The notes under the pieces: model-generated
What the model saw: the letters and a program-made list of their open reading frames with translations, nothing else
Databases searched by the model: none
Told to the model about the DNA's origin: nothing
Part shown: positions 1-37,793 of the stretch, piece by piece
Position numbering within the stretch: the first letter of the stretch is position 1
Layout of the letters: the number at the start of each line of letters is the position of its first letter
UHGV virus genome: UHGV-0272092
Length of the DNA: 37,793 bases
From: a virus
Reading direction: 5' to 3' (one strand)
Translations under genes and position numbers: made by a program

Positions 1-1
1 A

Positions 2-205
2 CTGTCATGGAGCACTATCGACCGTATGGAGCGCGCAGGGGAATTTCCTAAACGCTGGTATATCACCGATAAACGCTGCGCATGGAACCGTGATGAAGTT
101 GAGCGTTGGCTTGATGAACGTCAGGCAGCAAGCCCGGCAGAGTTCCAGGGTAAAAAGCCTCCTGTTCAGCAACGTGTATATCGTCCCGTGAGCAACGCTG
201 CATGA
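2..205 (+). CDS. AlpA-family DNA-binding protein (putative excisionase/regulator), 5'-truncated by window edge
   Basis: Frame 2 translates to ...STIDRMERAGEFPKRWYITDKRCAWNRDEVERWLDER..., matching the AlpA pattern (S-T-I-x-R...G-x-F-P-K...W...EV..W). Stop TGA at 203-205. Not in the ORF track because it lacks a start in the window. Confidence 0.5.
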   Translation: MSWSTIDRMERAGEFPKRWYITDKRCAWNRDEVERWLDERQAASPAEFQGKKPPVQQRVYRPVSNAA

Positions 206-344
206 GTGCGCTGCTAAGGCACTGGAGCAAATGGTCAGGATGGTACTTATTCCTGGCCTCTGTTTCAGCATGGCTTTATCTGCTGGCATTAATTTTCAGA
301 GAGGGTTGGATTAAGTGAGAAAGTTAAGCCGACTTGAAAAATAT

Positions 345-614
345 CACATGAATAAGGTTTCAATGCGCAGTCCGTCAAAGATTGTCGCCGTTACTCCTGC
401 GGCGATAGAGATCGAAAAACGCGCGATTGAAAGAGAGAAAAAAGGGCAATTCCGCATTGCCGCTCACCTTTGGCTTCAGTGTATGGATGTTGCTTCTGGT
501 GATGTTGAACGTGCAAGGATCGCGGTTCGCAGGGACCAATGTATCACAAAAGGTAACGGCCTTCGCCGTGGCGACTATAGCGGCATAGGATGTTGTGGGG
601 TGGTTTATGACTAA
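345..614 (+). CDS. PerC-like small regulatory protein (start uncertain; ORF opens at 315 with GTG)
   Basis: Segment FRIAAHLWLQCMDVASGDVERARIAVRRDQCI resembles the PerC family core as I recall it. Stop overlaps the methyltransferase start (ATGA-type coupling). Confidence 0.4.
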   Translation, partial: HMNKVSMRSPSKIVAVTPAAIEIEKRAIEREKKGQFRIAAHLWLQCMDVASGDVERARIAVRRDQCITKGNGLRRGDYSGIGCCGVVYD

Positions 615-1257
615 GAAATACACACTAATCTATGCAGATCCACCCTGGGTATACCGGGACAAAGCCGCAGATGGTAATCGCGGTGCCGGTTTTAAATATC
701 CGGTTATGAGTGTGCTGGATATCTGCCGCCTTCCTGTGTGGGATTTGGCCGATGAAAACTGTCTGTTGGCCATGTGGTGGGTGCCAACACAACCACTCGA
801 AGCACTAAAAGTTGTTGAAGCCTGGGGATTCCGTCTGATGACGATGAAGGGCTTCACGTGGATAAAATGTGGTAGTCGACAACCAGATAAACTGGTTATG
901 GGTATGGGACACATGACTCGCGCCAATAGTGAAGATTGCCTGTTTGCGGTAAAGGGAAAACTACCTACGCGCATTAATGCAGGGATCGTTCAGTCATTTA
1001 CCGCACCGCGGCTTGAGCATTCAAGAAAGCCAGATATCGTTCGTGAAAAACTTGTGCAATTATTAGGCGATATTTCTCGCATTGAACTGTTCGCCCGCCA
1101 GACGTCTCATGGCTTTGATGTTTGGGGTAATCAGTGCGAAGACCCGGCAGTGCAACTACACCCTGGATACGCGTTGGATATTGGCGGATTAACAAATGCA
1201 TTCAGCAATGCTCCGCTGTCACCAACAGACATCCAGGGGCGGGAGCGTGCTGCATGA
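607..1257 (+). CDS. DNA N6-adenine methyltransferase, MT-A70 family
   Basis: DPPW catalytic motif (YADPPWVY) near the N-terminus; RBS GGGGTGG upstream of ATG 607. The track ORF opens at 595; 607 is preferred. Confidence 0.8.
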   Translation: MTKKYTLIYADPPWVYRDKAADGNRGAGFKYPVMSVLDICRLPVWDLADENCLLAMWWVPTQPLEALKVVEAWGFRLMTMKGFTWIKCGSRQPDKLVMGMGHMTRANSEDCLFAVKGKLPTRINAGIVQSFTAPRLEHSRKPDIVREKLVQLLGDISRIELFARQTSHGFDVWGNQCEDPAVQLHPGYALDIGGLTNAFSNAPLSPTDIQGRERAA

Positions 1258-1452
1258 ACAGGGCATCACCAGCAGATTTAAGAAAATGCCTTGAAACTGC
1301 AAGGCATGCTTGCACACAGCGGGATCAGGTTTGTTCCAATTCCCGCTGTCACTGATGCTGAATTTGCAACACTGTCAGCAATATTCGAAAACAAAATTGA
1401 ATCACTGGCAGCAGAAGCAGAGATGGAAGAAAATCAGCAGAACTATTAAACG

Positions 1453-2703
1453 TTATTCCCCCGCCATCCACTTCTCAAACTTCGACGGGGAGAACGGAAT
1501 CAGATCCGTATGCTCCCCGTCAATCCATGAATCAATCATATCGGCCCACTGCTGCAACATGTAGGCGCGCTGTCTGGCGTATTCCGCTTTGTTATATACG
1601 GCGCGCACACCTTTCTGCTCATGTGCCAGAGCCTTTTCAATCCAGTCTGAAGGATAACCAGCCTCATGCAACAACGTACTGGCTGTACGGCGCATATCAT
1701 GTACAGTGAAGTCCTGAATATGCTCACCATCTTCATTTATTATTTTCACCGTTCTGTCGATCAGAGAGTTCAGCGCGGCATTAGATAATGGCTTCCGGAA
1801 ATTGTAACGACCAGGAACCAGATATTCACTTCCACCAGCGCACATCTGCAACCCGACCAATATATCCTGTGCCTGTTTAGGCAGGTAAATAACGTGCGCC
1901 CGGCTTCCCTTCATGCGGTCTGGAGGAATTGTCCATGTCCATTTTTTAAAATCTATTTCATCCCACGTTGCATTGGTGAATTCGCCCTTACGAACCATAG
2001 TGATAAGCACCAGTTTTAAAGCCATTTTCATAGTGCCCATAGCACCAATGGCATCCAGCGTGCGGAAGAACAGGCCAATTTCTTCTGGTGCCAGTGTTCG
2101 CTCTCGTGGTTTAAATATGGCGATAGACGAAGGTTTAATGTCAGCCGCAGGATTAAACAAACCATGACCACGGTCATTGGCGTGACGGTATACGCTACTG
2201 ATGATCTCCCTGGCCTGCACTGCTGTTGCCCGGCCACCGCGTTCGACAATCCGGTCACACAAATCACGAACCATCGATGTGGTAATTTCAGCCATCATTT
2301 TATTGCCAAGAACCGGAAGTATGTCACGGTCGATCACCGCCTGTTTCATTGCGCGGGTACTGTCAGCCAGGATGACGTGTTTCATATAACTGTCGGTATG
2401 TACCGCAAACGTCTCGGCACCACGAATCTTTTTGATACCGTCACGTTTAGCCGCAGCCGGTGACTGGCCTGCTTTAAGCAGCTTCTTTGCAGCAATCAGT
2501 TCTTCTCGCGCTTCTGCCAGGCTGATACCGTCACGCCCATACTGCCCGATTACCAGTGTTTCGCGGCGACCGTTGATACGGTAGTCATAGCGAAACGAGA
2601 CCGTGCCTGACGTAAGCACAGCTACATACAGCCCGTCACGATCGGAGACCTTGTACAGTTTGTCCTGCGGCTTGAGGTTTTTTAATTTTGTATCGGTAAG
2701 CAC
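1453..2703 (-). CDS. int: tyrosine integrase (P4-type, DUF4102-like N-terminus)
   Basis: 416 aa; C-terminal catalytic region HDMRRTASTLLHEAGYPSDWIEKALAH typical of phage integrases. Confidence 0.9.
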   Translation of the reverse strand: MLTDTKLKNLKPQDKLYKVSDRDGLYVAVLTSGTVSFRYDYRINGRRETLVIGQYGRDGISLAEAREELIAAKKLLKAGQSPAAAKRDGIKKIRGAETFAVHTDSYMKHVILADSTRAMKQAVIDRDILPVLGNKMMAEITTSMVRDLCDRIVERGGRATAVQAREIISSVYRHANDRGHGLFNPAADIKPSSIAIFKPRERTLAPEEIGLFFRTLDAIGAMGTMKMALKLVLITMVRKGEFTNATWDEIDFKKWTWTIPPDRMKGSRAHVIYLPKQAQDILVGLQMCAGGSEYLVPGRYNFRKPLSNAALNSLIDRTVKIINEDGEHIQDFTVHDMRRTASTLLHEAGYPSDWIEKALAHEQKGVRAVYNKAEYARQRAYMLQQWADMIDSWIDGEHTDLIPFSPSKFEKWMAGE

Positions 2704-2745
2704 AATTCACCCGTATAGAAACCATTTTCATGACGGTATGAGAGT

Positions 2746-2760
2746 ATACCTTTAAGGTAA
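2746..2760. promoter_or_regulatory. operator-like palindrome ATACCTTTAAGGTAA about 45 bp upstream of int start, nested inside inverted repeat TGACGGTAT(2730-2738)/ATACCGTCA(2759-2767)
   Basis: Member of the TTACC-N5-GGTAA family found at OR/OL; read directly from sequence. Confidence 0.5.
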
Positions 2761-2825
2761 TACCGTCACCTGTACCGACGAAAAATATGGTGTATAGTGA
2801 ATAGAAATGAATACATAAAAACAAA

Positions 2826-2849
2826 AACCCTCTGTTTTTACAGAGGGTT
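2826..2849 (-). terminator. rho-independent terminator at the end of the late/lysis operon
   Basis: Stem AACCCTCTG / CAGAGGGTT with a 6-nt loop; on the minus strand it is followed by TTTTGTTTTT. Confidence 0.6.
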
Positions 2850-3020
2850 AAATTAGTATCTGAATAGGAATGAGTTGCTATGAGTTAGCTGTTAATCATT
2901 CCCACTCAATTATTTACGATAACCATAACCAATTGAGTGATAACATTTTTCCAAATCTCAATTTTTCCCGTACCGTTTTATATACCGTCACCGGAAATCA
3001 GTACCATGAAAAATGCCATG

Positions 3021-3503
3021 CTATCTGGTCAAAGTGTCGTACTGTTTTTCGCAGACTCTTCCGGCTTCGGCTGCCCGGTCAGCATACTCTGCCAGTTGTC
3101 TGTTTCTCTCGAGAGATTTGCTGAGCACGTCGGCAAGCAAAACTCCGGTGTCTGCGGCTGACGACCCAGCGCCGACAATGGCGTTATACTGCCTGAGCTG
3201 CTCACGGATGGCAAAGAGTTGTTGCTGCAACCGGCCAGCGCTAGCGGCAGCATCAAGAGCATCATTGCGCGCCTGGTCGATCCTCTGCTGAGCTTCACGT
3301 TCATTGGTCACTTTCTCCTGTTCGTAGTACTGACGAACTTTGTCTTCTTCGGCTTTGCGGTCTTCTTCCGCCTGAGCATACCCGGCATCGTACTGGCGAC
3401 TGCCGTGTATATTCCAGGCAACCACTCCTGATATGACCAGAACAGCAAGCACTGCCACGATAAGAAACTGTTTCCAGTATGCTTTTACGAATGCCCAGAT
3501 CAT
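3021..3503 (-). CDS. Rz-like i-spanin
   Basis: N-terminal transmembrane helix ([18 protein letters not shown]) followed by a charged coiled-coil region; directly downstream of the endolysin with overlapping start/stop. Confidence 0.7.
3029..3265 (-). CDS. Rz1-like o-spanin lipoprotein, embedded in Rz in an alternate frame
   Basis: Lipobox LPLALAGC followed by a Pro/Ser-rich region, fully nested in the Rz gene. Start taken at MMLLML; the track ORF opens at 3304. Confidence 0.6.
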   Translation of the reverse strand: MMLLMLPLALAGCSNNSLPSVSSSGSITPLSALGRQPQTPEFCLPTCSANLSRETDNWQSMLTGQPKPEESAKNSTTL

Positions 3504-4129
3504 ACCGCCAGCACCTTACTGGCAGTGATGTACCGCGCTCGCCGGTCGTCGATGCCGTTCCGGCCACCATTGATAATCAGAGTTACACGTGCAATATCGC
3601 CGGTATACTTCATGCATCCTTTGCTGGCGAAGAACCACGCCGCGCTACGAGCCGCATATTCGTCCTGCGCCAGCAGTTCAGGGCTCTCCAGCAGGTTAAC
3701 CTTCAGACCGTTTCCGCAATCACGATAGTTATTCAAACCGGTAATCTGGATAAGTCCGCGCCCTCGGTAATTCCAGCCATCACCAGGGGCATTGTTCCCC
3801 ATGCGTTTGCTGTATACCAGATTTGCGATCGCGCGCTGGCGCTCAAGTGGCAATGGTGGTTCACCAGCACGGCGCCCCAGTGCATTAGCCTGCCCCTGAG
3901 TGAGACGCCCAGCCCGAACGAAGTTAGCCAGTCCGCTGACACTGTAGTTGAAATTCTCCTGCAACCTGGTGAAGCCCCCAGACTCATGCCCGACTTGAGC
4001 AATAAACATTGCCTGATCTTCTGCTTTGCTGATACCAAACTCTTTCATCGCAGAAGTTATATGCGAGAACCAGCGTGCGGCCAGTGCCTCGCTGATACCA
4101 GCAGCTCGCTGGAATTGTTTAATCTCCAT
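3500..4129 (-). CDS. endolysin, glycoside hydrolase family 19 (chitinase-like lysozyme)
   Basis: Motifs [12 protein letters not shown] and [11 protein letters not shown]; start moved to MEIKQ (ATG at 4129), which abuts the stop of the upstream membrane-protein gene. Track ORF extends to 4294. Confidence 0.85.
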
Positions 4130-4427
4130 GTTTAGACCTCGATACTTTAAAAATTTGAACGACGTTACCGCGCGTTTTAATAACCGCAGCCAGCATGACA
4201 GCGTTGATAATGACCTCAGATAAATCCACAGCCATTGGCGTACGTAACCAGATTGCATAGGCGACTCGAACAGGAATACTGGCCGCAGCAACAATCAGGA
4301 AATAAGCAAGCCATCCTCCCCACCTTCGATGTTGAGAGCCGTTACGCCGGAATGTGACAACGCGAATTGCTATGCCAGTGCAAATAACTGCATTGGTGAT
4401 AAGCAAAAAAAACTCATGCGTTACCAT
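4119..4427 (-). CDS. holin-like small membrane protein (three predicted TM segments, charged C-terminus)
   Basis: Hydrophobic segments [43 protein letters not shown]; sits immediately upstream of the endolysin. Confidence 0.5.
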
Positions 4428-4818
4428 CGTCTTTTCTCCCCGGAATTAACTCGCGTGGATTATCGGAACGGTGATAGAGCCATATACCAATACGCACAGC
4501 GACAATTGCTGACACGAATGCGCCTGCAGAGAAAACAATCCCTTTTTCAAAAGAGTCCTGCGTGATGGTAGGGATCAGGCTGGCTATGCCGATAAGAATT
4601 GATGCTGCTGGTTTGTAAAAGAGAAGGCCGCAAAGAAAGCTGAGCATCGACAGGAGCACCCGGCGACGGATGGGGTACTCTACTGCAGAGGTAACAAAAA
4701 TTACCGCCCCAGCCAAAGCCCCTAAAGCAACCTCCGGAGGGGCACCTGCAATAACCGCAGCAAGAGAACTAAAACTAAGCAACTGATTTAATTGCTCACT
4801 TGTTACTTGAGCAGACAT
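4414..4818 (-). CDS. holin-like membrane protein (3-4 TM segments, charged C-terminal tail)
   Basis: Several hydrophobic helices and C-terminal [19 protein letters not shown]; first gene of the lysis cassette. Confidence 0.5.
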   Translation of the reverse strand: MSAQVTSEQLNQLLSFSSLAAVIAGAPPEVALGALAGAVIFVTSAVEYPIRRRVLLSMLSFLCGLLFYKPAASILIGIASLIPTITQDSFEKGIVFSAGAFVSAIVAVRIGIWLYHRSDNPRELIPGRKDDGNA

Positions 4819-4878
4819 ACTTTCTCCTGTTTACTATCTATAAGCCAGTCAATTATTGATGACTAAACCCGCATAGTA

Positions 4879-4889
4879 AACCATATATG
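4879..4889 (-). promoter_or_regulatory. conserved element AACCATATATG (late-promoter-like), about 60 bp upstream of the lysis cassette
   Basis: One mismatch to AACCACATATG at 8309 and 24915, each at a similar distance upstream of a minus-strand operon start. Confidence 0.4.
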
Positions 4890-5099
4890 AATCATTATTG
4901 TTCCATATCATATATCTCAATAAAAGTACTAATGATTTTACAGAACGAGCCAGCAGAGTGGGGGCAGTTGTACAGGAACCATAGACTTAATTTTGTATTT
5001 AATAATGCTATGGTGTAATAAACCTGAACATGTATTTAAAATACGTACTGATTCATGATAGAATTCAAAGATAACTTTTCACAAACTCCGTTTTTGATA

Positions 5100-5126
5100 C
5101 CCGCAAAATATTGCGGGCTTTTTTTT
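5100..5126 (+). terminator. plus-strand intrinsic-terminator-like hairpin overlapping the tailspike stop codon
   Basis: CCCGCAA-AATA-TTGCGGG followed by C and eight T. No annotated plus-strand gene lies upstream. Confidence 0.5.
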
Positions 5127-8100
5127 AACGTTCTTCCAGAGACTGAATCCGCTCTTTTATCTTATCCATTTCTCTGCGCTGCCATGCTGCCTCGATATAG
5201 AATAAGAGATCAGGTCTGACCCCCCATCTAGATCCTGCTGGCGTTATTTCAACGCGCTCAATGATGTCTTCCATTACCATCACTGGATTATCATCCTCAT
5301 CAACAATGATGCTCCCGTCATTATCAGTCAGCGGCATTTCCCTTTGGCCAGTAATGACGTCATCATATACTGCGGGATAATCGTCATAGCAAAGAAAGGC
5401 ATAGCGGCATGTTGTGCTTTCTTCTTCCATGAGTCCGTGAGAAATAAGAACATCACGAAGTTGCTGCGCGATTACACCATGATGTATCCTCGCCCCTTCT
5501 TCCCCCTTTATAGCGACAGCGTTCAGCCATTTATAAGCGATATACCTGACGTCACCCCAGGCATCCAGCAATGCTTCGTCAGGAGAGACCGGCTCTGTCT
5601 TTAATGTTCCGTCACTGGTAACCACAGGATTGGAGCCAAGATAAACTGTCGAGAACCTGTTTCCCGGACCACCAAGAGCATTTACATTATCAAGATAAGG
5701 TTTAACATCTCCGTTCTCAAAAAGATGTTCGAGTGCGTTATATACCGCGCGACGTGGAGTACTGCTTCCGGAACCATGCAACGTTATCATTGCACCATCT
5801 GCTGAAGACGTTATTTCACCGCCGCTAACGATTAATCTCTGAGCGGTAACATCATCAGACGGTACTTTCTTCGCAATAATGGCGTAATTACCCTCAAGTT
5901 TGACTTCCGCGCGAACTTGTCCTGATGTACCTGCATGGACAGTCAGTGACTGGACGGCAACATCATCTGTGAAATCAACGGGTACAGGAACCGTCCTCAC
6001 GCCTGACGTCGACATAAAAGTAGGAAGCGTTCTGTTAGGAGTGGCTCCGTAGACAAAATCCCTTGAAACAAATTCTTCCTGTTTAATTTTCACCCTGAAA
6101 CAATACAAATCAGCCGGGTGACCATCGTGAACATAAGGATATTTTCTGTTGTTATCCCCTATGCTCCATGGGTTTAGAAAGTCTTCCCCACCGAAAATGT
6201 AGTACAGCCAGTTGTCTTTGATACAAACTGAACCAACACCAACTGCAGAGTTAACTATTCCGCCCTGATAAATCTGATCAGTAACATTAACCCACTCTAC
6301 ATTATCCAGACTCCACTCATTGACGTTAACTCTGGTCATAAATGTTCTTGGATAATTTCCTGCATAACGGTTATCAGGTTCTCCTCCTTCCCACTCACCA
6401 AATGCGCGCTCACTGCCAAAAATAATCAGCTCATCGCCAACTTTGGCAAAAGGAAGGTTTGAGTGATGAACATTATTTGGGAAGCGAAGAGAATTCCATG
6501 ATGTACCTAAATCAGAGCTTCTGTGCAATGAACTACCGGGTTGAGTACTTAATGTCCCCCTGGTCGTCAGATACAGAATGCCATCATAATATTTTACACA
6601 TGGCTCAGATGCATTCGCCTCATATTCTGCAGGTATGCGTCTGCGAACAAAGCTACCAGGAGAACCGAAAGCATCAGAGAAATAGAGTATCCCAAGCTCG
6701 CGTGGACCAATATCACCATTATGGTAGCCAACAGCAAAACTGTTATCGCTAATCGTCGCAAAACTGTGAATCTCAGTAACAGGAGTGCTTCCGTCAACAA
6801 AAGAAGGAATAGTTCCAAGACTGGTTTTTCTCCATGGTGACGAGTGAAATGATGTACCAAAACTCCAGTATCTACCCTCGTTATTCTGATCCACATCCTG
6901 GGTATTTTGCGTCGTAACTGTAAAAGTATTTTTATCAATAACAGTAGTCACCGTCATATTCCCGGTAACACCTGTAACACCAGAGTTTGAGAAGTTGACA
7001 AAATCACCAGCAAATAATCCGTGATCAGTAATGCGAATATAAGCGACTTGCTGATTTGCTGCTTTCGTTATACCACCATAAGCGCGAAGGCTGCGACTCA
7101 TTGGGCGATCCCACAACTCTGCAACCTGCAGTTTATTTCCGCTCACGGTCCGCGTCTCAATTACAGCAAAAAGGCGATTTCTGACAACCCCCATACTCAT
7201 GCAGTGATAGTTAACTGTGGGATAGTTTTCATGTAAATCTGTAAGCCATTCCGGCGTTGTCCAGGTCTTCCCGTCATCTCCTGAGCGAACCCATGCAACA
7301 TGGAGGTTATTTACACCATGGCGGTCTCCAGCCATAAAAGGCGCATAGATGACATTGTCATATACAAACGTTTTATCCTGCGTCCAGGCGTTGTACCACG
7401 GTGTATCTGTAATTTTAAATAACTCTCCCTGGATAAAATCTTCAGAAGCATAAAAAAGAGGCTGGCCCGGTATTCTCTCAAATAAAAAACGAGCATTTTT
7501 AAATCGACTGACATCCGGAAGAGTTGATACTTTAAAAGTAAGCCCTAATCCGTCAATTTTATAACCTGGAGATGAGGCTTCAAGGCACGCGCTTATTGCA
7601 GTGGAATCGTCATTTATACCATCACCAACAGCTCCAAAATCTTTGGGGCTAATAGCATCACGCATTTTATCCTGGAACGTTCGGTACACAGCCCCAGAAC
7701 CATACTGAATAAACCAACCAAAACCACCAACAACCCCGGCGATTGCAGCATCGACATAATTACGCATTGAGCGATTATTTACAGCGTCCTGCTCAAATGA
7801 TGGATCTGCAAGGTTAGAAATTTTGTTTTGCTTTGCATCGTAATATTTTGCAAGCAAAGATGGTTTCATCAATGCACGTCTGAACCACCCAAAACATTGC
7901 TGGATCAGCATCGTCAGGTAGTCAAAGGCATCTTCATGCACTTCGGGGAAAAATTTTCCCTGATTGCGAAGGTCTGTCTCCTGCACTACATCAAGCACAC
8001 GATCTATCGTAATTCGCCATCCAGTAGCAAGCGGAGACGGAAGAACCACAGAACCGCCACTATAAGTGCCCGCCCCAGTTACCGTATAACCGGTATCCAG

Positions 8101-8244
8101 AACCAATTCTGTTACGTTTCCGTTCAGGTCAGACACCTGAACAACCAGGTCTGATTTTCTGAAAATTCGAAAAGTATACGGAAACGATGTCGTAACGCCG
8201 TTACCGGTGTATTCGTTGTGGTCAACTTCGGTTGAGACCGTCAT
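5125..8244 (-). CDS. tailspike / tail fibre protein (1039 aa), probable polysaccharide depolymerase with C-terminal chaperone-like domain
   Basis: Size, position as last virion gene, and a C-terminal segment (GVIAQQLRDVL...) reminiscent of intramolecular chaperone domains of tailspikes. Confidence 0.7.
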   Translation of the reverse strand: MTVSTEVDHNEYTGNGVTTSFPYTFRIFRKSDLVVQVSDLNGNVTELVLDTGYTVTGAGTYSGGSVVLPSPLATGWRITIDRVLDVVQETDLRNQGKFFPEVHEDAFDYLTMLIQQCFGWFRRALMKPSLLAKYYDAKQNKISNLADPSFEQDAVNNRSMRNYVDAAIAGVVGGFGWFIQYGSGAVYRTFQDKMRDAISPKDFGAVGDGINDDSTAISACLEASSPGYKIDGLGLTFKVSTLPDVSRFKNARFLFERIPGQPLFYASEDFIQGELFKITDTPWYNAWTQDKTFVYDNVIYAPFMAGDRHGVNNLHVAWVRSGDDGKTWTTPEWLTDLHENYPTVNYHCMSMGVVRNRLFAVIETRTVSGNKLQVAELWDRPMSRSLRAYGGITKAANQQVAYIRITDHGLFAGDFVNFSNSGVTGVTGNMTVTTVIDKNTFTVTTQNTQDVDQNNEGRYWSFGTSFHSSPWRKTSLGTIPSFVDGSTPVTEIHSFATISDNSFAVGYHNGDIGPRELGILYFSDAFGSPGSFVRRRIPAEYEANASEPCVKYYDGILYLTTRGTLSTQPGSSLHRSSDLGTSWNSLRFPNNVHHSNLPFAKVGDELIIFGSERAFGEWEGGEPDNRYAGNYPRTFMTRVNVNEWSLDNVEWVNVTDQIYQGGIVNSAVGVGSVCIKDNWLYYIFGGEDFLNPWSIGDNNRKYPYVHDGHPADLYCFRVKIKQEEFVSRDFVYGATPNRTLPTFMSTSGVRTVPVPVDFTDDVAVQSLTVHAGTSGQVRAEVKLEGNYAIIAKKVPSDDVTAQRLIVSGGEITSSADGAMITLHGSGSSTPRRAVYNALEHLFENGDVKPYLDNVNALGGPGNRFSTVYLGSNPVVTSDGTLKTEPVSPDEALLDAWGDVRYIAYKWLNAVAIKGEEGARIHHGVIAQQLRDVLISHGLMEEESTTCRYAFLCYDDYPAVYDDVITGQREMPLTDNDGSIIVDEDDNPVMVMEDIIERVEITPAGSRWGVRPDLLFYIEAAWQRREMDKIKERIQSLEER

Positions 8245-8308
8245 GTTAAATCTCCAGATAGTCGCAGCACCCGTTGCGCCGCATATCTGGTTATTCTATT
8301 ACCTGGAA

Positions 8309-8319
8309 AACCACATATG
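8309..8319 (-). promoter_or_regulatory. conserved element AACCACATATG upstream of the tailspike gene
   Basis: Identical 11-mer at 24915-24925; preceded by ATTACC-N5 in both copies. Confidence 0.45.
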
Positions 8320-8348
8320 GATAGAAAGGATGTAAATACGAATAGATA

Positions 8349-8363
8349 TTACCTTTCAGGTAA
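8349..8363. promoter_or_regulatory. operator-like palindrome TTACCTTTCAGGTAA
   Basis: Perfect 15-bp palindrome, identical to the copy at 24967-24981. Confidence 0.55.
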
Positions 8364-8400
8364 TTTGCAAAACGTGCTGGATAGCAAACAAATTATTTGA

Positions 8401-8420
8401 TACTGTATAAATATACAGTT
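8401..8420. promoter_or_regulatory. LexA (SOS) box TACTGTATAAATATACAGTT
   Basis: CTGT-N8-ACAG with AT-rich centre, 18 of 20 matches to consensus TACTGTATATATATACAGTA. It occupies the spacer between a possible -35 TTGATA (8397-8402) and a weak -10. Confidence 0.7.
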
Positions 8421-8439
8421 ATTGCATGGAGAAGATAAG

Positions 8440-8697
8440 ATGCAGCAGTATCACTATCCACTGGAAGACGGATTTACCGAAAGGATTCACACGCCGGGAG
8501 GCGTCAGGTCACTGGTGGAGGGATCGCACTTGATGAAATTACTCCGGGATCTCGATAAGGATGGATTTAATGTCGATGGCCCACTTGCCGAACTGACTGC
8601 ACTGATTAACTACGTCACCAGCTCACAGATGTCTATGCAGGATCTGCAAACACATCTCGACTATTGTGCCGAACAATTACGAAAACAAACCCGGTAA
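8440..8697 (+). CDS. small LexA-controlled protein (85 aa), candidate antirepressor
   Basis: ATG 8440 with RBS GGAG 8 nt upstream. Plus-strand gene embedded between minus-strand tail genes, directly downstream of the LexA box. Confidence 0.55.
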   Translation: MQQYHYPLEDGFTERIHTPGGVRSLVEGSHLMKLLRDLDKDGFNVDGPLAELTALINYVTSSQMSMQDLQTHLDYCAEQLRKQTR

Positions 8698-8704
8698 ATT
8701 TAAA

Positions 8705-8733
8705 GGCCGCGAAAGCGGCCTGTGACATGTCAC
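8705..8733 (+). promoter_or_regulatory. GNRA-loop hairpin GGCCGC-GAAA-GCGGCC followed by palindrome GTGACATGTCAC (8722-8733)
   Basis: Read from sequence immediately after the stop of the 8440-8697 gene; no T-run follows. Confidence 0.5.
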
Positions 8734-8890
8734 GCTCACGTTATGACAAGCCTATGTACCCTGCTACACCAGATAATATCATAATAACTGCAACAGCAAA
8801 TTCGCCATCGTCAATGATACATTTACGGTTCATAACGCCAAGTGCAACAAGCGCAAACACAACAAGAATAAAAGCAATCATTTCTCATCC

Positions 8891-11365
8891 TTATTGCGGA
8901 GTGACATCCTGTGGTCGCCACCAGTATGTCTGGTTAAACTCTTTCTTCGAACGTTGCTCCATTTTACGCAAATAACCTGGTGAAAAATACTCCTGCATCT
9001 GGTTAAAGATCATGTGATCGAGAGCCGCCTTCAAGTACCAGAGATTCGCACCTGGCATCAGACCTTTCCCCAGCTTAACCAGATCACCACCAGTCTGCTC
9101 ACTCTTCCCTTCCACAGCATTTAACGGTATGCCCTGAGCAATCTTCACTACGTCATCAACCAGACCAGCTACCGGGCCAAGCATCGACGCCAGCGCGCCG
9201 CTTCCGTACCTAGTGTGATCTGACAATAAAAAGTCACCGTAAAGGCCAAGACCACCACCTTTCAGTAGAGCACCAAGCCAAAATTTAGCAGCATCTTCTC
9301 CTGTCATCTCGCGAGGATTACGACCAGACGCAAGGTCGTTAAGTTGCTGCGACAAAGCGCCAAGAATGGTCGTACTGGCAATAAACGTCGCAATATATGC
9401 CGCACGCCCACCAGCAGACGGCATACCCATAGCGCGTGACCAGTGACGCATAACCACCGAGATAGGGAACGATTTAAACAGGAAAACACTTCTCGTTAAT
9501 TCACCTTTCCATGTTCCACGCTGAATACCAGAACCGGTTATCAGTTGCTCACGTGCTCCCGGTGTAATAACAGCCATATCAACTTCTTCAGTTACGGCAC
9601 CGAGCAGTTTACGCATTGCCTCAAATTTCACGCGTTCAGGCTCACCAAGATGTTTAACTGCTGAATCAGGGATACGCATAATGCTTTCCGGTGTCAGCAT
9701 CGTATTATTACCGTTCCCCCAGTCCTCCTGTTTCGCCAGCTTCCATACGCTCCAGTCTGTGTCAGTAATCCCTTTGCTTTTCAGGATACGAAAATCAGAG
9801 TCATCGAGGCTACGAAGGTCTGGTGTACGTGACACTACTTCTCCCAGGCTTCCCATCATGGTTACGCCATAGGCGCGCTTGTGCGCATCTGACCATGCTG
9901 TAAGCCCACTGGCACGCATTACCGCCGTTGCCGCCCAACGAGACACTGACGGCCCCATATTATCCATCGCCCAGCGGTTAACGCTGCCAAGTAGAGATTC
10001 CATCGCCAGACCAGCGCGGCGCGCCCGCGCAAGTTCTGTACGGTTCGTTGGGTCCATAGCTTCAAGCTGGTTGCGGAATAACTGGTTCATTGGAAGGTTG
10101 GTAACCTTCGCAGACAGATACATGGTTCCAAGATCAGAGAACGATGACAGCAACGCGGATCCGAGTCTGCTGGCAACCAGCCAGTTGCGGATATTGTCAG
10201 ACCATCGCGCGATGTGCGGATTCGCTACAGGCTGTGTCTTTCCGGAAATAAAGTTGTACAGATTCTCTGTGTTGTTCGCCAGCCGCTCGACTTTACCGGT
10301 TTTACTCGGGTTAGCTGTTGCCGTTTCTGCCTTCACCTGATCAAGAAGAGAGCGGAAAACATGATCGGGGTTTGGGCCATATGTTTCCACCAGTGCAATA
10401 TCTTTACTGATACCTTCCAGGTGACCGACCATGATTTCCCATAGAGAGCGATCGCCATAAAGTTGCTGATATTGCAGATAGGAATCTGCATCTTTGAAAT
10501 GTATCTGTCGTGATGCATTACCACGGTTAGCACGTGCGCCGGAAATTCGCATTCCGGTATCAGTAAGCTTATTCAGCCCACCAGTAGCGATCGTGTTATA
10601 AGCCTCTCCAAGAAATGAAGACAACTCGGCATCGTTCATCAGTTGTCCATCGGCTCGGATATAATATTTGCGATCCAGCTTACCTATAACATCGCTAACC
10701 CACTTATCCTTTGATACTGCCCCAACCTTTTCCATAGAATGATGTTGAGGGATCCCCCAGTTTTCGAGATAGCCAATGTCCCCACCAGCATCATTAAACC
10801 GGCGGCGCAGCAGCTCTGTAACTTCTCTCCACGCCTTAGCACCGTTTCTTGCTTTAGCATTGCCAGTATTTTGCCCCCGCATTTCATATACCAGGTCACG
10901 TACGCCCGCTTCATCTTCAAACAGACCAAAAAAGCGAGGATCAACTGCTTCGAATGCCTCCTGCAATTGACTCAATGCATAATCACGGGTGGCTTTTGTT
11001 CTGGATTCAACAGAGAGGAAATTAGATTTACCGTCTGCATTAAAAGCTATAGTACGGTTAAGAGCGCCAAGTTTCCCATCAGCCCCTTGATAGCTATTGA
11101 TAAATTTATCCAATCTCTGACGCGCGGCTATAGTGAGAGCCACACGACGTTTCTTTAATGCCGCTTCTCGCTGTAATTCTTCAGATGCCAATTGTGCTGC
11201 TCGATATAGCCGCTCTGATTCGGAAAGTTGTCTCCACGACATCGGGTCATCACGAGCAATGGAGCGCATATTTCGATAAATGCGGTCTTCAATGTTCTGT
11301 ATTTCTCGCGCCGTTAACGTGCGCTGCGCCGCCTGCTGGACCGCTTGTATACATTCCTGTCTCAT
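8891..11365 (-). CDS. internal virion / ejection protein (824 aa)
   Basis: Large protein in the block between tail tube and tailspike, matching the T7 gp15/gp16 position. Confidence 0.5.
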   Translation of the reverse strand: MRQECIQAVQQAAQRTLTAREIQNIEDRIYRNMRSIARDDPMSWRQLSESERLYRAAQLASEELQREAALKKRRVALTIAARQRLDKFINSYQGADGKLGALNRTIAFNADGKSNFLSVESRTKATRDYALSQLQEAFEAVDPRFFGLFEDEAGVRDLVYEMRGQNTGNAKARNGAKAWREVTELLRRRFNDAGGDIGYLENWGIPQHHSMEKVGAVSKDKWVSDVIGKLDRKYYIRADGQLMNDAELSSFLGEAYNTIATGGLNKLTDTGMRISGARANRGNASRQIHFKDADSYLQYQQLYGDRSLWEIMVGHLEGISKDIALVETYGPNPDHVFRSLLDQVKAETATANPSKTGKVERLANNTENLYNFISGKTQPVANPHIARWSDNIRNWLVASRLGSALLSSFSDLGTMYLSAKVTNLPMNQLFRNQLEAMDPTNRTELARARRAGLAMESLLGSVNRWAMDNMGPSVSRWAATAVMRASGLTAWSDAHKRAYGVTMMGSLGEVVSRTPDLRSLDDSDFRILKSKGITDTDWSVWKLAKQEDWGNGNNTMLTPESIMRIPDSAVKHLGEPERVKFEAMRKLLGAVTEEVDMAVITPGAREQLITGSGIQRGTWKGELTRSVFLFKSFPISVVMRHWSRAMGMPSAGGRAAYIATFIASTTILGALSQQLNDLASGRNPREMTGEDAAKFWLGALLKGGGLGLYGDFLLSDHTRYGSGALASMLGPVAGLVDDVVKIAQGIPLNAVEGKSEQTGGDLVKLGKGLMPGANLWYLKAALDHMIFNQMQEYFSPGYLRKMEQRSKKEFNQTYWWRPQDVTPQ

Positions 11366-11370
11366 TTAAT

Positions 11371-13173
11371 TTAACCTCTCAAGAAACACGCCACAGCGAC
11401 ATCAAACAGGCTGGAATCCTGTATTGCCTGCTCACTTTCCCTGTTCGCTTCATCCAGTACTTCACGCGCGCTGCGCGATTGTGGATTACCATCATCATCC
11501 AGCACGGTGATTATCATGTCCGGATATTCAAGCAGCGAGTCTTCAGCTATACGCAGATCAATATCTCCTGCCGGATCTGCCATCATTTTTTGTTCTGTCT
11601 GTTGCAATATCTTACCGGGATCAAAAGGAGCTACTTCGTCTGGCGTCCTGACCTCTGCTGTTTTATAGAATGAAACAGCCTGAGCATTAAGTTCACTTTC
11701 TGCCTGCTGTCTCCGAGCCAGTTCTGCTCGAGCTTCAAAAAACTGACCGCCAGGCTCATGCGGTGCCAACGCGTTACGGGAAAATTCCAGGCGTTCTTGT
11801 GCCTGCCGGATTCGTTGGTCAATATCCCGAAGTCTGGCCTGTTTATCTGATCGAGCACGAGACAAAGCTTTACCGCTACCGGCTGGATCTTCTGCAAGAA
11901 TTTGTGCGCGCTGTTCAGTGAGATTTTCAATAATTCGTTGGCTATTAGCGATTTCAGACTGGTAAACCTGTCTATCGCCACGCGGCAAAAGCTGCGCGGC
12001 CTGTTCTTCAAGCAACCGATTTTCTATAGCGCGCGCCGTTACTCCATCATCTACAGATGACAGAGCCTCATTAACTGCCTGAGACAGCAGACTCTTGCGT
12101 CCAGGAATTTCACTGAAAGATGCAGACTCAACAATGCTGGCAACGTCTACAGGTCTCCCCTGGCTAACATCAGACATGGCTTTTCGCAGAGCCTGAATGT
12201 GCGAATTACGCGAAAGCACGTTGATCGGCACGCCGGGAGCAATATCAATTTCAGCATGATGAGCGGCATTCGCCGCCAGTGCAGCATCGATATCAACTGG
12301 TGAAAAATTTGGTGCGCTTGTAGACTCGCCGCGAGAGTTAATAAATCTGCCGACACCACCAAACGCCACCCCAAGAACAGCATCAATAGCAATTGCCTGT
12401 CGATCCAACACATCATACTGGTTAGCCATTTCGCTATAGCCACCATCACGAAGCGTTTTTGCAGTAAGCCCACGCTGTGCCATACCGAACGCAATATTTG
12501 TACCTGCGGCATAGGCAATATCTGGCGTTGCACGTACTGCTGTTGCTGCGGCGCGTCGCACTGAACTTTCACCCGTCCGCGCAAGCTGAGCCGCCACACC
12601 TTCCGCCAGCGCACCACCAGCACGTAACCCGAGGCTCATAGGGATCAGTGTTCCGGCACCAGCAGTAATACCCTGCACTAATCCCGCTTCCTGCGCCGTC
12701 CTGAAATCAACACCCTGTGCTGTAAGCCGTTCAAACTCAGAAAAACCCTGTAGAGAAGTTACCGCCGCAGCACCTCCGACCGGACCACCGAGCGTTGTAC
12801 CGACAACAGCCTGCCCGCCCATATCGAACAACCCATAAAGGACCTGCCCGGCGGTTCCGGTTGTCGCGGCATCAGGCGTCAGCCGCTTAACCTGCTGCTC
12901 TGCTAGTTTTCTCTGCTCAGCAATGTATGAAACTGAAGTGTCATTGATCGAGGTGTTTTCGTTAACAAACTGAGCAATCGGGGATACGATTTTATCCATC
13001 CCTGCCCATAGCAACTGATCTGGCTTTGCCACCAGCCCGGAGTACAAACCAGACAATGCCGCTCCTACAGCATTGTCGAAAAAACCAACATCGCTGTTAA
13101 AGCCAGCTGGATTTGATGCTGCTTCGTCAAGCTGCTGATTCTGGTTTACTGGATTAAGGCCAAAGTAACTCAT
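11371..13173 (-). CDS. internal virion / ejection protein (600 aa)
   Basis: Position and size; Gly/Ala-rich low-complexity regions; translationally coupled to the upstream gene (4-nt overlap). Confidence 0.5.
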   Translation of the reverse strand: MSYFGLNPVNQNQQLDEAASNPAGFNSDVGFFDNAVGAALSGLYSGLVAKPDQLLWAGMDKIVSPIAQFVNENTSINDTSVSYIAEQRKLAEQQVKRLTPDAATTGTAGQVLYGLFDMGGQAVVGTTLGGPVGGAAAVTSLQGFSEFERLTAQGVDFRTAQEAGLVQGITAGAGTLIPMSLGLRAGGALAEGVAAQLARTGESSVRRAAATAVRATPDIAYAAGTNIAFGMAQRGLTAKTLRDGGYSEMANQYDVLDRQAIAIDAVLGVAFGGVGRFINSRGESTSAPNFSPVDIDAALAANAAHHAEIDIAPGVPINVLSRNSHIQALRKAMSDVSQGRPVDVASIVESASFSEIPGRKSLLSQAVNEALSSVDDGVTARAIENRLLEEQAAQLLPRGDRQVYQSEIANSQRIIENLTEQRAQILAEDPAGSGKALSRARSDKQARLRDIDQRIRQAQERLEFSRNALAPHEPGGQFFEARAELARRQQAESELNAQAVSFYKTAEVRTPDEVAPFDPGKILQQTEQKMMADPAGDIDLRIAEDSLLEYPDMIITVLDDDGNPQSRSAREVLDEANRESEQAIQDSSLFDVAVACFLRG

Positions 13174-15683
13174 TGCGGAATATCTCCGGAGAATCTCTGA
13201 CGCTTCTGTGTCAGATTAAGAACAACGGGAGAACCATCATCTTTCAGCAGATAACCAGTACCAAGTTTCACCAGGTACTGACTATCGCCGTAACTTTGCA
13301 AACCATACTGACCAGGCGGTGTTTTTATCCCGGAGCCGACAACTTGTTCATTCCAAGCCTGATTAACCTGCTTATCGAATTGCTCTGCAGACATTCCCCA
13401 CGGCAAAAGGACATTCCCCATTCCGTTATAGTCATGCACGCCACCTGTAGCTACGTTAACAGCCTGTTTCCAGACATCATTGTCAATTTCGCCTGATACC
13501 ACGCCTTTTTTCGCCATCACACCAGCGTAATAATCCTTTGCGATCTCGTATGCCATTGATGCGCCCTGAGCGTCACCAGCAAATGCATCCTTCACCATGT
13601 CAGAAAACTCAAGGCGAAGATCAGCATCTTTAGGCATCGGAATACCTTTCGCATCATCAGTACCTTTACGAGCCGCCGCGCCAGCAAGAATTGTCTGCGC
13701 AGCGGTTTCAGGAGACACGGAAACATCCGGATTAAACCAGTTTTTTTCTGCCAAAATACCACCAGGCTTATCCATCAGTATCCCGGCAACGGCAGCAGAT
13801 GGAGCGTTGGCACTGATCTGCTGTAGTGCTGACATATACACCTGCCCACCACCAGTGCTCTGCCTGATGGTATCGAGATATGCTGCCTGTTGGGAAACTG
13901 GAGCATCACGAAAGAAAACACCGATCTGATTGGCCTCGTCTTTGGAAAAGAACGTCAGTGGAGTGCCATATGACTTAGCAAGGTCACTGACCTGAGCGGC
14001 ACGCAAGGCAACGCTCTGTCCAAAGTTATCCTTATTGCTCATGTCGATAGGCTTTGCCTGTCGGGAGGCAAGAGAGAACTGCACAGGATCCGACTGCCGC
14101 TGCTTTATCACCTGATTTGCAGCCGAAACAACGTTGTCATAAAGAGTTGCGCGTGCCGCATACCCCTCCCCTGTATCACCAGTATCCGGGCGTAATTGCT
14201 CAACATATGCTGTAATGCTGCTTGTCGGCATGTTGCGGAAAGAGCCTATATACTGTCCGGCGATCTGCGTATTCTTAAACTCGGTATATCGCAGGTTTCC
14301 TTCTCTGACTCCATAAGCTGCAATAAAATCATCCTCACCAGGTGGGTTAGGAAATTCAATGCCACGCATATACGCAGCCGTCGCATCGCGAACCCGGCTG
14401 TCGAGCATCGTTTTATATTCAGCCTGCTGTTGTCTGGCTAGTGCATCAGTCTGTCGCAACACGCTGGCCTGATCTGATTCACTTAAAGCATCGAACCAGG
14501 CTACACCGGTATAACGTTTATTTTTTGTCGGTAGCTGAGAAAGCCCCAGCGCAGCACTAACACCTGCAGTTAACTGCTGATCACTGTATGGCTGGCTACC
14601 GTTTTCATGATGGATAATGGCTGCACAAAGCGCCTTCAGGGTATCAGGATTTGATGCATCGAGAGGCTCATCAGCAGAAACGCCAAGTTGTTCGCACACT
14701 GCTTTGATATACGACATAGTGTCATTTTTATCAGTAGGCGGTGCCCAGCGATTAATTATCTCGCTGACGGTATCAATACCCTGCCGCTGATACGACATCA
14801 GGTTCCGCCCTAATGCACGAATACCGTGTTCAGGGGTTTCGAATTTGGCAAAGCGACCATCATCACCAGTCTGCCCAACCCACGGATTAGTTTTGCTGTA
14901 TTCAAGATTGCCGGGGTTATTGTTGCGTATACCGCGGGTACGATCGGAAGAGCCACTATCTGCTACAGCACGGCGAGAACCAGCAGCAGTATCGCTTAAC
15001 TCGCCGTTTTGCTGTCTTACCTGAAGATAGTTTGCTCCAATAGCATTTTGAGCAGTTGCTTTTGCTGTTGCTTCTTTAAACTCGATTTTCTTGGCCTGGA
15101 TTTGCTCGTCACTCCAGCCATGTGCAATGCCGTAATCCTCAATTTGCTGGAAAGTTTGCTTATTAGCCAATACGTATGCGGCGTTGTCGCCATACAATGC
15201 TGCGGCATTTTTACCATTGTTCAGCAGCGTAGCCTGAAACTGGCCTTCTTCGTAGGCATTTATTTGCCCTATCTCGTGCCGCCCGGCCTGCGTAGTGAAC
15301 TGAATGCGCTGCTGCTGCGCCTGCTGCATGAAAGCATTACGAGCCTGTTCATCCGGCAGCGACATAGCCAGTTGTTCGACCTGAGCATCAAACTGCTGCG
15401 TATACTCCTGACCTTTTCCAATAGCATTTTTCCCTTTCAGGTTAAGCAAACCTGTTTCAGGGTTATTCAGCAGATCGCTGCTTATCTGGCTTAAGCTAAG
15501 AGAAGCATCCTGAGCCATAGCAACATTCGCACGCTGTTTTGCCTGCGCAATAATACCTGCATATTGCTCTGCAACATCGCCAAGTACATCACCGACATTT
15601 GGTGTCTGAAACGATGAGAATCCCTGCGTCGAAATCCCTCTGCTCTGAACCTGACGGCCCGATGTTGTTGGTACAACTGGCAT
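13170..15683 (-). CDS. internal virion protein (837 aa), possible cell-wall-interacting domain
   Basis: Position; contains conserved-looking segment GIRNNNPGNLEY...HGIRALGRNLMSYQRQGIDTVSEIINRWAP whose function I cannot assign. Confidence 0.5.
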   Translation of the reverse strand: MPVVPTTSGRQVQSRGISTQGFSSFQTPNVGDVLGDVAEQYAGIIAQAKQRANVAMAQDASLSLSQISSDLLNNPETGLLNLKGKNAIGKGQEYTQQFDAQVEQLAMSLPDEQARNAFMQQAQQQRIQFTTQAGRHEIGQINAYEEGQFQATLLNNGKNAAALYGDNAAYVLANKQTFQQIEDYGIAHGWSDEQIQAKKIEFKEATAKATAQNAIGANYLQVRQQNGELSDTAAGSRRAVADSGSSDRTRGIRNNNPGNLEYSKTNPWVGQTGDDGRFAKFETPEHGIRALGRNLMSYQRQGIDTVSEIINRWAPPTDKNDTMSYIKAVCEQLGVSADEPLDASNPDTLKALCAAIIHHENGSQPYSDQQLTAGVSAALGLSQLPTKNKRYTGVAWFDALSESDQASVLRQTDALARQQQAEYKTMLDSRVRDATAAYMRGIEFPNPPGEDDFIAAYGVREGNLRYTEFKNTQIAGQYIGSFRNMPTSSITAYVEQLRPDTGDTGEGYAARATLYDNVVSAANQVIKQRQSDPVQFSLASRQAKPIDMSNKDNFGQSVALRAAQVSDLAKSYGTPLTFFSKDEANQIGVFFRDAPVSQQAAYLDTIRQSTGGGQVYMSALQQISANAPSAAVAGILMDKPGGILAEKNWFNPDVSVSPETAAQTILAGAAARKGTDDAKGIPMPKDADLRLEFSDMVKDAFAGDAQGASMAYEIAKDYYAGVMAKKGVVSGEIDNDVWKQAVNVATGGVHDYNGMGNVLLPWGMSAEQFDKQVNQAWNEQVVGSGIKTPPGQYGLQSYGDSQYLVKLGTGYLLKDDGSPVVLNLTQKRQRFSGDIPQ

Positions 15684-15695
15684 CTTATTATCCCC

Positions 15696-16235
15696 TTATC
15701 GACCGGTTGGAGTGCCAACAGCAGCAGAAATCGGCGCAGCCTTCTGAGAGAACGGGCTCCACGTTCCGCCGCCCATCTGGTATGCACCGTATGCTTTTAG
15801 TGGTGCCGTTAACAAAGTGCTGGTCATCGATGATTTAGCAGCCGACTGAGCAGCAGCCCCCTGTGCCTGAGCATTCATTCCCTGAACCTGATACCCATAT
15901 GCCTCACGCTGAGCATTATTCACTGTCGTTAACGCATCAAGAGTGCCGAACTGAGCATTATCCGCAAAAACGTCAAGAGCTGTTCCGCTACTTAATTCCG
16001 CACCGGTAGCCCCCATAGTGGCCGCCGCAGTGCCTGAGCGTTGACGCATTTCACGACGACGCTGATCCGCTTCAATATTCCCACGATTGATTGAATCCTG
16101 TGCCTGAGCTTCAGCAATTTCAGCATTCCGATCAGCTATGGCTGACTGGTATTTTGCCTGCTTGCTCTGGCTGTACATTGACGCGGCTGTGGATGCCACT
16201 GTGACGGCAACCAAAGCGATGGCTGGGTTACACAT
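15696..16235 (-). CDS. internal virion protein B-like (179 aa, N-terminal TM segment)
   Basis: Hydrophobic N-terminus AIALVAVTVASTAA; size and position parallel T7 gp14. Confidence 0.45.
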   Translation of the reverse strand: MCNPAIALVAVTVASTAASMYSQSKQAKYQSAIADRNAEIAEAQAQDSINRGNIEADQRRREMRQRSGTAAATMGATGAELSSGTALDVFADNAQFGTLDALTTVNNAQREAYGYQVQGMNAQAQGAAAQSAAKSSMTSTLLTAPLKAYGAYQMGGGTWSPFSQKAAPISAAVGTPTGR

Positions 16236-16699
16236 TATTTTCTCTCCATGTGAAATCTGTGGAAATTAAGACCAAGAGCACCATAAGGCGCGGCTTCTTC
16301 AAGCCTGAATCCAAGCCAGTGCAGCCATGCTTTGGCAACATGGTTTCGCTCGTCGACGTAGTTTTCCAGGCGCGGATAAACTGCCAGCATCTGCTGCAAT
16401 ACAGGGCGGCAGTGGCGAAGAAATGTCTTCTGATATTTTTCAATACGGCTGGTTCCTACCAGCCAGGGCGTACCATTGCCACCGATCATTGACGCCGGAG
16501 ATACGCCAAACATGGTTACCAGTTCTCCGTTCGCAAATCCTGACCAGGCCATAGTCGCAGTACGCAGACCAACACGCAGCGCATCTTCGGTAGTCATCAG
16601 TGATACCGCATACAGTTCGTCAATATCAGCCTGACGAACATCCGGCAAAATCATCTGAAGATGCTCTTCGGTTGCGGGAATAATTTGAACATTGATCAT
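16235..16699 (-). CDS. internal virion protein A-like (154 aa)
   Basis: Size and position parallel T7 gp13; overlapping start/stop with neighbours. Confidence 0.4.
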   Translation of the reverse strand: MINVQIIPATEEHLQMILPDVRQADIDELYAVSLMTTEDALRVGLRTATMAWSGFANGELVTMFGVSPASMIGGNGTPWLVGTSRIEKYQKTFLRHCRPVLQQMLAVYPRLENYVDERNHVAKAWLHWLGFRLEEAAPYGALGLNFHRFHMERK

Positions 16700-19170
16700 C
16701 AGAACCCACCAACAGTAAGGCGAGGAATAACGGCAAGAACAGACAGCGGCAACGGATCAAGCTGACGGATTTTTACACGTCCGTTTTTGCCCCAGTTACT
16801 GTCCAGTTTCACTTCTACTTTTCCGGTAGCATCATCAACAGGATCATCGTAGAACTCGAATTCACGCTGTGGATATTCGTACCATTTACCGCCGGGCGTA
16901 GTCGCCCAGATGCCGCGACTGGCATTCACAACCAGAGTAACGGACGGGATCACCTGTTTTTTGTCCAGCAGCGTTTCCTGTCCGTTAATGTTGATATCCA
17001 GTGTTTCGAATTCAGCAGTTATTGGCAGGCCGATGTGCACTACAGCCCCCGGTGATTCCAGCGTGACGGCACATCCGGAAACCACTTTCTGTGGTTCCAC
17101 GTTCGCATCAGAGAGAATGTTTACGGTCTGGCCTTCAAGATGAGACAGGCCTCCAAATGTCCGGCGCGCCATCTGCCAGTTCGTGGTGGCCACATTCCTG
17201 AGGGATGGCGGGACGTTCCTGTTAGCACGAACCACTACAGCGGTATTGCTGGTTACAGAAATAATGTCGCAACGTAATTCTTTTGACACCTCATCGCCAG
17301 TATCAGGATCAGTTCCGGTATAAGGGAACTGTAGTTGCGCGCCGACATCACTACTGGTGAAGTACGCACCACCAGAAACACTGATTGTATATTCCGCGCG
17401 GTAATCCCATTCGCCAGAACCACCAGTGATGATCATCGTTCTGTCAGACGTATTTCTTCCATCATAGCTAAGGCCAGAATCAACAAAGAAAGCATCTTCA
17501 TCGCTGGTAAATAAACGGCTGGACAGTCGCTCGATGTATCTCACTGTTTGCCCGTTAACGGTTCGGTTAACGACGAAATACACCGCATCTTCATTGCCTT
17601 CGCTGATACTGCATGTGCTTTCATATTTTCCGGTACTGGATTGTGGTGCCCATGCAAAAACCTGCTGATCACGCAAATAGGTCATCACCAGTAATTTACC
17701 GTCATCACGGATGCAGAAGGCGCTGGAGTAAGGGACTATTGAGAAGCACCAGTCAACAATGCTGTGCTTCTGAAAAAGATGATTGGCAAGGATAGTAAGG
17801 TCGTTCCCCTGATAGCCGTCAACATCGAATGAGTAGGCCAGATCACGGACAACACTGCCTTTCTCCTGGACGAACAGAGCAATATTCGCCACGGCAATTG
17901 GTGGGACATTGCTCGAGCCATTTGATCCCTGAGAGCTGAATGCAAATGATGATGGGGTAAGCACTTTGTTCTGGTCGCCAGTGATGACGTACTCACCTCC
18001 GGAAGTCAGCGCCACCAGCGAACCAACATCAATCAGGTGACGGATCTCATTAACCTGACGCCCGGCATAGGTGTAGATAATTCTGTCGTCATCCTGCGTA
18101 GGATTGCTTTTGCCAAAATCCTTATAATCCCCAGTACGGCTGGCCCAGATAGTCTGAGGGAACGCAGTCGATGCGGCGAAGTAAAGACGCTGTTGATAAT
18201 AAACAACAGTGCCAGGATAACCATTAACACTGTTCCAGGCATATTTAGCCCATTTATAGCTGGCATTATCCTCGCCAACGACCTGCGAAGGGATATAGGA
18301 AATCACCTCGGCAGTTGCAGTAGTGCCATTTGCAGCAGTGATACGGGCAATGCCAAAACCACTGTGCAGATACTCCCACTCAATGCCAGTATCATCATCA
18401 CCGGATCCGCCCCAGCCATCCCATGATGTGCCTTCTGTATGCGAAGGGCGCAAAGTACCTGTTTTGCCTGCTGTAACGGCGCGATAGTAGTTACTGTCTG
18501 CACGGCGAATATCGCCAATCGACGTACTCTTACTGGTTTCCCATACAGGTACTGAATCCACTGCAGGCTGTTCCAGATAGAACAATTTGCCTACCTGCTC
18601 CGCGCCAAAAATAGAGACGCTTGCCGTTAACGTAATTGTCCCGGTGCTGGCGCTGGCATAAACCGTCACTGACTCATCAATATTGATATCTTCAAATGGC
18701 CCGTTCTTCGTTACCACATCAACCAGTTGCCAGTTGTCATGCGCATAGCGACGCAACTCTTTCGGCGGGTATGCCGGATGAACAAGCGTAAGCACGTCTG
18801 CGCTTTGCGTGAATTTAATTCGGAACAGATCGGCTTCAGTATATGGCGTGGCAATTTCATAAATAACATTGCTGCTGTTCAGCACCAACGCACCATCTTT
18901 GATAACGCGCATGTACTGGTGTCCGAACTCCAGAGCATAGGTCTGAACCGTCGAGAACTGGAACGGGATCAGGCGGCATTTCCGATTTGGGTATTTGGCG
19001 GCACCGACAAAACGCGTACCAGGTCGATTCTCAACGCCGCCATACTGCCGCACGATAAAGTTATCGCACTTGCGCAATGCCACCTGGTACTTCGCCATGT
19101 CGATACGTCCGTACAACGACGGTCCAATCTCACCACCAGCAAAGCTGGGCTGGATCCAACTGATAGCCAT
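16699..19170 (-). CDS. tail tubular protein B-like (nozzle), 823 aa
   Basis: N-terminus SWIQPSFAGGEIGPSLYGR... resembles the start of T7 gp12-type proteins as I recall them; size ~800 aa. Confidence 0.55.
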   Translation of the reverse strand: MAISWIQPSFAGGEIGPSLYGRIDMAKYQVALRKCDNFIVRQYGGVENRPGTRFVGAAKYPNRKCRLIPFQFSTVQTYALEFGHQYMRVIKDGALVLNSSNVIYEIATPYTEADLFRIKFTQSADVLTLVHPAYPPKELRRYAHDNWQLVDVVTKNGPFEDINIDESVTVYASASTGTITLTASVSIFGAEQVGKLFYLEQPAVDSVPVWETSKSTSIGDIRRADSNYYRAVTAGKTGTLRPSHTEGTSWDGWGGSGDDDTGIEWEYLHSGFGIARITAANGTTATAEVISYIPSQVVGEDNASYKWAKYAWNSVNGYPGTVVYYQQRLYFAASTAFPQTIWASRTGDYKDFGKSNPTQDDDRIIYTYAGRQVNEIRHLIDVGSLVALTSGGEYVITGDQNKVLTPSSFAFSSQGSNGSSNVPPIAVANIALFVQEKGSVVRDLAYSFDVDGYQGNDLTILANHLFQKHSIVDWCFSIVPYSSAFCIRDDGKLLVMTYLRDQQVFAWAPQSSTGKYESTCSISEGNEDAVYFVVNRTVNGQTVRYIERLSSRLFTSDEDAFFVDSGLSYDGRNTSDRTMIITGGSGEWDYRAEYTISVSGGAYFTSSDVGAQLQFPYTGTDPDTGDEVSKELRCDIISVTSNTAVVVRANRNVPPSLRNVATTNWQMARRTFGGLSHLEGQTVNILSDANVEPQKVVSGCAVTLESPGAVVHIGLPITAEFETLDININGQETLLDKKQVIPSVTLVVNASRGIWATTPGGKWYEYPQREFEFYDDPVDDATGKVEVKLDSNWGKNGRVKIRQLDPLPLSVLAVIPRLTVGGF

Positions 19171-19778
19171 CAGGACAACCTCGCAATGGTAAACTCGTCA
19201 ACCGGTGGCTGTGGTTCCTGTGATTCATTCTGGCTATGCGAGCCAGCACTAAGAATCACGCGATTGTACATATTGAGAGCAAATGTACCGAGATCCGCAT
19301 TCCCAGTCAGCGCCATGTTAATGGCTGCCGCAAGACGCCAGGCCAGCGCCTCCATAAAAATGGCATCAAACATGTTTACATCTGAAACGCGAGAGACATA
19401 CTTGAGCCATGCCTGAGGCTGGTCTGTGTAGATCAACTTTCCTGTTCCGTTGGTGTCTGCACCAACTTCGTACTGAACGCGCATTGCTGCTGTTGGATTG
19501 CGTACACCAGGAAGCATAATTTCAGTAATGCGCAGACAATCTGACGGGTACTGGTACGCATATTCCCAGTCAGGCGGTGGATTGCTCGTATCTGCAAGCG
19601 CCACGCGTTTGGTAGCAAAGTTCCAGTCAAAATCAGAAAGCACAGCATCACGGCAGGCCTCAAAGTGCAGCGAACATTCCCCCGCTTCCTTGCTGGCTTC
19701 CGTCAGGCTGTTAATGCTGCGGCTGTTGCCAATATTGGACAGCGCACGATTACAGATCTCTACTACAGAGGCCATCAC
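19170..19778 (-). CDS. tail tubular protein A-like (adaptor), 202 aa
   Basis: Size and position immediately upstream of the tubular B-like gene (T7 gp11 analogue). Confidence 0.45.
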   Translation of the reverse strand: MMASVVEICNRALSNIGNSRSINSLTEASKEAGECSLHFEACRDAVLSDFDWNFATKRVALADTSNPPPDWEYAYQYPSDCLRITEIMLPGVRNPTAAMRVQYEVGADTNGTGKLIYTDQPQAWLKYVSRVSDVNMFDAIFMEALAWRLAAAINMALTGNADLGTFALNMYNRVILSAGSHSQNESQEPQPPVDEFTIARLS

Positions 19779-20104
19779 TCACCTCCGTTACCGTACAGAG
19801 TTTCAGCCGCTGATTTTTCTACATCCCCGGAAACAGGAGCGATCGCCATATCAGTGATCTGCAGATCGGCGCTGCGATTAACACCATCGTCAGTTTCTTT
19901 GGCAGACAGGCCTCGAATAACAGCCTTTGCAGTTATCATCACTTCTGTTCCGACGCCCTGAGGTTGCGCCTTCAGCTTATTCAATGTGTCGTTATTAAGA
20001 GTGATGCACAGCCCCCACGGGTATTCATCGCGAGTTCTGGTTTCTCCGCTCTCATCCTGGTAGCTGTCAGTGCCGGTTTTGAGGTTTACGAGTTCCATAT
20101 ACAC
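19775..20104 (-). CDS. hypothetical virion protein (109 aa)
   Basis: ORF in operon context with overlapping stop/start; start may be the internal ATG (MELVNLK). Confidence 0.4.
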   Translation of the reverse strand: MYMELVNLKTGTDSYQDESGETRTRDEYPWGLCITLNNDTLNKLKAQPQGVGTEVMITAKAVIRGLSAKETDDGVNRSADLQITDMAIAPVSGDVEKSAAETLYGNGGE

Positions 20105-20148
20105 TCCTGCAATAAAGGGGCCGAAGCCCCTTGTCTGATCCGCGAGGC

Positions 20149-20493
20149 TTACACGCCCAGTTCTTTACGCTTATCTGCGATCTTCTCGCGGAGCGTTTCG
20201 GCTTTGGCGTTATGGTGTGGCTTCTCGTTAAAGAGCAATTCGTACTCTTCACGGAGCTTATCCAGTTCACCATCATCTGACACGTCGTTGATGATTTTGG
20301 TGCTGGTTGCTGCCATTGACACCTTTCCTGCAACTTTTGCTTTTGCCTGTCTGGCTGCATCGTTAACAGGTTCCAGTGCGCTACCAGGCTCACCTTCGTA
20401 TTCGATTTCTGCCCCCTCCGGCCACAGAGTGTTATGGATATGAGAGAGGCGCAGAACGCGGTATCTTGGTTTCTCACCTGACATCGATATCAC
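20149..20493 (-). CDS. hypothetical virion protein (114 aa)
   Basis: ORF in operon context between capsid and tail tube genes. Confidence 0.4.
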   Translation of the reverse strand: MISMSGEKPRYRVLRLSHIHNTLWPEGAEIEYEGEPGSALEPVNDAARQAKAKVAGKVSMAATSTKIINDVSDDGELDKLREEYELLFNEKPHHNAKAETLREKIADKRKELGV

Positions 20494-20494
20494 C

Positions 20495-20932
20495 TTAACC
20501 AGTTACTTTTGAGCGGATCGGATACGGCGTATTGGCATCAACATCAAGACTGATACCAGCAGTGAATTCGCCAGCCGTTAGTGGGCCAGTTGCGACGGAG
20601 TAGTTAACACGCAGATATCGCTGAACACCGGCAGGCACCTTTGCAGAAACAACTCGTTTACCTGCTGTCAGGGCGGTCTTTGCCAGTGCGCCACTATCAT
20701 AAATAGTGGTCCATGATCTGTTATTCTCACTCGTCTGCAACTGGATGTTTACAGTTGCATCACCGCTTGCTGCGGCGGCTGTGTTAACCAGCGCCCAAAA
20801 CTCAAGCGGGTAACCCACGCCGATATCACGACGTTTTCCGTCAATTGGACCGAGATCGATTACGTCAGTAGAAGCCGCGGTATTCGTAACCGCCTGAGCT
20901 TCGGAGAACATCAACAGTTTGTCGGTGATCAT
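20495..20932 (-). CDS. putative capsid decoration / head protein (145 aa)
   Basis: Immediately downstream of the major capsid gene; Gly/Thr/Ala-rich. Confidence 0.4.
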   Translation of the reverse strand: MITDKLLMFSEAQAVTNTAASTDVIDLGPIDGKRRDIGVGYPLEFWALVNTAAAASGDATVNIQLQTSENNRSWTTIYDSGALAKTALTAGKRVVSAKVPAGVQRYLRVNYSVATGPLTAGEFTAGISLDVDANTPYPIRSKVTG

Positions 20933-20983
20933 CTTCTTTCTCCATTAGTGGGTCTGTTACGACCCACAGGTTAATAACAGGCG

Positions 20984-21976
20984 TTACACCACGCGGGCTT
21001 CTGTTTCCAGAAGCGCATCAGTTTCACGGATTGGTACACCACGGAATGAAGTCCACCACTCGCCTTCTGTCTCTTTTACGCTGATAGCCAGAGATGTTTT
21101 CTCCAGAGACTGCAGATCAAGAGCCTGGCCTACAGTGCGGTTCATGTAGAACACCGGGCGGCCCATGCCACGGTTTGGAATGCGATGTAGTGCTTTAACC
21201 ATCAACTTCGCAATATTTGCGGCAGAGGATGGTTCTGAAAGATTGCTGACATCGATGTTTGCAATGCGAACAACATAACGCCAGTCACGCAGAGCAAGTC
21301 CGTTATCCCATTTGTAATGGGTGCGATAGCCTTCGTACTTGCCGCCATTAGCATCTTCCAGTGTCACCTGGCCTTTATCTTCCATCTGGATGCCAGCCTT
21401 CTGCCCTTTCGGGAAGATGCCATGCACGGTGTTTTCGCCCCACACCACTAACCAGATTGAGGTGTTATCTGTACCCGTGCCACCAGCATCAATGATGTTC
21501 TGAGCATTACCCGCAGACAGGCTGGAATAGCGGGAGGACAGTCCCATAAACTGCTGAGGGTTAACGCTGGAATCACCATAAAACAGCGTCTGCGCCATCT
21601 GCTGATTCATCGCTTCAATAAATGCGCGGTCTTCAGACAGGCGGAATTCGGCGGTATTGCCGTTCAGATCAGCCAGTGACTTATCGACTTCCGCATAGGT
21701 TTCCAGCATGCCAACGGAATCGGTTACCTGCACTGTGGTTGATTTGCTTGGCTGTACGCCATAGTTCAGCAAACGCCAGGTAGCTGAAGGTAAACCAGAA
21801 CGAATGGTGGTTCGGTGTCCGGTAGGAAGGTTCCCTTCGACAAAAGGCATATCCTGAAGGATCGGGTTAGTTTGACCGAGAAGCTCGATAATCTTATCGA
21901 CTTTCCCGTTTGGATCGACGCGCTTACCCCAGTCAGCCAGCGTTAGCGCAGTTAAGCCTTTAACAGCCATTGTCAT
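20984..21976 (-). CDS. major capsid protein (330 aa)
   Basis: Position after portal and scaffold; size typical of HK97-fold capsid proteins. Confidence 0.7.
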   Translation of the reverse strand: MTMAVKGLTALTLADWGKRVDPNGKVDKIIELLGQTNPILQDMPFVEGNLPTGHRTTIRSGLPSATWRLLNYGVQPSKSTTVQVTDSVGMLETYAEVDKSLADLNGNTAEFRLSEDRAFIEAMNQQMAQTLFYGDSSVNPQQFMGLSSRYSSLSAGNAQNIIDAGGTGTDNTSIWLVVWGENTVHGIFPKGQKAGIQMEDKGQVTLEDANGGKYEGYRTHYKWDNGLALRDWRYVVRIANIDVSNLSEPSSAANIAKLMVKALHRIPNRGMGRPVFYMNRTVGQALDLQSLEKTSLAISVKETEGEWWTSFRGVPIRETDALLETEARVV

Positions 21977-21984
21977 TTCCTCTC

Positions 21985-22686
21985 TTATTTGCCATAGAGC
22001 ACTTCGGCCGCACTACGCTGGCCTTCATTACCACCGGTGACCATGCCATCTTCAGACATCGCCTTTCCGATTTTCACGAACGTTTTGACCAGATCAGGGT
22101 GATTACCCAGCCCGGTGGTGTTCAGATATTCTTTGAGTTCAGGTGTCCCGAACTGGTCAAGCGCACGCTGTGCGGCGCTAAGGTTAGAAATCAACTTGTC
22201 GCCACCGATTTCTTTGTCGGCTTTTACATCCGCAGCCCACTGCTCGGTTGTTTTCTGCCAGGCTTCTGCCTGGCGCTGCTGAACACCTGCCAGAATCTTC
22301 GGATAAGCATCAACCAGCTTTTGCGCTTGCTCGTTGGTCAGGTTTAGTTCTCGCGCCACCGGCTCGAATTCCTTCAACGCTTCTGTATCCAGCTCTACGC
22401 CTTCGGCAGCCTGAAACTCGTACTTTTCAGGCGCACCCTCTGGTTTATCGCCGTCCTTTTTTTCATCCTGCTTATCGTTTTCAGGCTTTTTGTCATCAGC
22501 AGGTTTATCGCCATCAGCAACAGGTTGTGGCTTATCACCTTCCTGTTGTGATGGATCACCAACTGGAGCAGGGTTATCACCTGCAGGCGCTGACGGTTCT
22601 GACGCAGCCGGAGCTGCTCCACCATCGACTGGTTGCTCATTGCAAAGACGGCGATACAGCAAACGCTCAAATAAATTCATGATCAC
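21985..22686 (-). CDS. putative scaffolding protein (acidic, Pro/Asp/Lys-rich N-terminal half)
   Basis: Low-complexity acidic region plus helical C-terminal half; sits between portal and major capsid. Confidence 0.5.
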   Translation of the reverse strand: MIMNLFERLLYRRLCNEQPVDGGAAPAASEPSAPAGDNPAPVGDPSQQEGDKPQPVADGDKPADDKKPENDKQDEKKDGDKPEGAPEKYEFQAAEGVELDTEALKEFEPVARELNLTNEQAQKLVDAYPKILAGVQQRQAEAWQKTTEQWAADVKADKEIGGDKLISNLSAAQRALDQFGTPELKEYLNTTGLGNHPDLVKTFVKIGKAMSEDGMVTGGNEGQRSAAEVLYGK

Positions 22687-22979
22687 TCCTGTTCACTGGC
22701 CTCTTTGGCCATCTTCAAATACTGTTCAGGGCAATGCGCCATAACGCGCTGAAACAGTTCCAGCGCCAGATTGCGTTGCCCCTCATTAAATGCCATTGCC
22801 ATAGCATCCATCGGAGAGATAGCGGAAAACACCCGGCCTTTCTCCAGCACCGACCAGACAACGCGACGCCCCTGTTCACTGCTCATGACAAAGCGAATGT
22901 CATCAATTTCACGCTGTGCCATGTCACGTTGCTTACGGGCGTTTTCTTCTTTCAGTTGATCGTCTTCGAAATCTGTCAT
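22683..22979 (-). CDS. hypothetical head-morphogenesis protein (98 aa)
   Basis: Overlapping start/stop with portal and scaffold genes. Confidence 0.4.
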   Translation of the reverse strand: MTDFEDDQLKEENARKQRDMAQREIDDIRFVMSSEQGRRVVWSVLEKGRVFSAISPMDAMAMAFNEGQRNLALELFQRVMAHCPEQYLKMAKEASEQE

Positions 22980-24655
22980 TGTGATTGCCCACCCTGACCA
23001 CTAACTGCATTCGCCATAGCTGACAAAACACTCGGATCCGAAGTTTTAGCTTCGCTTAGCGTCTTGGCACCCTGTGCCGCCGCCATCCCCATCGCCATCA
23101 TTTGTTGCTGCTGTTGTTGCTGTGCCCGTTGCTGGCGAGCCTGCTCAACCTGTTCCTGCGGAACAATGACGGTTGGAGACACTCCGGACATATCAGCGAA
23201 TGCATCGATCGCCTGATCAACGTTGAGTTTGTCGAGAGCTTCTGGTTTCGCTTGCGCAAGTTGACCAATGAAGTTAACCGTGGACGCCAGACTGGACAGG
23301 CCGATAGACTTCTGCGCCTGAGCCATGACGGAAATGTATTCGACCTTCAGGGGCATGCCTTCCATCGCGTCAGGCGGTGTCGGCAGCATGTTTTTACGCA
23401 CCATCATCGAGAAAGCGCGGTCAATGAGAGGATTAAGACATTCGTCGTTCAGACGCTCCAGAACCGGCCCCAACATCAGAAGTTTTTCTTCTTTCATTTC
23501 GATCACCGCTTCAACAGGCATCGAGCGGGTATTGATGTTCTGCAACATCATGAACAGATCGACAAAGTAGGCGCTGTTAATGATTTGACGGGTGTCCTGA
23601 ATGTCTGCCACCAAATCTGCTGTACTGGGGTTAACCAGATAAGCAGGCCTGAAACCATCCTGACCAGTAATCTGATCGATATACGTGATGTCGCCAGGAA
23701 GAAGGGAGGCACGCTGATTCTTGAGGGAAGTCGGAGCAACCATCGGCGGATTGGTGGCTTTATCAATCAACTGCGACTTGCGCTTCTGGAGAAGCTGCAA
23801 TGCCTTAACAGGTCCAAGCGCCAGCATACCCGGGCATGATGATCCATAAACATCTTCGCCGTTAACTTCCCAGCGCGGAGCCATAATTGGAAACTCATCG
23901 AATCCGGACTCACGCAACAACTTGTCGTTATCGCCACCAACCTCGTAATAAACCGATTTGAATGGCTTGTTCTTGCTATCCAGCTTCGATGTATCGCGGT
24001 CAATGTTCGGGTAAACCGAATGCATCACTTCAATCCACTTCTCGTAGGTGCCGCTTTCCCACATGCTTTTTACGGATTCGCTGACGTTATTTAGCCCGAA
24101 CTCCTGAACAAGCTGACGAACAGTCATAGAGAACTTGCGAAAACAGGTGTCCACACTGCCACGAGGTGAGTTAGCCAGGTAGTAACTGCCTATCGGGAAT
24201 GGCATTGTGCGAATGATGTCCTCGTCATCCTCCAGCACCGCCATTGCACCAGTGCTGTATGTGCCGAGGCTTCCGTATAACTGCGGAAGAGACTGGTAGA
24301 GATTCGACTTATTGAACATATCGTTCATGCGGTTCTGAACTGCCTCAAGCCACAACTTAACAGGGCCATAGTCCATCATTTCAGGATCTGGCGTAGCCAG
24401 GCGAAACCACGGACGGGCGGGGCTTGTTATGCCTGACATCATGCCGCTGGCAAGAGTGCGCGCCGCCATAGTCCCGGTCGAATCAATAATGCGTGTATTG
24501 CGTCGATCGTTACGGTTAACCTCAGAAGTCAGAAAGCGGGAACCACGCGGGTTGATGTAATCACTCAACTCGCGCCAGTGCGGCTCGAACGACTGACGCT
24601 CGCTTTCAAGTTGTGCGAACTGTTTGTTCAATCGCTCTTTAGTTGTTTCCGCCAT
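22976..24655 (-). CDS. portal protein (559 aa)
   Basis: Size, position after terminase, RBS GGAG 9 nt upstream of ATG 24655. Confidence 0.75.
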   Translation of the reverse strand: MAETTKERLNKQFAQLESERQSFEPHWRELSDYINPRGSRFLTSEVNRNDRRNTRIIDSTGTMAARTLASGMMSGITSPARPWFRLATPDPEMMDYGPVKLWLEAVQNRMNDMFNKSNLYQSLPQLYGSLGTYSTGAMAVLEDDEDIIRTMPFPIGSYYLANSPRGSVDTCFRKFSMTVRQLVQEFGLNNVSESVKSMWESGTYEKWIEVMHSVYPNIDRDTSKLDSKNKPFKSVYYEVGGDNDKLLRESGFDEFPIMAPRWEVNGEDVYGSSCPGMLALGPVKALQLLQKRKSQLIDKATNPPMVAPTSLKNQRASLLPGDITYIDQITGQDGFRPAYLVNPSTADLVADIQDTRQIINSAYFVDLFMMLQNINTRSMPVEAVIEMKEEKLLMLGPVLERLNDECLNPLIDRAFSMMVRKNMLPTPPDAMEGMPLKVEYISVMAQAQKSIGLSSLASTVNFIGQLAQAKPEALDKLNVDQAIDAFADMSGVSPTVIVPQEQVEQARQQRAQQQQQQQMMAMGMAAAQGAKTLSEAKTSDPSVLSAMANAVSGQGGQSQ

Positions 24656-24669
24656 TTCAATGACTCCGG

Positions 24670-24876
24670 TTACTGACCAAGCAGCGTTTTACCGCTGGTA
24701 TTAGCGGTTGATGTGTCGCCCTGAGAACCGGTAAGCAGCGTAGAACTACGACCAGCAGCAGCGCGACGGCGACGAGTTTCTTCGTCGCGGGCATCAACAA
24801 CGGCGGCATCCTGCTCCTGTGGTGCTGCCTGAACTTCTGGTGTTGCAGGCACTGATGGTGAGCTACCCATGCACAT
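24670..24876 (-). CDS. small protein upstream of portal (68 aa)
   Basis: Start context GGAGTCATTGATATG is near-identical to the portal start context GGAGTCATTGAAATG. Confidence 0.45.
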   Translation of the reverse strand: MCMGSSPSVPATPEVQAAPQEQDAAVVDARDEETRRRRAAAGRSSTLLTGSQGDTSTANTSGKTLLGQ

Positions 24877-24914
24877 ATCAATGACTCCGTACGCAATTAA
24901 ATTATTACCAATTT

Positions 24915-24925
24915 AACCACATATG
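24915..24925 (-). promoter_or_regulatory. conserved element AACCACATATG upstream of the head operon
   Basis: Identical to 8309-8319; preceded by ATTACC-N5. Confidence 0.45.
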
Positions 24926-24966
24926 ATTTATTTATCGTAGGTAGTTGACATTTAACGCACAAATTA

Positions 24967-24981
24967 TTACCTTTCAGGTAA
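24967..24981. promoter_or_regulatory. operator-like palindrome TTACCTTTCAGGTAA
   Basis: Identical to the copy at 8349-8363. Confidence 0.55.
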
Positions 24982-25303
24982 CCAAAGAGTTCATTCCGGT
25001 TACTAACCTGACTGGCTTGTCGTTAAATTGAACAGGTGGAGTGAGCTTTTATTTTGAGCAGTACGGCGTATGGCACATGCGCCGATAGCGGTCTGGATAC
25101 GTTTAAGGGGCACCCTCCCTTGCTCGGGCAAACGAACCAGGTAGCCGGAATGTGCAAGTCGAGCGGTTTTATTCCGCGCACGGGGATTCACCATCCCGGC
25201 GATTCGGTGTGACGCCTCGGAAGAGACGAGGGTACAACGATGAGAGCATTTATGGAGCCGCGACAAAGTGTGGCGCCTTAACAGGCTAAGTGCTCTCAGC
25301 GTT

Positions 25304-25380
25304 GTGGCATTAGCTCAGTTGGACAGAGCAACCGCCTTCTAAGCGGTTGGTCGCAGGTTCGAATCCTGCATGCCACGCCA
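25304..25380 (+). tRNA. tRNA-Arg (anticodon UCU), 77 nt including CCA
   Basis: Hand-folded cloverleaf: acceptor GTGGCAT/ATGCCAC, D-stem GCTC/GAGC, anticodon stem ACCGC/GCGGT with loop CTTCTAA, T-stem GCAGG/CCTGC with loop TTCGAAT, discriminator G, CCA. Confidence 0.85.
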
Positions 25381-25423
25381 GAATCACGCCTAAGGACCGT
25401 GATGCCAGAAGTTCCAGGTGCTT

Positions 25424-25466
25424 GGCGGTGATGGTTTCCCTTGAAGGACTATCACCGCCCTTTTTA
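25424..25466 (+). terminator. rho-independent terminator downstream of the tRNA
   Basis: Stem GGCGGTGATGG / CTATCACCGCC followed by CTTTTT. Confidence 0.65.
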
Positions 25467-25543
25467 CAGCAGGACGCCATTGCGATGACTTCATGCTGTA
25501 AACCAGTACAGCCACGGAAGGCATAACTCATTGCTTCCAGTTC

Positions 25544-25568
25544 GCCCGGTTCGTCCGGGCATTTTTTT
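25544..25568 (+). terminator. second terminator/attenuator-like hairpin immediately upstream of the RBS of the 25581 gene
   Basis: GCCCGG-TTCGT-CCGGGC followed by A and seven T, then AAGGTG RBS. Confidence 0.5.
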
Positions 25569-25580
25569 AAGGTGAAAATC

Positions 25581-25913
25581 ATGAAAGAGAAGACTGCAGC
25601 TGAGCGCTATGCCGCAGCTATCAATGCCGCGATGGCGATTGTAAACCTGCGTGAAGAGATTAAAGATCTCCTTGCAATTATCCATAACAACCTGACATGT
25701 ACAGAGTTGCTTGGCGGTCAGTACAACGGTGAGGCGGTGAAGGAGGCATTTAAAAATGCCGAGGTAGGAATAATTCCAGCAAACTATGTCAAGGCTGAAT
25801 GTGTGCTCCTAAAGGCACGAGTGAGTCTGCATGAAGATCCTGGTAATCTCGGTCGAACTGCAATGCGTTACGTGATAGACGAGTCGAATGCCAAACACAA
25901 TCTACCGAAATAA
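25581..25913 (+). CDS. hypothetical protein (110 aa), plus-strand gene between terminase and portal
   Basis: ATG 25581 with RBS AAGGTGA; track ORF opens at GTG 25572. No family recognised. Confidence 0.55.
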   Translation: MKEKTAAERYAAAINAAMAIVNLREEIKDLLAIIHNNLTCTELLGGQYNGEAVKEAFKNAEVGIIPANYVKAECVLLKARVSLHEDPGNLGRTAMRYVIDESNAKHNLPK

Positions 25914-25916
25914 CAC

Positions 25917-25928
25917 CGTGACATGTCA
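25917..25928. promoter_or_regulatory. 12-bp palindrome GTGACATGTCAC (copy 2 of 3)
   Basis: Exact repeat of 8722-8733 and 28183-28194. Confidence 0.5.
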
Positions 25929-26003
25929 CAAACAGACAGCCTATGAGCTGGCTTTGTTTTATCCTCACCAGAGGATATCAACGACATTATCCCCACCAGC
26001 GGA

Positions 26004-27479
26004 TTAAGCATAGGGATCGTAATCTGTGATGGCCTTGCCTTGCTGGTTCTGCTGACCGGGAATTCGCAGACGCTTCGACACAGGGAACGCAAACGTCAGC
26101 AGTAGCGCATCGCCTTTACCAGGAGAACGCCCAAGTCGCTCTTTGATATCTTCCTTCGGTTCGATAACGATTTTACCGTCCACTCGAACTTTGTACTCTG
26201 CTGCCGACAGGTCGTCCGCTGTTTCCTGGTCATCCAGCATGCCGCCCAGCCTCAGCCATGTCTTGCATGAATTGAACATCTCCCCACGCTTGTTGAGCAT
26301 CTGCGGGTCAGTAGACGCGCCACCGAACGGAACAAGTTGCCATGTACGACCCCATCCGTCACCGATTGACTTCAGACCGGTTCCGTAACCGAAGTCGATG
26401 AACACCGCGTCAGCCTGATACTGGTCTTCAAAGTCAGCGATACGCTTCGCCATAATCAGATCGTCGGTAGTCTTGTTGCCAGTCCACAGCACCTTACTGT
26501 GTAGCCCCTGCCGCAGGTATATCACCGCGTCATCAACGCCTGAATATGCCGGGTCAACACCGATTATCACCGGAGCATGCGCCACCTGCGCAGCGGTTAC
26601 CACCCGTTTCATTGCCTCATCAGTAAGACCGGTAGGGATAAACTGCAATTCAGATGCATCAGGGAATATGCCGCGCACACGGATTTTAACGAAGTCGCTG
26701 TCTTCCCCGTAGTCATCAACCCATTTCTGCAACTGCTGTTTGTTAGTGCCTTCCACCGTTCGGCTGTCAATCTGCGCAGTTTTCCAGCGGTGTTTATATT
26801 TGCGGAAACATTCGCGGAAACGTCCGGTATTACGCGTCGGGTTTCCGAACGCCACCCAGATAATCTCAGTGTCTTCGTCCGTTAGTGCACCCTCGGCAAC
26901 TTCCCACACCAGATCCGCAATGTTCGACGCTTCATCGAATACCACGATGATGCGTTTGCGCTCGTTGTGTAGTCCGGCGAATGCCTCAGTGTTGTGCTCA
27001 GACCAGGGGATTGCGTCAGCTCGCCACCGCTTGTCGTGTCCAGGATCATTGCTGTACATCGCGGTAGCGGTACAGGTAAACCAGTCTTTCGTGATAGCAA
27101 GGTTCGACCACTTGATAATTTCCGGCCAGGTCTTCGTTCGTAGCTGGTTGTCGGTGTTGGCGGTCACCACGACCTTACAATCCTCGCAAGTGGACATGCC
27201 CCAGTTGATCAGCATTGAGATGAATGCGGATTTACCAATACCGTGACCCGAAGCACGTGCCAGCATAAGCGGCTGATAGCGCGTCTCTGGATTCTGCAGG
27301 TGATCACGTATCTCTCGGAACGCATCAGCCTGCCACTGACGTGGGCCGGTAGCATGTGCCAGTTCAGTCCCCTCTTCCCCCCACGGGAACGCATAGAGGG
27401 CATAGCCAAGCGGATCGTGAGTGAACCCTGCAATATCCTCGATCAACTGCTCTTCAGGAGATAACGCTGTATCTGTCAC
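26004..27479 (-). CDS. terminase large subunit (491 aa)
   Basis: Size, position downstream of the small subunit with 4-nt overlap; N-terminal ATPase-like and C-terminal nuclease-like composition. Confidence 0.8.
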   Translation of the reverse strand: MTDTALSPEEQLIEDIAGFTHDPLGYALYAFPWGEEGTELAHATGPRQWQADAFREIRDHLQNPETRYQPLMLARASGHGIGKSAFISMLINWGMSTCEDCKVVVTANTDNQLRTKTWPEIIKWSNLAITKDWFTCTATAMYSNDPGHDKRWRADAIPWSEHNTEAFAGLHNERKRIIVVFDEASNIADLVWEVAEGALTDEDTEIIWVAFGNPTRNTGRFRECFRKYKHRWKTAQIDSRTVEGTNKQQLQKWVDDYGEDSDFVKIRVRGIFPDASELQFIPTGLTDEAMKRVVTAAQVAHAPVIIGVDPAYSGVDDAVIYLRQGLHSKVLWTGNKTTDDLIMAKRIADFEDQYQADAVFIDFGYGTGLKSIGDGWGRTWQLVPFGGASTDPQMLNKRGEMFNSCKTWLRLGGMLDDQETADDLSAAEYKVRVDGKIVIEPKEDIKERLGRSPGKGDALLLTFAFPVSKRLRIPGQQNQQGKAITDYDPYA

Positions 27480-28072
27480 TGATTACCATCCTGACGTTCT
27501 TTGAGTCGCTTCCTGGCTGCTGCTATGCGATCAGCAATTGTCACATTCACATTAACATCCAGACGTTCTTTGAACGCGTTGACATCAACATGCTTACCAA
27601 TCAGCTCAAGGTTCTTCACCTTGTCAGGCCATTTAATTTTTTTGAGGATTGTCTCTATCGAATCCTCGTTCATGTTCATGATGGTCGATGACAGATCAAA
27701 GCCACTAAGCGTAGTGCGCCAGATTTTCGGCCACTCACGGATTGGTTTAAGGCTCCCATCGTCGTTGAGGATGTCGATCACGTCCATCTGGTCGATCTCC
27801 ACCAGGCGCATGAGAACGTAATCAGCACTGACGCGCATTCGTTTGTTGCGCTCCTCCATCAACTCGGCAATCCGTTTTTGAATGCGTTCATCGCGCATCA
27901 TGACACTGGCTTTAACTGCCGCTGTATTTGGGGAGAATCCTGCGTTAATCGCTGCCTGAGTCTGGTTTTCAGGCGTTTTGATGTATGACTGGCAATAAGC
28001 CTCCTGCATTGCTGTTAGTGGCTTAAATTGCGTTGATTTGCGTTTATAGGTTTTAGGTTCAGCAGGCATCAT
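27476..28072 (-). CDS. terminase small subunit
   Basis: Position; start moved to MMPAEPK (ATG 28072, RBS GGTGG) because the upstream extension to 28150 contains a terminator hairpin and direct repeats. Confidence 0.65.
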   Translation of the reverse strand: MMPAEPKTYKRKSTQFKPLTAMQEAYCQSYIKTPENQTQAAINAGFSPNTAAVKASVMMRDERIQKRIAELMEERNKRMRVSADYVLMRLVEIDQMDVIDILNDDGSLKPIREWPKIWRTTLSGFDLSSTIMNMNEDSIETILKKIKWPDKVKNLELIGKHVDVNAFKERLDVNVNVTIADRIAAARKRLKERQDGNQ

Positions 28073-28081
28073 AACCACCGT

Positions 28082-28111
28082 GGTAATAGTTACCGTTGTG
28101 GTAATAGTACC
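28082..28111 (-). repeat. tandem direct repeat GGTAATAGT(T)ACC x2 directly upstream of the small terminase start
   Basis: GGTAATAGTTACC (28082-28094) and GGTAATAGTACC (28100-28111). Confidence 0.5.
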
Positions 28112-28141
28112 ATGCAAAATAAAGCCGCCATAGTTGGCGGC
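28112..28141 (-). terminator. rho-independent terminator between the accessory early genes and the terminase genes
   Basis: Stem GCCGCCA / TGGCGGC; on the minus strand followed by TTTATTTTG. Confidence 0.6.
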
Positions 28142-28182
28142 AGTATTCAAAACCCATCAAATTCATCATGCATAATCTACTC

Positions 28183-28194
28183 GTGACATGTCAC
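28183..28194. promoter_or_regulatory. 12-bp palindrome GTGACATGTCAC (copy 3 of 3), overlapping the stop of the 28191-28538 gene
   Basis: Exact repeat. Confidence 0.5.
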
Positions 28195-28538
28195 ACTATT
28201 AATTTCGTTTCATGCCAGCCTTTAGTCACCCAGCATTGCGAGTCACCATTACACGGGCATGAATTAACTGGAACTCTCTCGCCGCACTTACCGCAACATT
28301 TTCTGCTGATCGATTTTATACGCCCGCGCACGCGTGCATCATCCTGGCGGATCAGTAACGCGATGTACTCGGCCATTTCATAGGGATCGCGACCAGGGCG
28401 CCGGGCGGCGCAGTTCCGCGCCAGCATTTCCTGCTCCTGCTTATCCAGCACCAGTTCAATTTTGCGCTCACCGGCGGCGGACTGCCGAGCGCGCTGCGCG
28501 GCTTTGCGTTCTGCGGGGGATTTAGCCACGAATCGCAC
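28191..28538 (-). CDS. Cys-rich small protein (about 111-115 aa), candidate late-gene regulator
   Basis: C-terminal Cys cluster CCGKCG...CPCNGDSQC; last gene before the terminase-proximal terminator. Track start is GTG; a second GTG with RBS GGAG is at 28526. Confidence 0.45.
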   Translation of the reverse strand: MRFVAKSPAERKAAQRARQSAAGERKIELVLDKQEQEMLARNCAARRPGRDPYEMAEYIALLIRQDDARVRGRIKSISRKCCGKCGERVPVNSCPCNGDSQCWVTKGWHETKLIV

Positions 28539-28644
28539 TCCACGCCAGATTGATTAATGACTCCCAGGTAATATAAACCCGGATACCAGCAGCCAGGCCG
28601 AAACCAATCACCATGGCATAAAGCAGAGCGTTGCACTTGTTCAT
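28522..28644 (-). CDS. small hydrophobic protein (40 aa, single TM)
   Basis: RBS AGGAGG 8 nt upstream of ATG 28644; ATGA overlap with the DUF551 gene stop. Confidence 0.4.
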   Translation of the reverse strand: MNKCNALLYAMVIGFGLAAGIRVYITWESLINLAWSAIRG

Positions 28645-29651
28645 CACTTCACCTCCTGCGGCGGTTCTGGTAGCGGCATCCAGAACAAGGCGTTCCCTAA
28701 CCACGATAAAGTGCCGTCGCTCAACTCCACGTATTCCCCTTGTACCTGTCCTGCCATATACTCGCCGTGCTTTGAATAAATTAAAATCCAATCATCTTGA
28801 GGGGGCATTCGCTCACTACAGCTTATCCAACCATCCGGAGTCACCGGAAGCGAGAACGGCAGCACATCTCTGTGAACAAGTTTTTGCTGTGACAGGTTAT
28901 CCAGAACTTTCTGTACTGCTGCATCACCGAATACACCAAGCGCATCTGCCATAACTCCTACAACCTGATAAGCCTCAGCGCATACCGTGGATAAACCATC
29001 CGGAATATCCGGATAGTTGCCTGCCAGTCTACGCAAAACAGCCTTAACAGCCTCAATACGGTCATCATCGTAACTTTCCGCCGTATCTATGCGGTCGAGC
29101 ATGATGATTGCGTTATCAATATCAGGATTGCCGGTCCACTCATTACCGCGATTGGATTCGGCAGCCTGGTTGCCGCGTACTGGTTGATTGTCGGCTTTAC
29201 CCAGTCTGTCGTCGCTGCATGAATGCCCTTCCAGCCAGGCCAATGCTTGTCGCATGAAATACGCAATATGTTTGCCGTGGTAATCGTCTTCATCGATGTG
29301 AAAAGCGATACTACGAATGTATTCAATTGCGTTTTCAATGGCCTCTAACGCTATCGGCGCTGGCGGAGTGGTATATAGTTTTCGACATTTGTATATCCAA
29401 CCGGCATGGTCAGGCGTGTCTGTAAAACGCAAATCGTCTTCGTAGCACTCACGACTACGTTCTTTCCATTCCGTCCACGGAACACCGCTATTCCAGGTGG
29501 GGCGAGTGCAGGACTGATACAGAACAGGCTCTGCTTCCAGCGATGCCAGAGCAATTTCATAAGCCAGGCGCTCAATATTGTCTCGCACGTCCAGGCTGCC
29601 GATTCGCTCTCTGATTTCTTTAATCAGTTCTTTGTCGGTAAAAGTTGTCAT
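28644..29651 (-). CDS. DUF551-domain protein (335 aa)
   Basis: C-terminal segment DDWILIYSKHGEYMAG...LFWMPLPEPP matches my recollection of DUF551. Confidence 0.55.
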   Translation of the reverse strand: MTTFTDKELIKEIRERIGSLDVRDNIERLAYEIALASLEAEPVLYQSCTRPTWNSGVPWTEWKERSRECYEDDLRFTDTPDHAGWIYKCRKLYTTPPAPIALEAIENAIEYIRSIAFHIDEDDYHGKHIAYFMRQALAWLEGHSCSDDRLGKADNQPVRGNQAAESNRGNEWTGNPDIDNAIIMLDRIDTAESYDDDRIEAVKAVLRRLAGNYPDIPDGLSTVCAEAYQVVGVMADALGVFGDAAVQKVLDNLSQQKLVHRDVLPFSLPVTPDGWISCSERMPPQDDWILIYSKHGEYMAGQVQGEYVELSDGTLSWLGNALFWMPLPEPPQEVK

Positions 29652-29661
29652 GTGTTAGTCC

Positions 29662-29925
29662 TTATCCTGCTGTGCTTTCAACTGATGAGGGGAACAAAAT
29701 CTTTTCATCAAACCCTGCATTCATATCATGAACAGCAACACACCAATCCATTGACGAACGATTATCAAGAGCCTCCATGATTTCATCCATGCGGCGCAGG
29801 TCATACAGGTAAATGCTTTTATCGCCAATGGTGTAAAAACCAATTTTTTTCGGTGATGGGCAGCGATCAAGAACGTCCTGTAATTCATTCAACCATGCCC
29901 GTTCTTTTTTTGTTAAAGTTGCCAT
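29662..29925 (-). CDS. hypothetical protein (87 aa)
   Basis: ATG preceded by AAGGAGAG within the conserved junction cassette. Confidence 0.45.
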   Translation of the reverse strand: MATLTKKERAWLNELQDVLDRCPSPKKIGFYTIGDKSIYLYDLRRMDEIMEALDNRSSMDWCVAVHDMNAGFDEKILFPSSVESTAG

Positions 29926-29926
29926 A

Positions 29927-30418
29927 TCACTCTCCTTTGATGCGAATGCCAGTGGTACTCATTCTCCTGATTTCCCAGAGCACACGAGGAACACCACCGT
30001 TTCCGACCGGATCGCGTTTACTCCGCAGGGCGACGCTTGATTCCGCCCAGCTTTTTCTTGGAGGAAGCTCTTTCACACGAACAAAACCAGCTGCGCGAAG
30101 AGATGCTCCTGATTCATCTGCCCGGGTGTACGTAATACAACGTTGATAACCCATAGCTTTTGCTGCCCGCCAGACAGCACCATAAAGCGCGCTGTTAGCG
30201 TTGCGTTCTCCTGTGGTACATGTGCGATTTACTTCAAGCGTTAATCCATCGTCCAAATGTCGTGCAACAGGTCGACCGGCTGTCGCCACACCTATCAATT
30301 CTCCGGCATCATTTCTCAGACCAATGCTGAATTTATGCCCCACCGGGGGTTTATTGTGTCGGTGATGTCTGGATATAAATGCCTTCGCAACACGAAGAGT
30401 AACCGGTGAAATCTGCAC
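29927..30418 (-). CDS. GNAT-like fold protein (putative N-acyltransferase), about 163 aa
   Basis: Pattern IGVATAGRP ... NANSALYGAVWRAAKAMGY ... ASLRAAGF is consistent with a GNAT-type fold. Start set at GTG 30418 (AAGGAG 7 nt upstream); track start is TTG 30457. Confidence 0.4.
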   Translation of the reverse strand: MQISPVTLRVAKAFISRHHRHNKPPVGHKFSIGLRNDAGELIGVATAGRPVARHLDDGLTLEVNRTCTTGERNANSALYGAVWRAAKAMGYQRCITYTRADESGASLRAAGFVRVKELPPRKSWAESSVALRSKRDPVGNGGVPRVLWEIRRMSTTGIRIKGE

Positions 30419-30420
30419 TC

Positions 30421-31149
30421 TCACTCTCCTTTGATACCAATGTTTACAGTCTGGCAAGCTTCTCTGAGCACCCAGTCAATAGCGTCTTTCCATGCTCCGG
30501 TTTCGACTGACGGATTTTCACGCTTAACCTGTTCATAGAAGCGCACTGCTTTAACCAGTCCTTCCGGTACTACTGGCGATGGCTGTTTAGCTTCTAAATC
30601 AGCAATTCTGTCAACCACGGCATCGACAGCATCTGAAAAGCCGAACCAGTTACTCCACTCCGGTCTGTCCCCGGTTGCTGCAAAGTACATATCAGCTAAA
30701 GCAGACTCAGCATGGTCACGCTCATTGATGAGTTGCTCTTCGCTTTTCTCCAGTTCAGCAATACGATTACTTCCATCCGAGATAACACCTTCGTAATACT
30801 CACGCTGCTCGTTGAGTTTTGATTTTGTCTCCTCAAGCTCAACACGCAGCTTCCCTACCGTTAGCGCAATATCCTCGTTCTCCTGGTCGCGGCGTTTGAT
30901 GTATTGCTGGTTTCTTTCCCGTTCATCCAGCAGTGCAAGCACGGTAGCCGGATTAGCCTTGGCAACAAAATCCCGGACTGGCTTACAATCAATCTCCGCA
31001 ATGGGTTGATACGATGTGTAGCCATGCTGTCTTGTATAACTACCGTGACGAATAACGAAAAAATCACCATTTATTTTTTTAGCCTGCCACTTATCTTCAC
31101 CGGCTTTCTCTGCCGCTTCACGCAGTGCATGATAGTTAATTTTGTTCAC
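30421..31149 (-). CDS. Ead/Ea22-like protein (242 aa)
   Basis: Coiled-coil central region and overall resemblance to Ea22-like early proteins of lambdoid phages, from memory. Confidence 0.45.
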   Translation of the reverse strand: MNKINYHALREAAEKAGEDKWQAKKINGDFFVIRHGSYTRQHGYTSYQPIAEIDCKPVRDFVAKANPATVLALLDERERNQQYIKRRDQENEDIALTVGKLRVELEETKSKLNEQREYYEGVISDGSNRIAELEKSEEQLINERDHAESALADMYFAATGDRPEWSNWFGFSDAVDAVVDRIADLEAKQPSPVVPEGLVKAVRFYEQVKRENPSVETGAWKDAIDWVLREACQTVNIGIKGE

Positions 31150-31751
31150 TGGTTGCCTCCTTTGCGAAGCTCTGCGGCAAAGTCAACTAACCACTCGGTC
31201 ATTTCAACCTTCCCTACCAGGTCTGAACCAGGAAACATACAGCAATCACTCTGCGCCGCTTTGAAATCCTTATACTCATATTCCTGAGCCACCAGATTTT
31301 TTGCAGCTTCTATAACAGCATCCACCCCCTGCGCCCGTACTTCAGCCAGGAAAGCGTCGGTGGCTTGGGTTTCGATATCGTTAATTTCAGGAAGAATCTC
31401 TTCCCATGTAGCGATATCGCCATTCAAATGCCATCCGGCAATTCCACTGGAGTTATCCGCAACACTGCGAACGGCTTCAATAGTTTCATGCATTGCCGCA
31501 TTCTCCGCTGCCAGCGCCGAAAACTTCTCGTGTGCCAACTTAACAGCCGCATCAGCCTGCTTAATTGACTCAATCGCTTTCTGCTGGTCTTCGGCCAGCG
31601 CATTAGCACGCACCAGTTGCACTTCCAGTTGCGTTGCCAAATCGCTGATCAGCTTTGCCACACTGCGCATATCAACGGCACCACATTCTGCTTTCAGTTC
31701 CGAAGCCATCTCATGCCCGGCGGCAACTAACCCTTTGATATTACTTTCCAT
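31146..31751 (-). CDS. Ead/Ea22-like protein (201 aa)
   Basis: Ala/Glu-rich coiled-coil protein, 4-nt overlap with the downstream gene. Confidence 0.4.
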   Translation of the reverse strand: MESNIKGLVAAGHEMASELKAECGAVDMRSVAKLISDLATQLEVQLVRANALAEDQQKAIESIKQADAAVKLAHEKFSALAAENAAMHETIEAVRSVADNSSGIAGWHLNGDIATWEEILPEINDIETQATDAFLAEVRAQGVDAVIEAAKNLVAQEYEYKDFKAAQSDCCMFPGSDLVGKVEMTEWLVDFAAELRKGGNQ

Positions 31752-31812
31752 CTTTACCCTCGCTTATCCACATAACTTATTGATTACATTGATAACTAAA
31801 AAGATCGTCGAT

Positions 31813-32157
31813 TCAGAACTCTTCGATGTTCCAGCCACCACCTGCTTTCTTTGGTTTAACCGTTACCCCGATGATTCGGAACGGATACTGATCTGCGGCG
31901 ACTTTGGTTTTCACCCTGGCGTCGTCGGTCCAGAAACCTTTCACTTCGTGCAGTTCCATCTCTCCGGTGGCGAGCATCACAGCGAAATCGGGCGTATAGA
32001 ACGTGTTGTCAGCTAACCGCAGCTTGATACCCTCGAATCGATACCAGGCGATTTCCCCTGCACGTTTACGCTGCTCAAGGTGCTGGCAATACGCAGATTC
32101 TGTTTTGTTCATCTGGCCTGTTTTGAGTCGACCAAGAGCCTGTATCTGTTTTCTCAT
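31813..32157 (-). CDS. DUF1064-family protein (putative nuclease-fold protein)
   Basis: 114 aa; resemblance to DUF1064 proteins found next to phage replication genes. Start codon lies 3 nt from an operator-like palindrome. Confidence 0.45.
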   Translation of the reverse strand: MRKQIQALGRLKTGQMNKTESAYCQHLEQRKRAGEIAWYRFEGIKLRLADNTFYTPDFAVMLATGEMELHEVKGFWTDDARVKTKVAADQYPFRIIGVTVKPKKAGGGWNIEEF

Positions 32158-32160
32158 GAT

Positions 32161-32237
32161 TTACCTCTAAGGTAATTGAAAACCATATAAGACACGAAAT
32201 CAATAGAGTTTAGAATATTTTGTTACCTTGTAGGTAA
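32161..32237. promoter_or_regulatory. pair of operator-like palindromes TTACCTCTAAGGTAA (32161-32175) and TTACCTTGTAGGTAA (32223-32237)
   Basis: Two perfect-armed palindromes 62 bp apart between P and the DUF1064 gene. Confidence 0.55.
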
Positions 32238-32274
32238 TTGTTGAGGCGTAAAAAAATGCGCTATCGCGCTGGTA

Positions 32275-33051
32275 TTACTTGATAAATCCTGCCGCCTTTC
32301 CCCGCCTGTATTCCTCCATCAGCCACTGCGCCGGTGTTATTCCCCCAAGGGTGGCGGCGTTAGGCATGCACCCGAAACTTCGCCCTGGTGGATGGTAAAC
32401 GTCTCTCCCTGTGTCCGGAGGTGTACTCATGGGCTCTGGCTTTGCCTGTATGCTGATCACCGGATCGGGTATCTGCTGTCCGGAAGCCACCTTTTTCGCC
32501 CAATCATCGAGCAGCCTGCGCGCGTGTTTCTCAACCTCACTCTCGCTAAGCTGGCGCTGATACATTGCACGACGGGTATCACATACGACCCAGTACATAA
32601 CCGGATGCCGCCACGGGAATCTTTCGGGACCACCAGGATATAAACTTTTTTCCTTGCTGTACCGGTGAAACTCCGCCATCACATCGTCAATGGTGACGCC
32701 AAGAACCATCTTGCTGTCTTTGCACCACTTGATGAATTGCCCTGGCGACGGCCAGAACGGAGATTCACTGGCGCGGGCGTGGCGCATACCAGCGTTAACC
32801 TGTTCCATTGTAGTGATCCCATTCTCCAGAAACGCAAGCATCCATTGCTTACGGAATTCATTAAGTTTGTTCTGCTCCCTTATGGTCGAAACGCTTGCAG
32901 GAAATGCAGCCTGTAACTGGACAAATAGTTCATTGAAAATTCTAGCAACCTGCTCCTTTTTGCCATTGCTGTCACGCCGCTCTTCATGCACAGCAACACC
33001 ATGCTCACGTAAGCGATCGTACTCATTGAGAAGTTCTGGAGTTGATTTCAT
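32275..33051 (-). CDS. replication protein P (lambda P-like helicase loader)
   Basis: Segment FPASVSTIREQNKLNEFRKQWMLAFLENGITTMEQVNAGMRHARASESPFWPSPGQF closely matches lambda P as I recall it. Confidence 0.8.
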   Translation of the reverse strand: MKSTPELLNEYDRLREHGVAVHEERRDSNGKKEQVARIFNELFVQLQAAFPASVSTIREQNKLNEFRKQWMLAFLENGITTMEQVNAGMRHARASESPFWPSPGQFIKWCKDSKMVLGVTIDDVMAEFHRYSKEKSLYPGGPERFPWRHPVMYWVVCDTRRAMYQRQLSESEVEKHARRLLDDWAKKVASGQQIPDPVISIQAKPEPMSTPPDTGRDVYHPPGRSFGCMPNAATLGGITPAQWLMEEYRRGKAAGFIK

Positions 33052-33853
33052 CCCACACCCCTTCTATCCAGTCAGTGTTATTCCAGTCAAGCTCATCGCT
33101 TTTCCCGGCATTTTTTGATTTTCCCCTGATATGATTTACGTGCCTGGCGAATTTTTGTTCCCACTGAACCTGCGTGAACACTTTGCCCTCAGCCATCCAG
33201 TAATCCCGGAATGCAGCAAGTTCAGCAGGTGTAAATTCCGGTTCCGGCAGGGCCGTTCCCCACAGCGCAGCACGCCGCCGAAAATCTGGCGACGGTAGCC
33301 AGCCATCTGTCATCGGAAATTTCCCGATGGGTTCACTCAGGCCATCCAGAAATTCAGGTTCTGCCACCTGCAACGGCGTACTGTTCGCTTCACTGGTCGG
33401 AGCACCCTCGCGCACGTGCGCTATGTGTGGGGTTTTATATATATCTTCCTCTTCCTCTTCCTCTGGTAACTCCTTTTGTAACGCTGTTGGCGTTACTTTT
33501 TGCGTTACTCGTTTTCTATGCTCTGCCACTCTTCTATTCGTAAGTGCACGTTTTTTCGATGATTCTCCATTATGTCGCTCAAAGTTTGGAAGAATTAGTT
33601 TGCCGTCATGATAAGCAAGCCATCCGACGCTAATGAGGGCGTCAGCAAATCCTGTAATAAAAGCGAGTCTATCAAGTACTCCTTTTGTAACGCTGCCAGC
33701 GTTACCGTCTATTGTTTGCTGGTCAGCCCATGCCCATATACGAACCAGCTTTCCAAGAACAGCATCTGGATCAATACCCAGAATTTCTGCTATCTGAAAA
33801 ATTTCAGGTTTATCAGGAGTGATAACTTCAACCTTAATCCAGCTGCTTGCCAT
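33023..33853 (-). CDS. replication initiation protein (O-like replisome organiser)
   Basis: Position immediately upstream of P with overlap; start set at MASSW (RBS GAGGGG). Confidence 0.55.
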   Translation of the reverse strand: MASSWIKVEVITPDKPEIFQIAEILGIDPDAVLGKLVRIWAWADQQTIDGNAGSVTKGVLDRLAFITGFADALISVGWLAYHDGKLILPNFERHNGESSKKRALTNRRVAEHRKRVTQKVTPTALQKELPEEEEEEDIYKTPHIAHVREGAPTSEANSTPLQVAEPEFLDGLSEPIGKFPMTDGWLPSPDFRRRAALWGTALPEPEFTPAELAAFRDYWMAEGKVFTQVQWEQKFARHVNHIRGKSKNAGKSDELDWNNTDWIEGVWDEINSRTSQ

Positions 33854-34046
33854 AGGTTTCCCCTCTTGCACTCTTTAGTGCACAAGCAAATTCATTACGA
33901 TGGCGGTTGGCGCTATTCATTGCACATTCAACACATGTTCCGTTCAGAACATACCTTTCAGAGAGATGGCCGTGACGGCACCGCTTTCCTGTGAAATAGC
34001 GATTTAACCCGGCTTTTGCGGCCTCCATTCTGGTTACTATCTTCAA
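33834..34046 (-). CDS. small zinc-ribbon protein (about 64-70 aa)
   Basis: CRHGH...CVEC motif; located between the Cro-like and O-like genes. Track start is TTG. Confidence 0.4.
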   Translation of the reverse strand: MKIVTRMEAAKAGLNRYFTGKRCRHGHLSERYVLNGTCVECAMNSANRHRNEFACALKSARGETYGKQLD

Positions 34047-34124
34047 TTTTTCCGCCCCTTTTTGTTATTGATATTGACTATTTTGCACAATTGGAAAATT
34101 TGATCAACCAGATTTGGTTTTTTA

Positions 34125-34139
34125 TTACCCTTAAGGTGC
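34125..34139. promoter_or_regulatory. operator-like site TTACCCTTAAGGTGC downstream of the cro terminator
   Basis: Imperfect member of the TTACC-N5-GGTAA family. Confidence 0.4.
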
Positions 34140-34150
34140 GAATAGATATG

Positions 34151-34176
34151 AAAAGACCGCCGGATGGCGGTCTACA
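34151..34176 (-). terminator. tR1-like terminator downstream of the Cro-like gene
   Basis: Stem AGACCGCC / GGCGGTCT with a 4-nt loop; on the minus strand followed by TTTCATATCT. Confidence 0.5.
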
Positions 34177-34194
34177 GAGGGTTGTGGCTGGATA

Positions 34195-34425
34195 TCATGA
34201 GTAGAAGAAGTATGCCAGTTCTGCTTTTGAGCGCAGCCATTGTCTTGTTTTACAGGCTTTAAAAAGCCCATTCATCAATACTTTACCTGGCATTTTGCGC
34301 TTGCCTGTTAAGTGAGTCTGGATATAGTGACTCGTCGTTCCGGCTTCCTGTGCGAAGGCTTCACGCTCATCCGGAGTAAGTGCAAGCCAGTGCTTTTTGA
34401 AATCGAAATGTCCGTTATCGCTCAT
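34195..34425 (-). CDS. Cro/CII-like HTH regulator (76 aa)
   Basis: First gene of the minus-strand early operon next to the operator cluster; helix-turn-helix-like segment AQEAGTTSHYIQTHLTG. Confidence 0.5.
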   Translation of the reverse strand: MSDNGHFDFKKHWLALTPDEREAFAQEAGTTSHYIQTHLTGKRKMPGKVLMNGLFKACKTRQWLRSKAELAYFFYS

Positions 34426-34461
34426 AGCTATTGCCTGATATTTATTTCAGATAATAAATAT

Positions 34462-34523
34462 TCACCCATAAGGTAACAAAAATCAAGGATAGTTACCTAT
34501 GAGGTGCATTTACCTGTTGGGTA
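34462..34523. promoter_or_regulatory. OR-like operator cluster with three sites: TCACCCATAAGGTAA (34462-34476), TTACCTATGAGGTGC (34493-34507), TTACCTGTTGGGTAA (34509-34523)
   Basis: Three 15-bp sites in the divergent intergenic region between the Cro-like and repressor genes. Confidence 0.65.
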
Positions 34524-34579
34524 ATATTGCTTTAAATTGAATCATCTACTGATTCATATATGAGGCGATTTTCCAGAAA

Positions 34580-35164
34580 ATGAAAAGTATCCAGGACGTC
34601 CGCAGGCAAAATCTCAACGACTTGATCGACCGTGAATTCAATGGTGTTCAGACGCGGATGGCAGAAAAACTTGGAACTCAGGCAAATCTGGTAAACCGCT
34701 GGGCTCTTGGCAAGAAGGTTATCGGCGACCAGGTTGCACGAAAAATTGAAGCTGCCGCCAATAAACCCCGTAACTGGCTTGATATTGATCGTTCGCTTTC
34801 TCAGGAGGGTTTTCAGCCTGTCGGCCCGAGCGATATAGGTCAGCTGGCGGCTCACAACCTGGAACGCTGGATGAGCGAAAGCCGCGACCTTTCAACACAG
34901 GGAAAACTTCACCGCGCATCCGGCGTCGCCCAGGTGACAATCAGCCGCCTGTTAAACAATGAGGTCAGCGTTTCCATTTCCACCCTGGAGAATGTTGCAT
35001 CCGCATTCGGGCGTCACGGATATGAACTACTGATTCACCCGCACGACCCTGCGACTATCAACTATGACCGCTCACGCTACGCATTGTTACCCGAAACCGA
35101 GAAAGCAAAGATCGAAAGTTACATTGAATTTGTCATCAACCAGAACGAAAAAAGCAAACAATAA
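34580..35164 (+). CDS. prophage repressor, tandem HTH domains, no S24 peptidase domain
   Basis: Two XRE-type HTH-like segments (TRMAEKLGTQANLVNRWALGKK and ASGVAQVTISRLLNNEVSVS); no Ala-Gly / Ser-Lys autocleavage signature. Confidence 0.65.
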   Translation: MKSIQDVRRQNLNDLIDREFNGVQTRMAEKLGTQANLVNRWALGKKVIGDQVARKIEAAANKPRNWLDIDRSLSQEGFQPVGPSDIGQLAAHNLERWMSESRDLSTQGKLHRASGVAQVTISRLLNNEVSVSISTLENVASAFGRHGYELLIHPHDPATINYDRSRYALLPETEKAKIESYIEFVINQNEKSKQ

Positions 35165-35184
35165 AACTATAGTTTTCAGTAAGT

Positions 35185-35210
35185 AAGCCGCCTCATGGCG
35201 GCTTTTTTAT
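35185..35210 (+). terminator. rho-independent terminator after the repressor gene
   Basis: AGCCGCC-TCAT-GGCGGCT followed by TTTTTT. Confidence 0.65.
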
Positions 35211-35221
35211 TGCCAGATAGA

Positions 35222-35298
35222 TTACCTTACGGGTAATTTTTTTAACTCATATCTATTGACACCAAACCAAATAAGCATAATTATTACCCCAACGGTAA
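35222..35298 (+). promoter_or_regulatory. OL-like region: operators TTACCTTACGGGTAA (35222-35236) and TTACCCCAACGGTAA (35284-35298) flanking a sigma70-like promoter (-35 TTGACA 35256-35261)
   Basis: TTGACA followed 14-16 nt later by CATAAT/ATAATT; the second operator overlaps the start region. Confidence 0.6.
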
Positions 35299-35317
35299 CA
35301 GACCGAGGTAACAAGTT

Positions 35318-35470
35318 ATGCAGTGGAAAATCATCAACGGTTGGTACTGCGTTACTGCATGCGGATTCATGAGCTGGAAGTTCCGCACCTTACAGGAAGG
35401 CATTAAGTGGGCTTTCGTCAGCAAAGAAGCTCGCGATGTAGCCAACGATAACGAGATATGGGAGGGCTGA
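35318..35470 (+). CDS. small protein (50 aa), first gene of the leftward-type early operon
   Basis: ATG with AGGTAA upstream; stop overlaps the start of the next gene. Confidence 0.35.
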   Translation: MQWKIINGWYCVTACGFMSWKFRTLQEGIKWAFVSKEARDVANDNEIWEG

Positions 35471-35472
35471 TA

Positions 35473-35772
35473 ATGAACGTTAATCAGCAGAAAAATCTTC
35501 AAAAAATCATGCTGGCATTCGACAAGGACTACCGCCTGTCAGAACAGCTATATGACCGACAAGTTGAACTGATTGAGAGCATCCGACTTCATCAACTGTC
35601 CTCAACTTTCGACGTTGTAACAGGCAAAGGCGTTCGTCAGGAAGTGCTGGAGGCTGCTAAAGACAGCCCTGAGTTCGAAGAACTGATGGATGCCTACCGG
35701 CGCGAGGCAATGGCAATTATAGCGCGCTGGGATCTGGCGGATCAGCTTGATGGGCAGAGGGACGCGGCATGA
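35473..35772 (+). CDS. hypothetical early protein (99 aa)
   Basis: RBS GGGAGGG 7 nt upstream of ATG 35473; ATGA overlap with the exonuclease start. Track ORF opens at 35458. Confidence 0.5.
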   Translation: MNVNQQKNLQKIMLAFDKDYRLSEQLYDRQVELIESIRLHQLSSTFDVVTGKGVRQEVLEAAKDSPEFEELMDAYRREAMAIIARWDLADQLDGQRDAA

Positions 35773-36668
35773 TGCGGAACGCTGGAATCATGGATAGAAC
35801 AAAATACATCGGAGGAAGCGATGTTGCAGGGATTCTTGGAATTAGCCCATGGCGCACCCCGCTTGAGGTTTATCTGGATAAGGTCCAGCCACGTGTCAAA
35901 CCAGTAGACCCAAGCAAGCAGAAAGTTTTCACGCGTGGCCAGCGTATGGAGCCATACGTAATAGACCTGCTTTCTGAGGAAACAGGGATGGAAATCGTTC
36001 ATCGCGGAAACCGCTATATCCACCGTGATTACGATTTTATTGCAGCTGAGATCGATGCAGAAGCAGCGTCAGGCGAGAACATTGAGATCAAAACAGTTAG
36101 TCCGTTCAAAGCCAAAGAATGGGGAGAAATCCAGACAGATGCAATTCCTGTGCATTACACGGCCCAGGCCATGCACGGGTTGATGGTTACAAACAAACAG
36201 GTATGCGTTTTCGGTGTGCTTATCGGTGGCGACGACTTCCGAATCTATCGGGTTGAGCGTGATGAAGAAACTATCCAGGCGATCTTAGAAAAAGAAATCG
36301 CTTTCTGGGACCGAGTGAAAAATCTTAACCCGCCGGAAGCTACCAGCGTAAGCGATGTATCGCTGATGTTTGAGAAAGATGCCGGGACAAGTATCGAGGC
36401 TGACGGAAAGGCACTCGCACTATTCAACGATCTACGAGACATGAAATCACGCAGAAAATCACTGGAAGAAGAAATAGCTATATCAGAAGAGAAGCTGAAG
36501 ATGTACATGCAAGAGCACTCAGTCCTGACCCTGGACGGAAAGCCGCTCTGCACATGGAAATCTCAGATCAGCAACAGATTCGACCAGAAGCTATTCCAGT
36601 CAGTACACCCTGAGTTATTCGAAAAATTCAAAACAACAACGACACAACGCGTCTTCAGAATGAAGTAA
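35769..36668 (+). CDS. YqaJ-type recombination exonuclease
   Basis: N-terminal IGGSDVAGILGISPW motif typical of YqaJ/lambda-exo-like nucleases; paired with RecT downstream. Confidence 0.75.
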   Translation: MMRNAGIMDRTKYIGGSDVAGILGISPWRTPLEVYLDKVQPRVKPVDPSKQKVFTRGQRMEPYVIDLLSEETGMEIVHRGNRYIHRDYDFIAAEIDAEAASGENIEIKTVSPFKAKEWGEIQTDAIPVHYTAQAMHGLMVTNKQVCVFGVLIGGDDFRIYRVERDEETIQAILEKEIAFWDRVKNLNPPEATSVSDVSLMFEKDAGTSIEADGKALALFNDLRDMKSRRKSLEEEIAISEEKLKMYMQEHSVLTLDGKPLCTWKSQISNRFDQKLFQSVHPELFEKFKTTTTQRVFRMK

Positions 36669-36677
36669 GGAGAAAAA

Positions 36678-37700
36678 ATGTCTATCAATGCACTTAAGGC
36701 AGCGGCTACCGGTAACCAAGTTGCACATCATAATGAGAAACCAACAACTCTGGCCGGACTTCTGGCAGACCCAAAAATTAAAGCTCAGATGGCTTTGGCA
36801 CTTCCAAAGCACATGACAGCAGACCGTCTGGCGCGCATAGCAACCACAGAGATCAGAAAGGTTCCAAAACTTGCATCATGCGACCAAGCCAGCTTCCTGG
36901 GGGCAATTATGCAATGTGCCCAATTGGGTCTTGAACCAGGCGGAGCTCTTGGACACGCTTACCTGATACCGTTCGACAAACGCCAGAAAGTAAATGGAAG
37001 ATGGGAAACCGTATCTACAGAAGCACAGCTGATTATCGGCTATCGCGGAATGATTGACCTTGCCCGCCGCTCTGGGCAGATCCTGAGTATCTCGGCTCGT
37101 ACCGTACATACAAACGACAAATTCAGCTACTCATACGGCCTGGAAGAAACGCTCGAGCATTTACCTTGCGAAACAGGTGACCGCGGAGAATTAACGCACG
37201 TTTACGCCGTTGCACGACTGAAAGATGGCGGAGTCCAATTTGAAGTTATGAGCCGGGCAGACGTTGAGAAAGTTCGTGCACTGAGCAAAGCCGGTAGCAG
37301 TGGCCCATGGGTTGATCACTTCGATGAGATGGCTAAAAAAACAGTAATTCGCCGACTGTTCAAATATCTTCCTGTTTCTATTGAAATGCAGAAGGCTGTT
37401 GTTATGGATGAGCGCGCTGAAGCTGGACTTAGCCAAGATAACGCAGCTGTTATCACTGGTGAATATTCCGTAGTTGACGATGAGCGTCAACACCTGTCGC
37501 CAATTTCAGATTCAGAACGAGAAGAAGCTCGAGAATATATCATCGCGATACTTAATAGCCTGGATCCATCTGCTGAAGATGCAAAAACGATGTTCAAGCG
37601 CGCTGAAAATGAAATTAACACCATGGCTGAAAAGCTCGGTGATGAATATCACCAAAAATTCATGATGACGCTTAACGATATGCGTCCAGAATTCGAGTAA
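36678..37700 (+). CDS. recT: RecT-family single-strand annealing protein
   Basis: 340 aa; segments LIPF...IIGYRGMIDLARRSG characteristic of RecT, from memory. Confidence 0.8.
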   Translation: MSINALKAAATGNQVAHHNEKPTTLAGLLADPKIKAQMALALPKHMTADRLARIATTEIRKVPKLASCDQASFLGAIMQCAQLGLEPGGALGHAYLIPFDKRQKVNGRWETVSTEAQLIIGYRGMIDLARRSGQILSISARTVHTNDKFSYSYGLEETLEHLPCETGDRGELTHVYAVARLKDGGVQFEVMSRADVEKVRALSKAGSSGPWVDHFDEMAKKTVIRRLFKYLPVSIEMQKAVVMDERAEAGLSQDNAAVITGEYSVVDDERQHLSPISDSEREEAREYIIAILNSLDPSAEDAKTMFKRAENEINTMAEKLGDEYHQKFMMTLNDMRPEFE

Positions 37701-37749
37701 CCACCACCGCGGCGCCACGTGCGCCGCACTGCAACCAAGAGAGGTATTC

Positions 37750-37793
37750 ATGAAAGGTGCATTAGGTAAGAAAGAACTCCTGGCGGTGGTGCC
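37750..37793 (+). CDS. start of a further early gene, truncated by window end
   Basis: RBS AGAGAGG upstream of ATG 37750; reads MKGALGKKELLAVV; preceded by hairpin GCGGCGC-CACGT-GCGCCGC (37713-37731). Confidence 0.3.
   Translation, partial: MKGALGKKELLAVV

Follow-up and report, generated by a model that had tools for sequence, protein, structure and literature searches.

A tRNA-Arg(UCU) gene behind a widespread structured leader RNA in a phiV10-like phage

The tRNA-Arg(UCU) gene and its transcription unit

The window (the whole stretch of viral DNA that was analysed, 37 793 nt) belongs to a temperate podovirus of the phiV10/epsilon15 type (genus Uetakevirus). Within the leftward operon of its packaging and head genes lies a rightward mini-unit made, in this order, of a TTGACA promoter with an overlapping operator, a leader RNA, a tRNA-Arg(UCU) gene, a terminator (T1), a spacer, a second terminator (T2) and a swappable ORF. 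The interval with the tRNA is 96–99% identical to phiV10, vB_EcoP_ZX5, HEMP4 and O157 typing phages 9 and 10. All large genes flanking the tRNA are on the minus strand, TerS (27476–28150) and TerL (26004–27479) on one side and the portal gene (22976–24655) on the other, as is a gp3-like small ORF (24670–24876). The original prediction of a tRNA on the strand opposite to the surrounding late genes is thus correct; its location ‘between the large terminase and portal genes’ holds in outline, but the interval also contains the gp3-like ORF and, on the plus strand, the ORF at 25581–25913.

Two further elements of the interval need mention. A minus-strand ORF at 25310–25582 (the equivalent of phiV10p04, phrog_4647) runs antisense over the tRNA, T1 and T2; it is most likely not a gene, because of this overlap and because relatives differ here by indels with lengths not divisible by three, one of them a change of 1 nt in the T2 loop. 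A weak hairpin (25937–25950, −7.9 kcal/mol) separates the convergent plus-strand ORF and TerL; its counterpart in phiV10 carries a terminator annotation.

ARAGORN reported a single tRNA in the 37.8-kb window, a tRNA-Arg with anticodon tct at 25304–25380 on the plus strand. The Rfam tRNA model RF00005 matched it with 73.3 bits (gathering score 29, E = 2.3e-14) over the complete model positions 1–71; all stems are Watson–Crick paired and the 3′ CCA is encoded. The claim that the tRNA is complete and well folded was therefore confirmed. In comparison with the host gene argU (E. coli K-12 b0536), 64 of 77 positions are identical and 13 differ. The anticodon, the anticodon loop CUUCUAA, A20 and the discriminator G73 are common to both and the D and T arms are nearly identical, while compensated changes affect four pairs of the acceptor stem and two of the anticodon stem; an acceptor stem unlike that of argU had been anticipated, and the K-12 gene bears this out. 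A20, C35 and G73 are the same in the two tRNAs in the pairwise comparison; we take A20, C35 and a G or A at discriminator position 73 to be identity elements for arginyl-tRNA synthetase.

Unlike argU, the phage tRNA is phage-encoded, fused to the leader RNA and not located at an attachment site. The attP core ATTGAGTGGGAATGATT, which in this phage group targets the 3′-end of guaA (PMC9782041), is intact at 2894–2910, beside the integrase gene (1453–2703) and 22 kb away from the tRNA; for this reason the tRNA is not a rebuilt attachment site. We rejected that reading also on the grounds that the tRNA is complete and that its acceptor stem differs from argU. The tRNA is, as first proposed, phage cargo.

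The tRNA-Arg(UCU) gene itself is not new. It is annotated at the same place in O157 typing phages 9 and 10, phiv142-3, SPN9TCW and SPC32H/N, and a tRNA-Arg is likewise annotated in many RefSeq E. coli prophages; these relatives show no difference in the tRNA, and the leader is unannotated in them or lies beneath hypothetical ORFs only, among the matches listed. In Stx phages, the ileZ-argN-argO tRNAs are part of the Q-antiterminated late transcript of lambdoid phages. The likeness is that rare-codon tRNAs are placed in a phage transcription unit subject to antitermination; a homologous leader is, to our knowledge, absent from the Stx-phage tRNAs. Taken alone, the tRNA adds little, being another rare-codon tRNA in a temperate phage and one already annotated.

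The tRNA is followed by a trailer hairpin (ATCACG...CGTGAT, 25383–25403, plus strand) and by T1 (25424–25465), with a 14-bp stem (25424–25459), a CUUUUU tract and a predicted energy of −22.8 kcal/mol; T1 is conserved in relatives with compensatory changes in the upper stem. The tRNA has, as noted before, its own strong terminator. The spacer between T1 and T2 contains a 37-nt block (25468–25504, AGCAGGACGCCATTGCGATGACTTCATGCTGTAAACC) that is nearly invariant over the loci in which the tRNA is fused to the leader. T2 (25544–25568, −13.3 kcal/mol) has a GCCCGG-TTCGT-CCGGGC stem-loop (25544–25560) followed by A and U7; it is present in 24 of 26 fused loci and covaries as GCCCAC/GTGGGC in L009 and L097. 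The ribosome binding site AGGTGA (25570–25575) abuts the U-tract of T2 and precedes the swappable ORF, below called the cargo ORF (25581–25913, plus strand, 110 aa). Since the ribosome binding site touches T2 and leaves no room for a promoter, the cargo ORF could be expressed only by read-through. It matches phrog_27507 only, with no match in Pfam, NCBIfam or PADLOC and none by tblastn in 50 697 phage records; its homologs form fifteen unannotated clusters. Past T2, the fused loci have a conserved ribosome binding site followed by at least seven different cargo ORFs or by none. In phiV10 the cassette is exchanged for a Gp49/Sf6-gp66 protein, and phiv142-3 lacks it. It could also be that the tandem T1/T2 does no more than shield the convergent TerL gene and that leakage accounts for expression of the cargo ORF.

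The inferred promoter (24945–24973, plus strand) has a −35 box TTGACA at 24945–24950, a 17-nt spacer and a −10 box TACCTT at 24968–24973. A strict consensus scanner made no call here, the −10 box matching in three of six positions. The promoter is identical in phiV10, phiv142-3 and the prophage of E. coli BCE049, and the same TTGACA-N17-TACCTT arrangement, together with the palindrome described next, is found upstream of leaders in two unrelated contigs (L071 and L120). The operator-like palindrome TTACCTTTCAGGTAA (24967–24981) overlaps the −10 box and the start site. The window contains 13 sites of the form TTACCT-N3-AGGTAA with up to two mismatches, where 0.74 would be expected (0 of 100 shuffles). 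Three of them (34462, 34493 and 34510) are intergenic, between a cro-like gene and an HTH repressor gene; two others (35222 and 35284) flank a TTGACA promoter just past the terminator of the repressor gene. A repressor identical to that of the window was shown experimentally to shut down the lytic genes of phage ZX5 (PMC9782041). From the site pattern we infer that the island is under repressor control and of the early type; the mini-unit would be silent in a lysogen and fire upon derepression or infection. The stretch between promoter and leader (24982–25063, plus strand) is kept within Uetakeviruses only.

What could the tRNA itself be for? We counted codons in a greedy set of non-overlapping ORFs of the phage and, in the same manner, in a 45-kb sample of K-12. 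AGA occurs 7.6 times per 1000 codons in the phage and 2.1 times in the K-12 sample, a 3.6-fold enrichment (p = 1.6e-10), and accounts for 12% and 3.6% of Arg codons, respectively. The tailspike gene has 16 AGA codons and the codon is common in tail and early genes; there is none in the head ORFs (20984–24655) or in the terminase genes (26004–28150). The tRNA is plausibly a supplier for AGA, the role first suggested for it, and the support is correlative. The codons AGG and AUA are enriched in the phage as well, which has no tRNAs to match them. AGA is avoided by the head genes with the highest expression, and the gain from supplying this codon may therefore be small.

The other role put forward, replacement of host tRNAs cleaved by anticodon nucleases, fared less well. 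Phage tRNAs are reported to rescue infection against tRNA-targeting defences (PMC10264068, PMC11555353); the tRNA lies in a variable accessory island along with cargo genes of unassigned function, and its stems differ from argU. It might, then, serve mainly to replace host tRNA-Arg(UCU) cleaved or modified by tRNA-targeting immunity. We consider this improbable. Phage tRNAs proposed to evade anticodon nucleases differ in the anticodon loop (PMC10264068), and here the loop shows no change from argU. Furthermore, neither cargo protein has a PADLOC match, the co-transcribed ORF included; a near-identical prophage does without the tRNA, which is dispensable there; the literature searched contained no nuclease specific for tRNA-Arg(UCU); and AGA enrichment offers a simpler reason for the presence of the tRNA.

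The leader RNA family

Relatives show hardly any change in the 430 nt that separate the tRNA from the gp3-like ORF, and a stretch of ∼240 nt within this interval also matches unrelated phages that have no tRNA (E. coli PhiR63_1, Stenotrophomonas BUCT709 and Enterobacter Tyrion). This stretch is a structured, pseudoknotted leader RNA of ∼240–244 nt (25064–25303, plus strand). Its fold was derived with RNAalifold and an explicit count of structures over 26 diverse members. It contains eight helices, a pseudoknot included, among them P1 (25064–72 with 25076–84), P2 (25089–95 with 25138–47), P3 (25158–60 with 25198–200), P4 (25183–86 with 25194–97), P5, a GGAAGAG hairpin (25215–19 with 25227–31), and P6 (25235–52 with 25287–25304); in the pseudoknot (25189–92 with 25206–09) the loop sequence CACC pairs with a downstream GGUG, covarying as AACC with GGUU. 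In the 26-sequence alignment the 48 pairs of the fold are 97.7% paired, and 16 of them show double compensatory changes. The covariation score is 0.274 as compared with at most 0.061 for controls with slid partners, and 0 of 500 shuffles did as well. The terminal pair of P6 is C25235–G25304, where G25304 is nucleotide 1 of the tRNA.

Between the compensated hairpins the alignment shows invariant blocks. Unpaired blocks such as the 19-mer GGUAGCCGGAAUGUGCAAG (from 25140) do not change over phages of differing immunity type in at least 12 genera, which is compatible with a conserved partner in the host, for example RNA polymerase or the Nus factors.

Some annotators have placed minus-strand ORFs over this stretch, and ORFs are annotated over its homologs in PhiR63_1, BUCT709, mEp460 and Tyrion. 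That the stretch codes for protein is nonetheless hardly credible: the translated products of the leader homologs share no similarity, the indels are not multiples of three and the substitutions in helices are compensatory. The unrelated translations and the pattern of covariation rule out a coding reading for the 430 nt upstream of the tRNA.

The leader matched no family in a search against Rfam 15, with a cut-off of E ≤ 10 for the window and of E ≤ 0.1 for its P1, lambdoid and Stenotrophomonas copies. C4/P4-CI-like RNAs, T-box, Y-RNA and GOLLD/ROOL were rejected as its identity, as none gave an Rfam match. The only matches were below threshold (RyhB-like at T2, RprA-like at the 3′-end of the BUCT709 copy and STnc100-like in P1); we treated them as terminator-driven or chance matches. 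A large pseudoknotted RNA with covariation support and no Rfam family is of greater interest than the tRNA itself.

The family has a wide distribution. In IMG/VR the invariant 19-mer GGTAGCCGGAATGTGCAAG is present in at least 120 contigs, and in a set of species-representative genomes it is present in 24 contigs from at least 12 genera of Enterobacterales. We found the leader in 1064 of 5426 complete E. coli genomes (∼20%), at 965 chromosomal and 276 plasmid places, as well as in 78 phage records; the latter include classic phages (P1, P7), D6, mEp460 and 2H10, and medically relevant phages (Stx2c, Stx2k, cdtI). Among the matches listed, it either carries no annotation or has nothing but hypothetical ORFs placed over it. 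No description of the leader was found in the literature on phiV10, Uetakevirus, P1 trnI/ban, N-independent lambdoids or ST64B sRNAs. Apparently undescribed, this widespread family is found in many enterobacterial phages, where it opens early operons.

The tRNA-Arg(UCU) is fused at exactly the same junction of the leader in 29 of 127 loci; in 16 others a tRNA(CAU) ends ∼35 nt upstream of the leader. All fused loci have the Uetakevirus portal/TerL layout, so the fusion probably belongs to one lineage; we rejected independent origins of the fusion, and the shared layout indicates that leader subtypes reflect recombination. The BCE049 prophage illustrates such an exchange. Its identity to the window extends over the promoter and two-thirds of the leader from the 5′ side; another leader subtype and a non-tRNA segment of ∼220 nt follow. 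The two sequences come together again in the tRNA trailer, where the swap has its right junction at ∼25392, in the right-hand part of the hairpin. Thus, the tRNA is one allele of a swappable slot rather than an autonomous gene. The 3′-end of the leader, GUUGUGG, overlaps the 5′ acceptor strand of the tRNA and is kept in members with no tRNA as well. That acceptor strand reads GUGGCAU in all fused tRNAs, while its 3′ partner strand drifts towards G–U pairs. This fits a dual constraint on the 5′ acceptor strand.

Homologs of T1 (GGCGGY...RCCGC followed by a U run, −16 to −22 kcal/mol) are found past 76 of 110 unique leaders: 23 of 26 fused loci, 53 of 71 tRNA-less loci and none of 13 P1-type loci, with none in 901 kb of flanking background. 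Their distance from the leader varies from 60 to 300 nt, with interchangeable cargo in between. These counts come from homology-guided patterns, which gave a clean result for T1 and T2; a strict stem-loop scan showed terminator enrichment mainly in fused loci, and an energy-based detector was too rigid and missed known hairpins.

In P1, leader positions 1–152 match the trnI–ban region (E = 2.4e-33), starting 16 nt past tRNA-Ile(CAU) and ∼100 nt before ban. Here the tRNA is upstream of the leader rather than downstream, P6 and T1 are absent, and two separate P6-like modules are situated ∼1 kb upstream. The ban gene belongs to a c1-repressed operon. P6-like modules recur in a strand-specific manner (101 on the same strand, 5 on the opposite one).

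What appears to be new is that the tRNA would be cargo in a repressor-controlled unit headed by a leader RNA. A phage tRNA would thereby be wired as an interchangeable module behind a constant leader and under direct repressor control. The composite unit (repressible promoter, leader, exchangeable tRNA, terminators, exchangeable cargo) is the better-supported result; the role of the leader is considered below.

Position in early operons and possible role of the leader

The leader usually stands after a leftward cro, a rightward cI with its terminator, and operators with a promoter, and the early-left operon follows it. The leader immediately follows the 3′-end of a cI-type repressor gene in PhiR63_1, mEp460, cdtI, Stx2a_1447 and BUCT709; these repressors have an HTH and mostly a Peptidase_S24 domain. 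In four further leader subtypes an HTH_3 repressor gene lies just upstream in the same orientation; three of these four repressors also have a Peptidase_S24 domain. The leader is the only stretch between P_L and the early-left genes. Several of the early-left operons that bear it are yfdP-yfdQ-yfdR, and lambdoid phages with this operon have no N homolog, according to a 2025 survey in which a put-like RNA was speculated for them (PMC12315714). The leader is thus situated where lambdoids with no N should have a device for early antitermination.

We propose that RNase P would cut between U25303 and G25304, freeing the tRNA and making the 3′-end of the leader. The released tRNA-Arg(UCU) would improve the decoding of AGA, a codon used often in early, tail and tailspike genes. 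The leader would act in cis on the RNA polymerase transcribing it, as a processive antiterminator or anti-pausing element, in a manner resembling HK022 put or a boxA-based complex. In this way the polymerase making this long untranslated RNA could get past T1 and T2 and reach the cargo ORF; in the lambdoid relatives it would go on to transcribe the early-left operon. As a whole, this explanation (a repressor-controlled unit, a tRNA supplying AGA decoding and a cis-acting, antiterminating leader) stands, in our judgement, at even chances. For its central element, the leader as a processive antiterminator or anti-pausing RNA, we put the probability somewhat below even. A more tentative suggestion still is that the leader is the founder of a new class of phage RNAs making host RNA polymerase resistant to terminators, alone or with Nus factors. 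A separate observation is that P1-type leaders have neither P6 nor T1, a point against antitermination.

The conserved T1 admits another interpretation, in which the leader is a stand-alone, stable RNA acting in trans and ending at T1. The tRNA or the ∼220-nt segment would then be cargo or a processing handle, the RNase P cut at the 5′-end of the tRNA would define the 3′-end of the leader, and downstream ORFs would be reached by leakage or from other promoters. The promoter–leader–T1 module is indeed conserved in 76 of the 110 loci, and the invariant blocks that are not paired might serve in trans as binding sites for a host protein or RNA. The two arrangements of tRNAs, Arg fused at the 3′-end (29 loci) and CAU ∼35 nt upstream (16 loci, P1), are compatible with such an RNA, as is the acceptor stem in which GUGGCAU is invariant and the opposite strand drifts. 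On the other hand, a stand-alone RNA would not account for the lack of promoter room before the cargo ORF; two lambdoid examples showed no sigma-70-like site from T1 up to the first ORF; in lambdoids the leader fills all of the stretch from P_L to the early-left genes; and the P1-type copies have no terminator before ban. We regard a stand-alone RNA as unlikely, though to be taken seriously.

One could also think of the leader as a sensor, either a riboswitch or an attenuator binding a protein or a tRNA, which would control the formation of T1 locally. An elaborate fold with a pseudoknot, in which unpaired nucleotides do not vary, and a conserved terminator behind it are what such a sensor might look like. 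However, T1 is located 60 to 300 nt away behind interchangeable cargo, which makes mutually exclusive pairing, and therefore a local switch of the riboswitch type, unlikely; no complementarity between leader and T1 was noticed and no Rfam riboswitch matched. The sensor seems to us a poor prospect. The variable spacing of T1 may possibly reflect action at a distance or just the end point of the RNA.

For the antitermination proposal the closest known systems are putL and putR of HK022 (PMC9378689) and the putL-like RNA of HK639 (identified by its record annotation), which are promoter-proximal RNAs acting in cis in early operons of N-less lambdoids, upstream of terminators. The leader has a similar location, just past a repressor-controlled early promoter and before terminators. 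In other respects it differs: put of HK022 is ∼70 nt long with two stems (PMC9378689), whereas the leader is three times as long with eight helices including a pseudoknot, and it occurs once per phage while put is present at both P_L and P_R. A further hallmark of put is read-through dependent on the zinc-binding domain of the RNA polymerase β′ subunit. In sequence comparisons, nhmmer found no match between the leader and the HK639 putL-like RNA, and local (Smith–Waterman) alignments of the leader with put were no better than those of dinucleotide shuffles (p = 0.15 and 0.83). We discarded a 16-mer nhmmer match to HK022 as a chance match inside the nun ORF, and a resemblance to putL stem I seen by eye (ACGGCG...CAUGCGUCG) as no better than shuffles.

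If the leader is indeed the founder of the new class of phage RNAs suggested above, it would be the early antiterminator that N-less lambdoids of the ST64B/SfV/cdtI/Stx2c type are missing, unrelated to put in sequence and architecture. Its uses would be for ban in P1, and for the tRNA and a cargo gene in phiV10-like phages.

Systems with nut sites depend on a partner N-like protein with an arginine-rich motif and on boxB. No conserved N-like neighbour lies beside the leader, and no N-like micro-ORF is conserved past it, the short ORFs there differing between alleles. As to boxA, it is reported to be used on long untranslated RNAs, CRISPR arrays for example (PMC7665894). The 3′ strand of P6 reads as a boxA-like UGCUCUY, which is base-paired in helix P6 in most members; the boxA consensus, UGCUCUUUAACAA or CGCUCUUA, is single-stranded. 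Enrichment of boxA over the leaders is real, but we rejected it as independent evidence, as it equals the conserved P6 strand common to homologs. In 2 of 112 unique loci (L085-type), a canonical rrn-type boxA, GCUCUUUAACAA, follows a hairpin in the place of the P6 strand.

Exchange of elements within the island

Alignment of the loci in which the leader RNA is joined to tRNA-Arg placed a cargo slot, an ORF on the plus strand, 3′ of T2, the second of the two terminators downstream of the tRNA (window 25581-25913; locus L001, 3485-3856). In the window the slot is occupied by an orphan of 110 aa (phrog_27507, with 15 unannotated homolog clusters); coverage of the region including this ORF reached 80% in just 2 of the 5426 E. 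coli genomes. The PhiV10 occupant is a Gp49/Sf6-gp66 protein (PF13876); at least five further N-termini were seen in the slot of other phages, and in some phages the ORF is absent.

A near-identical prophage of E. coli BCE049 (NZ_CP042250, locus L134, 2685-3344) has a non-tRNA allele at the tRNA position. It has in common with the window the promoter, the 5′ part of the leader, both terminators (T1 and T2) and the cargo ORF; in place of the tRNA it carries a segment of ∼220 nt, starting GTGGTGAATGCGCAGGCTGATGCGC, which is also found 3′ of the leader in lambdoid phages and in Tyrion.

The interval between T1 and T2 contains a 37-nt block (window 25468-25504, AGCAGGACGCCATTGCGATGACTTCATGCTGTAAACC) near-invariant in all tRNA-fused loci; within it, no promoter, ORF or covarying structure could be convincingly identified. 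The T1-T2 interval may correspond to a small RNA; Rfam gave only a weak RyhB-like match, at T2.

The strand opposite to the island

Antisense to the tRNA, T1 and T2 there is an ORF of a ‘hypothetical protein’ family (phrog_4647, phiV10p04; window 25310-25582, minus strand). Relatives differ here by frame-breaking indels, which suggests that the annotated ORF is an artefact. Leftward late transcription, which proceeds through TerL and then the gp3-like ORF and portal, has to traverse about 1.1 kb of untranslated antisense sequence (window 24877-26003, minus strand) spanning the whole island, and its collision with the rightward transcription of the island would be expected; the sole separator of the two is a weak hairpin at 25937-25950.

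Tailspike and operator-like sites

The tailspike (window 5125-8244, minus strand) is a complete endosialidase, with End_N_terminal, beta-propeller, beta-barrel, tail-spike and S74 chaperone domains, and points to a K1-capsule-specific Uetakevirus. Of the 58 Arg codons in its gene, 16 are AGA and 8 are AGG, so that no other single gene makes greater demands on the phage tRNA.

Perfect or near-perfect copies of TTACCT-N3-AGGTAA, the palindrome attributed to the phage repressor, occur outside the immunity region at window 2746, 8349, 32161 and 32223; the first two lie upstream of the integrase and of the tailspike gene, respectively, and the last two form a pair 3′ of the lambda-P-like replication gene. 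Promoters besides P_L and P_R may, judging from these sites, be under repressor control.

We also observed a gene for an MT-A70-family DNA methyltransferase (595-1257, plus strand), located towards that end of the window where the integrase is encoded.

Leader modules in other phages

P1 (AF234173, locus L127) has two extra copies of the terminal-hairpin module of the leader, CAAC..GAGARCA...UGYUCUC..GUUGYGG, at 37-175 and 352-435; both are located ∼1 kb upstream of trnI, on the strand opposite to the annotated plp and upl genes, and the second is directly followed by a sub-threshold STnc100-like Rfam match. The loop of the terminal helix, P6, holds a variable insert in some leaders (L100, L009/L036 and L096) with T-arm-like strings, GGTTCGATTCC and GGTTCAATTCC, in which ARAGORN called no tRNA; these strings may represent either T-loop modules or the remains of tRNAs. 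Leader-carrying lambdoid phages encode C4 antisense RNA and isrK, both Rfam-significant, in the Rha/antirepressor region (L004, 707-895; L129, 80-268, minus strand), and are therefore rich in regulatory RNAs.

Follow-up and report, generated by a model that had tools for sequence, protein, structure and literature searches.

The 110-codon ORF at 25581-25913 on the + strand of the viral DNA considered here (37,793 nt, referred to below as the window) would be a rare allele at the cargo position of a conserved unit, most likely encoding a counter-defence protein and expressed by read-through of two terminators, T1 and T2, from a predicted repressor-controlled promoter. I judge this account to have about an even chance of being correct. 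The counter-defence function is suggested through guilt by association: the sister alleles found at the same position include sponges of the Acb4, Tad2 and Acb2/Tad1 families, and a counter-defence protein is therefore the most likely product of the 110-aa gene as well.

The window is a phiV10/epsilon15-like (Uetakevirus) prophage. The ORF lies in a 1.1-kb interval between terL (26004-27479, with its stop at 26004) and a homologue of gp3 (68 aa; 24670-24876). These two genes are on the - strand, as are terS (27476-28150) and the portal gene (22976-24655), and the interval is read on the + strand, opposite to the genes that flank it. The unit within the interval consists, in order, of the predicted promoter with its operator, a leader of about 300 nt, a gene for tRNA-Arg(UCU), terminator T1, a stem-loop that I will call SL-M, terminator T2, a Shine-Dalgarno (SD) sequence, the cargo ORF, a palindrome, and a third terminator, T3. 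In other members the third position is held by another small RNA instead of the tRNA-Arg(UCU). The first-pass annotation of this DNA had already described the succession of a tRNA terminator, a hairpin with T-run (25544-25568), AAGGTG and the ATG at 25581, and the sequence confirms it. The gap of 5 nt given there between terminator and ribosome-binding site is imprecise, since the T-run abuts the SD (0 nt) and the end of the T2 stem lies 8 nt from it.

The cargo slot and its occupants

The cargo ORF on the + strand (ATG at 25581, TAA at 25911-25913; RefSeq WP_001561052.1) is a real protein-coding gene under purifying selection, with a dN/dS ratio of 0.09 as compared to its homologue in Klebsiella oxytoca. 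The protein matches phrog_27507, a family of unknown function. It matched no family in Pfam (E ≤ 0.1) or NCBIfam, and none of the PADLOC defence models at E ≤ 1, in keeping with the earlier statement that it belongs to no recognised family. The sponge models PF13876, PF11195 and PF24729 were matched by none of 50 members of the 110-aa family. AlphaFold (AF2) gave a confident model (pLDDT 95.5) only from an alignment of 50 sequences; with 12 close homologues the pLDDT was 57. The predicted fold, a long N-terminal helix packed on an alpha-beta-beta-beta-alpha unit, has no match in the PDB or in BFVD, solved sponges included. The profile and structure searches that the first-pass annotation had proposed have in this way been run and give neither a named family nor a fold match. 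Because the protein does not turn out to be a known structural or assembly component, the earlier finding is reinterpreted here and not refuted.

Relatives of the protein were sought on two scales. Among 5.8 billion proteins, a word-indexed search turned up 15 clusters, every one from Enterobacteriaceae, and in the three clusters whose contigs were read the gene always occupies the same slot. A profile search run exhaustively over 1.84 billion representatives returned 45 proteins (representatives at 50% identity) of 101-147 aa. The contexts of three remote homologues were read: the first comes immediately after a gene for Lockin, a family of anti-Thoeris sponges (PMC12265669), and close to a Tad3 gene, the second is in an early-type array with genes for SSB, Rad52 and an exonuclease, and the third is among an array of small unknown genes. 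Known anti-defence genes are thus present in one of the three. A search with a narrower family alignment provided no further contexts of remote homologues, tblastn against 50,697 phage records gave no hit for the 110-aa protein or for two of its remote relatives, and no paper was found in the literature that concerns WP_001561052.

The DNA upstream of the ORF has a much broader distribution. As a module, the T1-to-SD leader has been conserved among the Uetakevirus phages that infect E. coli, Salmonella, Klebsiella and Enterobacter; those of Salmonella include epsilon15, SPN1S and PAT1. Over the 200 nt from the end of the tRNA to the SD, phages of the four host genera are 74-99% identical. Of 5,426 complete E. 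coli genomes, 508 (9%) carry the leader and only two the 110-aa ORF. Phage phiV10 is about 99% identical to the window on both sides of the slot, and an unrelated ORF of 123 aa stands there between AAGGTGA and the stop codon.

To describe the slot in a larger set of phages, IMG/VR was scanned with the 15-mer CGCCATTGCGATGAC, an invariant sequence within SL-M, and at least 83 of the 120 matches listed proved to be true homologues. The census covers leaders that carry this 15-mer, among the IMG/VR matches listed. T2 is found in 81 of the 83 homologous leaders, and the SD is directly 3' of the U-run in 64 of the 81 that have T2 (both counts among the IMG/VR matches listed). At 77 loci among these matches the ORFs in the slot fall into 18 clusters, of which a few are probably spurious.

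Acb4, Tad2 and Acb2/Tad1 are experimentally established families of immune-signal sponges. Among the matches listed, the Acb4 family occupies 31 of the 77 loci (Pfam PF13876, E = 6e-35; profile against PDB 9e4w (Acb4, 'anti-CBASS 4'), E = 2e-4), PF13876 being the Acb4 family (PMC11722364). The phrog_4846 family occupies 12 of the 77, coiled-coil proteins of 201-296 aa seven, a PAT1-like family six, Tad2-like proteins five (PF11195, E = 4e-26; solved Tad2 structures, E = 5e-16), the 110-aa family three, and a protein with the Acb2/Tad1 hairpin domain one (PF24729, E = 4e-17), again among the matches listed. The other clusters in this set are singletons, and about eight families in all are uncharacterised. 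Homologues of Acb4, Tad2 or Acb2/Tad1 account for 37 of the 77 loci among the matches listed, nearly half.

Unrelated genes, known counter-defence genes included, therefore alternate between conserved flanks, which is the pattern by which an accessory-gene (anti-defence) hotspot is recognised. The left flank is T2-U7-AAGGTG, its last element being the SD at 25569-25574 (+ strand); the right flank is the palindrome GTGACATGTCAC (25918-25929, no strand) followed by T3. Eleven of 15 loci have the palindrome 3' of the stop codon, behind cargos that are unrelated to one another. Two complete genomes, BCE049 and C6, carry the identical 110-aa ORF and match the window up to about 25200. Past that point the tRNA has given way to a different RNA, and T1 and module D (the variable stem-loop just upstream of T2) also differ, with T2 and the SD the same. 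This mosaic pattern indicates that the modules of the leader and the cargo reassort by recombination. A literature search found no paper that links phiV10 or Uetakevirus to small RNAs or to anti-defence hotspots.

The predicted promoter, the leader and the terminators

About 600 nt upstream of the ORF there is a predicted sigma-70 promoter (24945-24973, + strand), consisting of TTGACA (24945-24950), a spacer of 17 nt, and TACCTT (24968-24973). It was recognised by conservation: 12 phages share TTGAC and TACC(T/C)T without exception, and the spacer between them varies in sequence with no indels. An operator-like palindrome, TTACCTTTCAGGTAA (24967-24981, no strand), covers the predicted -10. It is an instance of the repeat TTACC-N5-GGTAA, of which there are 11 sites in the window, as compared to 0.66 expected, and equivalent sites of 17 bp are annotated 'repressor; lysogeny' in the epsilon15 record. 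The assignment as operator is drawn from that record and from the repeat count, and on the same grounds the promoter is probably controlled by the repressor. With the palindrome over its -10, the unit is predicted to be active at infection or induction and not in the lysogen. Another copy of TTACC-N5-GGTAA is found just downstream of a TTGACA promoter-like element.

The promoter is followed by about 300 nt of conserved non-coding leader (24985-25303, + strand), probably a structured RNA, in which phages of four host genera share long blocks without variation and show a few compensatory pairs. No Rfam family matches it. Next is the tRNA-Arg gene (anticodon UCU; 25304-25380, + strand), which encodes its CCA and was found by ARAGORN and by Rfam RF00005 (73.3 bits); the RNAs that replace it in other members are unrelated to it but share its end sequences. 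Directly 3' of the tRNA is a small hairpin, ATCACGCC-TAA-GGACCGTGAT (25383-25403, + strand; -5.9 kcal/mol, z = -3.1), near-invariant in 13 of 15 leaders.

T1 (25424-25465, + strand) is a hairpin of 14 pairs (25424-25459) followed by CTTTTT (U5), with a folding energy of -22.8 kcal/mol (z = -5.0 versus shuffles). T2 (25544-25568, + strand) is the hairpin GCCCGG-UUCGU-CCGGGC (25544-25560), six G-C pairs and a loop of 5 nt, followed by A and U7 (25562-25568), with an energy of -13.1 kcal/mol (z = -3.2). Both have the G+C-rich stem-loop and subsequent U-run, on the + strand, that define an intrinsic terminator. Since the T-runs are 3' of the hairpins on the + strand only, neither is a terminator of the - strand. 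A consensus scan counted three terminator-like sites in 24850-25600, as compared to 0.8 expected. The epsilon15 record annotates the T2 hairpin as a rho-independent terminator, and a terminator score, to be taken as indicative only, is 35 for T2 and 4.5 for T1.

Comparison of 77 distinct leaders shows how the two stems have been kept. In T2, two adjacent pairs switch jointly, GG/CC in 57-58 leaders and AC/GT in 19; the double compensatory change is found in Salmonella-type leaders, six pairs are retained, and a single broken pair occurs in the whole set. In T1, one pair is AU in 31 leaders, GC in 34 and CG in 6, and there are at least three covarying versions of the stem. T1 and T2 are selected structures, predicted to be intrinsic terminators specific to the + strand and kept by compensatory changes. 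Individual phages depart from the common arrangement: BUCT711 has a different hairpin at the place of T1, OXA245phi3.2 lacks T2, and in epsilon15 the tRNA and half of T1 are gone, SL-M and T2 being kept.

T3 (25937-25960, + strand), the last terminator of the + strand before the terL stop, is in the window a degenerate hairpin, CAGC-CTATGA-GCTG followed by TTTGTTTT, and it is weak (-8.4 kcal/mol, no better than shuffles). In relatives there is a strong hairpin in its place, GCCCGC...GCGGGC-TTTT, set against the terL stop and with stems that covary.

Two structures occupy the space between T1 and T2. SL-M (25463-25502, + strand; -12.6 kcal/mol, z = -3.4) is a stem-loop formed by UUUACAGCA...UGCUGUAAA, with the 15-nt sequence used in the scan at its apex (25475-25489). 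Of 15 reference phages, from four host genera, 14 have the apex unchanged; its invariance in all of the 77 distinct leaders is by construction of the search. One pair of the stem is GC in 54 of these leaders and AU in 22. Module D (about 25511-25543, + strand) is a variable stem-loop that contains CATTGCTTCCAGT (25529-25541), a perfect match to the RyhB core over 13 nt. That 13-mer is present in 35 of the 77 leaders, and TTGCTTCC in 50. Module D is deleted in PAS61 and takes the form of another allele in Klebsiella-type leaders, the flanks around the alleles being conserved.

Probable read-through and the alternatives to it

A consensus scan, which weak or unusual promoters could escape, found no promoter-like site between T1 and the ATG, and expression of the 110-aa gene must therefore, it would seem, involve read-through of the terminators, most likely constitutive and partial. 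Neither inspection by eye nor the scan gave an acceptable -10 between T1 and T2 or opposite the invariant block on the - strand, and a sigma-70 promoter at either place was set aside. In BUCT711 the cargo is undocked from the SD and has a promoter-like GTGACT-17-TATACT in front of it, 3' of T2, which fits the view of T2 as an effective stop. The coiled-coil cargos of 201-296 aa have a promoter-like site of their own.

The unit might work as follows. At infection or induction, with the operator free of repressor, host RNA polymerase would start at the predicted promoter at 24945-24973. Most transcripts would stop at T1 or T2 and yield the tRNA with a short trailer RNA, and a minority would pass both terminators and carry the cargo ORF. 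The ORF would then be translated efficiently from the unstructured site U7-AAGGUG-N6-AUG, the U-run of T2 doubling as an unstructured U-rich stretch before a strong SD. T1, T2 and T3 would stop transcription of the + strand only, so as to shield terL from antisense transcription and let the late transcription of the - strand pass. Several considerations weigh against this account. The protein matches no known anti-defence family and no known fold, and of the three contexts of remote homologues that were read only one has known anti-defence genes. Two good terminators in series before a gene that is needed early are counter-intuitive; hotspots can also carry defence or exclusion genes; and the predicted -10, TACCTT, matches the consensus at only three of six positions, as a result of which the promoter fell below the threshold of the consensus scan and was missed by it.

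The first-pass annotation had taken the close spacing of terminator and ribosome-binding site to suggest control of this gene by conditional read-through. The T2-U7-AAGGTG junction, however, precedes at least 10 unrelated ORFs in related phages, and no antiterminator pairing, conserved leader peptide or Rfam riboswitch was found; regulated attenuation of the 110-aa gene is unsupported. A broader form of the idea is that a cis-acting leader RNA, or a factor bound to RNA, lets the polymerase pass T1 and T2 conditionally. The cis element might be the leader of about 300 nt or the SL-M apex, acting like put of HK022 or EAR of Bacillus. It is attractive that T2 has the features of a strong terminator and yet the cargo ORFs docked to it are under purifying selection, that SL-M, with a covarying stem and an apex invariant in four host genera, is placed between the terminators, and that a long, conserved, structured leader lies 3' of the predicted promoter, where elements of the put type are found. 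But no segment complementary to the arms of T2 (GCCCGG/CCGGGC) was found upstream in the aligned leaders, as read by eye, which leaves no classical antiterminator hairpin, and T2 is intact in both the MFE and the centroid folds. Attenuation by a leader peptide from the ATG at 25486 fails because the short ORF of the invariant block differs in frame and length between phages, and no riboswitch, leader or antitermination family of Rfam reached threshold in the leader. SL-M, being downstream of T1, cannot help polymerase to pass T1; epsilon15 retains SL-M and T2 despite lacking the tRNA and half of T1; and no antiterminator of the Q or N type is annotated in epsilon15. I consider antitermination or attenuation under regulation to be unlikely.

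It is also possible, though I think it similarly improbable, that the stretch from T1 to T2 (about 25466-25568) is itself the product, an Hfq-type small RNA of about 100 nt or a trailer RNA from the 3' end of the tRNA, like 3'ETS-leuZ, with the ORF as a passenger. T2 would then be its terminator and module D an exchangeable seed, and the proposal is compatible with counter-defence cargo expressed by read-through. The anatomy is typical, two stem-loops ahead of a GC hairpin with U7; conservation of the segment does not depend on which cargo follows; alternative alleles of module D alternate between conserved flanks; and the two sequences counted above, one of them the consensus core of RyhB, recur from leader to leader. 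On the other side, Rfam gives the RyhB model (RF00057) 22 bits, below its gathering score of 55. A leader without the 13-mer scores the same, from which I conclude that the score reflects the terminator; a RyhB homologue is rejected, and what is left is the 13-nt identity. The loss of module D in PAS61 and of T2 in OXA245phi3.2 also speaks against such an RNA, as does the want of a promoter-like site for it in the consensus scan. A pairing of CGCCATTGCGATGAC with the start of the portal gene was considered and rejected: the site in the window (24650-24664) has two mismatches, and the complementarity is not conserved, for it is missing from phages of Salmonella and Klebsiella in which the block is retained. 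Among known prophage small RNAs, the Pas RNAs were considered and set aside; they concern lambdoid and Stx phages and are unrelated to this locus. A third alternative, which I regard as very unlikely, is a moron of lysogenic conversion, whose product would be made in the lysogen for the benefit of the host (superinfection exclusion or defence), with the terminators keeping its level low. Its position and orientation are classical, a terminator lies downstream, the phage is temperate, and at least one type of cargo found there comes with its own promoter-like site. The gene is moreover replaced in near-identical phages, exactly so in the comparison with phiV10 and by members of 18 clusters at the 77 loci among the matches listed. 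The consensus scan, however, found no promoter of its own directly upstream; PADLOC gave no match; the conserved promoter-like element farther upstream is overlapped by the operator palindrome; the sister cargos at 37 of the 77 loci (among the matches listed) belong to counter-defence and not defence families; and the remote homologues are in early-type gene arrays of contigs that are not prophages. The part of the first-pass description that likened the gene to a moron holds insofar as it is an accessory insert, antisense between terL and gp3/portal, and is weakened by the operator palindrome insofar as it implies expression in lysogens.

Significance and comparison with known systems

Extending the preferred account, that of a counter-defence cargo expressed by read-through, leads to a more ambitious reading, offered tentatively and with rather less than an even chance of holding as a whole. 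The 110-aa protein would found a new counter-defence family (about 45 clusters at 50% identity) with a fold unseen in solved structures or in predicted viral ones; the T2-SD slot would be an undescribed anti-defence hotspot of Uetakevirus; the other uncharacterised cargo families, about eight, would also serve immune evasion; and SL-M, either as a cis element or within a small RNA, may set the amount of polymerase that arrives at the cargo.

Uetakevirus prophages are common: 9% of the complete E. coli genomes carry the leader, and Salmonella, Klebsiella and Enterobacter are further hosts of the genus. If the slot is a counter-defence hotspot, then T2-U7-AAGGTG on the left and GTGACATGTCAC with T3 on the right provide a sequence handle for finding new immune-evasion genes. 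The 110-aa protein would be the first candidate from the slot, with a confident model and no known relative in fold. The architecture also raises a testable question, how genes needed early are expressed from behind two good terminators 3' of a tRNA.

Several known systems resemble the unit in part. The stretch between T1 and T2 shares with RyhB 13 nt of its core, situated just upstream of a terminator hairpin, but the rest of RyhB is absent from the stretch, which is not a member of that family. In the late region of Stx phages, PR' is followed by tR', tRNA genes and stx, and read-through depends on the Q antiterminator of the late operon. The unit has the same succession of promoter, terminator or terminators, tRNA gene or genes (one for arginine included) and a cargo transcribed only past the terminators. 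It differs in that no antiterminator is known here and in lying antisense inside the packaging/head region. A single unit may also give two RNAs: in Gifsy-1, according to the IsrK study (PMC4825925), a stop at a terminator yields a short RNA and read-through a longer mRNA. At the phage slot, in contrast, the two isoforms are only proposed.

By the definition from HK97 and HK022, a moron is an extra gene that has a promoter and a terminator to itself and that the prophage expresses. The 110-aa gene resembles those of lambdoid phages in being an extra gene, absent or different in close relatives, on the opposite strand between essential genes and with a terminator 3'. Unlike them, it has no promoter of its own that could be found, stands behind two terminators, and uses an SD common to alternative cargos, and the operator on the upstream promoter-like element suggests expression outside of lysogeny. 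As compared to anti-defence sponge loci, the 110-aa protein, a candidate, matches none of the sponge families by sequence or fold. The likenesses are in the setting: genes of the Acb4, Tad2-like and Acb2/Tad1-like types are docked on the same T2-SD junction in sister phages, a remote homologue of the 110-aa protein has Tad3 and Lockin as neighbours, and all of these are small proteins encoded by single genes.

The leader and the tRNA position

The predicted promoter is separated from the tRNA by a conserved non-coding leader of about 300 nt (24985-25303, + strand). In phages of four host genera it contains long invariant blocks, for example GGTAGCCGGAATGTGCAAG and CCTCGGAAGAGACGAGG, and comparison over the same four genera finds a few compensatory pairs. 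No Rfam family was matched by the leader. In the corresponding part of epsilon15, the record carries a predicted RNase III site on the other strand.

The position of tRNA-Arg(UCU) (window 25304-25380) is polymorphic among members. Elsewhere it is occupied by unrelated sequences of 95-250 nt, for which ARAGORN made no tRNA call and which have common ends, GTTGTGG...CCACAACCCA (e.g., 3694-3792 in the related locus L005 and about 3560-3800 in locus L003, from E. coli BCE049). Among complete E. coli genomes, an identical 110-aa ORF, the cargo of the window, is found only in BCE049 and C6 (loci L003 and L004, region 3160-4010). Both leaders diverge from the window at about 25200 and onward, lacking the tRNA and having a different first terminator (T1) and a different module D (the variable stem-loop before the second terminator, T2). 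The sharing of an identical ORF by strains that differ in the leader from this point shows recombination within the leader.

Hypothetical proteins have been annotated on the minus strand over the tRNA and terminator region, namely PhiV10p04 (2211-2462 of locus L001, from phiV10) and similar CDS in TL-2011b, BUCT554, and SPN1S. Since RNA elements conserved among the phages lie in the same stretches, these CDS are probably spurious.

Elements between the terminators

A 15-nt block, CGCCATTGCGATGAC (window 25475-25489), forms the apex of the stem-loop that separates T1 from T2. It is unchanged in leaders of phages of E. coli, Salmonella, Klebsiella, and Enterobacter, while the surrounding stem covaries. 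Just 5' of the T2 hairpin is the 13-nt sequence CATTGCTTCCAGT (window 25529-25541), which occurs in 35 of the 77 leaders; in Klebsiella-type leaders a different allele takes its place. Although all 13 nt match the RyhB core, homology of this region to RyhB was not supported by the Rfam score.

Undocked cargos and the right border of the slot

Some cargos are not docked on the SD that follows T2. These are coiled-coil proteins of 201-296 aa, with a promoter-like site between T2 and the gene (GTGACT-17-TATACT at 1618-1646 of locus L021, from Klebsiella phage BUCT711). Such cargos may have expression of their own, perhaps also in the lysogenic state.

Directly 3' of the cargo stop codon is the palindrome GTGACATGTCAC (window 25918-25929). 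Because it is kept downstream of unrelated cargos, it delimits the cargo slot (the exchangeable ORF position) on the right, and it may be a site of recombination or of binding.

Palindromes and putative repressor sites

A 20-bp palindrome, TTAAATTATTACCAATTTAA (window 24897-24916), lies 20-40 nt 5' of the gp3 start and is identical in 12 phages.

The palindrome TTACC-N5-GGTAA occurs 11 times in the window, as against 0.66 expected (at 2746, 8349, 24967, 28072, 28090, 32161, 32223, 34462, 34510, 35222, and 35284). The copies are counterparts of sites that carry a repressor-binding annotation in epsilon15, some of them ahead of terS, gp3, and the tail fibre gene, which suggests that the repressor controls structural operons directly.

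Follow-up and report, generated by a model that had tools for sequence, protein, structure and literature searches.

The terminase genes of this Escherichia coli prophage appear to be entered through simple parts, an ordinary terminator followed by the terminase operon's own promoter under two prophage-repressor sites, with no antitermination of the lambda Q kind needed; we regard this account as moderately probable. The whole stretch of DNA that was analysed, 37,793 nucleotides long and called the window below, is, to judge from its sequence, an epsilon15/phiV10-like (Uetakevirus) prophage, that is, a temperate podophage of E. coli: positions 27900-28700 gave megablast matches to phiV10, TL-2011b, vB_EcoP_ZX5, Tyrion, SPN1S/SPC32H and epsilon15, and the minus strand carries the gene order of an epsilon15/phiV10-like prophage (Ea22/DUF551-type early genes, a cysteine-rich gene, terS, terL and a T7-like portal gene). 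Both the terminator and the repressor site ahead of terS already figure in the annotation of the type phage epsilon15, and what we describe is biology already known, seen in a new host genome.

The junction between the early-right and packaging operons

The region of interest joins the early-right operon to the packaging operon (terS-terL). Read on the minus strand, it presents the stop codon of the cysteine-rich gene, the GTGACATGTCAC palindrome, a GC-rich hairpin with a T-run, two repeats and the terS start, all of them in the order and at the places that an earlier note on this DNA had given. The features on either side of the repeats are as follows.

28191-28529, minus strand: cysteine-rich gene, 112 aa from GTG 28529 (longest open reading frame from 28538), stop TGA 28193-28191
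28183-28194, no strand: perfect 12-bp palindrome GTGACATGTCAC, overlapping the TGA stop of the cysteine-rich gene
28147-28173, minus strand: remnant mini-ORF ATGCATGATGAATTTGATGGGTTTTGA (MHDEFDGF*)
28116-28141, minus strand: putative intrinsic terminator of the upstream (early-right) operon, with stem 28141-28135 and 28130-28124, loop ACTA and T-run TTTATTTT at 28123-28116
28079-28075, minus strand: terS Shine-Dalgarno (SD) sequence GGTGG, preceding ATG 28069
27476-28069, minus strand: terS, small terminase (PF03592), ATG at 28069
27479-26004, minus strand: terL, downstream of terS

Relatives share the ATG at 28069 as the start but do not conserve another ATG, at 28072. In phiV10 and SPN1S terS is annotated as a long ORF that reaches back over the hairpin and so crosses the terminator; these ORFs are over-extended, which makes the junction of use for annotation.

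A terminator scan recovered the hairpin as GCCGCCA-ACTA-TGGCGGC at 28141-28124, with seven pairs (six of them G-C), a 4-nt loop and TTTATTTT directly after it, at an energy of -12.6 kcal/mol (RNAfold). It is unidirectional, the opposite strand having no T-run. Terminator-like patterns as such are not enriched, with 6 found against 5.8 expected in 6 kb, and a covariation test of the hairpin met too little variation, the sole change being an A-to-G that keeps a G-U pair. The orthologous hairpin of epsilon15 is annotated as a rho-independent terminator, and the one at 28141-28116, whose efficiency is predicted here, looks like a genuine intrinsic terminator that ends the upstream operon, whose last gene is the cysteine-rich gene; on this point the earlier note, which had called the hairpin an intrinsic terminator, was borne out.

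To place the junction among its relatives we compared 245 related loci, in which TerS is 69-100% identical and which reduce to 100 distinct upstream sequences. The hairpin is kept in 72 of these 100, and where present it always follows the last upstream gene; in the other 28 it is absent while the promoter and operator described below are retained, and its loss is confined to loci with a UmuD-like gene directly against the promoter. Hairpin and operators stay with terS as one block regardless of the upstream gene. Between palindrome and hairpin the gene content varies: many E. coli relatives hold a 70-aa gene in this slot, and several other genera hold either a small gene or a UmuD-like one, which brings a perfect LexA box and a TTGACT promoter of its own. 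The mini-ORF of the window is the leftover 3' end of the 70-aa slot gene of other E. coli relatives. Genes under LexA control that relatives carry ahead of terS were considered as candidates for the antirepressor Ant and rejected, the true Ant homologue lying at 8440-8697.

A candidate promoter directly after the T-run

A promoter scan found no sigma-70 promoter with -35 and -10 elements between the hairpin and terS, and only an extended -10 reading fits there. Two predicted promoters bear on the argument.

28104-28112, minus strand: predicted extended -10 promoter element TGgTACTAT (P_terS), with TG at 28112-28111, hexamer at 28109-28104 and a predicted start near 28097
35256-35284, plus strand: tool-detected P_L-like promoter TTGACA-17-AATTAT, whose last two bases are positions 1-2 of an operator

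In all 100 distinct sequences TGnTAnnAT is fused to the distal of the two operators described below, and its TG, TA and AT are invariant. The remaining positions are free: the base after TG is G, T or A in the ratio 40:40:20 across the 100 sequences, and the hexamer occurs among relatives as TACTAT, TAGTAT, TATTAT, TACCAT and TACAAT. Conservation limited to the contact positions is the pattern, and would be the signature, of an extended -10 promoter. Because the TGnTAnnAT flank was not found at the other operators, whose flanks are unrelated, it is not an extension of the operator itself. P_terS has no -35 element, the corresponding position falling in the 3' arm of the hairpin, and this absence fits the extended -10 class. 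The hexamer TACTAT matches the consensus at 4/6 positions, and its last two bases are also operator bases, so that part of its conservation is shared with the operator. The -10/operator register at the P_L-like promoter is the same as at terS. Promoter activity and the start near 28097 are predictions from these patterns.

An alternative is that terS has no promoter at all and is reached by read-through of a leaky or absent terminator, with Rep on the operators blocking stray transcription in the lysogen as mycobacteriophage stoperators do. Such a roadblock would make sense of the relatives that lack the hairpin, where transcription of a LexA-controlled gene lying directly against the operators would continue into terS, as well as of the dispersal of operators at the heads of several units; a candidate promoter that is weak by consensus (4/6, no -35) also speaks for it. 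An invariant TG, TA and AT with free n positions between them is nonetheless what a promoter predicts and is expected from neither a roadblock nor an operator, the flank is absent elsewhere, and the same register recurs at the P_L-like promoter. On balance we consider the roadblock account unlikely, and we retain the reading in which terS is served by P_terS.

The repeats are tandem copies of a dispersed operator motif

The earlier note had described two direct repeats between the hairpin and terS, and its parse was correct as far as it went; the repeats are, more completely, two tandem copies of a 17-bp palindrome, ATTACC-N5-GGTAAT, with one mismatch each. Their look of direct repeats comes from the head-to-tail arrangement of two palindromic operators at a distance of 18 bp.

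28111-28100, minus strand: repeat GGTACTATTACC, read from the sequence
28094-28082, minus strand: repeat GGTAACTATTACC, read from the sequence
28089-28105, no strand: putative distal Rep operator ATTACC-ACAAC-GGTAAC, one mismatch, its first two bases being the last two of the -10 hexamer
28071-28087, no strand: putative proximal Rep operator ATTACC-ACGGT-GGTTAT, one mismatch, covering the terS SD (28079-28075) and the first ATG

Scanning the window with up to 2 mismatches allowed gave 11 matches to ATTACC-N5-GGTAAT against 0.98 expected, a number that none of 100 shuffles reached. Besides the pair at terS, the motif scan returned the following sites, for which no strand is assigned.

2745: match upstream of int
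4459: match inside a gene, probably due to chance
8348-8364: operator with the tailspike late promoter region on one side and the divergent ant gene on the other
24966-24982: operator upstream of the portal/structural unit
32160-32176 and 32222-32238: two operators upstream of a RuvC-like gene, marking where the unit closed by the terS hairpin begins
34509-34525: operator immediately ahead of rep, in the divergent region
35221-35237: second operator at the P_L-like region
35283-35299: operator on the P_L-like promoter, beside rep

The operator layout is alike in epsilon15, SPN1S, Tyrion and BUCT711; in epsilon15 and SPN1S the rep-cro region also contains abutting pairs of operators, spaced at 17 bp. 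The epsilon15 RefSeq record NC_004775.2 carries 'protein_bind, repressor, lysogeny' features at seven places, all of them ATTACC-N5-GGTAAT, of which three stand beside the repressor gene and one, at 12-27, just upstream of terS. From this annotation and from position we assign 28105-28071 to Rep as its probable binding region. A full-text literature search for the operator sequence returned nothing relevant. The claim that the repeats act in the control of the terminase genes stands to the extent that they are, by sequence, regulator-binding sites at the entry to those genes; they are copies of a repressor operator, not activator or qut-like elements.

The two terS operators are not equally conserved. 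The 5-nt spacer of the distal operator varies freely, with 13 variants among the 100 distinct relatives, and the proximal operator survives with no more than 2 mismatches in 69 of the 100 sequences and has decayed in Klebsiella clades (at least 4 mismatches in 28/100). The 18-bp spacing sets the two operators on different helical faces, which counts against the mechanism proposed below.

A Rep/Ant/LexA switch and a proposed route into terS

The Rep/Ant/LexA lysogeny switch of SPC32H was reportedly described by Kim and Ryu in 2013 and by Kim et al. in 2016. By homology the window has a switch of this type, consisting of Rep, Ant and a LexA box, in which ant would be the inducer arm and Rep the trans factor for the operators.

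34580-35164, plus strand: repressor Rep, full-length homologue of the SPC32H repressor (5d50_A, E 3.5e-42)
8440-8697, plus strand: antirepressor gene ant, full-length SPC32H homologue (5d50_E, E 5.4e-47)
8401-8419, plus strand: LexA box TACTGTATAAATATACAGT, immediately upstream of ant

The Rep of SPC32H has been reported to bind palindromic sites as a tetramer (PMC9638917), which fits operators arranged in tandem.

In the mechanism that we propose, the terminase operon would be under Rep control. The hairpin and T-run (28141-28116) would end the upstream operon as an intrinsic terminator, and directly after the T-run the packaging operon would have its own extended -10 sigma-70 promoter, TGgTACTAT (28112-28104), without a -35. 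The two tandem operators (28105-28089 and 28087-28071) would overlap this promoter and span about -8 to +27 of the transcript, including the ribosome-binding site. In the lysogen, an SPC32H-type Rep would occupy the tandem pair and keep the terminase off; upon SOS induction, LexA would leave the ant promoter (8401-8419), Ant would remove Rep, and P_terS would fire together with the other Rep-controlled promoters, so that terS would be entered without antitermination.

Were Rep alone to control every unit, there would be no early/late timing. A conserved motif, CATATGTGGTT (CATAT(G/A)TGGTT), is found at the portal, tailspike and lysis units, where it precedes -10-like hexamers by 8-10 nt, and is absent at terS; on the strength of its presence at those units, a late factor may exist in this phage group.

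A cysteine-rich protein and the palindrome at its stop codon

The cysteine-rich gene is the orthologue of epsilon15 gp49 and belongs to phrog_536, which PHROGs labels only 'transcriptional regulator'; among 748 homologues, 112 aa long in most cases, none has a name. The protein has a basic N-terminus and a C-terminal CxxC..CxC..C..H cluster that is unstructured in the AF2 model (mean pLDDT 68), in which helices 30-43 and 52-75 follow a strand-like IELVLD segment. The best Foldseek matches of the model are the ribbon-helix-helix antitoxins AtaR (TMt 0.62) and ParD, all with E above 2 and not significant, and we treat the core as predicted to be ribbon-helix-helix-like. Searches of Pfam, its Q families included, gave no match for the protein and 27 homologues; NCBIfam gave none for the protein, sequence and profile searches of the PDB returned no relative, and no Q-like fold was among the fold matches of the model.

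Including the copy at the junction, GTGACATGTCAC occurs exactly three times in the window, each time with the final stop codon of a unit on one side and a hairpin resembling an intrinsic terminator on the other; one copy belongs to the early-right operon, one to the gp3-gp18 structural operon and one to the opposite-strand moron that follows terL.

8722-8733, no strand: second exact copy of GTGACATGTCAC, between the stop at 8741, which closes the last ORF of the structural operon, and the hairpin GGCCGCtttcGCGGCC + TTTAAATTT
25918-25929, no strand: third exact copy of GTGACATGTCAC, between the stop of the opposite-strand moron ORF (25913) and its terminator-like hairpin, 75 nt past the terL stop

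In epsilon15 the sequence stands at the three orthologous positions, and SPN1S, Tyrion and BUCT711 have it at their counterparts. The palindrome overlaps or abuts the stop of the cysteine-rich gene in 224 of 234 loci, and it stands at the stop of the homologue in six unrelated phage groups, namely the Uetakeviruses and those represented by the following phages.

Pectobacterium ZF40: stop and palindrome as TAA-TT-GTGACATGTCAC
Pantoea AH07: GTGACCTGTCAC
E. coli Chlobot: GTGACATGTCAC
P2-like Yersinia phage: TTGTGACGCGTCACAA
Telomere phage phiKO2: CGTGACTGGTCACG

Its form is GTGAC-N2-GTCAC, with constant arms and two variable central bases. It was not found after a Vibrio homologue that is 36% identical to the protein, and a full-text literature search returned no paper mentioning GTGACATGTCAC. 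The palindrome is probably the cognate site of the cysteine-rich protein, with one ribbon-helix-helix dimer on each short palindrome.

The earlier note had built on this gene a different account of how terS is reached: transcription would read through the hairpin with the help of an antiterminator or activator, the cysteine-rich protein acting as a Q analogue at the palindrome or the repeats in the manner of lambda PR'-qut-tR'. The gene does occupy the place of Q insofar as it closes the upstream operon, with no further gene before the terminator, in nearly all relatives; its product looks, from sequence, like a DNA-binding protein with a zinc-type cluster, as Q proteins are, and a cognate-looking palindrome lies just upstream of the terS terminator and of two others. 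There is even a promoter-like GTGACA-18-CATGAT that overlaps the palindrome and could stand for PR'. This element scores only 9/12, however, shuffles yield more such sites than are observed in the region, and it sits in the slot that whole genes replace in relatives. As to the protein, no Pfam, NCBIfam, PDB or Q-fold match joins it to Q; its homologue in ZF40 coexists with a separate Q-like protein, and outside the Uetakeviruses its homologues (AH07, Chlobot, P2-like Yersinia phage, phiKO2) are not beside terminase genes. The repeats, for their part, are repressor operators spread over the genome. Nor does late transcription seem to need an antiterminator or an activator of its own: 28% of relatives do without the hairpin, and a promoter downstream of it, which the note itself had named as evidence against its proposal, is predicted in silico in 100 of 100 distinct relatives, with TGnTAnnAT invariant. 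We judge a Q-like role in terminase transcription to be distinctly improbable, and prefer entry from P_terS under Rep control.

The protein may still have a role at terminators, because the palindrome is linked to them. As a tentative proposal, and one that we rather doubt, the ribbon-helix-helix-like zinc protein (phrog_536) and GTGAC-N2-GTCAC form a previously undescribed module of gene plus site that could control operon ends. Bound to the palindrome, the protein could reinforce termination as a roadblock or, conversely, permit read-through between units; in the latter case the idea of the earlier note would be rescued in another form.

Packaging-site and RNA-level readings of the junction

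The repeats might instead be recognition sites of the terminase, either a pac site or an array like cosB or pacL, bound by TerS upstream of its own gene; a position immediately upstream of terS resembles that of the lambda cosB R sites and of SPP1 pacL. TerS belongs to the SPP1/SF6 G1P family (PF03592), and the group packages by headful, as follows from the circular permutation of Tyrion DNA (PMC5754475). Several database records have, moreover, been opened at the junction, starting or ending within a few bases of the palindrome. A packaging signal should nevertheless be unique, and this motif stands at 9-11 dispersed places, including both sides of the repressor gene. The start points differ between records and follow the convention that terS is gene 1, on which ground we rejected a pac or cos site placed from the record ends. 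A terminase site at the repeats seems to us extremely improbable.

Control at the RNA level would take one of two forms, a fold of the repeats in the terS leader that governs translation, or a 3'-end-derived small RNA running from palindrome to terminator. The region does fold better than shuffles (z = -2.9), one hairpin sequesters the SD, and under permissive settings 28202-28117 matched the Hfq-binding sRNA family rseX weakly, though over its full length. The fold, though, follows automatically from the DNA palindromes and lies for the most part ahead of the predicted start site, the variation in the operator spacers shows no compensatory logic, and the rseX match, at 27.8 bits against a gathering score of 50 and with E of about 0.1 for only 400 nt, consists mainly of the terminator stem; at the gathering threshold, an RNA-family search of the whole window returned tRNA only. 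We hold either form to be very unlikely. Attenuator-like alternative hairpins formed from the four alternating half-sites were also considered and rejected, as tandem DNA palindromes explain the pattern and the spacers are uncompensated. Operators acting on DNA, at a promoter of the terminase operon's own, are the reading that we carry forward.

Implications

The junction shows how a widespread prophage group of E. coli, Salmonella and Klebsiella would silence its DNA-packaging genes: the repressor of the early promoters appears directly on the terminase promoter, with no lambda-like Q cascade. The group includes the phiV10-type phages of O157:H7 and the reporter-phage chassis phiV10 and SPC32H, and the junction, being where records open and cargo is often inserted, matters to phage engineering. 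The palindrome, tied as it is to the cysteine-rich gene and to terminators, offers a lead on transcription control at operon ends.

Comparison with known systems

The closest counterpart is epsilon15 (NC_004775.2), which has the orthologous junction of a gp49-like gene, the palindrome, a GCCGCC..GGCGGC hairpin with T-run, an ATTACC-N5-GGTAAT operator and terS, along with the same genome-wide distribution of operators. Its record places a terminator at 39646-39672 after gp49 and one site upstream of terS and gives no promoter, all these features being predictions. The window differs from epsilon15 in the remnant mini-ORF between palindrome and hairpin and in a proximal operator that is closer to consensus. 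With the SPC32H switch (PDB 5D50) it shares full-length Rep and Ant homologues and a LexA box before ant.

The likeness to lambda PR'-qut-tR' goes as far as a regulator gene at the end of the early operon followed by a terminator ahead of the late genes. Unlike lambda, the window has no Q homologue; its conserved promoter lies downstream of the terminator, with none conserved upstream, its repeats are repressor operators, and a terminator of its type is dispensable in many relatives.

A single repressor with many scattered sites at operon heads, morphogenesis genes included, is familiar from the C1 operators of phage P1 and the gp71 stoperators of mycobacteriophage L5, and the motif of the window is likewise scattered over the genome at operon heads. 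In contrast to those systems, its sites are symmetric 17-bp palindromes that at terS overlap the predicted promoter, rather than transcribed intergenic sites in one orientation. Extended -10 (TGn) sigma-70 promoters such as galP1 form a recognised class, which P_terS resembles in a TG one base upstream of a hexamer with T1, A2 and T6 and in having no recognisable -35; it departs from the examples of that class in a hexamer that matches at 4/6 positions and in being a promoter predicted from sequence. Finally, the terS operators recall the R sites of lambda cosB and SPP1 pacL as repeated short sites immediately upstream of a small terminase gene, whereas the motif of the window is not confined to the packaging region and is the operator of the immunity region.

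Operon ends and the interval upstream of terS

The window holds three exact copies of the 12-bp palindrome GTGACATGTCAC, and each sits after a unit's final stop codon and before an intrinsic terminator:

8722-8733, exact palindrome copy
25918-25929, exact palindrome copy
28183-28194, exact palindrome copy

Phage epsilon15 carries copies at 2142, 19517 and 39612, and in six unrelated phage groups (including loci L263, L264, L265, L266 and L268) the Cys-rich gene (in the window, the epsilon15 gp49 orthologue upstream of the small terminase gene, terS) has the form GTGAC-N2-GTCAC linked to its stop codon. A full-length match to the Hfq-binding sRNA rseX of Rfam (28202-28117, minus strand) reaches from the palindrome to the terminator, at a sub-threshold 27.8 bits (gathering score, 50); the terminator stem probably drives this match, but a 3'-end-derived sRNA is a less likely alternative.

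The terS hairpin, the predicted terminator ahead of terS, shares its GCCGCC/GGCGGC stem with the terminator of the prophage repressor gene rep, and an operator (a predicted repressor site) lies no more than 17 nt past the rep terminator, as one also does after the terS hairpin:

35185-35204, plus strand, terminator after rep, AAGCCGCCTCATGGCGGCTT followed by a T-run

Several public records begin terS at an upstream TTG, so that the annotated gene crosses the terminator hairpin and operators (phiV10, 41-715; SPN1S, 1-669; 65FD, 826-1497); the start that is conserved corresponds to the ATG at 28069 in the window.

A candidate late-promoter element

The conserved motif CATAT(G/A)TGGTT, retained in epsilon15, SPN1S, Tyrion and BUCT711, lies 8-10 nt 5' of -10-like hexamers in the window:

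8309-8319, minus strand, before the tailspike unit
24915-24925, minus strand, before the portal/structural unit
4879-4889, minus strand, before the lysis unit

At the tailspike unit, an inverted copy at 8282-8292 flanks the -10 region.

Unlike these three units, terS lacks the motif, which could be a late-promoter element read by some putative factor. Divergent from the tailspike gene, and adjoined by an operator at 8348-8364, is an antirepressor gene:

8401-8697, plus strand, complete antirepressor gene of the SPC32H type, perfect LexA box included

A moron slot separates terL from the portal unit; its gene content differs in epsilon15, SPN1S and Tyrion, and here it holds two features on the opposite strand:

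25304-25380, plus strand, tRNA-Arg(TCT) gene
25572-25913, plus strand, 113-aa ORF

The slot before terS in other genera

Between palindrome and terS hairpin, the window retains only a 27-nt remnant (28173-28147) of the E. coli 70-aa variant. In relatives from other genera (loci L085, L086, L087, L093 and L094), the slot equivalent to 28182-28142 carries LexA-box-controlled genes whose predicted strong TTGACT promoter sits directly behind the palindrome; one product is UmuD-like (N-terminus MGFPSPAADY..) and the other is 86 aa long (N-terminus MGSKNPNCTIIYRGEF..).

Follow-up and report, generated by a model that had tools for sequence, protein, structure and literature searches.

A conserved gene-junction sequence in the early accessory region of enterobacterial temperate phages is a probable site of gene exchange

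The mosaicism of phage genomes has long been debated between two explanations, homologous exchange at boundary sequences and illegitimate recombination filtered by selection, and clear boundary sequences are considered rare. Such boundary or linker sequences reportedly belong to the modular theory of lambdoid phage evolution, as put forward by Susskind and Botstein in 1978 and by Clark and colleagues in 2001 for coliphage HK620 (J Mol Biol 311:657). Short or diverged homologies are enough for recombination by Red-beta, RecT and Erf (De Paepe et al, 2014, PMC3945230), and the minimal efficient pairing segment is 23–27 bp for Red-beta and 31–34 bp for RecA (PMC3945230). The Ea22 proteins of phages lambda, 933W, phi24B and P27 end in K/R-G-E despite unrelated C-terminal domains, and the significance of this “+GE” C-terminal tripeptide was called unknown (Dydecka et al, 2020, PMC7093339).

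The DNA studied here, called the window, is the whole 37,793-nucleotide stretch of the virus genome UHGV-0272092. A search of the whole window found the 15-mer TCACTCTCCTTTGAT in exactly two exact copies, at positions 29,927–29,941 and 30,421–30,435, and no further copy within two mismatches. All genes around both copies lie on the minus strand, on which the 15-mer reads ATC AAA GGA GAG TGA. Copy 1 of the junction cassette (30,421–30,442, minus strand, with the 15-mer core at 30,421–30,435) is a variant form spelled AAC ATT GGT ATC AAA GGA GAG TGA (NIGIKGE-stop); it ends an Ea22-like gene, and 7 nt separate its AAGGAG from the GTG at 30,412 that starts the next gene, the stop and start reading TGA-ga-GTG. 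Copy 2 (29,927–29,950, minus strand) is the canonical 24-mer GGCATTCGCATCAAAGGAGAGTGA (GIRIKGE-stop), which ends a Mom-like gene and has AAGGAG 6 nt before the ATG at 29,925, with the TGA stop 1 nt from that ATG (TGA-t-ATG). Both spacers lie within the 5–9 nt expected of a Shine-Dalgarno sequence, and both start codons are those that RefSeq assigns to these genes in E. coli UTI89. The sequence check bore out what had originally been described of the two copies, namely their coordinates, their IKGE-stop ends and the AAGGAG spacing of 6–7 nt. The size first given for the cassette needed correction: the exact 15-mer is indeed repeated, but it is the core of a real unit of about 24–37 nt. The likeness between the two copies itself reaches 22 nt with two mismatches (CATTnGnATCAAAGGAGAGTGA, 20/22 identical). 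As a bare repeat the 15-mer is weak evidence against chance, the window having about four independent exact repeats of at least 15 bp where shuffles would give about 0.9 repeated 15-mers; what exceeds chance is its register with the gene ends together with the comparative data.

The gene ended by copy 1 (30,421–31,149, minus strand) encodes a 242-aa Ead/Ea22-like protein ending in NIGIKGE, which passed the curated threshold of Pfam PF13935 (E = 8.6e-33; 114.3 bits, cut-off 27). An N-terminal Ead_Ea22 domain is followed in it by a 45-aa C-terminal module (GLVKAVRFYEQ...NIGIKGE) with the cassette tail, and this module is portable, being joined elsewhere to unrelated N-terminal parts. The gene between the two copies (29,927–30,412, minus strand) encodes a 161-aa protein ending in TGIRIKGE, residues 1–126 of which match phrog_1384 (“Mom-like DNA modification protein”, E = 6e-41), so that the product earlier labelled GNAT-like is probably better described as a Mom-like DNA-modification protein. 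Its match to the Pfam Mom family PF25680 (E = 3e-4, 20.9 bits) was below the cut-off of 27.1, and its RefSeq name is “XF1762 family protein”. Directly after copy 2 lies an 87-aa gene (29,662–29,925, minus strand; MATLTKKE..., phrog_1714); in relatives this position is taken by at least 10 different genes, this one among them. A second conserved junction, CGCAAAGGAGGCAACCAGTGAACAAAAT (31,139–31,166, minus strand), marks the 5' end of the Ea22-like gene. It encodes RKGGNQ-stop with a TGA that overlaps the GTG start of that gene, and it recurs in relatives behind at least eight different upstream sequences. On the plus strand the window encodes a YqaJ-like exonuclease (35,769–36,668; Pfam PF09588, E = 2.7e-23) and a RecT-family single-strand annealing protein (36,678–37,700; Pfam PF03837, E = 4.4e-57), and this module (35,769–37,700) is a plausible catalyst of short-homology exchange.

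A search for the 15-mer at gene boundaries of related phages had been proposed, and an IMG/VR scan found it there, at 120 or more loci on viral contigs, with 127 copies among the matches listed. Among these listed matches, an ORF of at least 80 codons was ended by the 15-mer in 122 of the 127 copies and a start codon with an ORF followed it directly in 114; the AAGGAG-to-start spacer was 6 nt in 103 of these 114 junctions, and the stop-start was mostly spelled TGAtATG or TGAgATG, other spellings (for instance TGAcGTG) being rarer. The gene content on the two sides also varied: clustering of the genes at 119 junctions among the listed matches gave 23 clusters upstream and 31 downstream, joined in 66 combinations, and a single upstream type was paired with 11 downstream types. 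Between different partners the homology was typically confined to the 15-mer with 7–21 nt upstream and 4–5 nt downstream, a shared stretch of about 25–40 nt whose canonical form is CGCGCCGCTGGCATTCGCATCAAAGGAGAGTGAtATG, or CGC GCC GCT GGC ATT CGC ATC AAA GGA GAG TGA t ATG in codons. At the level of sequence comparison, these data document nucleotide conservation between unrelated flanks and combinatorial reassortment of the flanking genes.

The canonical 37-mer was present in 176 phage records, including lambda, P7, Stx phages, phiV10 and Salmonella phage SE10, and it forms the 3' end of lambda ea22. The cassette is common to lambda, Stx, P22-like, P1-like and phiV10-like phages, and relatives carry the variant of copy 1 as well, in the same gene context. 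For the most part the cassette forms the conserved 3' end of genes of the ea22 family; proteins bearing the tail range from Ead/Ea22 proteins, whose C-terminal domains are of many kinds, to the Mom-like protein, an HNH endonuclease and proteins without an Ea22 domain. Different genes follow the cassette in each of the Uetakevirus relatives. Separately, a GTDB scan with the canonical 24-mer gave 38 matches, mostly on low-coverage contigs of about 1 kb or about 48.5 kb. These matches were rejected as a record of host range because the hosts were implausible (Streptomyces, Bacillus, Prevotella and others), contamination with lambda DNA being the simplest explanation; the genuine-looking matches were only in Escherichia, Shimwellia and Phytobacter.

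When set beside boundary sequences, the cassette shares with them its shortness, nucleotide conservation between phages whose flanking genes are non-homologous, a position exactly at gene boundaries, reassortment of the flanking modules in many combinations, the proposed role as a focus for homologous recombination and the phage group (lambdoid, P22-like phages of enterobacteria). It differs from them in that it is not intergenic, being coding sequence, stop and ribosome-binding site in one, and in that it also occurs outside lambdoid phages, namely in phiV10-like, P1/P7-like and P2-like parM-carrying prophages. The “+GE” tripeptide of Ea22 is the protein-level view of the same feature; whereas Dydecka et al (2020) dealt with it in Ea22, it is read here as the translation of AAA-GGA-GAG, that is, of the downstream Shine-Dalgarno sequence within a longer DNA junction, and the same end is found on non-Ea22 proteins as well. 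Relaxed recombination by Rad52-like recombinases fits as a mechanism, the phage of the window encoding both RecT and a YqaJ exonuclease, although the exchanges described between lambda and defective prophages (PMC3945230) involved about 100 bp to kilobases of homology as compared with the 24–37 bp of the cassette.

The locus also resembles integron cassettes and morons, in that single accessory genes come in and out as units between repeats in an operon. Unlike integron cassettes, it has neither an attC-like hairpin beyond shuffled controls nor dyad symmetry at the cassette, and the missing hairpin argues that it is not integron-like. Unlike a moron, the Mom-like gene is without a promoter or terminator of its own, and it abuts its neighbours by 1–8 nt, so the moron reading was set aside. 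No minus-strand promoter-like site was found in 28,500–32,300, where the sole minus-strand terminator-like match lies inside coding sequence.

The origin of the shared C-terminal end could be followed in the homologues of the Mom-like protein. Those of at least 92% identity all carry the tail, and at least nine different genes follow them. At 80–87% identity, most end in EIRRMK-stop or RGV-stop without the tail (for example VLWEIRRMK-stop), and others bear the lineage-specific tails AAGIKWEAE-stop and AAGIKVEVK-stop. Because the distant homologues are without it, the cassette tail must have been grafted onto the Mom-like gene, which agrees with the original view that two unrelated proteins share the IKGE end owing to the cassette. 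The lineage-specific tails indicate that such grafting has occurred repeatedly. A second cassette type encoding AAGIKEESE-stop, GCTGGCATCAAGGAGGAGTCTGAGTGATGG, was seen at 16 loci; since it was found only upstream of Mom-like genes, it was ruled out as a general adaptor.

The Mom-like gene and one cassette copy together make up 494 bp, a unit that some E. coli prophages have and others lack. The prophages of O104:H4 and UTI89 are collinear apart from this 494-bp segment, and the pieces of their alignment overlap by exactly the 22-nt cassette, which places the breakpoint inside the cassette. Hence the gene between the two copies does vary in otherwise collinear prophages, and the check originally proposed turns out positive. 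The arrangement without the Mom-like gene was found in up to 334 of 5,426 complete E. coli genomes, a count of places covering at least 80% of the gene-less junction that includes some split matches still spanning the gene, and the arrangement with the gene was found in 83.

We consider it likely that a conserved gene-junction or boundary sequence in the ea (early accessory) region of enterobacterial temperate phages, with the 15-mer as its core, is a place at which genes are swapped by crossover. The upstream gene, usually one of the ea22 family, takes its final codons (R-A-A-G-I-R-I-K-G-E) and its stop from the cassette, which also contains a strong Shine-Dalgarno sequence: AAGGAG stands 6 nt ahead of the next start, and a single nt separates the stop from the ATG. 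With AAGGAG and the stop and start so close together, the downstream gene would be translated whichever gene it is, and translational coupling at these junctions is probable. The presence of the same 24–37 bp in many phages would provide a patch of homology for crossover by phage annealing recombinases (RecT, Red-beta, Erf) or by RecA, and the length of the cassette matches the minimal pairing segment of these recombinases. Such a crossover could swap, insert or delete whole genes and would always regenerate an intact gene end and ribosome-binding site. Having acquired the same tail, the Mom-like gene would stand between two copies as a 494-bp module open to loss or transfer. Modular exchange by short-homology recombination, as first suggested for this locus, is thus supported by the reassortment and by the Mom-like breakpoint; homologous crossover within the cassette is inferred from the uniform junctions and the 22-nt overlap of the alignment pieces, and the enzymes named above are its proposed catalysts. 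The two copies of the window share only 15 exact nt (22 with two mismatches), which is below the minimal pairing segment, and direct recombination between them would therefore be inefficient.

A different origin of the pattern is a “selection filter” of the Hendrix type, in which recombination is illegitimate, the survivors are those whose final codons and ribosome-binding site are undamaged, and the cassette is what such selection leaves over. The length of homology kept upstream of the 15-mer does vary (0, 2, 7, 9, 11–12 or 17–21 nt), other joints of the region fall inside genes, and most phage mosaic joints are without boundary sequences (PMC3233612, PMC3029335), all of which would suit such a filter. 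However, illegitimate joins would give mixed spacings, whereas the junctions are nucleotide-uniform over the 66 combinations with the 6-nt spacer predominating; moreover, the alignment pieces at the Mom-like indel overlap by precisely the cassette, whose length matches the minimal segment for pairing by phage recombinases. We judge this account unlikely as a whole, although illegitimate joins, with selection keeping those that have an intact ribosome-binding site, could explain part of the comparative pattern. In local BLAST comparisons, alignment ends were about 4-fold enriched near cassettes, at loci chosen for the cassette or the Mom-like gene, and clustered more strongly at 28,804–28,848, 29,637–29,667 and 30,942–30,959 than at the cassette; since the loci were pre-selected and other joints were stronger, this histogram was given little weight. 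The cassette is one of several mosaic joints in the region and not the dominant one. Somewhat less probable still is a function of the tail as a C-terminal peptide, the “+GE” of Ea22, kept by selection on the protein with DNA identity as a by-product. The NMR study of Ea22 is silent on any order in the last seven residues. The K/R-G-E end on all Ea22 proteins examined in PMC7093339 would agree with it, and so would distant lineages, which keep A-G-I/V...G-E with synonymous changes (GCT/GCG/GCA, ATT/ATC/ATA). The upstream genes of distant lineages end in the related motif A-G-I/V-x-I/V-x-G-E in a different nucleotide spelling, which hints at some peptide or ribosome-binding-site constraint beyond simple DNA identity. 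Against a peptide function, Mom-like homologues of other lineages function without the tail, the tail is found on proteins as unrelated as Mom-like proteins, an HNH endonuclease and proteins without an Ea22 domain, and the second cassette type encodes a different peptide, AAGIKEESE. Furthermore, unrelated genes are near-identical in it even at third codon positions, a glycine codon other than GGA occurring at one locus against more than 120 canonical copies, while non-synonymous variants (G to D, R to G, R to C and I to T) are tolerated, and at one locus (L024) the 15-mer persists behind a 10-codon ORF, where it serves only as a ribosome-binding site.

A dedicated cis-element is a highly improbable reading of the cassette, whether as a processing signal or structured RNA or as a site on which a homing endonuclease or site-specific recombinase acts. 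An HNH_3/AP2 endonuclease gene with the tail lies inside the remains of an ea22 gene at one locus (L120), and the lambda region adjoins int/xis, as such a target might lead one to expect; but the genes neighbouring the cassette are quite different between phages (terminase in the window, int/xis in lambda and parM in P2-like prophages), and the cassette is without inverted-repeat symmetry. RNA structure was rejected after folding of both copies with their flanks and of the canonical 37-mer, which gave z values of -0.35, +0.36 and +0.76 relative to shuffles, and an Rfam search at E up to 1 found no known RNA family at the cassette. The least probable reading is chance or convergence, with AAGGAG and TGA having evolved independently at two junctions and the other six bases being accidental. 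The other exact repeats of at least 15 bp in the window speak for it, and about 6 of the 127 listed IMG/VR matches lie in clearly unrelated phages, also at a gene end (L004, L018, L047, L057, L066 and L075), which points to convergence at low frequency. This reading is nevertheless already refuted by the sequences, for the likeness extends beyond the 15-mer, to 20/22 nt in the window and to 24–37 nt in relatives, and each of the two copies of the window recurs exactly in many related phages, within the same gene context.

Beyond the boundary sequence that we favour, a broader reading of the ea region is offered as a speculation with a low chance of being right. The region might be an integron-like “plug-and-play” expression array without an integrase, in which adaptors kept by selection at both ends of ea22-type genes (RKGGNQ-stop/GTG at the 5' end and (R)AAGIRIKGE-stop/ATG at the 3' end, the next gene often starting M-T-T-I-T-K-E) let RecT, Red-beta or Erf install accessory genes expression-ready. 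The genes so installed could include the Mom-like modification enzyme and the HNH endonuclease, and free-standing HNH endonucleases might speed the exchange by cutting at or near the adaptor.

The cassette is a clean example of a mechanism already proposed, the boundary sequence in the sense of Susskind and Botstein and of Clark and colleagues. It is also an unusually clean and abundant case, with hundreds of copies, dozens of flanking combinations, lambda included, and a natural presence/absence polymorphism, so that the question of how mosaicism arises becomes directly testable on a sequence of 24–37 bp. The “+GE” end of Ea22 can be explained simply as the ribosome-binding site of the next gene read as protein, and this carries the warning that a C-terminal peptide conserved in phage operons may be a signal in the nucleic acid and not a protein motif.

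The window represents a temperate phage of the phiV10/epsilon15 type (Uetakevirus). On its minus strand, DnaT-like and lambda-P-like replication genes are followed by DUF1064, a 201-aa EaE-like gene, the Ead/Ea22-like gene (PF13935, E 8.6e-33), a gene originally called GNAT-like, an 87-aa gene, a 335-aa DUF551 gene, a regulator, and the small and large terminases. The accessory “ea” region is highly mosaic; megablast of 28600–32200 matched 537 phage records, none of which reached 80% query coverage. The 15-mer TCACTCTCCTTTGAT is present in two exact copies, and no further copies within two mismatches were found in the whole window, where allowing three mismatches added two unrelated sites. All genes of the region lie on the minus strand, on which the 15-mer reads ATC AAA GGA GAG TGA. 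Copy 1 (30421–30435) ends the 242-aa ORF 31149..30421 (...NIGIKGE-stop) and is followed by a GTG start at 30412, 7 nt beyond AAGGAG. Copy 2 (29927–29941) ends the 161-aa ORF 30412..29927 (...TGIRIKGE-stop) and is followed by the ATG of the 87-aa ORF at 29925, 6 nt beyond AAGGAG, with a stop-to-start gap of 1 nt. The start codons of these genes are those in the RefSeq annotation of E. coli UTI89. The same short stretch thus closes one gene with its final codons and stop and offers its successor a consensus Shine-Dalgarno sequence, optimally spaced; the coordinates, ORFs and 6–7-nt spacing agree with the original prediction of two exact copies ending consecutive genes in IKGE. With two mismatches permitted, the similarity between the copies spans 22 nt. 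The window contains about four independent exact repeats of at least 15 bp, against about 0.9 repeated 15-mers in shuffled sequences; as a bare repeat the 15-mer is unremarkable, and its weight rests on the gene-end register and the comparative data.

The scan of IMG/VR for the 15-mer gave at least 120 loci, with 127 copies among the matches listed. The check proposed for related phages placed the 15-mer at gene boundaries: 122 of the 127 listed copies close an in-frame ORF of 80 codons or more, and 114 have a start codon and ORF within 0–5 nt after them, the spacer from AAGGAG to the start being 6 nt in 103 of these 114. About six of the listed copies are in clearly unrelated phages and are chance or convergent occurrences. 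In the remaining copies conservation extends beyond 15 nt, and GGCATTCGC directly precedes the 15-mer in 89 of the 127 listed. The usual tails are AAGIRIKGE, ATGIRIKGE, VAGIRIKGE and LAGIRIKGE, the NIGIKGE of copy 1 being a less common variant. The canonical 37-mer CGCGCCGCTGGCATTCGCATCAAAGGAGAGTGATATG occurs in 176 phage records, including P7, Stx1 and Stx2 phages, phiV10, Salmonella phage SE10 and lambda, in which it is the end of ea22 (29847..30395) with no gene directly after it. The exact 24-mer of the lambda ea22 end was also seen in GTDB assemblies of Streptomyces, Bacillus, Prevotella, Streptococcus, Shewanella, Pseudomonas and others, on contigs of ~1 kb or ~48.4–48.5 kb, often of low coverage, and is most simply explained as contamination with lambda control DNA.

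When the 300 nt on either side of 119 junctions were clustered, 23 upstream and 31 downstream clusters were obtained in 66 combinations, confirming that flanking gene content varies at the cassette; a single upstream type was seen with 11 different downstream genes, and a single downstream gene with 7 upstream types. Between different partners, homology typically ends 7–21 nt 5′ and 4–5 nt 3′ of the 15-mer, and occasionally continues 16–23 nt into a recurrent M-T-T-I-T-K-E gene start. The tail-bearing proteins are mostly Ead/Ea22 with many unrelated C-terminal domains, the others being the Mom-like protein, an HNH_3/AP2 endonuclease and three without an Ea22 domain. In Uetakevirus relatives the cassette ends the Ea22-like gene in each, with a different gene after it: a 171-aa gene in EC.W1-9, a 63-aa gene in ZX5 and in PAS61, and gene p49 in phiV10, where the variant cassette AAGIRIKGGE-stop with TAATG is found. 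In one IMG/VR locus (L120, ~1063–1608, reverse-complement strand), the HNH_3/AP2-type endonuclease ORF carries the tail GVAGIRIKGE and has the conserved 5′ junction and first codons of an ea22 gene (VSNIDKQA...) ahead of it; it looks as if the ea22 gene body had been replaced by the endonuclease with both junctions kept.

The gene between the two copies (29927–30412, minus strand) was predicted to be GNAT-like; it is more exactly a probable Mom-like DNA-modification gene (phrog_1384, E 6e-41; RefSeq “XF1762 family protein”), although its Pfam Mom match is below the cut-off. Among E. coli prophages this variable accessory gene occurs widely. We gathered 80 loci by similarity to this protein, independently of the 15-mer. 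Homologues of at least 92% identity all end in EIRRMSTTGIRIKGE and the stop with the canonical cassette, with at least nine different genes after them and at least six different junction contexts before. Most homologues of 80–87% identity are tail-less: they end in ...VLWEIRRMK, RGV or RAV, the overlap being ATGA. In three others the tail is of another, lineage-specific kind (RRAAGIKWEAE, RSAAGIKVEVK). Thus, the tail does not belong to the Mom-like protein family itself and has been grafted onto it, apparently more than once, in line with the claim that the two proteins share their IKGE end because of the cassette. An artificial junction that joins the Ea22-type C-terminal module, one cassette and the 87-aa gene and omits the Mom-like gene was matched over 80% or more of its length in 334 of 5426 complete E. 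coli genomes, many as a single contiguous 363-nt piece and a few split and still spanning the gene, while the 909-bp arrangement with the gene was matched in 83. The collinear prophages of O104:H4 and UTI89 (parM, partition gene, ..., portal) differ by the 494-bp Mom-like segment, so that the gene is indeed variable, and their alignment falls into two pieces that share exactly 22 nt, the cassette, which is the signature of insertion or deletion through the repeat.

The 5′ end of the Ea22-like gene likewise lies in a conserved junction (31139–31166, minus strand), CGCAAAGGAGGCAACCAGTGA(A/G)CAA, where the upstream gene closes with RKGGNQ and a TGA that overlaps the GTG start. Copies in relatives are preceded by at least eight different upstream sequences, so that ea22-type genes have boundary sequences on both sides. 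Many unrelated genes after the cassette, in the window and in the IMG/VR loci, start alike, M-(T/A/S)-T-(I/L/F)-T-(K/D/R)-(K/E)-E with consensus ATGACCACTATAACCAAAGAA, including MATLTKKE of the 87-aa gene (29902–29925) and MTTFTDKE of the DUF551 gene (29628–29651), both on the minus strand, so the first 7–8 codons of the downstream gene may belong to the linker as well. Among other repeats, the DnaT-like replication initiator gene contains an 18-bp exact direct repeat ACTCCTTTTGTAACGCTG (33469–33486 and 33678–33695, spaced by 209 bp), which adjoins a GAA/GAG-rich run (33444–33464) and might represent origin iterons, by analogy with lambda O. The 14-bp near-palindrome CGTGACATGTCACA (25917–25930 and 28182–28195) occurs twice, just 5′ of the small-terminase start beside the phrog_536 regulator gene and 3′ of the end of the large-terminase gene, and may be an operator or regulatory site. 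The late region has a 17-bp exact direct repeat TATTACCTTTCAGGTAA (8347–8363 and 24965–24981), 16.6 kb apart.

Chance or convergence as the source of the cassette is ruled out by the comparative data, and a structured RNA or known RNA family was not supported. A moron is ruled out, since neither a promoter nor a terminator was found around the Mom-like gene, which directly adjoins its neighbours, and the cassette lacks the hairpin of an integron-like site. That the tail is conserved as a functional peptide is weakened by the Mom-like homologues lacking it and by its spread onto unrelated proteins. A scan that kept the upstream half, allowed synonymous Ile/Lys/Glu codons and required a non-GGA glycine codon gave one locus against more than 120 canonical ones, which argues that the constraint acts on nucleotides and not on the peptide alone. 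The same is indicated by tail variants with non-synonymous changes and by another IMG/VR locus (L024), where the 15-mer is retained behind a 10-codon ORF. In distant lineages the upstream genes end in a related A-G-I/V...G-E motif of other spelling, and some constraint may come from the peptide or the ribosome-binding site.

Selection among illegitimate joins, the survivors being those that keep a ribosome-binding site, may account for some events, but leaves the uniformity of the junctions unexplained. We infer instead that the cassette serves as a crossover point for gene exchange, because the junctions are uniform to the nucleotide across the 66 combinations, because the identical block of 24–37 bp fits the minimal efficient pairing segments of Red-beta (23–27 bp) and RecA (31–34 bp) (PMC3945230), and because the window has its own RecET-type module (35769–37700, plus strand), which pairs a YqaJ-like exonuclease with a RecT-family annealing protein and is divergent from the replication/ea operon. 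RecT-type proteins promote such phage–prophage exchanges (PMC3945230). The window's own copies share only 15–22 nt and would therefore recombine poorly with each other; each has longer identity with cassettes of other phages. Further accumulations of alignment end-points lie at 28804–28848, 29637–29667 and 30942–30959, which makes the cassette one of several joints. Reassorted flanks, homology confined to the junction and the Mom-like indel through the repeat together support the original reading of the junction as a mark of modular exchange, in which recombination within the cassette and translational coupling of the adjoining genes would be expected.

Short conserved boundary sequences were reportedly proposed by Susskind and Botstein in 1978 as foci of homologous exchange, and Clark et al. 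are said to have provided evidence for them in HK620 in 2001. The cassette is of this same, already proposed kind and is a well-documented further case. Boundary sequences were later cited as an exception rather than the rule (PMC3233612, PMC3029335), and ea22 genes are known to be mosaic, their C-terminal domains being unrelated (PMC10834534). K/R-G-E is the C-terminus of all Ea22 proteins, with “significance unknown” (PMC7093339); this end is explained here as AAA-GGA-GAG, the Shine-Dalgarno sequence of the next gene inside a conserved junction. The principle will not surprise a specialist; the case is abundant, lambda included, and with this cassette the boundary-sequence model is directly testable.

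Follow-up and report, generated by a model that had tools for sequence, protein, structure and literature searches.

An XF1762-family GNAT gene in a phiV10-like phage genome encodes a predicted minimal, distant relative of the Mu DNA modification protein Mom

We analysed the virus genome UHGV-0272092 over its full stretch of 37,793 nucleotides (hereafter the window), whose structural half shares 97–98% identity with temperate podophages of the phiV10-like group, among them vB_EcoP_ZX5 and phiV10. The gene considered here is a minus-strand open reading frame (ORF) at positions 29927–30418, with a TGA stop ending at 29927 and a product of 163 aa (Table 1). Along the minus strand it is preceded by O-like (DnaT-domain) and lambda-P-like replication genes, a DUF1064 gene and two Ead/Ea22-like genes, and is followed by an 87-aa ORF, a DUF551 gene, a PHROG 536 regulator and the small and then the large terminase genes. 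Because of its position in this co-directional array, the gene is expected to be expressed together with the replication genes, unlike the late, com-controlled mom of phage Mu: in Mu, com overlaps mom and the promoter is a late one under Dam/C control, whereas the gene described here lies in an early/replication operon with no com. Homologues are encoded in 32 phage records. ZX5 and phiV10 are not among these, and the gene is therefore accessory in the phiV10-like lineage. No DNA methyltransferase is encoded in the window. The two Ead/Ea22-like coiled-coil genes upstream (30421–31149 and 31146–31751, both minus) match overlapping sets of PHROGs (250, 368), and the first also weakly matches a PHROG for a host RecBCD nuclease inhibitor (E 1.5e-7). 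Between the structural and packaging regions, and opposite in strand to its neighbouring genes, lies a tRNA-Arg gene with anticodon TCT, for the rare AGA codon (25304–25380, plus strand); the idea that a tRNA-Gly of the phage supplies a Mom-like reaction was considered and rejected, as this tRNA-Arg(TCT) is the only tRNA in the window.

Table 1. Coordinates of the XF1762-family gene, its predicted parts and adjoining features in the window.
Feature	Position	Strand	Details and basis
XF1762-family (minimal Mom-like) GNAT gene	29927..30418	minus	GTG start, TGA stop, 163 aa
Upstream copy of 15-bp junction ATCAAAGGAGAGTGA	30421..30435	minus	Ea22-like gene 3' end/stop and XF1762 Shine-Dalgarno
Predicted active-site core, E62-V-N-R65 (beta4 end) to N73-A-N-S76 (alpha3 start)	30191..30235	minus	hhalign mapping
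Basic low-confidence loop, residues 119-144, between beta6 and beta7	29987..30064	minus	AlphaFold2, conservation
C-terminal tail codons (about residues 155-163, TTGIRIKGE) and stop	29927..29956	minus	Outside GNAT domain
Downstream copy of 15-bp junction ATCAAAGGAGAGTGA	29927..29941	minus	XF1762 last codons/stop and next gene's Shine-Dalgarno
87-aa ORF, PHROG 1714	29662..29925	minus	ATG 1 nt past XF1762 stop; PHROG match

An earlier, sequence-only reading of this locus gave no strand and had left the start codon uncertain between TTG 30457 and GTG 30418. There are three in-frame candidates, TTG 30457 (176 aa), GTG 30424 (165 aa) and GTG 30418 (163 aa), among which GTG 30418 is the best supported by the sequence. 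This choice follows from the spacing of the Shine-Dalgarno sequence AAAGGAGAG, which lies 7 nt 5' of GTG 30418 and has its core only 1 nt from GTG 30424; from the 492-nt gene annotated in RefSeq, in phage Kapi1 and PhiR44_2 alike; from many close IMG/VR relatives that carry an ATG at the same position (GAGAATG, as against GAGAGTG here); and from alignments of distant family homologues, which begin at residue 1 of the 163-aa product. The stop codon of the upstream gene is the TGA at 30421–30423, and the longer alternative from TTG 30457 would overlap that gene by 37 nt.

The sequence-only reading had also assigned the product to no nameable family, and on this point it was wrong. The protein matches the NCBIfam equivalog model NF045478, “XF1762 family protein”, with 203.7 bits (E 1e-60; curated cutoff 50 bits) across profile positions 2–130 of 143, leaving the C-terminal 13 positions unmatched, and it scores 143.8 bits (E 1.2e-41) against PHROG 1384, “Mom-like DNA modification protein”. 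Identical RefSeq proteins already bear the name “XF1762 family protein”, and the gene product is thus already catalogued as an entity and is an ordinary member of that family. Its sole Pfam match is to PF25680 (Mom) at 22.1 bits (E 1.3e-4), below the gathering threshold of 27.1 bits and confined to profile positions 3–126 of 202, the N-terminal two thirds; some other XF1762 members exceed this threshold marginally (27.3–28.1 bits). Given the strength of the NCBIfam match, more than 5000 homologues and 3317 family clusters at 50% identity, the ORF, which the earlier reading had taken as a gene, is by these sequence comparisons certainly real, far beyond chance.

A word-indexed search returned 5186 matches for XF1762 against 843 for canonical Mom, and an exhaustive search yielded the 3317 XF1762 clusters; judged by these searches, XF1762 seems to exceed canonical Mom several-fold in size. 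More than 10 phyla are represented among the phages and mobile elements that carry its members. Phage homologues occur in Pectobacterium, Burkholderia, Mycobacterium, Microbacterium, Streptomyces, Synechococcus, Pelagibacter, Pseudomonas and Vibrio phages, and further homologues in genomes and metagenome-assembled genomes (MAGs) of Bacillota, Actinomycetota, Pseudomonadota, Acidobacteriota, Planctomycetota, Bacteroidota and other groups. Relatives within XF1762/PHROG 1384 include Burkholderia phage phi1026b gp66, Pectobacterium phage ZF40 gp36 and Microbacterium phage Min1 gp31. The protein described here has in common with the family a GNAT core of about 150 aa, a phage or prophage setting and the invariant motifs H-R-H, G-R-P-x-x-R, E-x-N/T-R, N-x-x-S, T-Y-T, E-x-G-x-S-L and W, and it differs from the family in 9–13 extra C-terminal residues, encoded by an Ea22-type junction (see below). 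Literature searches for XF1762 and Mom-like proteins found no experimental work on the XF1762 family. Several members have unusual architectures or hosts. Two proteins (P0276, 396 aa; P0287, 295 aa) each match the query in two separate stretches, suggesting tandem duplicated Mom-like domains; a 968-aa protein (P0364) combines DUF6884 with an XF1762 domain, and another (P0362) combines a beta-lactamase-fold domain with one. The best genome match of one Bacillota-type member (68% identity) is to a contig of a Thermoplasmatota archaeon MAG (DATEUP010000275.1, L177 5001–5438), which could mean either that the contig was wrongly binned or that an archaeal virus or mobile element carries the XF1762 family.

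AlphaFold2 models built from a shallow alignment (pLDDT 84.5) and from a diverse alignment (pLDDT 90.1, pTM 0.82) both have the GNAT order beta1-alpha1(-alpha2)-beta2-beta3-beta4-alpha3-beta5-alpha4-beta6-beta7 around a mixed beta-sheet, and the predicted model is structurally similar to solved GNATs. The GNAT-type fold proposed in the sequence-only reading is therefore borne out by prediction, in a structure check that could have returned a non-GNAT fold; only its statement about the family falls. Fold comparison also recovered Mom (PDB 8BV8), which was not retrieved by PDB sequence searches with either the single protein or the family profile, neither of which gave a significant match. The pyrophosphate-binding loop of acetyl-CoA-using GNATs, Q/R-x-x-G-x-G/A between beta4 and alpha3, fits no register of the segment R65-T-C-T-T-G-E-R-N-A-N-S76-A-L-Y-G-A, and a Mom-type N-x-x-S occupies the start of helix alpha3. 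By hhalign, E62-V-N-R65 ... N73-A-N-S76 corresponds to E108-L-N-R111 ... N121-S-E-S124 of Mom, and 90% or more of 42 diverse family members retain each of E62, R65, N73 and S76. About 30 positions reach 90% conservation or more when clusters sharing no more than 50% identity are compared, and they are concentrated in the elements of the GNAT active-site cleft (beta4 end, alpha3 start, beta5 and the beta5-alpha4 loop). The stretch from residue 119 to 144 is modelled with pLDDT 57–69 and two very short helices, and contains a near-invariant W124 and R132. The protein as a whole is strongly basic (pI 11.0, net charge +15).

Mu Mom (PF25680; PDB 8BV8) is a Gly-tRNA(Gly)-dependent GNAT that glycylates the N6 of dA in double-stranded DNA, after which the glycylated dA rearranges to N6-carbamoylmethyl-dA (PMC13219725). 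Its residues R111, S124 and R151 are essential, and deletion of its HTH-like insertion (about residues 175–209) abolishes activity (PMC13219725); R111 is kept in Mom homologues and not across GNATs generally (bioRxiv 10.1101/861617). A direct BLASTP comparison of the query with Mu Mom is not significant (E 0.27), with LEVNR already paired with MELNR. Profile-profile comparisons with Mom give E-values of 5e-4 to 2e-3 and probabilities of 14–31%, in a constant register over up to 144 columns, and when 150 diverse XF1762 representatives were scanned one by one, 81 matched Pfam Mom at E<1e-3, the best at 9e-9, and none matched another GNAT family of Pfam. With a BLASTP E-value of 0.27 and a profile probability of at most 31%, the case for homology to Mom consists of several weak, agreeing signals, none of them strong. 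The XF1762 NCBIfam model is matched by phi1026b gp66, a Pelagibacter phage protein and metagenomic representatives and not by Mu Mom, for which reason we regard XF1762 and Mom as sister families rather than one.

Residues were mapped through sequence alignments only, using 42 family members 45–65% identical to the query. The pairs recovered (query = Mom) are H19 = H58, E62 = E108, R65 = R111, N73-x-x-S76 = N121-x-x-S124, E102 = E150 and W124 = W181, and each of the seven query residues H19, E62, R65, N73, S76, E102 and W124 is at least 90% conserved. R65 aligns with Mom R111 in every profile alignment and is present in 42/42 members, N73 in 38/42 and S76 in 39/42. Much else of Mom is missing or replaced. 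The query is 163 aa long as against 241 for Mom, and starts at about Mom residue 40, so that residues 1–39, comprising the N-terminal extension with its basic 11–19 arm, are absent. Mom W48, at the dimer interface, is R9 in the query; D149, located after beta5 like R151, is retained as D101, and kept in only 16/42 family members; R151 appears from the alignment to fall in a 4-residue deletion; and Y159, in alpha4, is aligned with L107. In place of the HTH-like insertion, some 35 aa long in Mom (about 175–209, between beta6 and beta7), the query has a basic loop of about 26 aa (119–144), about 20 aa shorter, which shares only its leading Trp (W124 = W181) with the Mom insertion. On these alignments the XF1762 protein is a minimal, distant and reduced relative of Mom, and since several of the features that define Mom are lacking it should not be classed as an orthologue of Mom.

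To place the gene in its wider setting, we clustered all ORFs lying within 3.5 kb of the homologue at 158 diverse loci, 80 of them viral and 78 genomic. N6_N4 and C5 methylases (Pfam-confirmed) make up the two largest neighbour clusters, and iterated HMMs find a methyltransferase at 50/158 loci, nearly always on the same strand, with a density of 70 per kb in the nearest 300 nt that drops to 11 per kb at distances above 1 kb; these figures come from loci that are not independent and from crude ORF calling, and methyltransferases often lie in the early module anyway. The other 108/158 loci have no methyltransferase nearby. Individual cases include phi1026b, where the XF1762 gene overlaps a downstream DNA methyltransferase gene that is followed by ParB, an adjacency lacking at the locus described here; a Mycobacterium abscessus prophage with a methyltransferase 1 kb 5' of the homologue; and a metagenomic prophage with a C5 methylase and a Lar-like restriction-alleviation gene upstream. 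Fusions among the representatives join the XF1762 domain, among others, to a C5 DNA methylase, a D12 N6-adenine methylase, PAPS reductase (2) and ArdC-N, and also to YodL with LPD28, DUF4316, RepA_N and a serine recombinase.

Two further neighbourhood patterns were seen. The homologue repeatedly sits just 5' of terminase genes in unrelated phages (L087 6001–6456; ZF40, L004; Min1, L093), and in Pelagibacter phage HTVC034P (L095 809–1276) it abuts TerL at the position expected of the small terminase. A protein of about 300 aa, whose radical-SAM signature (CxxxCxxC) is weak and falls below the Pfam cutoff (E 1e-4), adjoins homologues on the same strand at L242 5336–6247 and at 5 other, mostly Bacillota, loci, and may be modification-related.

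Within the window, the gene is bounded by an exact direct repeat of 15 bp, ATCAAAGGAGAGTGA, which occurs in 2 copies where 0.08 would be expected by chance; each copy combines the end and stop codon of one gene with the Shine-Dalgarno sequence of the next. An “empty site” is found on the E. coli plasmid pIso00270_01, where an Ea22-like gene is joined to the 87-aa ORF by a single junction. Among 75 close related loci, 38 carry the junction upstream and 51 downstream, where at least 7 different genes come after it; in related phages the junction connects many different pairs of genes. The repeat looks like a recombination linker that shuffles ea/nin-type cassettes, and the sequence identifies the XF1762 gene as a mobile cassette. 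The C-terminal tail TTGIRIKGE has the lowest pLDDT in the model and is absent from most members (these end at about residue 150). The last ~27 nt of the gene, which encode TGIRIKGE of this tail, are in a DNA alignment nearly identical to the 3' end of the Ea22-like gene, and the tail appears to derive from an Ea22-type gene.

The distribution of the cassette points the same way. Segment 29662–30418 (757 bp), which spans both the XF1762 gene and the 87-aa ORF, recurs with 100% identity in a P2-like prophage on the E. coli NU14 chromosome (L257 9001–9757), where it is placed between replication/ParM genes and the portal gene; an identical segment in a P2-like prophage and a phiV10-like podophage points to recent exchange between unrelated phage types. 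The P22-like phage Kapi1 encodes a 92%-identical protein in its int-proximal ea region. None of 5426 complete E. coli genomes holds at least 80% of the 6.6-kb replication-to-terminase segment 27400–34000 in one place, 3868 of them matching parts of it, and this combination of cassettes is unusual. The arrangement is that of classic lambdoid mosaicism, and the spread of the cassette across phage types shows the protein to be a stand-alone module with no fixed partner.

What the protein does has to be judged from these lines of evidence together. We consider Mom-like acylation or aminoacylation of DNA, serving anti-restriction, to be the best explanation, because it accounts for the GNAT fold, the homology signal to Mom and to no other GNAT family of Pfam, the retention of R65 and N-x-x-S, the pI of 11, the fusions and adjacency to methyltransferases and the mobility of the cassette; we hold the chances of its being right to be about even. 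The parts of this reading differ in strength: that the target is DNA is an evenly balanced proposition, and that the chemistry is tRNA-dependent aminoacylation is rather doubtful.

The weightiest alternative, still on the unlikely side in our estimate, is a conventional acyl-CoA GNAT that acts on a non-DNA substrate (a protein, tRNA or other RNA, a small molecule or a defence signal) in host takeover or anti-defence, so that the likeness to Mom would reflect ancestry. Against this alternative, the high pI suits a nucleic-acid substrate, though a tRNA or RNA as well as DNA; not one of the 150 representatives matches an acetyl-CoA GNAT Pfam family at E<1e-3, where more than half match Mom; the Q/R-x-x-G-x-G/A loop is replaced by the Mom-type N-x-x-S and the Mom-specific Arg is invariant; and fusions and gene adjacency point to DNA methyltransferases and anti-restriction domains. 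A second possibility, a GNAT-fold accessory that is catalytically inactive or purely nucleic-acid-binding, for instance a specificity or regulatory partner for methyltransferases or packaging, would make sense of the loss of R151, Y159 and the insertion of Mom, of the very basic protein and of its recurrence just 5' of terminase genes in unrelated phages. We nonetheless think it improbable, since some 30 strongly conserved positions concentrated in the active-site cleft form a pattern typical of an enzyme, and since more than two thirds of the surveyed loci have no methyltransferase nearby for it to partner.

FemX-type aminoacyl transferases and the toxins TacT and AtaT have the GNAT fold in common with the XF1762 protein and have been put forward as models of the way in which Mom engages the CCA end of tRNA (Silva et al., PMC13219725); the basic surface of the XF1762 protein is compatible with tRNA binding of the FemX/TacT kind, whereas there is no detectable sequence relationship to these proteins, no antitoxin partner and a different genomic context. 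That the protein is itself the toxin of a GNAT type II toxin-antitoxin pair (TacT/AtaT/ItaT-like), acetylating charged tRNA with the small adjacent ORF as antitoxin, strikes us as highly improbable. The fold, the basic character, a tRNA interface that is plausible by analogy with Mom and TacT, and an 87-aa ORF beginning 1 nt past the stop codon could all be read in its favour. Antitoxin genes of GNAT toxins, however, generally sit upstream of the toxin, and here the ORF is downstream; it has no Pfam match, no antitoxin domain and no PADLOC match; and other phages have a different downstream neighbour. The XF1762 protein likewise lacks both a PADLOC match and an acetyl-CoA GNAT Pfam match, and a scan with the PADLOC defence models gave no relevant match. 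The distribution of the 87-aa ORF in E. coli is also telling: the XF1762 gene is present in 161/5426 complete genomes and the 757-bp query has megablast matches in 1106/5426, and among the partial matches listed nearly all cover just the 87-aa ORF part, which makes this ORF about seven times more widespread than the XF1762 gene and shows that it also occurs alone. It was accordingly rejected as a dedicated partner or antitoxin, its distribution being independent of the GNAT gene.

If DNA modification is the right reading, the XF1762 gene would be co-transcribed with the replication genes during lytic growth, and the enzyme would bind double-stranded DNA and, drawing on an activated donor, would acylate or aminoacylate an exocyclic base amine, which by analogy would be adenine N6. 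The donor might be an aminoacyl-tRNA, as in Mom, or, less likely, acyl-CoA, and the outcome would be phage DNA that resists host restriction endonucleases before it is packaged. Since the HTH-like insertion, the N-terminal basic arm, R151 and Y159 are all absent, DNA recognition is probably unlike that of Mom, and for the same reason the donor or the product may also differ.

More broadly, and quite tentatively, the XF1762 family may represent widespread, minimal, single-protein DNA hypermodification enzymes that use charged tRNA or another activated acyl donor to place an acyl or aminoacyl mark on DNA bases, dispense with the HTH-like insertion and possibly have other amino acid, base or sequence specificities; were this so, Mom-type chemistry would be common among temperate phages and not a curiosity of Mu-like ones. 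The chemistry of Mom, the transfer of glycine from tRNA to adenine in double-stranded DNA, was settled only recently, in a study that urges work on “Mom-like GNAT enzymes” (Nat Commun 2026, PMC13219725). The E. coli prophage copy of the XF1762 gene is short and clonable and belongs to a tractable host, which makes it a convenient test case for the questions at stake: whether a GNAT core without the insertion that is essential in Mom can modify DNA, and which mark it leaves. A negative answer would mean that annotations as “Mom-like DNA modification protein” have been over-propagated; a positive one would point to a common, overlooked anti-restriction modification in temperate phages, with a bearing on host range in phage therapy and on methylome data.

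Follow-up and report, generated by a model that had tools for sequence, protein, structure and literature searches.

Two copies of one palindrome stand between the replication gene P and the DUF1064 gene that follows it in the viral genome UHGV-0272092 (37,793 nucleotides, the whole of which is called the window here), and they raise the question of which protein reads them and whether it acts on the DNA, on the messenger RNA or on both. The original prediction took the palindromes for members of an operator family that bracket the promoter region of the DUF1064 gene, one of them also supplying its Shine-Dalgarno (SD) sequence, so that a bound protein would occlude the initiation of transcription as well as of translation.

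Results

Layout of the gap between P and DUF1064

The genes of this region are encoded on the minus strand in the order cro-like gene (34425 to 34195), replication gene with a DnaT domain (33871 to 33023), replication protein P gene (33051 to 32275; Pfam Phage_lambda_P, E 5e-56) and DUF1064 gene (32157 to 31813), with P ending upstream of the cassette described below. Both 15-mers were found where they had been placed, as the exact 15-bp palindromes TTACCTCTAAGGTAA (32161-32175) and TTACCTTGTAGGTAA (32223-32237), the starts of which are 62 bp apart. On the minus strand, which is the coding strand for DUF1064, the gap reads GCGC-GATA-GCGC-TTTTTTT, 12 nt, the distal operator TTACCTACAAGGTAA (32237 to 32223, an exact match to the motif defined below), 19 nt, TTGATT, 17 nt, and TTCAAT, whose last T is the start of the proximal operator TTACCTTAGAGGTAA (32175 to 32161). 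The latter is followed by the three nucleotides atc and then by the ATG (32157-32155), which confirms on this strand that the proximal palindrome ends 3 nt before the start codon of the DUF1064 gene. Within the proximal operator lies the SD motif GAGG (32167-32164), 6 nt upstream of the A of the ATG. The start codon was checked separately and is sound, because it is the earliest possible start within the ORF, the protein is in register with the Pfam DUF1064 profile (residue 18 falls on profile position 19), and the N-terminus MRKQIQALG is kept among relatives.

The first element of the gap, GCGC-GATA-GCGC followed by seven T (32250..32269, minus strand), ends 12 nt before the distal operator and may be a weak intrinsic terminator behind P. 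Its stem consists of 4 pairs only, which is below the threshold of the terminator scan, and consequently no call was made; in the phiV10 record the orthologous element is the sole annotated feature of the gap and is described as a putative rho-independent terminator. The epsilon15 gap, too, has a GCGC-N4-GCGC-T7 element upstream of its two sites, and the stem and the T-run are conserved, with a variable loop, in epsilon15, Tyrion, BUCT554 and SPC32H.

The palindromes belong to an operator family

When up to one mismatch is allowed, the window contains 11 copies of the motif TTACC-N5-GGTAA where 0.66 would be expected, and none of 100 shuffled sequences got to 11. Eight of the 11 sites are exact matches, and all 11 are intergenic by our reading of the ORF lists. 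Three operators (34462, 34493 and 34510) make up OR (34462..34524), which separates the cro-like gene from the divergent rep gene, while two others (35222-35236 and 35284-35298, 62 bp apart) form the PL module, or OL (35222..35298, plus strand), just downstream of rep. Because the identical motif forms both OR and OL around rep, the two palindromes of the gap are members of this family, in agreement with the original prediction. Single sites were also found upstream of the gp3-like gene (24967) and of the tail fibre gene (8349), and a pair of sites at 28072 and 28090 (28072..28104, minus strand), 18 bp apart, abuts the terS start codon. Ahead of the integrase gene, 43 nt from its start at 2703, stands an operator-like site that differs from the motif in one base (2746-2760), and epsilon15 has an equivalent operator-like site at 26882, likewise 43 nt before the start of int; an action of Rep at int or in the attP region is suggested as well.

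That the palindromes are chance occurrences devoid of function has next to no probability: nothing was found in favour of this reading, the count against expectation and the shuffled sequences already refute it, and both the position and the spacing of the sites are conserved across genera.

As regards terS (region 28064-28150, minus strand), the listed start of its ORF is a TTG at 28150, and the likely start is the ATG at 28072 or 28069. The proximal operator of the pair, TTACCACGGTGGTTA, overlaps or abuts this likely start codon, with GGTGG as the SD. In the terS equivalent of epsilon15 the sites are at 12 and 30 and the ATG is at 47, the first site being annotated as a repressor site.

Rep and the Cro-like protein as presumed ligands

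The presumed ligand of the operators is the CI-like repressor Rep (34580..35164, plus strand), which matches the SPC32H Rep over its full length (PDB 5D50, E 3.5e-42), the two proteins being only roughly half identical. Rep has two HTH-like domains, as noted too in the phiV10 annotation. A Pfam HTH_3 match was obtained in the C-terminal half (residues 106-147), and the N-terminal half gave a faint YdaS-type HTH match only. In the summary given by PMC9638917, SPC32H Rep is described as a tetramer on palindromic DNA, in which the DNA-binding pairs come from subunits of different dimers and one tetramer is enough for repression.

Rep homologues at 52-57% identity go with the same TTACC/GGTAA half-sites, and among Rep homologues down to 52% identity no different half-sites, as might mark heteroimmune relatives, were found. 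When the promoter core was used as the anchor of a pattern scan, 55 cassettes were returned, all with TTACC/GGTAA and none with an alternative palindrome, besides 76 unrelated matches.

The operators of lambdoid phages are shared by CI and Cro. The cro-like gene of the window encodes a 76-aa product that matches a phage transcriptional-repressor family, and this Cro-like protein probably uses the operators too. One could go further and assign the sites of the gap a lytic role, with the Cro-like protein turning the middle operon down late in infection and Rep being secondary. We find this unlikely, as nothing in the analysis points to Cro specificity and the sites of epsilon15 are annotated 'repressor, lysogeny'; besides, such a role is compatible with repression by Rep and does not exclude it.

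The cassette is conserved and ends at the start codon

Since the window is 97-98% identical in the cassette region to phiV10, TL-2011b and vB_EcoP_ZX5, the phage can be assigned, by sequence, to the epsilon15/phiV10-type temperate podophages of Uetakevirus. Epsilon15 repeats the 62-bp distance with sites at 35907 and 35969 (35969-35983), and there the gene whose ATG follows 3 nt behind the second site is gp43, which encodes a RuvC-type resolvase. SPC32H carries the cassette before a DUF1064 gene, with sites at 4534 and 4596. Tyrion, BUCT554, SPC32H and epsilon15, which were retrieved by homology and not by pattern, all have the same cassette.

A pattern scan of IMG/VR for the palindrome cassette gave at least 120 loci and, after the removal of duplicates, 69 unique post-replication cassettes with 30-nt flanks and 59 unique 77-nt cores among the matches listed. 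As these loci were chosen by the palindrome pattern, the conservation of the operator arms does not count as independent evidence; the spacing, the -35 element, the purine bias described below and the homology-retrieved cases are independent of this selection. Among the matches listed, the operator spacing is 62 bp, with no indels, in all 59 unique cores, the 47-nt stretch between the operators goes down to 38% identity, and the TTGA at -35 is invariant in the 59 relatives. The distance from the proximal operator to the ATG, determined in the set of 69 among the matches listed, is 3 nt in 59 cassettes and 5 nt in 10, and the gene that follows is DUF1064, RuvC-like or of a third type. Over all loci, the spacings of neighbouring operators cluster at 17-18, 48, 62-63 and 76 bp, the peak at 62-63 bp being inflated by the way in which the loci were retrieved.

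A BLAST search with the gap and the gene together located the boundary of the cassette. The DUF1064 Uetakeviruses match throughout, the RuvC Uetakeviruses (epsilon15, Tyrion, PAT1) match the gap only, up to the ATG, and unrelated DUF1064 phages (Pseudomonas F116 and Vibrio, Erwinia and Burkholderia phages) match the gene only. Because the match breaks at the ATG, the cassette is part of the regulatory backbone and not of the gene.

In more distant prophages that bear Rep (52-57% Rep identity, one from Serratia), an 18-bp operator pair takes the place of the 62-bp pair before the first post-replication gene (L203 5642-5674, L204 5285-5317, L205 5206-5238). An operator again stands 3 nt ahead of that gene, and in the proximal site of L205, TTACCAAAGGAGTAA, one arm base is traded for a better SD.

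A promoter-like pair with the geometry of PL

Between the two palindromes lies a promoter-like pair of hexamers that is conserved in relatives, in accordance with the claim that the palindromes bracket the promoter region. The putative -35 TTGATT (32198..32203, minus strand) comes 19 nt after the distal operator and, following a 17-nt spacer, the putative -10 TTCAAT (32175..32180, minus strand) shares its last T with the first T of the proximal operator. The arrangement is that of PL, where TTACCTTACGGGTAA, 19 nt, TTGACA (35256-35261), 17 nt and AATTAT (35279-35284), the last T of which starts TTACCCCAACGGTAA, follow one another on the plus strand. All offsets of the DUF1064 cassette and of PL are equal (19 nt, the 17-nt spacer, the -10 ending on the operator T, and 62 bp), and a block TCTATTGA around the -35 is common to both. 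In view of this, the promoter-operator unit of PL and the DUF1064 cassette look like paralogues, the latter having the weaker hexamers.

The TTGATT-17-TTCAAT pair scores 4/6 and 4/6 for its hexamers. A promoter scan of the coding strand of the gap called no promoter, because the -10 has no A at position 2 (-11), where this base is near-essential; it is above all this lack that weakens the case for a promoter, and the cassette promoter may be weak or activator-dependent. In the 59 unique relatives among the matches listed, the -10 is mostly TTTAAT (29) or TTAAAT (22), and TTCAAT is unique to the window; the middle promoter of the window phage may be even weaker than that of its relatives. The transcription start would be at about 32168, inside the proximal operator.

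A poor -10 that escapes the scan, taken together with a terminator stem of merely 4 base pairs, could also be explained by a pure roadblock, in which no promoter exists and Rep bound at the pair of sites halts PR polymerases that read through the leaky terminator. We regard this as quite improbable, however, since an invariant TTGA occupies the offset of the PL -35 and the spacings equal those of a clear TTGACA-17-nAnTAT promoter. Moreover, PR is itself repressed in the lysogen, so that a second block would be of little use there. An internal promoter under Rep control is the reading that we retain.

Several other promoter elements were considered and rejected. AAGACA-16-TAGAAT on the plus strand between the two operators (32189-32216), taken as an antisense promoter, occurs at the chance rate (1 against 1.1 expected) and, by reading of the sequences, is not conserved in the epsilon15-type cassettes. 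A -10 within the operator centre, which would yield a leaderless mRNA, would always end in GG, and a TRTGGTT motif is in the wrong register for an extended -10. This motif, as ATRTGGTT and usually within (C)ATATGTGGTT, is present four times on the minus strand of the window (4879-4886, 8309-8316, 24915-24922 and 32181-32188). By our own reading, these copies are on the coding strand in the gaps upstream of the holin/lysis operon, the tail fibre gene, the gp3-like gene and the DUF1064 gene, and in the tail fibre and gp3-like gaps GGTAAT comes next. In epsilon15, where 8 matches to the motif compare with 2.4 expected, it precedes gp3 and gp23. ATRTGGTT may be a late-promoter or activator element.

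The Shine-Dalgarno sequence within the proximal operator

The claim that the proximal palindrome supplies the SD sequence was substantiated by its conservation in relatives: among the matches listed, 39 of the 59 unique relatives have an SD match of 4 nt or more at the position of GAGG(T). The spacer positions 8-10 of the operator are 95% purine in the proximal operator, as compared with 58-68% in the distal operator and both PL operators, among the matches listed. The variable 5-bp spacer of the operator is filled with purines, which form the SD. The terS pair is the second case of an operator-SD overlap in the window.

The overlap invites the idea that a protein bound to the proximal palindrome stands in the way of both RNA polymerase, on the DNA, and the ribosome, on the mRNA. 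It is favoured by GAGG lying within the palindrome at a distance of 6 nt from the ATG, and by the overlap being conserved in relatives and present at terS also, but we consider it very improbable. Rep is homologous to 5D50, a helix-turn-helix protein, and helix-turn-helix repressors recognise duplex DNA; the statement that a bound protein would occlude translation initiation is therefore unsupported. As RNA, the palindrome would make a hairpin of about -4 kcal/mol only, and an mRNA started about 7 nt beyond the -10 would be without the 5' half of the site. Furthermore, PL has an equal operator geometry with its SD outside the operator, from which it follows that the operator function is independent of the SD. 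The overlap of SD and operator is best read as economical sequence packing and not as dual control.

Even more improbable is a function of the palindromes as RNA structures, be it as processing or stability hairpins or through sequestration of the SD in read-through transcripts. According to folding prediction, the distal and proximal palindromes can pair in the read-through RNA of the window, and the SD bases are mostly paired in the folded molecule. The pattern of variation nevertheless points elsewhere, as invariant arms with a free centre indicate sequence-specific contact with a protein and not base-pair covariation. The stems are of 5-6 bp (about -4 kcal/mol), and the motif also occurs in OR, between divergent genes. 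We retain the palindromes as sites on DNA.

Gating of the SD at the RNA level was rejected as a candidate: in five phages, the predicted accessibility did not differ consistently between read-through and promoter-initiated RNA, and scrambling of the distal site altered little in the predictions for the same number of phages.

The gene behind the cassette and its operon

The product of the DUF1064 gene (31813..32157, minus strand) is resolvase-like, with matches to Pfam DUF1064 (E 3.4e-07) and to PHROG 190, 'Holliday junction resolvase' (E 6e-43), and a weak match to T7 endonuclease I (E 0.21). Among relatives, DUF1064 and RuvC-type genes swap directly after the same cassette, the gene in this place in epsilon15 (L002 35987-36451) being RuvC-type. 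Because of this swap, the PHROG 190 match and the weak match to T7 endonuclease I, the DUF1064 protein is probably a junction-resolving nuclease.

The operon extends for about 4 kb from DUF1064 and encodes Ea22-like and other proteins, a Mom-like DNA modification protein (29927-30457, minus strand; PHROG 1384, E 9.5e-42) and, as the last one before terS, a transcriptional regulator (28191-28538, minus strand; PHROG 536, E 6e-54) that is a homologue of epsilon15 gp49 and N15 gp46. The gene of the regulator is followed by a hairpin-plus-T-run and then by terS, and its product is a candidate late-gene regulator.

Discussion

Proposed mechanism

The sites themselves, their membership in the operator family, the cognate repressor gene, the geometry identical to that of PL, the conservation of the cassette and its boundary at the ATG were all observed directly. 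We consider it likely that the two palindromes are Rep operators which flank and overlap an internal sigma-70-type promoter of the middle operon, and that this promoter is off in the lysogen. The binding of Rep to both sites, the activity of the promoter, its start site and the formation of a loop are what we infer beyond these observations. The internal promoter would restart transcription after the weak terminator behind P and drive the middle operon of about 4 kb, with DUF1064 as its first gene, the Mom-like gene within and the regulator gene last, just before terS. In the lysogen, Rep on the distal site, just upstream of the -35, and on the proximal site would exclude RNA polymerase, and on the proximal site it would cover the end of the -10, the start site at about 32168 and the DNA that encodes the SD.

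As at PL, one Rep tetramer would probably occupy both sites and hold the promoter within a tight loop. Such bridging by a single tetramer is proposed because 62 bp is about six helical turns and the Rep family is tetrameric, with two DNA-reading heads; the loop, deduced from the spacing, would be very tight at this length. The 5-bp spacer of the operator, not being contacted, would be free to turn purine-rich and in this way to bring the SD inside the operator. This allows the cassette to stop exactly at the start codon, and the leader is probably very short, at about 11 nt.

A broader reading, which we put forward only tentatively and hold to be rather less than an even chance, takes the paired operators for a design rule of this group of phages. 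One Rep tetramer would clamp two palindromes with a spacing of 16-18 bp or of about 62 bp, and in the case of PL and of the middle promoter the clamp may take the form of a six-turn micro-loop around the whole promoter. The proximal operator may double as the ribosome-binding site, with the transcription start inside the operator and the SD at the 5' end of the mRNA, and the SD-bearing cassette may be a portable unit, bounded by the start codon, to which any first gene could be joined.

Relation to known systems

Operator-family sites outside the immunity region are already known, as they are annotated in epsilon15. Its record (NC_004775) lists 'protein_bind: repressor, lysogeny' at seven sites, of which 35906-35922 is the ortholog of the distal operator. 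These predicted repressor sites have the same TTACC-N5-GGTAA motif and the same dispersal over terS, gp3, tail fibre, OL and the post-replication gap. However, in the gap the epsilon15 record contains the distal site only, whereas the proximal site (35969-35983), the 62-bp pairing and the PL-like geometry carry no annotation. The flanking genes differ as well, being DnaT-like and RuvC in epsilon15 and P and DUF1064 in the window. The Rep/Ant switch of SPC32H (PDB 5D50, 5D4Z) is also close to the system described here, with a full-length Rep homologue and the same cassette before DUF1064. For ZX5, promoters have been predicted, and its repressor and antirepressor have been shown to affect the balance between lysis and lysogeny; the ZX5 paper defines no operators.

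The palindromic operators that overlap an early promoter, and the presence of multiple, cooperative sites, resemble OL/PL and OR/PR of lambda. The motif, the repressor fold and the oligomer are different, however, and the window phage puts operators at each operon, whereas lambda is repressed at PL and PR only and relies on N and Q antitermination for the downstream genes. Two operators on the same face of DNA that bracket a promoter, together with a tetrameric repressor, are likewise known from lac O1-O3 and gal OE-OI. In contrast to the loops of lac and gal, looping here is deduced from spacing, and 62 bp is at the short end of known loops. In having many repressor sites dispersed outside the immunity region, the window is similar to mycobacteriophage L5 with its gp71 stoperators. 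The stoperators of L5 are asymmetric and orientation-dependent, lie inside transcription units and block elongation, while the sites of the window are symmetric, perfect palindromes at operon starts and so are not stoperators of the L5 type.

Significance

On the whole, the cassette is an ordinary, well-conserved regulatory unit to which modest new detail has been added, namely the second operator, the PL-like geometry, the fixed 62-bp pairing, the SD made from the operator spacer and the cassette boundary at the start codon. For annotation, the gain is a second operator and a promoter for a cassette that is present in many enterobacterial prophages. The exact 62-bp pairing leads to a testable prediction of how the unusual Rep tetramer engages DNA. 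As the last gene of the operon encodes a probable regulator and lies just upstream of the packaging genes, the cassette promoter may gate the entry into late expression. In epsilon15-like prophages, which are without a lambda-style N/Q cascade, the immunity repressor would silence each lytic operon at its start.

Follow-up and report, generated by a model that had tools for sequence, protein, structure and literature searches.

TTACC-N5-GGTAA palindromes as probable Rep operators in the immunity region of a phiV10/epsilon15-type temperate phage

Genes of the immunity region

A repressor gene, rep, and a divergent gene for a small helix-turn-helix (HTH) protein in the position of cro enclose three palindromic sites (OR), and two further sites (OL) accompany a pL-type promoter downstream of rep (Table 1). 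The cro-position gene opens an operon on the minus strand, which also carries a DnaT-domain replication protein and a lambda-P homologue. The gene directions and identities that a sequence-only reading had assigned here (divergent cro-position gene and rep, exo, RecT, replication genes) were all confirmed. The window, by which we mean the whole stretch of 37,793 nucleotides analysed (UHGV-0272092), shares 97-98% nucleotide identity with phiV10, ZX5 and TL-2011b and is a Uetakevirus. Prophages of the phiV10 type abound in E. coli, O157 and other STEC strains among them. Homologies, motif statistics, site positions and their conservation were computed directly.

Table 1. Coordinates of genes, operators, promoters and terminators in the window
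Feature	Position	Strand	Remarks
Ant, antirepressor, 85 aa	8440..8697	+	Homologue of SPC32H Ant
ant/tailspike operator	8349..8363		Divergent region; ends 14 bp upstream of predicted ant -35
Predicted ant promoter	8378..8419	+	TGGATA (8378-8383)-N17-TACTGT (8401-8406); overlaps LexA box
Predicted LexA box	8401-8419		TACTGTATAAATATACAGT, perfect; unique in window; 21 bp before ant ATG
tRNA-Arg-unit promoter	24944..24981	+	TTGACA (24944-24949)-N17-TACCTT; -10 inside operator 24967-24981
terS operator pair	28072..28104		28090 perfect, 28072 with 1 mismatch; 18 bp apart
Third putative Rep-controlled promoter (nin-type)	32161..32237	-	Between lambda-P homologue and DUF1064 gene
nin-type operators	32223-32237; 32161-32175		About -62; about +1
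Predicted nin-type hexamers	32203..32198; 32180..32175	-	TTGATT-N17-TTCAAT
Weak operator-like site	34125-34139		2 mismatches; beyond cro-position gene terminator
Terminator after cro-position gene	34173..34154	-
cro-position gene, 76-aa HTH protein	34195..34425	-	First gene of replication-side operon
OR site A	34462-34476		TCACCCATAAGGTAA, 1 mismatch; within spacer and -10 region of cro-side promoter
Cro-side promoter PR, predicted -35	34481..34486	-	TTGATT; AAATCAA invariant in nine lineages
OR site B	34493-34507		TTACCTATGAGGTGC, 2 mismatches
OR site C	34510-34524		TTACCTGTTGGGTAA, perfect
rep promoter, candidate -10	34533..34538	+	TAAATT; -35 would be TTACCT inside site C
Rep, repressor, 194 aa	34580..35164	+	Full-length homologue of SPC32H Rep
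Intrinsic terminator 3' of rep	35185..35204	+	Also annotated in phiV10
OL upstream operator	35222-35236		Perfect; centred about -62 of pL
pL-type promoter	35256..35284	+	TTGACA-N17-AATTAT; consensus score 10/12
OL downstream operator	35284-35298		Perfect; starts at last -10 base
pL operon	35318..37700	+	50-aa and 104-aa unknowns, then YqaJ exonuclease, RecT
YqaJ exonuclease	35769-36668	+
RecT	36678-37700	+

Residues 1-190 of Rep aligned to residues 2-197 of SPC32H Rep (5D50_A; E 3.5e-42, 43% identity), and residues 89-190 also matched 5D4Z. The C-terminal half aligned with the dimerisation and tetramerisation domains of SPC32H Rep, and divergence between the two proteins is strong outside the recognition helix, most of all in the middle and C-terminal domains. 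Searches of Pfam, PHROGs and NCBIfam returned HTH-type matches only, with no S24 peptidase or autocleavage domain. Rep is 99-100% identical to the repressors of phiV10, ZX5 (99.5%) and HEMP4, and overexpression of the ZX5 repressor lowers lytic transcription (PMC9782041). PMC9638917 and PMC9986798, both secondary sources, describe SPC32H Rep as a tetramer that binds palindromic sites through DNA-binding pairs drawn from different dimers and that is disassembled by tetrameric Ant.

The antirepressor matched 5D50_E, 'Anti-repressor protein', with 73 of 83 residues identical (about 88%; E 4e-47), as well as phrog_450 and the C-terminal part of phrog_1760, annotated anti-repressor. The hexamers and spacing of its predicted promoter are conserved in SPC32H, epsilon15 and BUCT711. 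SPC32H belongs to the same genus and likewise has a LexA box before ant; its antirepression switch was reportedly worked out by Kim & Ryu in 2013 (J Virol) and Kim et al. in 2016 (PNAS; PDB 5D50, 5D4Z). Since Rep has no peptidase domain, is homologous to the Rep of the SPC32H Rep/Ant system and is accompanied by a LexA box before ant, these sequence features indicate that induction most likely proceeds via a LexA-controlled antirepressor and not via RecA-dependent cleavage. We are confident that a phiV10/epsilon15-type temperate phage has its immunity switch in this region and that an SPC32H-type Rep/Ant system runs it. The SPC32H-type system has already been characterised; here a lambda-like layout is combined with a known repressor that is not lambda CI.

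Distribution and conservation of the palindrome

We found eight perfect copies of TTACC-N5-GGTAA in the window and none in any of 100 dinucleotide-preserving shuffles; matches with up to two mismatches numbered 33, compared with 10 +/- 3.3 expected. All eight perfect sites lie in non-coding DNA, which makes up about 8.8% of the window (chance about 4e-9). Together these results exclude chance as the source of the motif. In an unbiased scan of all palindromes with arms of 5-6 bp and gaps of 0-9 bp, this was the commonest one in the window, SPC32H, Tyrion and BUCT711, although the Reps of these four genomes share only 43-78% identity. Most sites in the window also carry a flanking A and T around the TTACC/GGTAA core. 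The arms are invariant and the centre varies freely without compensation. The sites are inverted repeats in intergenic DNA, and they might be read as RNA hairpins, terminators or accidents of A+T-rich sequence instead of protein-binding sites. We give this reading almost no credence. With a 5-bp stem, a 5-nt loop and no T-run the palindromes are not terminators, the real terminators stand separately nearby, and the distances at which the sites overlap -10 and +1 positions are fixed; the pattern of fixed arms around an uncompensated centre and the absence of perfect copies from the shuffles also speak against it.

The recognition helix NLVNRW of Rep was invariant wherever the motif was present, and N-terminal Rep relatives with other helices (TQVSRL, SIVNQH) had no such sites within 4 kb. 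As judged from these sequences, the palindromes are very probably real repressor-binding sites of phiV10/epsilon15-type E. coli phages. In the GenBank record of epsilon15 (AY150271.2) an identical motif, ATTACC-N5-GGTAAT, is marked 'protein_bind: repressor, lysogeny' at seven sites, which read (A)TTACC-N5-GGTAAT: three at pL and one each at a nin-type promoter, between ant and the tailspike gene, ahead of gp3 and ahead of terS. These correspond in synteny to the window sites at terS, gp3/tRNA, ant/tailspike, pL and the nin-type promoter, so that our identification of the motif is correct but ordinary. The three OR sites and the downstream nin-type site are present in epsilon15 but unmarked. 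No operators are marked in the phiV10 and ZX5 records, and public phiV10-type records list Rep as 'putative repressor' and Ant as 'hypothetical protein' with operators unmarked. The main value of the present work is annotation, and current understanding is not overturned. In SPC32H the sites are syntenic with those of the window and spaced alike, but a third site follows on the pL side after another 76 bp, and site B is perfect. A full-text literature search for the motif gave no relevant match.

The assignment of the motif to Rep is based on co-occurrence, and the equally conserved cro-position protein co-occurs with it too. That protein keeps 58-84% identity between lineages, in which the stretch AGTTSHYIQxHLT never varies, and it matched phrog_35, 'transcriptional repressor' (E 5.6e-13), with no sequence match in Pfam, NCBIfam or PDB. 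Its AF2 model (pLDDT 81.6) has five helices, and the best folds were the YdaS, 434-repressor and C-protein HTH, all of them weak (Foldseek E >= 1, TM 0.56-0.62). It is Cro-like by position only. Its putative recognition helix is invariant in the same lineages, so co-occurrence cannot separate it from Rep, and the palindromes might be read mainly by this or another phage HTH protein, with the Rep target elsewhere. Both proteins may bind here, just as Cro and CI share operators in lambda. We regard a main role for another reader as very improbable, however, because the palindrome scan and the lineage alignment revealed no second repeated palindrome in OR or OL that would be left for Rep. Furthermore, the ant, terS and tRNA-unit sites suit a lysogenic repressor and not a lytic-phase Cro, PMC9638917 reports SPC32H Rep on palindromic sites, and the epsilon15 curators gave the sites to the repressor.

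Operators and promoters

All five sites claimed by the sequence-only reading, three at OR and two at OL, were found, and of the OR coordinates 34462 and 34493 were exact while the third, given as 34509, proved to be a perfect site one base further on. This three-plus-two set is real but incomplete; the operator set is wider, with four more loci carrying the motif (32161/32223, 28072/28090, 24967 and 8349). The three-site OR between the divergent genes is kept in nine aligned lineages, in which the ACC...GGT columns are invariant. The sites are unequal, as had been proposed. Site A is imperfect in every lineage examined (1-2 mismatches) and site C is perfect in all, with the first base of the rep ATG always 61-63 bp from its centre. 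Site B, whose centre is 30-31 bp away from that of A and 17 bp away from that of C, is degenerate in the window and perfect in SPC32H, epsilon15, BUCT711 and Citrobacter prophages. Graded affinities might be inferred from these differences; what is seen is match quality. Three is an odd number of sites for a repressor with two DNA-binding units.

On the cro side, the promoter scan offered TTGTTA-N17-TATTAT (34479..34451) as an alternative PR, and site A overlaps the core promoter either way. On the rep side, T[AT]AATT follows TTACCT by exactly 17 bp in nine lineages, and the consensus promoter scan did not pick the window version, TTACCT-N17-TAAATT. A leaderless rep start from TTAGGT-N17-TACAAT fits sequences of the SPC32H clade; it has no good counterpart in the window clade.

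At OL, the proposed TTGACA/ATAAT promoter held for TTGACA (35256-35261) and had to be revised in its -10, as CATAAT at 35276 would leave a spacer of only 14 bp and AATTAT (35279-35284) fits with 17 bp. Both CTATTGAC and (A/G)ATTAT are conserved in four lineages. The downstream operator is centred on the expected transcription start, and the two operators are 62 bp apart in the window and 61-63 bp apart in 11 lineages. The distance from site C to the rep start codon equals that between these paired operators.

The nin-type unit comes after a terminator at about 32269..32250. Its operators stand 62 bp apart and its -35 has the context CTATTGA, both as at pL, and 11 lineages share these features. 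The consensus scan rejected this promoter for its weak -10, which lacks A2. A plus-strand AAGACA-N16-TAGAAT between the two operators was discarded as it is not conserved in SPC32H. Altogether, 11 lineages, among them prophages of Superficieibacter, Erwinia, Klebsiella, Citrobacter and Scandinavium, kept the geometry A-30/31-B-17-C at OR and the distance of 61-63 bp within the operator pairs of pL and the nin-type promoter. This diverse set came from a scan of species-representative genomes. An IMG/VR scan with the Rep alignment gave at least 80 loci, all 99-100% identical and therefore without diversity; among the IMG/VR candidate stretches, 299 Rep relatives were confirmed.

A terminator (28141..28124) bounds the terS operators on one side and the terS start codon (28072..28070) on the other, and the operators have syntenic counterparts in SPC32H, epsilon15 and Tyrion, of which the epsilon15 one is annotated as repressor-binding. 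A promoter search between terminator and terS found no convincing sigma-70 promoter, and TTGCAT...TAACTA was ruled out as it needs a 19-bp spacer. The promoter at 24944..24981 faces a tRNA-Arg gene (25304-25380) and an ORF (25572-25913); promoter and operator are conserved in five lineages, and the epsilon15 counterpart is again annotated as repressor-binding, as is that of the 8349 operator. Placement of this last operator at -62 of ant was dropped, since the conserved TGGATA-N17-TACTGT promoter puts it nearer -57.

The locus had been described as a lambda-like immunity region. As in lambda, divergent repressor and cro genes surround a tripartite operator, pL has its own operators and drives exo/recombination genes in the direction of the repressor gene, and terminators follow cro and the replication genes; the OR-OL distance of about 0.7 kb could allow looping. 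The description is thus apt for the layout, the tripartite OR and the OL/pL arrangement, and it fails for the repressor machinery, which has no S24 domain and is of the SPC32H Rep/Ant type. A true lambda-type switch would have a dimeric CI-like repressor that fills OR in order of affinity, with cooperativity between adjacent dimers and RecA-stimulated self-cleavage. Differences in match quality between sites, like the layout, agree with this, but we consider it highly improbable. Rep is a full-length homologue of the non-cleavable SPC32H Rep, an Ant gene with a LexA box is present, the order of the sites is the reverse of that in lambda, with the strongest, C, most distant from the cro promoter, and the 62-bp pairs have no counterpart in lambda. 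Repressor fold, oligomeric state and inactivation route all differ from those of lambda, as do the 15-bp operator with its 5-bp free centre, spacings of 17, 31 and 62 bp compared with about 24 in lambda, and operators at four loci outside OR and OL.

Proposed operator pairing and prophage induction

For the SPC32H-type switch that we favour, the following mechanism is proposed. In the lysogen, the N-terminal HTH domain of Rep would bind the 15-bp TTACC-N5-GGTAA sites, the middle domain would serve dimerisation, and the C-terminal domain would serve tetramerisation and Ant binding. Site A would act inside the core of the cro-side promoter, and sites B and C, over or just upstream of the rep promoter, would allow autoregulation. 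At pL and at the second early promoter, before the DUF1064 (nin-like) genes, one operator would cover the -10 and the transcription start, and the pair formed with its partner exactly 62 bp upstream would probably be held by one tetramer or by cooperating tetramers, keeping the promoter closed. The remaining operators would hold the tRNA-Arg unit, terS entry and the ant/tailspike region under Rep control. After DNA damage LexA would leave the box overlapping the ant promoter and Ant would be made, with Rep uncleaved; Ant would then bind the Rep C-terminal domains and remove Rep from DNA, so that all Rep-controlled promoters would open together. Promoter start points, site pairing, binding and the sign of autoregulation are inferred. 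The circuit of Rep, Ant and LexA and the full operator set predict prophage induction via SOS and LexA without repressor cleavage, and the operator set also predicts which promoters open upon induction.

The strict 61-63 bp pairing suggests that cooperatively bound site pairs are the working unit, rather than a simple series of graded affinities. The pairs at about -62 and +1 of the two early promoters may form a dedicated micro-loop clamp, in which one Rep tetramer would use its two trans-assembled DNA-binding units to grip both sites, on one face of the DNA, and wrap the promoter. The lone -62 site at rep may instead work in the manner of a class-I activator, with a rep mRNA that is leaderless or nearly so. 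If this were true, Rep, with the clamp and with operators at each of the other transcription units, would lock the whole genome instead of switching two promoters. We advance clamp, class-I-like activation and lock as one joint proposal, tentatively and with more doubt than belief. The literature consulted, which for SPC32H comprised secondary sources, gave no description of a micro-loop clamp, class-I-like activation or genome-wide lock of this kind.

Many sites across a genome, including sites before late or structural genes, are also a feature of P1 C1 and of the 'stoperators' of mycobacteriophage L5 gp71. The P1 and L5 sites are asymmetric, and in L5 orientation-dependent, whereas the window has about 8-11 symmetric sites, most of which overlap recognisable promoters. 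LexA-controlled small proteins that remove a non-cleavable repressor include Tum of coliphage 186, the Gifsy/Fels antirepressors and AntC of N15. These proteins are unrelated to the window Ant, which matches the SPC32H family only; 186 Tum is also mentioned in PMC9782041.

The operator and the recognition helix are near-invariant among phages of Escherichia, Salmonella, Enterobacter, Klebsiella and Citrobacter, which raises the question of whether all of these are homoimmune. Among the operators counted in the genome-wide lock reading are those directly before terS, behind the terminator. At the place equivalent to the weak site at 34125-34139, Tyrion and BUCT711 carry sites with one mismatch.

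Operators in and beyond OR and OL

The sequence-only reading had described a lambda-like immunity region with three operators in OR and two in OL, each built on the motif TTACC-N5-GGTAA. We found that all five sites are present (see the table), although site C starts at 34510 and not, as proposed, at 34509. The gene layout had also been drawn correctly. Sites A, B and C all lie within the 154-bp gap between a 76-aa gene (34195-34425, minus strand), whose HTH product occupies the Cro position, and the 194-aa repressor (Rep) gene (34580-35164, plus strand). After a terminator (35185-35204), the OL operators bracket the pL-type promoter, TTGACA (35256)-N17-AATTAT (35284), and this is followed by two small ORFs and the genes for a YqaJ-type exonuclease and RecT. 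Minus-strand genes on the opposite side encode a 70-aa product, a replication protein with a DnaT domain and a homologue of lambda P.

The operators and layout of that reading thus stood, but the regulon was incomplete, since perfect copies of the motif also occur at four loci outside OR and OL. The arrangement at 32161/32223, here called the nin-type promoter, is a copy of that at pL. Both run in the order terminator, upstream operator, A/T tract, CTATTGA (-35), 17-bp spacer and -10; the last base of the -10 is the first of the downstream operator, and the operator centres lie at about -62 and +1.

The perfect motif occurs eight times in the window and in none of 100 dinucleotide-preserving shuffles. 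All eight copies are in non-coding DNA, which makes up ~8.8% of the window (chance ~4e-9). Furthermore, in an unbiased count of all palindromes with arms of 5-6 bp and gaps of 0-9 bp, it ranked first in the window as well as in three relatives.

Operators and associated features of the window
Feature	Position	Sequence	Placement
OR site A	34462-34476	TCACCCATAAGGTAA, 1 mismatch	
OR site B	34493-34507	2 mismatches	
OR site C	34510-34524	perfect	
OL sites	35222-35236; 35284-35298	both perfect	
nin-type pair	32161; 32223	perfect	exactly 62 bp apart, between lambda-P homologue and DUF1064 gene
terS-proximal operators	28090; 28072	perfect; 1 mismatch	between terminator and terS start codon
tRNA-Arg-side operator	24967	perfect	overlaps -10 of conserved TTGACA-N17-TACCTT promoter facing tRNA-Arg
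ant-side operator	8349	perfect	ends 14 bp upstream of ant -35, divergent tailspike/ant gap
Operator-like site	2746-2760	ATACCTTTAAGGTAA, 1 mismatch	43 bp upstream of integrase start (2703, minus strand)
tRNA-Arg gene	25304-25380 (+)	anticodon TCT	inside otherwise minus-strand packaging/structural block
ant gene	8440-8697	85 aa	
LexA box	8401-8419	perfect, unique in window	upstream of ant
Second palindrome (12 bp)	8722-8733; 25918-25929; 28183-28194; 22916	GTGACATGTCAC, perfect; 1 mismatch at 22916	intrinsic terminator adjoins each perfect copy
Late element	8297-8319; 24903-24925	TATTACC-N5-AACCACATATG	25-55 bp upstream of minus-strand late gene starts (tailspike, 8244; gp4-like/portal operon, 24876)

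The tRNA-Arg gene is apparently served by a predicted Rep-controlled TTGACA promoter at 24944. The operator-like site ahead of the integrase gene is kept, with one mismatch and in a matching place, in the diverged relatives SPC32H, epsilon15, Tyrion and BUCT711; it might be either a low-affinity Rep site at the int promoter or just part of a conserved attP arm.

Repressor, antirepressor and induction

The window is 97-98% identical in nucleotide sequence to Escherichia phages ZX5, TL-2011b, phiV10, HEMP4 and other Uetakevirus (the epsilon15 group). Rep (194 aa) shares 99-100% identity with the 'putative repressor' of those close phages, 76-78% with Enterobacter phage repressors and 43-45% with its counterparts in Klebsiella phages, epsilon15, SPN1S and SPC32H. 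The likeness to lambda did not extend to the kind of repressor: domain searches of Rep returned nothing but HTH-type matches, with no sign of an S24 peptidase domain, and the protein aligned end to end with the crystallised Rep of Salmonella phage SPC32H (5D50_A, E 3.5e-42), with a 5D4Z match covering residues 89-190. According to secondary sources, SPC32H Rep has an N-terminal DNA-binding, a middle dimerisation and a C-terminal tetramerisation and Ant-binding domain; its tetramer binds palindromic DNA with DNA-binding pairs from different dimers, and is taken apart by the tetrameric antirepressor, Ant (PMC9638917, PMC9986798). In ZX5 (98% identical), overexpression of the repressor lowered lytic transcription; no operators were defined in that study (PMC9782041).

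Ant of the window shares 73/83 residues with SPC32H Ant (5D50_E, E 4e-47). Overlapping the LexA box is a predicted promoter, TGGATA-N17-TACTGT, which is also kept in SPC32H, epsilon15 and BUCT711. Because Rep has no S24 peptidase domain and both an Ant homologue and a LexA box are present, the most likely route of induction is that SOS causes loss of LexA, production of Ant and release of Rep, which is the SPC32H mechanism and differs from RecA-stimulated cleavage in lambda. Records for ZX5, phiV10, TL-2011b and related phages list the SPC32H-type ant gene simply as a 'hypothetical protein', and in ZX5 the antirepressor role was given to a Bro-N protein instead (PMC9782041). Tyrion has a 234-aa 'putative anti-repressor' at the ant locus, and window Ant matches the C-terminal part of phrog_1760, a PHROG of about that protein's size.

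Around the rep start codon (stretch 34560-34582), no lineage compared has a convincing Shine-Dalgarno, and SPC32H-clade sequences have a TACAAT hexamer ending 4 nt 5' of the rep ATG. Together these hint at a leaderless rep mRNA, as with lambda cI when transcribed from PRM; the window's clade showed no evident counterpart of that -10.

Conservation and proposed working

We compared SPC32H, epsilon15, Tyrion, BUCT711 and prophages from a species-representative genome scan (hosts Superficieibacter, Erwinia dacicola, Klebsiella, two Citrobacter species and Scandinavium). In all lineages OR reads A, 30-31 bp, B, 17 bp, C, with site A imperfect (1-2 mismatches) and site C perfect and centred 61-63 bp from the rep ATG. 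Pair spacing was 61-63 bp at pL and 61-62 bp at the nin-type promoter, and 703-724 bp separated site C from the upstream OL site. Invariant in a nine-way OR alignment were the ACC/GGT arms, AAATCAA, read as the cro-side -35 (TTGATT), and T[AT]AATT, 17 bp after TTACCT of site C, while the motif centres were free to vary.

The putative recognition helix of Rep, NLVNRW, is invariant though overall identity drops to 43%, and no such sites were found within 4 kb of the N-terminal relatives in Hydrogenovibrio, Thiomicrospira and Paraburkholderia, whose helices differ. At the sequence level, this co-variation links the motif with Rep, although the Cro-position protein shows equal conservation and might bind these sites as well.

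On the most likely reading, Rep tetramers on site A would block the cro-side promoter and those on sites B and C would autoregulate rep, with others filling the -62/+1 operator pairs of pL and of the nin-type promoter. Because distances of 31 and 62 bp amount to roughly 3 and 6 turns of the helix, A and B share one DNA face, as do the members of each 62-bp pair; B and C, 17 bp apart, do not. This placement suggests that the two DNA-binding units of a Rep tetramer bridge sites on the same face.

In the epsilon15 record (GenBank AY150271.2), seven copies of (A)TTACC-N5-GGTAAT already carry the label 'protein_bind: repressor, lysogeny': three at pL and single ones at the nin-type promoter, upstream of terS, upstream of gp3 and between ant and the tailspike gene; the OR sites are left unmarked. 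Thus there is no novelty in the motif, in its scatter over the genome or in assigning it to the repressor, and the Rep/Ant mechanism was already solved structurally in a genus member. Our addition is modest and comes from sequence comparison: the whole predicted system is common to phiV10-type E. coli phages, the tripartite OR has a conserved, predicted weak-to-strong site order opposite to that of lambda, and the spacing of the paired putative operators is a strict 62 bp.

Other palindromes and the late region

The second palindrome has three perfect copies in the window against about 0.07 expected, and is also found in SPC32H, Tyrion and BUCT711, where the copies that were located have corresponding positions, for example at the junction ahead of terS. 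At that junction GTGACA, one half of the palindrome, is scored as a -35 (GTGACA-N18-CATGAT in the window, GTGACA-N17-TAAATT in SPC32H and Tyrion). This promoter candidate is followed by a terminator, Rep operators and terS, a layout reminiscent of lambda pR'-tR' placed after a Q-like regulator; gene 28191-28538 is phrog_536 'transcriptional regulator'.

The late element occurs exactly twice (0 expected) and is kept almost base for base in five lineages. It contains one Rep half-site and CATATG, followed on the gene strand by TAGAAT or TAATTT, and is a candidate activator-dependent late promoter.

Because the window ends (36678-37793) in the pL operon with RecT and starts (1-2703) with the genes that follow RecT in phiV10, namely a methylase, small ORFs and integrase (1453-2703, minus strand), it has the appearance of an almost complete phage or prophage genome in circularly permuted form.

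Follow-up and report, generated by a model that had tools for sequence, protein, structure and literature searches.

The lysogeny repressor (Rep) encoded in the window, as we call the whole stretch of 37,793 nucleotides that was analysed (UHGV virus genome UHGV-0272092), is very probably a repressor of the type known from Salmonella phage SPC32H, which would be switched off by a LexA-controlled antirepressor (Ant) without cleaving itself. The window is almost the whole genome of a Uetakevirus, a temperate podovirus of the phiV10/epsilon15/SPC32H group. Homology of Rep to the SPC32H protein, the matching domain layout, the operators, an ant gene and a LexA box in front of it are all present in the window (Table 1). 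As a discovery this matters little, since the family has been published together with its structure, its antirepressor and its connection to the SOS response.

Table 1. Positions of the repressor, antirepressor and regulatory sites in the window.
Feature	Position	Strand	Basis or remark
Rep-type operator TTACCTTTCAGGTAA, perfect	8349..8363		ant promoter region, 40 bp upstream of the LexA box
LexA (SOS) box CTGTATAAATATACAG, predicted	8403..8418		perfect; 22 bp upstream of the ant start codon
ant, 85-aa antirepressor	8440..8697	+	PDB 5d50_E 'Anti-repressor protein', E=4.1e-47; 88% identical to annotated SPC32H ant
Divergent gene, 76 aa, epsilon15 gp39-like, cro position, first gene of the replication-side early operon	34195..34425	-	ORF, synteny
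OR-like cluster, three 15-bp sites between rep and the gp39-like gene	34462..34524		palindrome search
OR-like sites	34462-34476, 34493-34507, 34510-34524		1 mismatch, 2 mismatches and perfect, respectively
rep, lysogeny repressor	34580..35164	+	ATG-started ORF, 194 aa, stop codon included
Rep N-terminal domain, aa 1-72, predicted DNA-binding HTH with NLVNRW recognition helix	34580..34795	+	AF2 helix pair 24-31/35-42; YdaS/Cro-type HTH match; DNA-binding role as summarised in PMC9986798
Rep middle domain, aa 85-155, XRE/HTH_3 fold, putative counterpart of the SPC32H Rep dimerisation domain (MDD)	34832..35044	+	HTH_3 match; aligns to 5d4z; role as summarised in PMC9986798
Rep C-terminal tail, aa 156-194, putative counterpart of the tetramerisation and Ant-binding domain (CAD / TetDloop)	35045..35161	+	aligns to the C-termini of 5d50_A and 5d4z_A; role as summarised in PMC9986798
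Intrinsic terminator after rep	35185..35214	+	annotated in the same place in phiV10
OL-like region, perfect operators 35222-35236 and 35284-35298 bracketing a promoter	35222..35298	+	

Identity and relatives of the repressor

Searched against the PDB with phmmer, Rep matched 5d50_A ('Repressor') over its full length (aa 1-190, E=3.5e-42) and 5d4z_A, a fragment of SPC32H Rep spanning residues 92-198, over aa 89-190 (E=3.6e-20). These entries, 5D50 and 5D4Z (Kim & Ryu 2013, Kim et al. 2016), are titled 'Crystal structure of Rep-Ant complex' and 'of Repressor', respectively, 'from Salmonella-temperate phage', and the same two structures ranked first when an AlphaFold2 (AF2) model of Rep was compared with known structures by Foldseek. 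In alignments Rep is 43% identical to the repressors of SPC32H and epsilon15, and the repressor entry in the epsilon15 record cites the same PDB structure of Rep. Much closer are p40 of phiV10 and ORF21 of vB_EcoP_ZX5 (ZX5), from two Uetakeviruses of E. coli, which share 193 of 194 residues with Rep and differ from it solely by the conservative substitution S192N. The DNA of the immunity region is 97-98% identical to that of phiV10, ZX5, TL-2011b and others, and about 75% identical to that of epsilon15 and SPC32H. Of 5,426 complete E. coli genomes, 537, about one in ten, carry the rep gene at a threshold of at least 95% identity.

By homology, Rep thus belongs in one family with SPC32H Rep as an ordinary lysogeny repressor, and phiV10 and ZX5 encode what is effectively the same protein. 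In ZX5, overexpression of ORF21 abolished free phage and cut the transcripts of holin and endolysin by more than 99.9% (PMC9782041). Rep was already known: its family has been crystallised, the protein is in the databases, and the phiV10 GenBank record describes p40 as 'putative transcriptional repressor; two helix-turn-helix motifs (PF01381)'. The first-pass annotation of this DNA, made from the letters alone, had called the arrangement unusual for a lambdoid immunity repressor; with a family that is both crystallised and common, that label is out of date.

Fold and domain layout

The first-pass annotation correctly described an ATG-started ORF for 194 aa on the plus strand, and the two XRE-type helix-turn-helix (HTH) segments that it placed within the product were recovered both by Pfam and by structure prediction. 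Pfam matches HTH_3 to two stretches of Rep, the better being aa 106-147 (E=1.2e-9), where related XRE models also match; a weaker match of the Cro/YdaS type covers aa 21-61 (E=3e-4). HTH matches to NCBIfam were all below threshold. The AF2 model, computed for the monomer from an alignment of 32 homologues, is of modest confidence (mean pLDDT 77, pTM 0.41). It is all-helical. Two helix-turn-helix pairs (24-31/35-42 and 107-114/118-125) are seen in it, and the domains break at 73-82, which is a disordered linker, and at 157-162. The C-terminus consists of a short segment followed by a long helix (172-193) of lower confidence, as expected of an oligomerisation element.

The notion that the HTH domain is duplicated holds in part. 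Rep does contain two domains of the same fold, but a recognisable duplication was not found: BLASTP detected no similarity between the two halves, so that they are two domains of one fold without a recognisable recent duplication, and a profile-profile comparison gave no more than a weak alignment in HTH register (E=8.6e-4, probability 23%). A recent internal duplication was rejected on these two results.

The resulting three-part layout, an N-terminal HTH, a middle HTH-fold dimerisation domain and a C-terminal tetramerisation and Ant-binding tail, is that of SPC32H Rep. Identity to SPC32H Rep is highest in the N-terminal domain (53%), lowest in the middle domain (31%) and 49% in the C-terminal tail, a distribution in keeping with the common operator and the near-identity of Ant in the two phages. 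Residues N36-W41, the NLVNRW helix, are the same in the proteins of the E. coli and the Salmonella phages, whose operators are also alike. The linker is six residues shorter than in SPC32H Rep. In the middle domain, Q107, Q118 and R123 are invariant among the 32 homologues, which represent the phiV10-type subfamily, and in the repressors of SPC32H and epsilon15 Q107 and Q118 are replaced (by E/S and P) with the operators unchanged. Net charges of +5 and -1 make the N-terminal domain basic and the middle domain close to neutral.

Operators and the immunity region

The window contains eight perfect copies of the palindrome TTACC-N5-GGTAA, and none occurred in 100 shuffled sequences. As the first-pass annotation had it, rep lies between an OR-like and an OL-like cluster of such sites; both clusters are real, with sites at 34462, 34493 and 34510 upstream of the gene and at 35222 and 35284 downstream. 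The OR-like sites are spaced 31 and 17 bp apart (30 and 17 bp in SPC32H and epsilon15), leaving a gap of only 2 bp between those at 34493 and 34510, and their half-sites are also kept in SPC32H and epsilon15. SPC32H shares with the window its operator half-sites, their spacing, the gene order and membership in the genus Uetakevirus. On the minus strand, a sigma-70-like promoter (34479..34451) overlaps the first OR-like site. On the other side of rep, the OL-like promoter, of good sigma-70 quality, consists of TTGACA (35256), a spacer of 17 nt and AATTAT ending at 35284, and points toward an operon of gp37, gp36, exonuclease and RecT genes; the operator at 35222 lies just upstream of the -35 element and that at 35284 begins at the last base of the -10 element. 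The epsilon15 record has repressor-binding sites annotated where the window has this OL-like region.

The divergent gp39-like gene is probably a Cro-like lytic regulator. Its only match was to phrog_35, 'transcriptional repressor' (E=5.6e-13), with no family found in Pfam; its synteny is the same in phiV10, epsilon15 and SPC32H, and all relatives annotate it as hypothetical.

An operator that is a perfect palindrome, its half-site centres separated by 10 bp, calls for one domain in two copies, whereas the two HTH domains of Rep, being unrelated in sequence, would differ in specificity. This bears on the proposal of the first-pass annotation that a single Rep monomer reads DNA with both of its HTH domains, either as the halves of one 15-bp palindrome or by bridging adjacent operators. 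The HTH fold of both domains (by Pfam and AF2), the better HTH_3 match of the middle domain, the invariance of Q107, Q118 and R123 in the phiV10-type subfamily and the mere 2 bp between two of the operators all speak for it, but domains that lack BLASTP similarity and differ in their recognition helices could not both read identical half-sites, and the 10-bp distance is the usual geometry of a symmetric pair of identical HTH domains. Moreover, the middle domain lacks the basic character of the N-terminal domain, the repressors of SPC32H and epsilon15 have other residues in place of Q107 and Q118 even though the operators are the same, and the solved homologue, as two later papers summarise it, dimerises via its middle domain and contacts DNA with the N-terminal domains of a tetramer (PMC9986798, PMC9638917). 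Such tandem reading by a monomer is therefore considered very improbable, and recognition by paired N-terminal domains is preferred. There is a slight chance that the middle domain of the phiV10-type subfamily still touches DNA, beyond purely dimerising, as might be suspected from its being the best HTH_3 match in Rep and from Q107, Q118 and R123, which are of a kind usual in XRE domains that contact DNA and do not vary across the 32 homologues. With eight HTH units, a Rep tetramer could then recognise additional bases next to closely spaced operators or in the gaps between them.

Five more Rep-type operators lie outside the immunity region, at 24967-24981, as a pair within 28072-28104, at 32161-32175 and at 32223-32237. 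One outlying operator is intergenic and follows a TTGACA hexamer upstream of portal-side genes; the adjacent pair, in which one site has a mismatch, falls inside the small-terminase gene, no further than 80 nt from its start; and two perfect operators occupy the gap between a P-like replication gene and a DUF1064-like gene. The positions of these sites suggest that Rep may control several transcription units directly, or may loop the DNA between them.

Absence of self-cleavage features

Rep has neither of the features that define the S24-type repressor class, namely an S24 domain with its Ser/Lys dyad and an Ala-Gly or Cys-Gly cleavage site. Peptidase_S24 had no Pfam match in Rep at E<=10, nor in 32 Rep homologues at E<=1, and Foldseek comparison of the AF2 model with the PDB returned SPC32H Rep and generic XRE HTH proteins only, with no S24 protein among them. 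The model, being all-helical, contains no beta-rich domain. Past the second HTH domain there remain only about 40 residues, not enough to form an S24 fold, and the dipeptides Ala-Gly and Cys-Gly, as well as Cys itself, are absent from all 194 residues. A cryptic S24 peptidase, sought by profile search, was accordingly rejected, since Pfam, the homologues, the AF2 model and the fold search were all blank. On this point the first-pass annotation, which had noted the missing Ala-Gly site and peptidase, agrees with these results, and its reading of Rep as an immunity repressor that is non-cleavable by architecture is borne out by the homology to SPC32H Rep together with these absences.

In lambda and P22, SOS induction acts on the repressor itself. 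By analogy with these phages, Rep might cleave itself under RecA stimulation by means of a cryptic peptidase and so lose its activity, which would make the antirepressor dispensable. No finding favours this beyond the analogy, and the missing Peptidase_S24 matches, the all-helical model, the fold search, the lack of a cleavage dipeptide, the short stretch past the second HTH and the presence in the window of an ant gene with a LexA box all count against it; its probability is considered negligible. Inactivation of an intact Rep by Ant is the reading retained here.

The antirepressor gene and its LexA box

The first-pass annotation had deduced that induction would involve a partner protein, and a homologue of SPC32H ant with a predicted LexA box before it is indeed encoded elsewhere in the window. 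As in SPC32H, the gene lies between a divergent tailspike gene and two further genes, one for a small membrane protein and one large virion gene. In both phages a LexA box and a Rep-type site lie upstream of it. The box, CTGTATAAATATACAG, aligns with those of phiV10 and SPC32H and is the only one of consensus quality in the window. Three matches to CTGT-N8-ACAG were found there, a number also reached in 3 of 100 shuffles; the other two, at 20954 and 25496, were rejected as SOS boxes because they lack an AT-rich spacer. The Rep-type operator TTACCTTTCAGGTAA upstream of the box is conserved in SPC32H, and phiV10 has it with a single mismatch. Judging from its position, Rep may co-repress ant together with LexA from this site; alternatively, the operator could serve to hold a Rep tetramer in place.

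Phage records matching the Rep region numbered 36 and those matching Ant 35; the genus counts are near-identical and the records are nearly the same set. The SPC32H-type ant gene and its LexA box are kept in all relatives examined. Past ant, the window (8698-8890) has no more than a terminator and the gene for the small membrane protein, as does SPC32H, whereas phiV10 (19551-20415) has a Bro-N 'anti-immunity' gene and ZX5 (4258-5269) an ash-family gene and a Bro-N 'anti-repressor' gene downstream of ant; at this position the window has neither the ash nor the Bro-N gene found after ant in these phages. The antirepressor tested in the ZX5 study is the Bro-N protein, distinct from the SPC32H-type Ant (PMC9782041). 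Annotation gains from this: in phiV10-type E. coli phages, the product of the gene adjoining the tailspike gene, recorded as a 'hypothetical protein', is an antirepressor of the SPC32H type and differs from the Bro-N protein labelled 'anti-repressor' in ZX5 and 'anti-immunity' in phiV10.

Rep could act as the repressor and yet be relieved mainly by a route other than Ant, whether through a Bro-N 'anti-repressor' as in ZX5 or through a high rate of spontaneous induction. Overexpression of the Bro-N protein ORF4 lowered the prophage fraction in ZX5 (PMC9782041), and ZX5 lysogens release phage spontaneously at 10^7 PFU/mL. Against this stand the content of the equivalent position in the window, where the place of a Bro-N gene is taken by the terminator and membrane-protein gene, and the conservation of ant with its LexA box among the relatives, so that a predominant role for such a route appears very unlikely.

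Proposed mechanism of repression and induction

The properties of SPC32H Rep are described in later papers that cite Kim et al. 2016. According to these summaries, the N-terminal domain binds DNA and the middle HTH-like domain dimerises (PMC9986798, PMC9638917), while tetramerisation and the binding of Ant both fall to the C-terminal element (PMC9986798). On DNA the protein is described as a tetramer, dimers binding weakly, and the DNA-binding domains that pair on one palindrome are proposed to come from different dimers (PMC9986798, PMC9638917). An Ant tetramer is said to bind the C-terminal domains of Rep and to free it from DNA, leaving Rep uncleaved (PMC9638917, PMC9986798). LexA-controlled antirepressors are a well-known induction route of Salmonella and E. 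coli prophages (PMC7380047, PMC3121763).

By analogy with SPC32H, we infer that the same Rep-Ant mechanism operates in the phage of the window. The N-terminal HTH of Rep would recognise the half-sites of (A)TTACC-N5-GGTAA(T); the middle HTH-fold domain would serve for dimerisation, and not as a second DNA-reading head; and the C-terminal tail would assemble dimers into tetramers and also be the part to which the antirepressor docks. Bound, in a lysogen, to the three operators upstream and the two downstream of its gene, Rep would shut off both divergent early operons, and host LexA bound to the SOS box before ant would keep the antirepressor silent. Upon DNA damage LexA would cleave itself and Ant would be made; by binding to the C-terminal domains of Rep, it would break up the DNA-bound tetramer and release the operators, with Rep remaining uncleaved. 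Induction of prophages with this Rep should hinge on LexA cleavage and Ant, not on cleavage of the repressor, and since about a tenth of complete E. coli genomes carry rep, their prophages should have this dependence.

Comparison with other repressor systems

The same logic, a non-cleavable repressor paired with an antirepressor under a LexA box, is found in coliphage 186 CI/Tum, N15 AntC and the Salmonella Gifsy pairs GfoR/GfoA and GtgR/GftA (Lemire et al. 2011, PMC3121763). These systems have in common with the window a small antirepressor gene outside the immunity region and an SOS signal relayed by LexA cleavage, but their repressors and antirepressors are different proteins. GfoR and GtgR of Gifsy are single-domain proteins of about 136 aa, homologous over nearly their whole length to the N-terminal domain of lambda CI (PMC3121763). 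By this description they are set apart in architecture from Rep, which is longer and has an additional HTH-fold domain.

Lambda CI, P22 C2 and LexA resemble Rep in the N-terminal XRE-type HTH, the palindromic OL- and OR-like clusters flanking the gene and the C-terminal location of oligomerisation. Rep differs from them in having no S24 domain, Ala-Gly site or Ser/Lys dyad; its oligomerisation parts, unlike theirs, are an HTH-fold domain and a p53-like tetramerisation element. Rco of the Bacillus plasmid pLS20 also combines an N-terminal HTH with a C-terminal TetDloop and is relieved by a protein antirepressor (Rap), and the C-terminal element of Rep and Rco has been likened to the tetramerisation domain of p53 (PMC9986798). 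In contrast to Rep, Rco has no middle HTH-fold dimerisation domain, and it serves as a conjugation switch of a plasmid whose antirepressor is under the control of a signalling peptide rather than LexA (PMC9986798).

Other features of the genome

The attP core ATTGAGTGGGAATGATT, as taken from the ZX5 study (PMC9782041), is intact at 2894-2910, with phage genes on both sides (integrase at 1453..2703, lysis genes from 3021); the window therefore represents the phage form, non-integrated or circularly permuted, and not an integrated prophage. The tailspike gene (5125-8244, minus strand) encodes 1039 aa, the same length as the tail protein of ZX5, which its authors consider endosialidase-like (K1 capsule) (PMC9782041), and is unlike the O157 tail fibre of phiV10, a difference that indicates swapping of host-range modules beside the conserved ant locus. 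The exonuclease (35769-36668, plus strand) and RecT (36678-37700, plus strand) are encoded by separate ORFs of 299 and 340 aa, as in epsilon15; the phiV10 record annotates a single 'recET fusion'.
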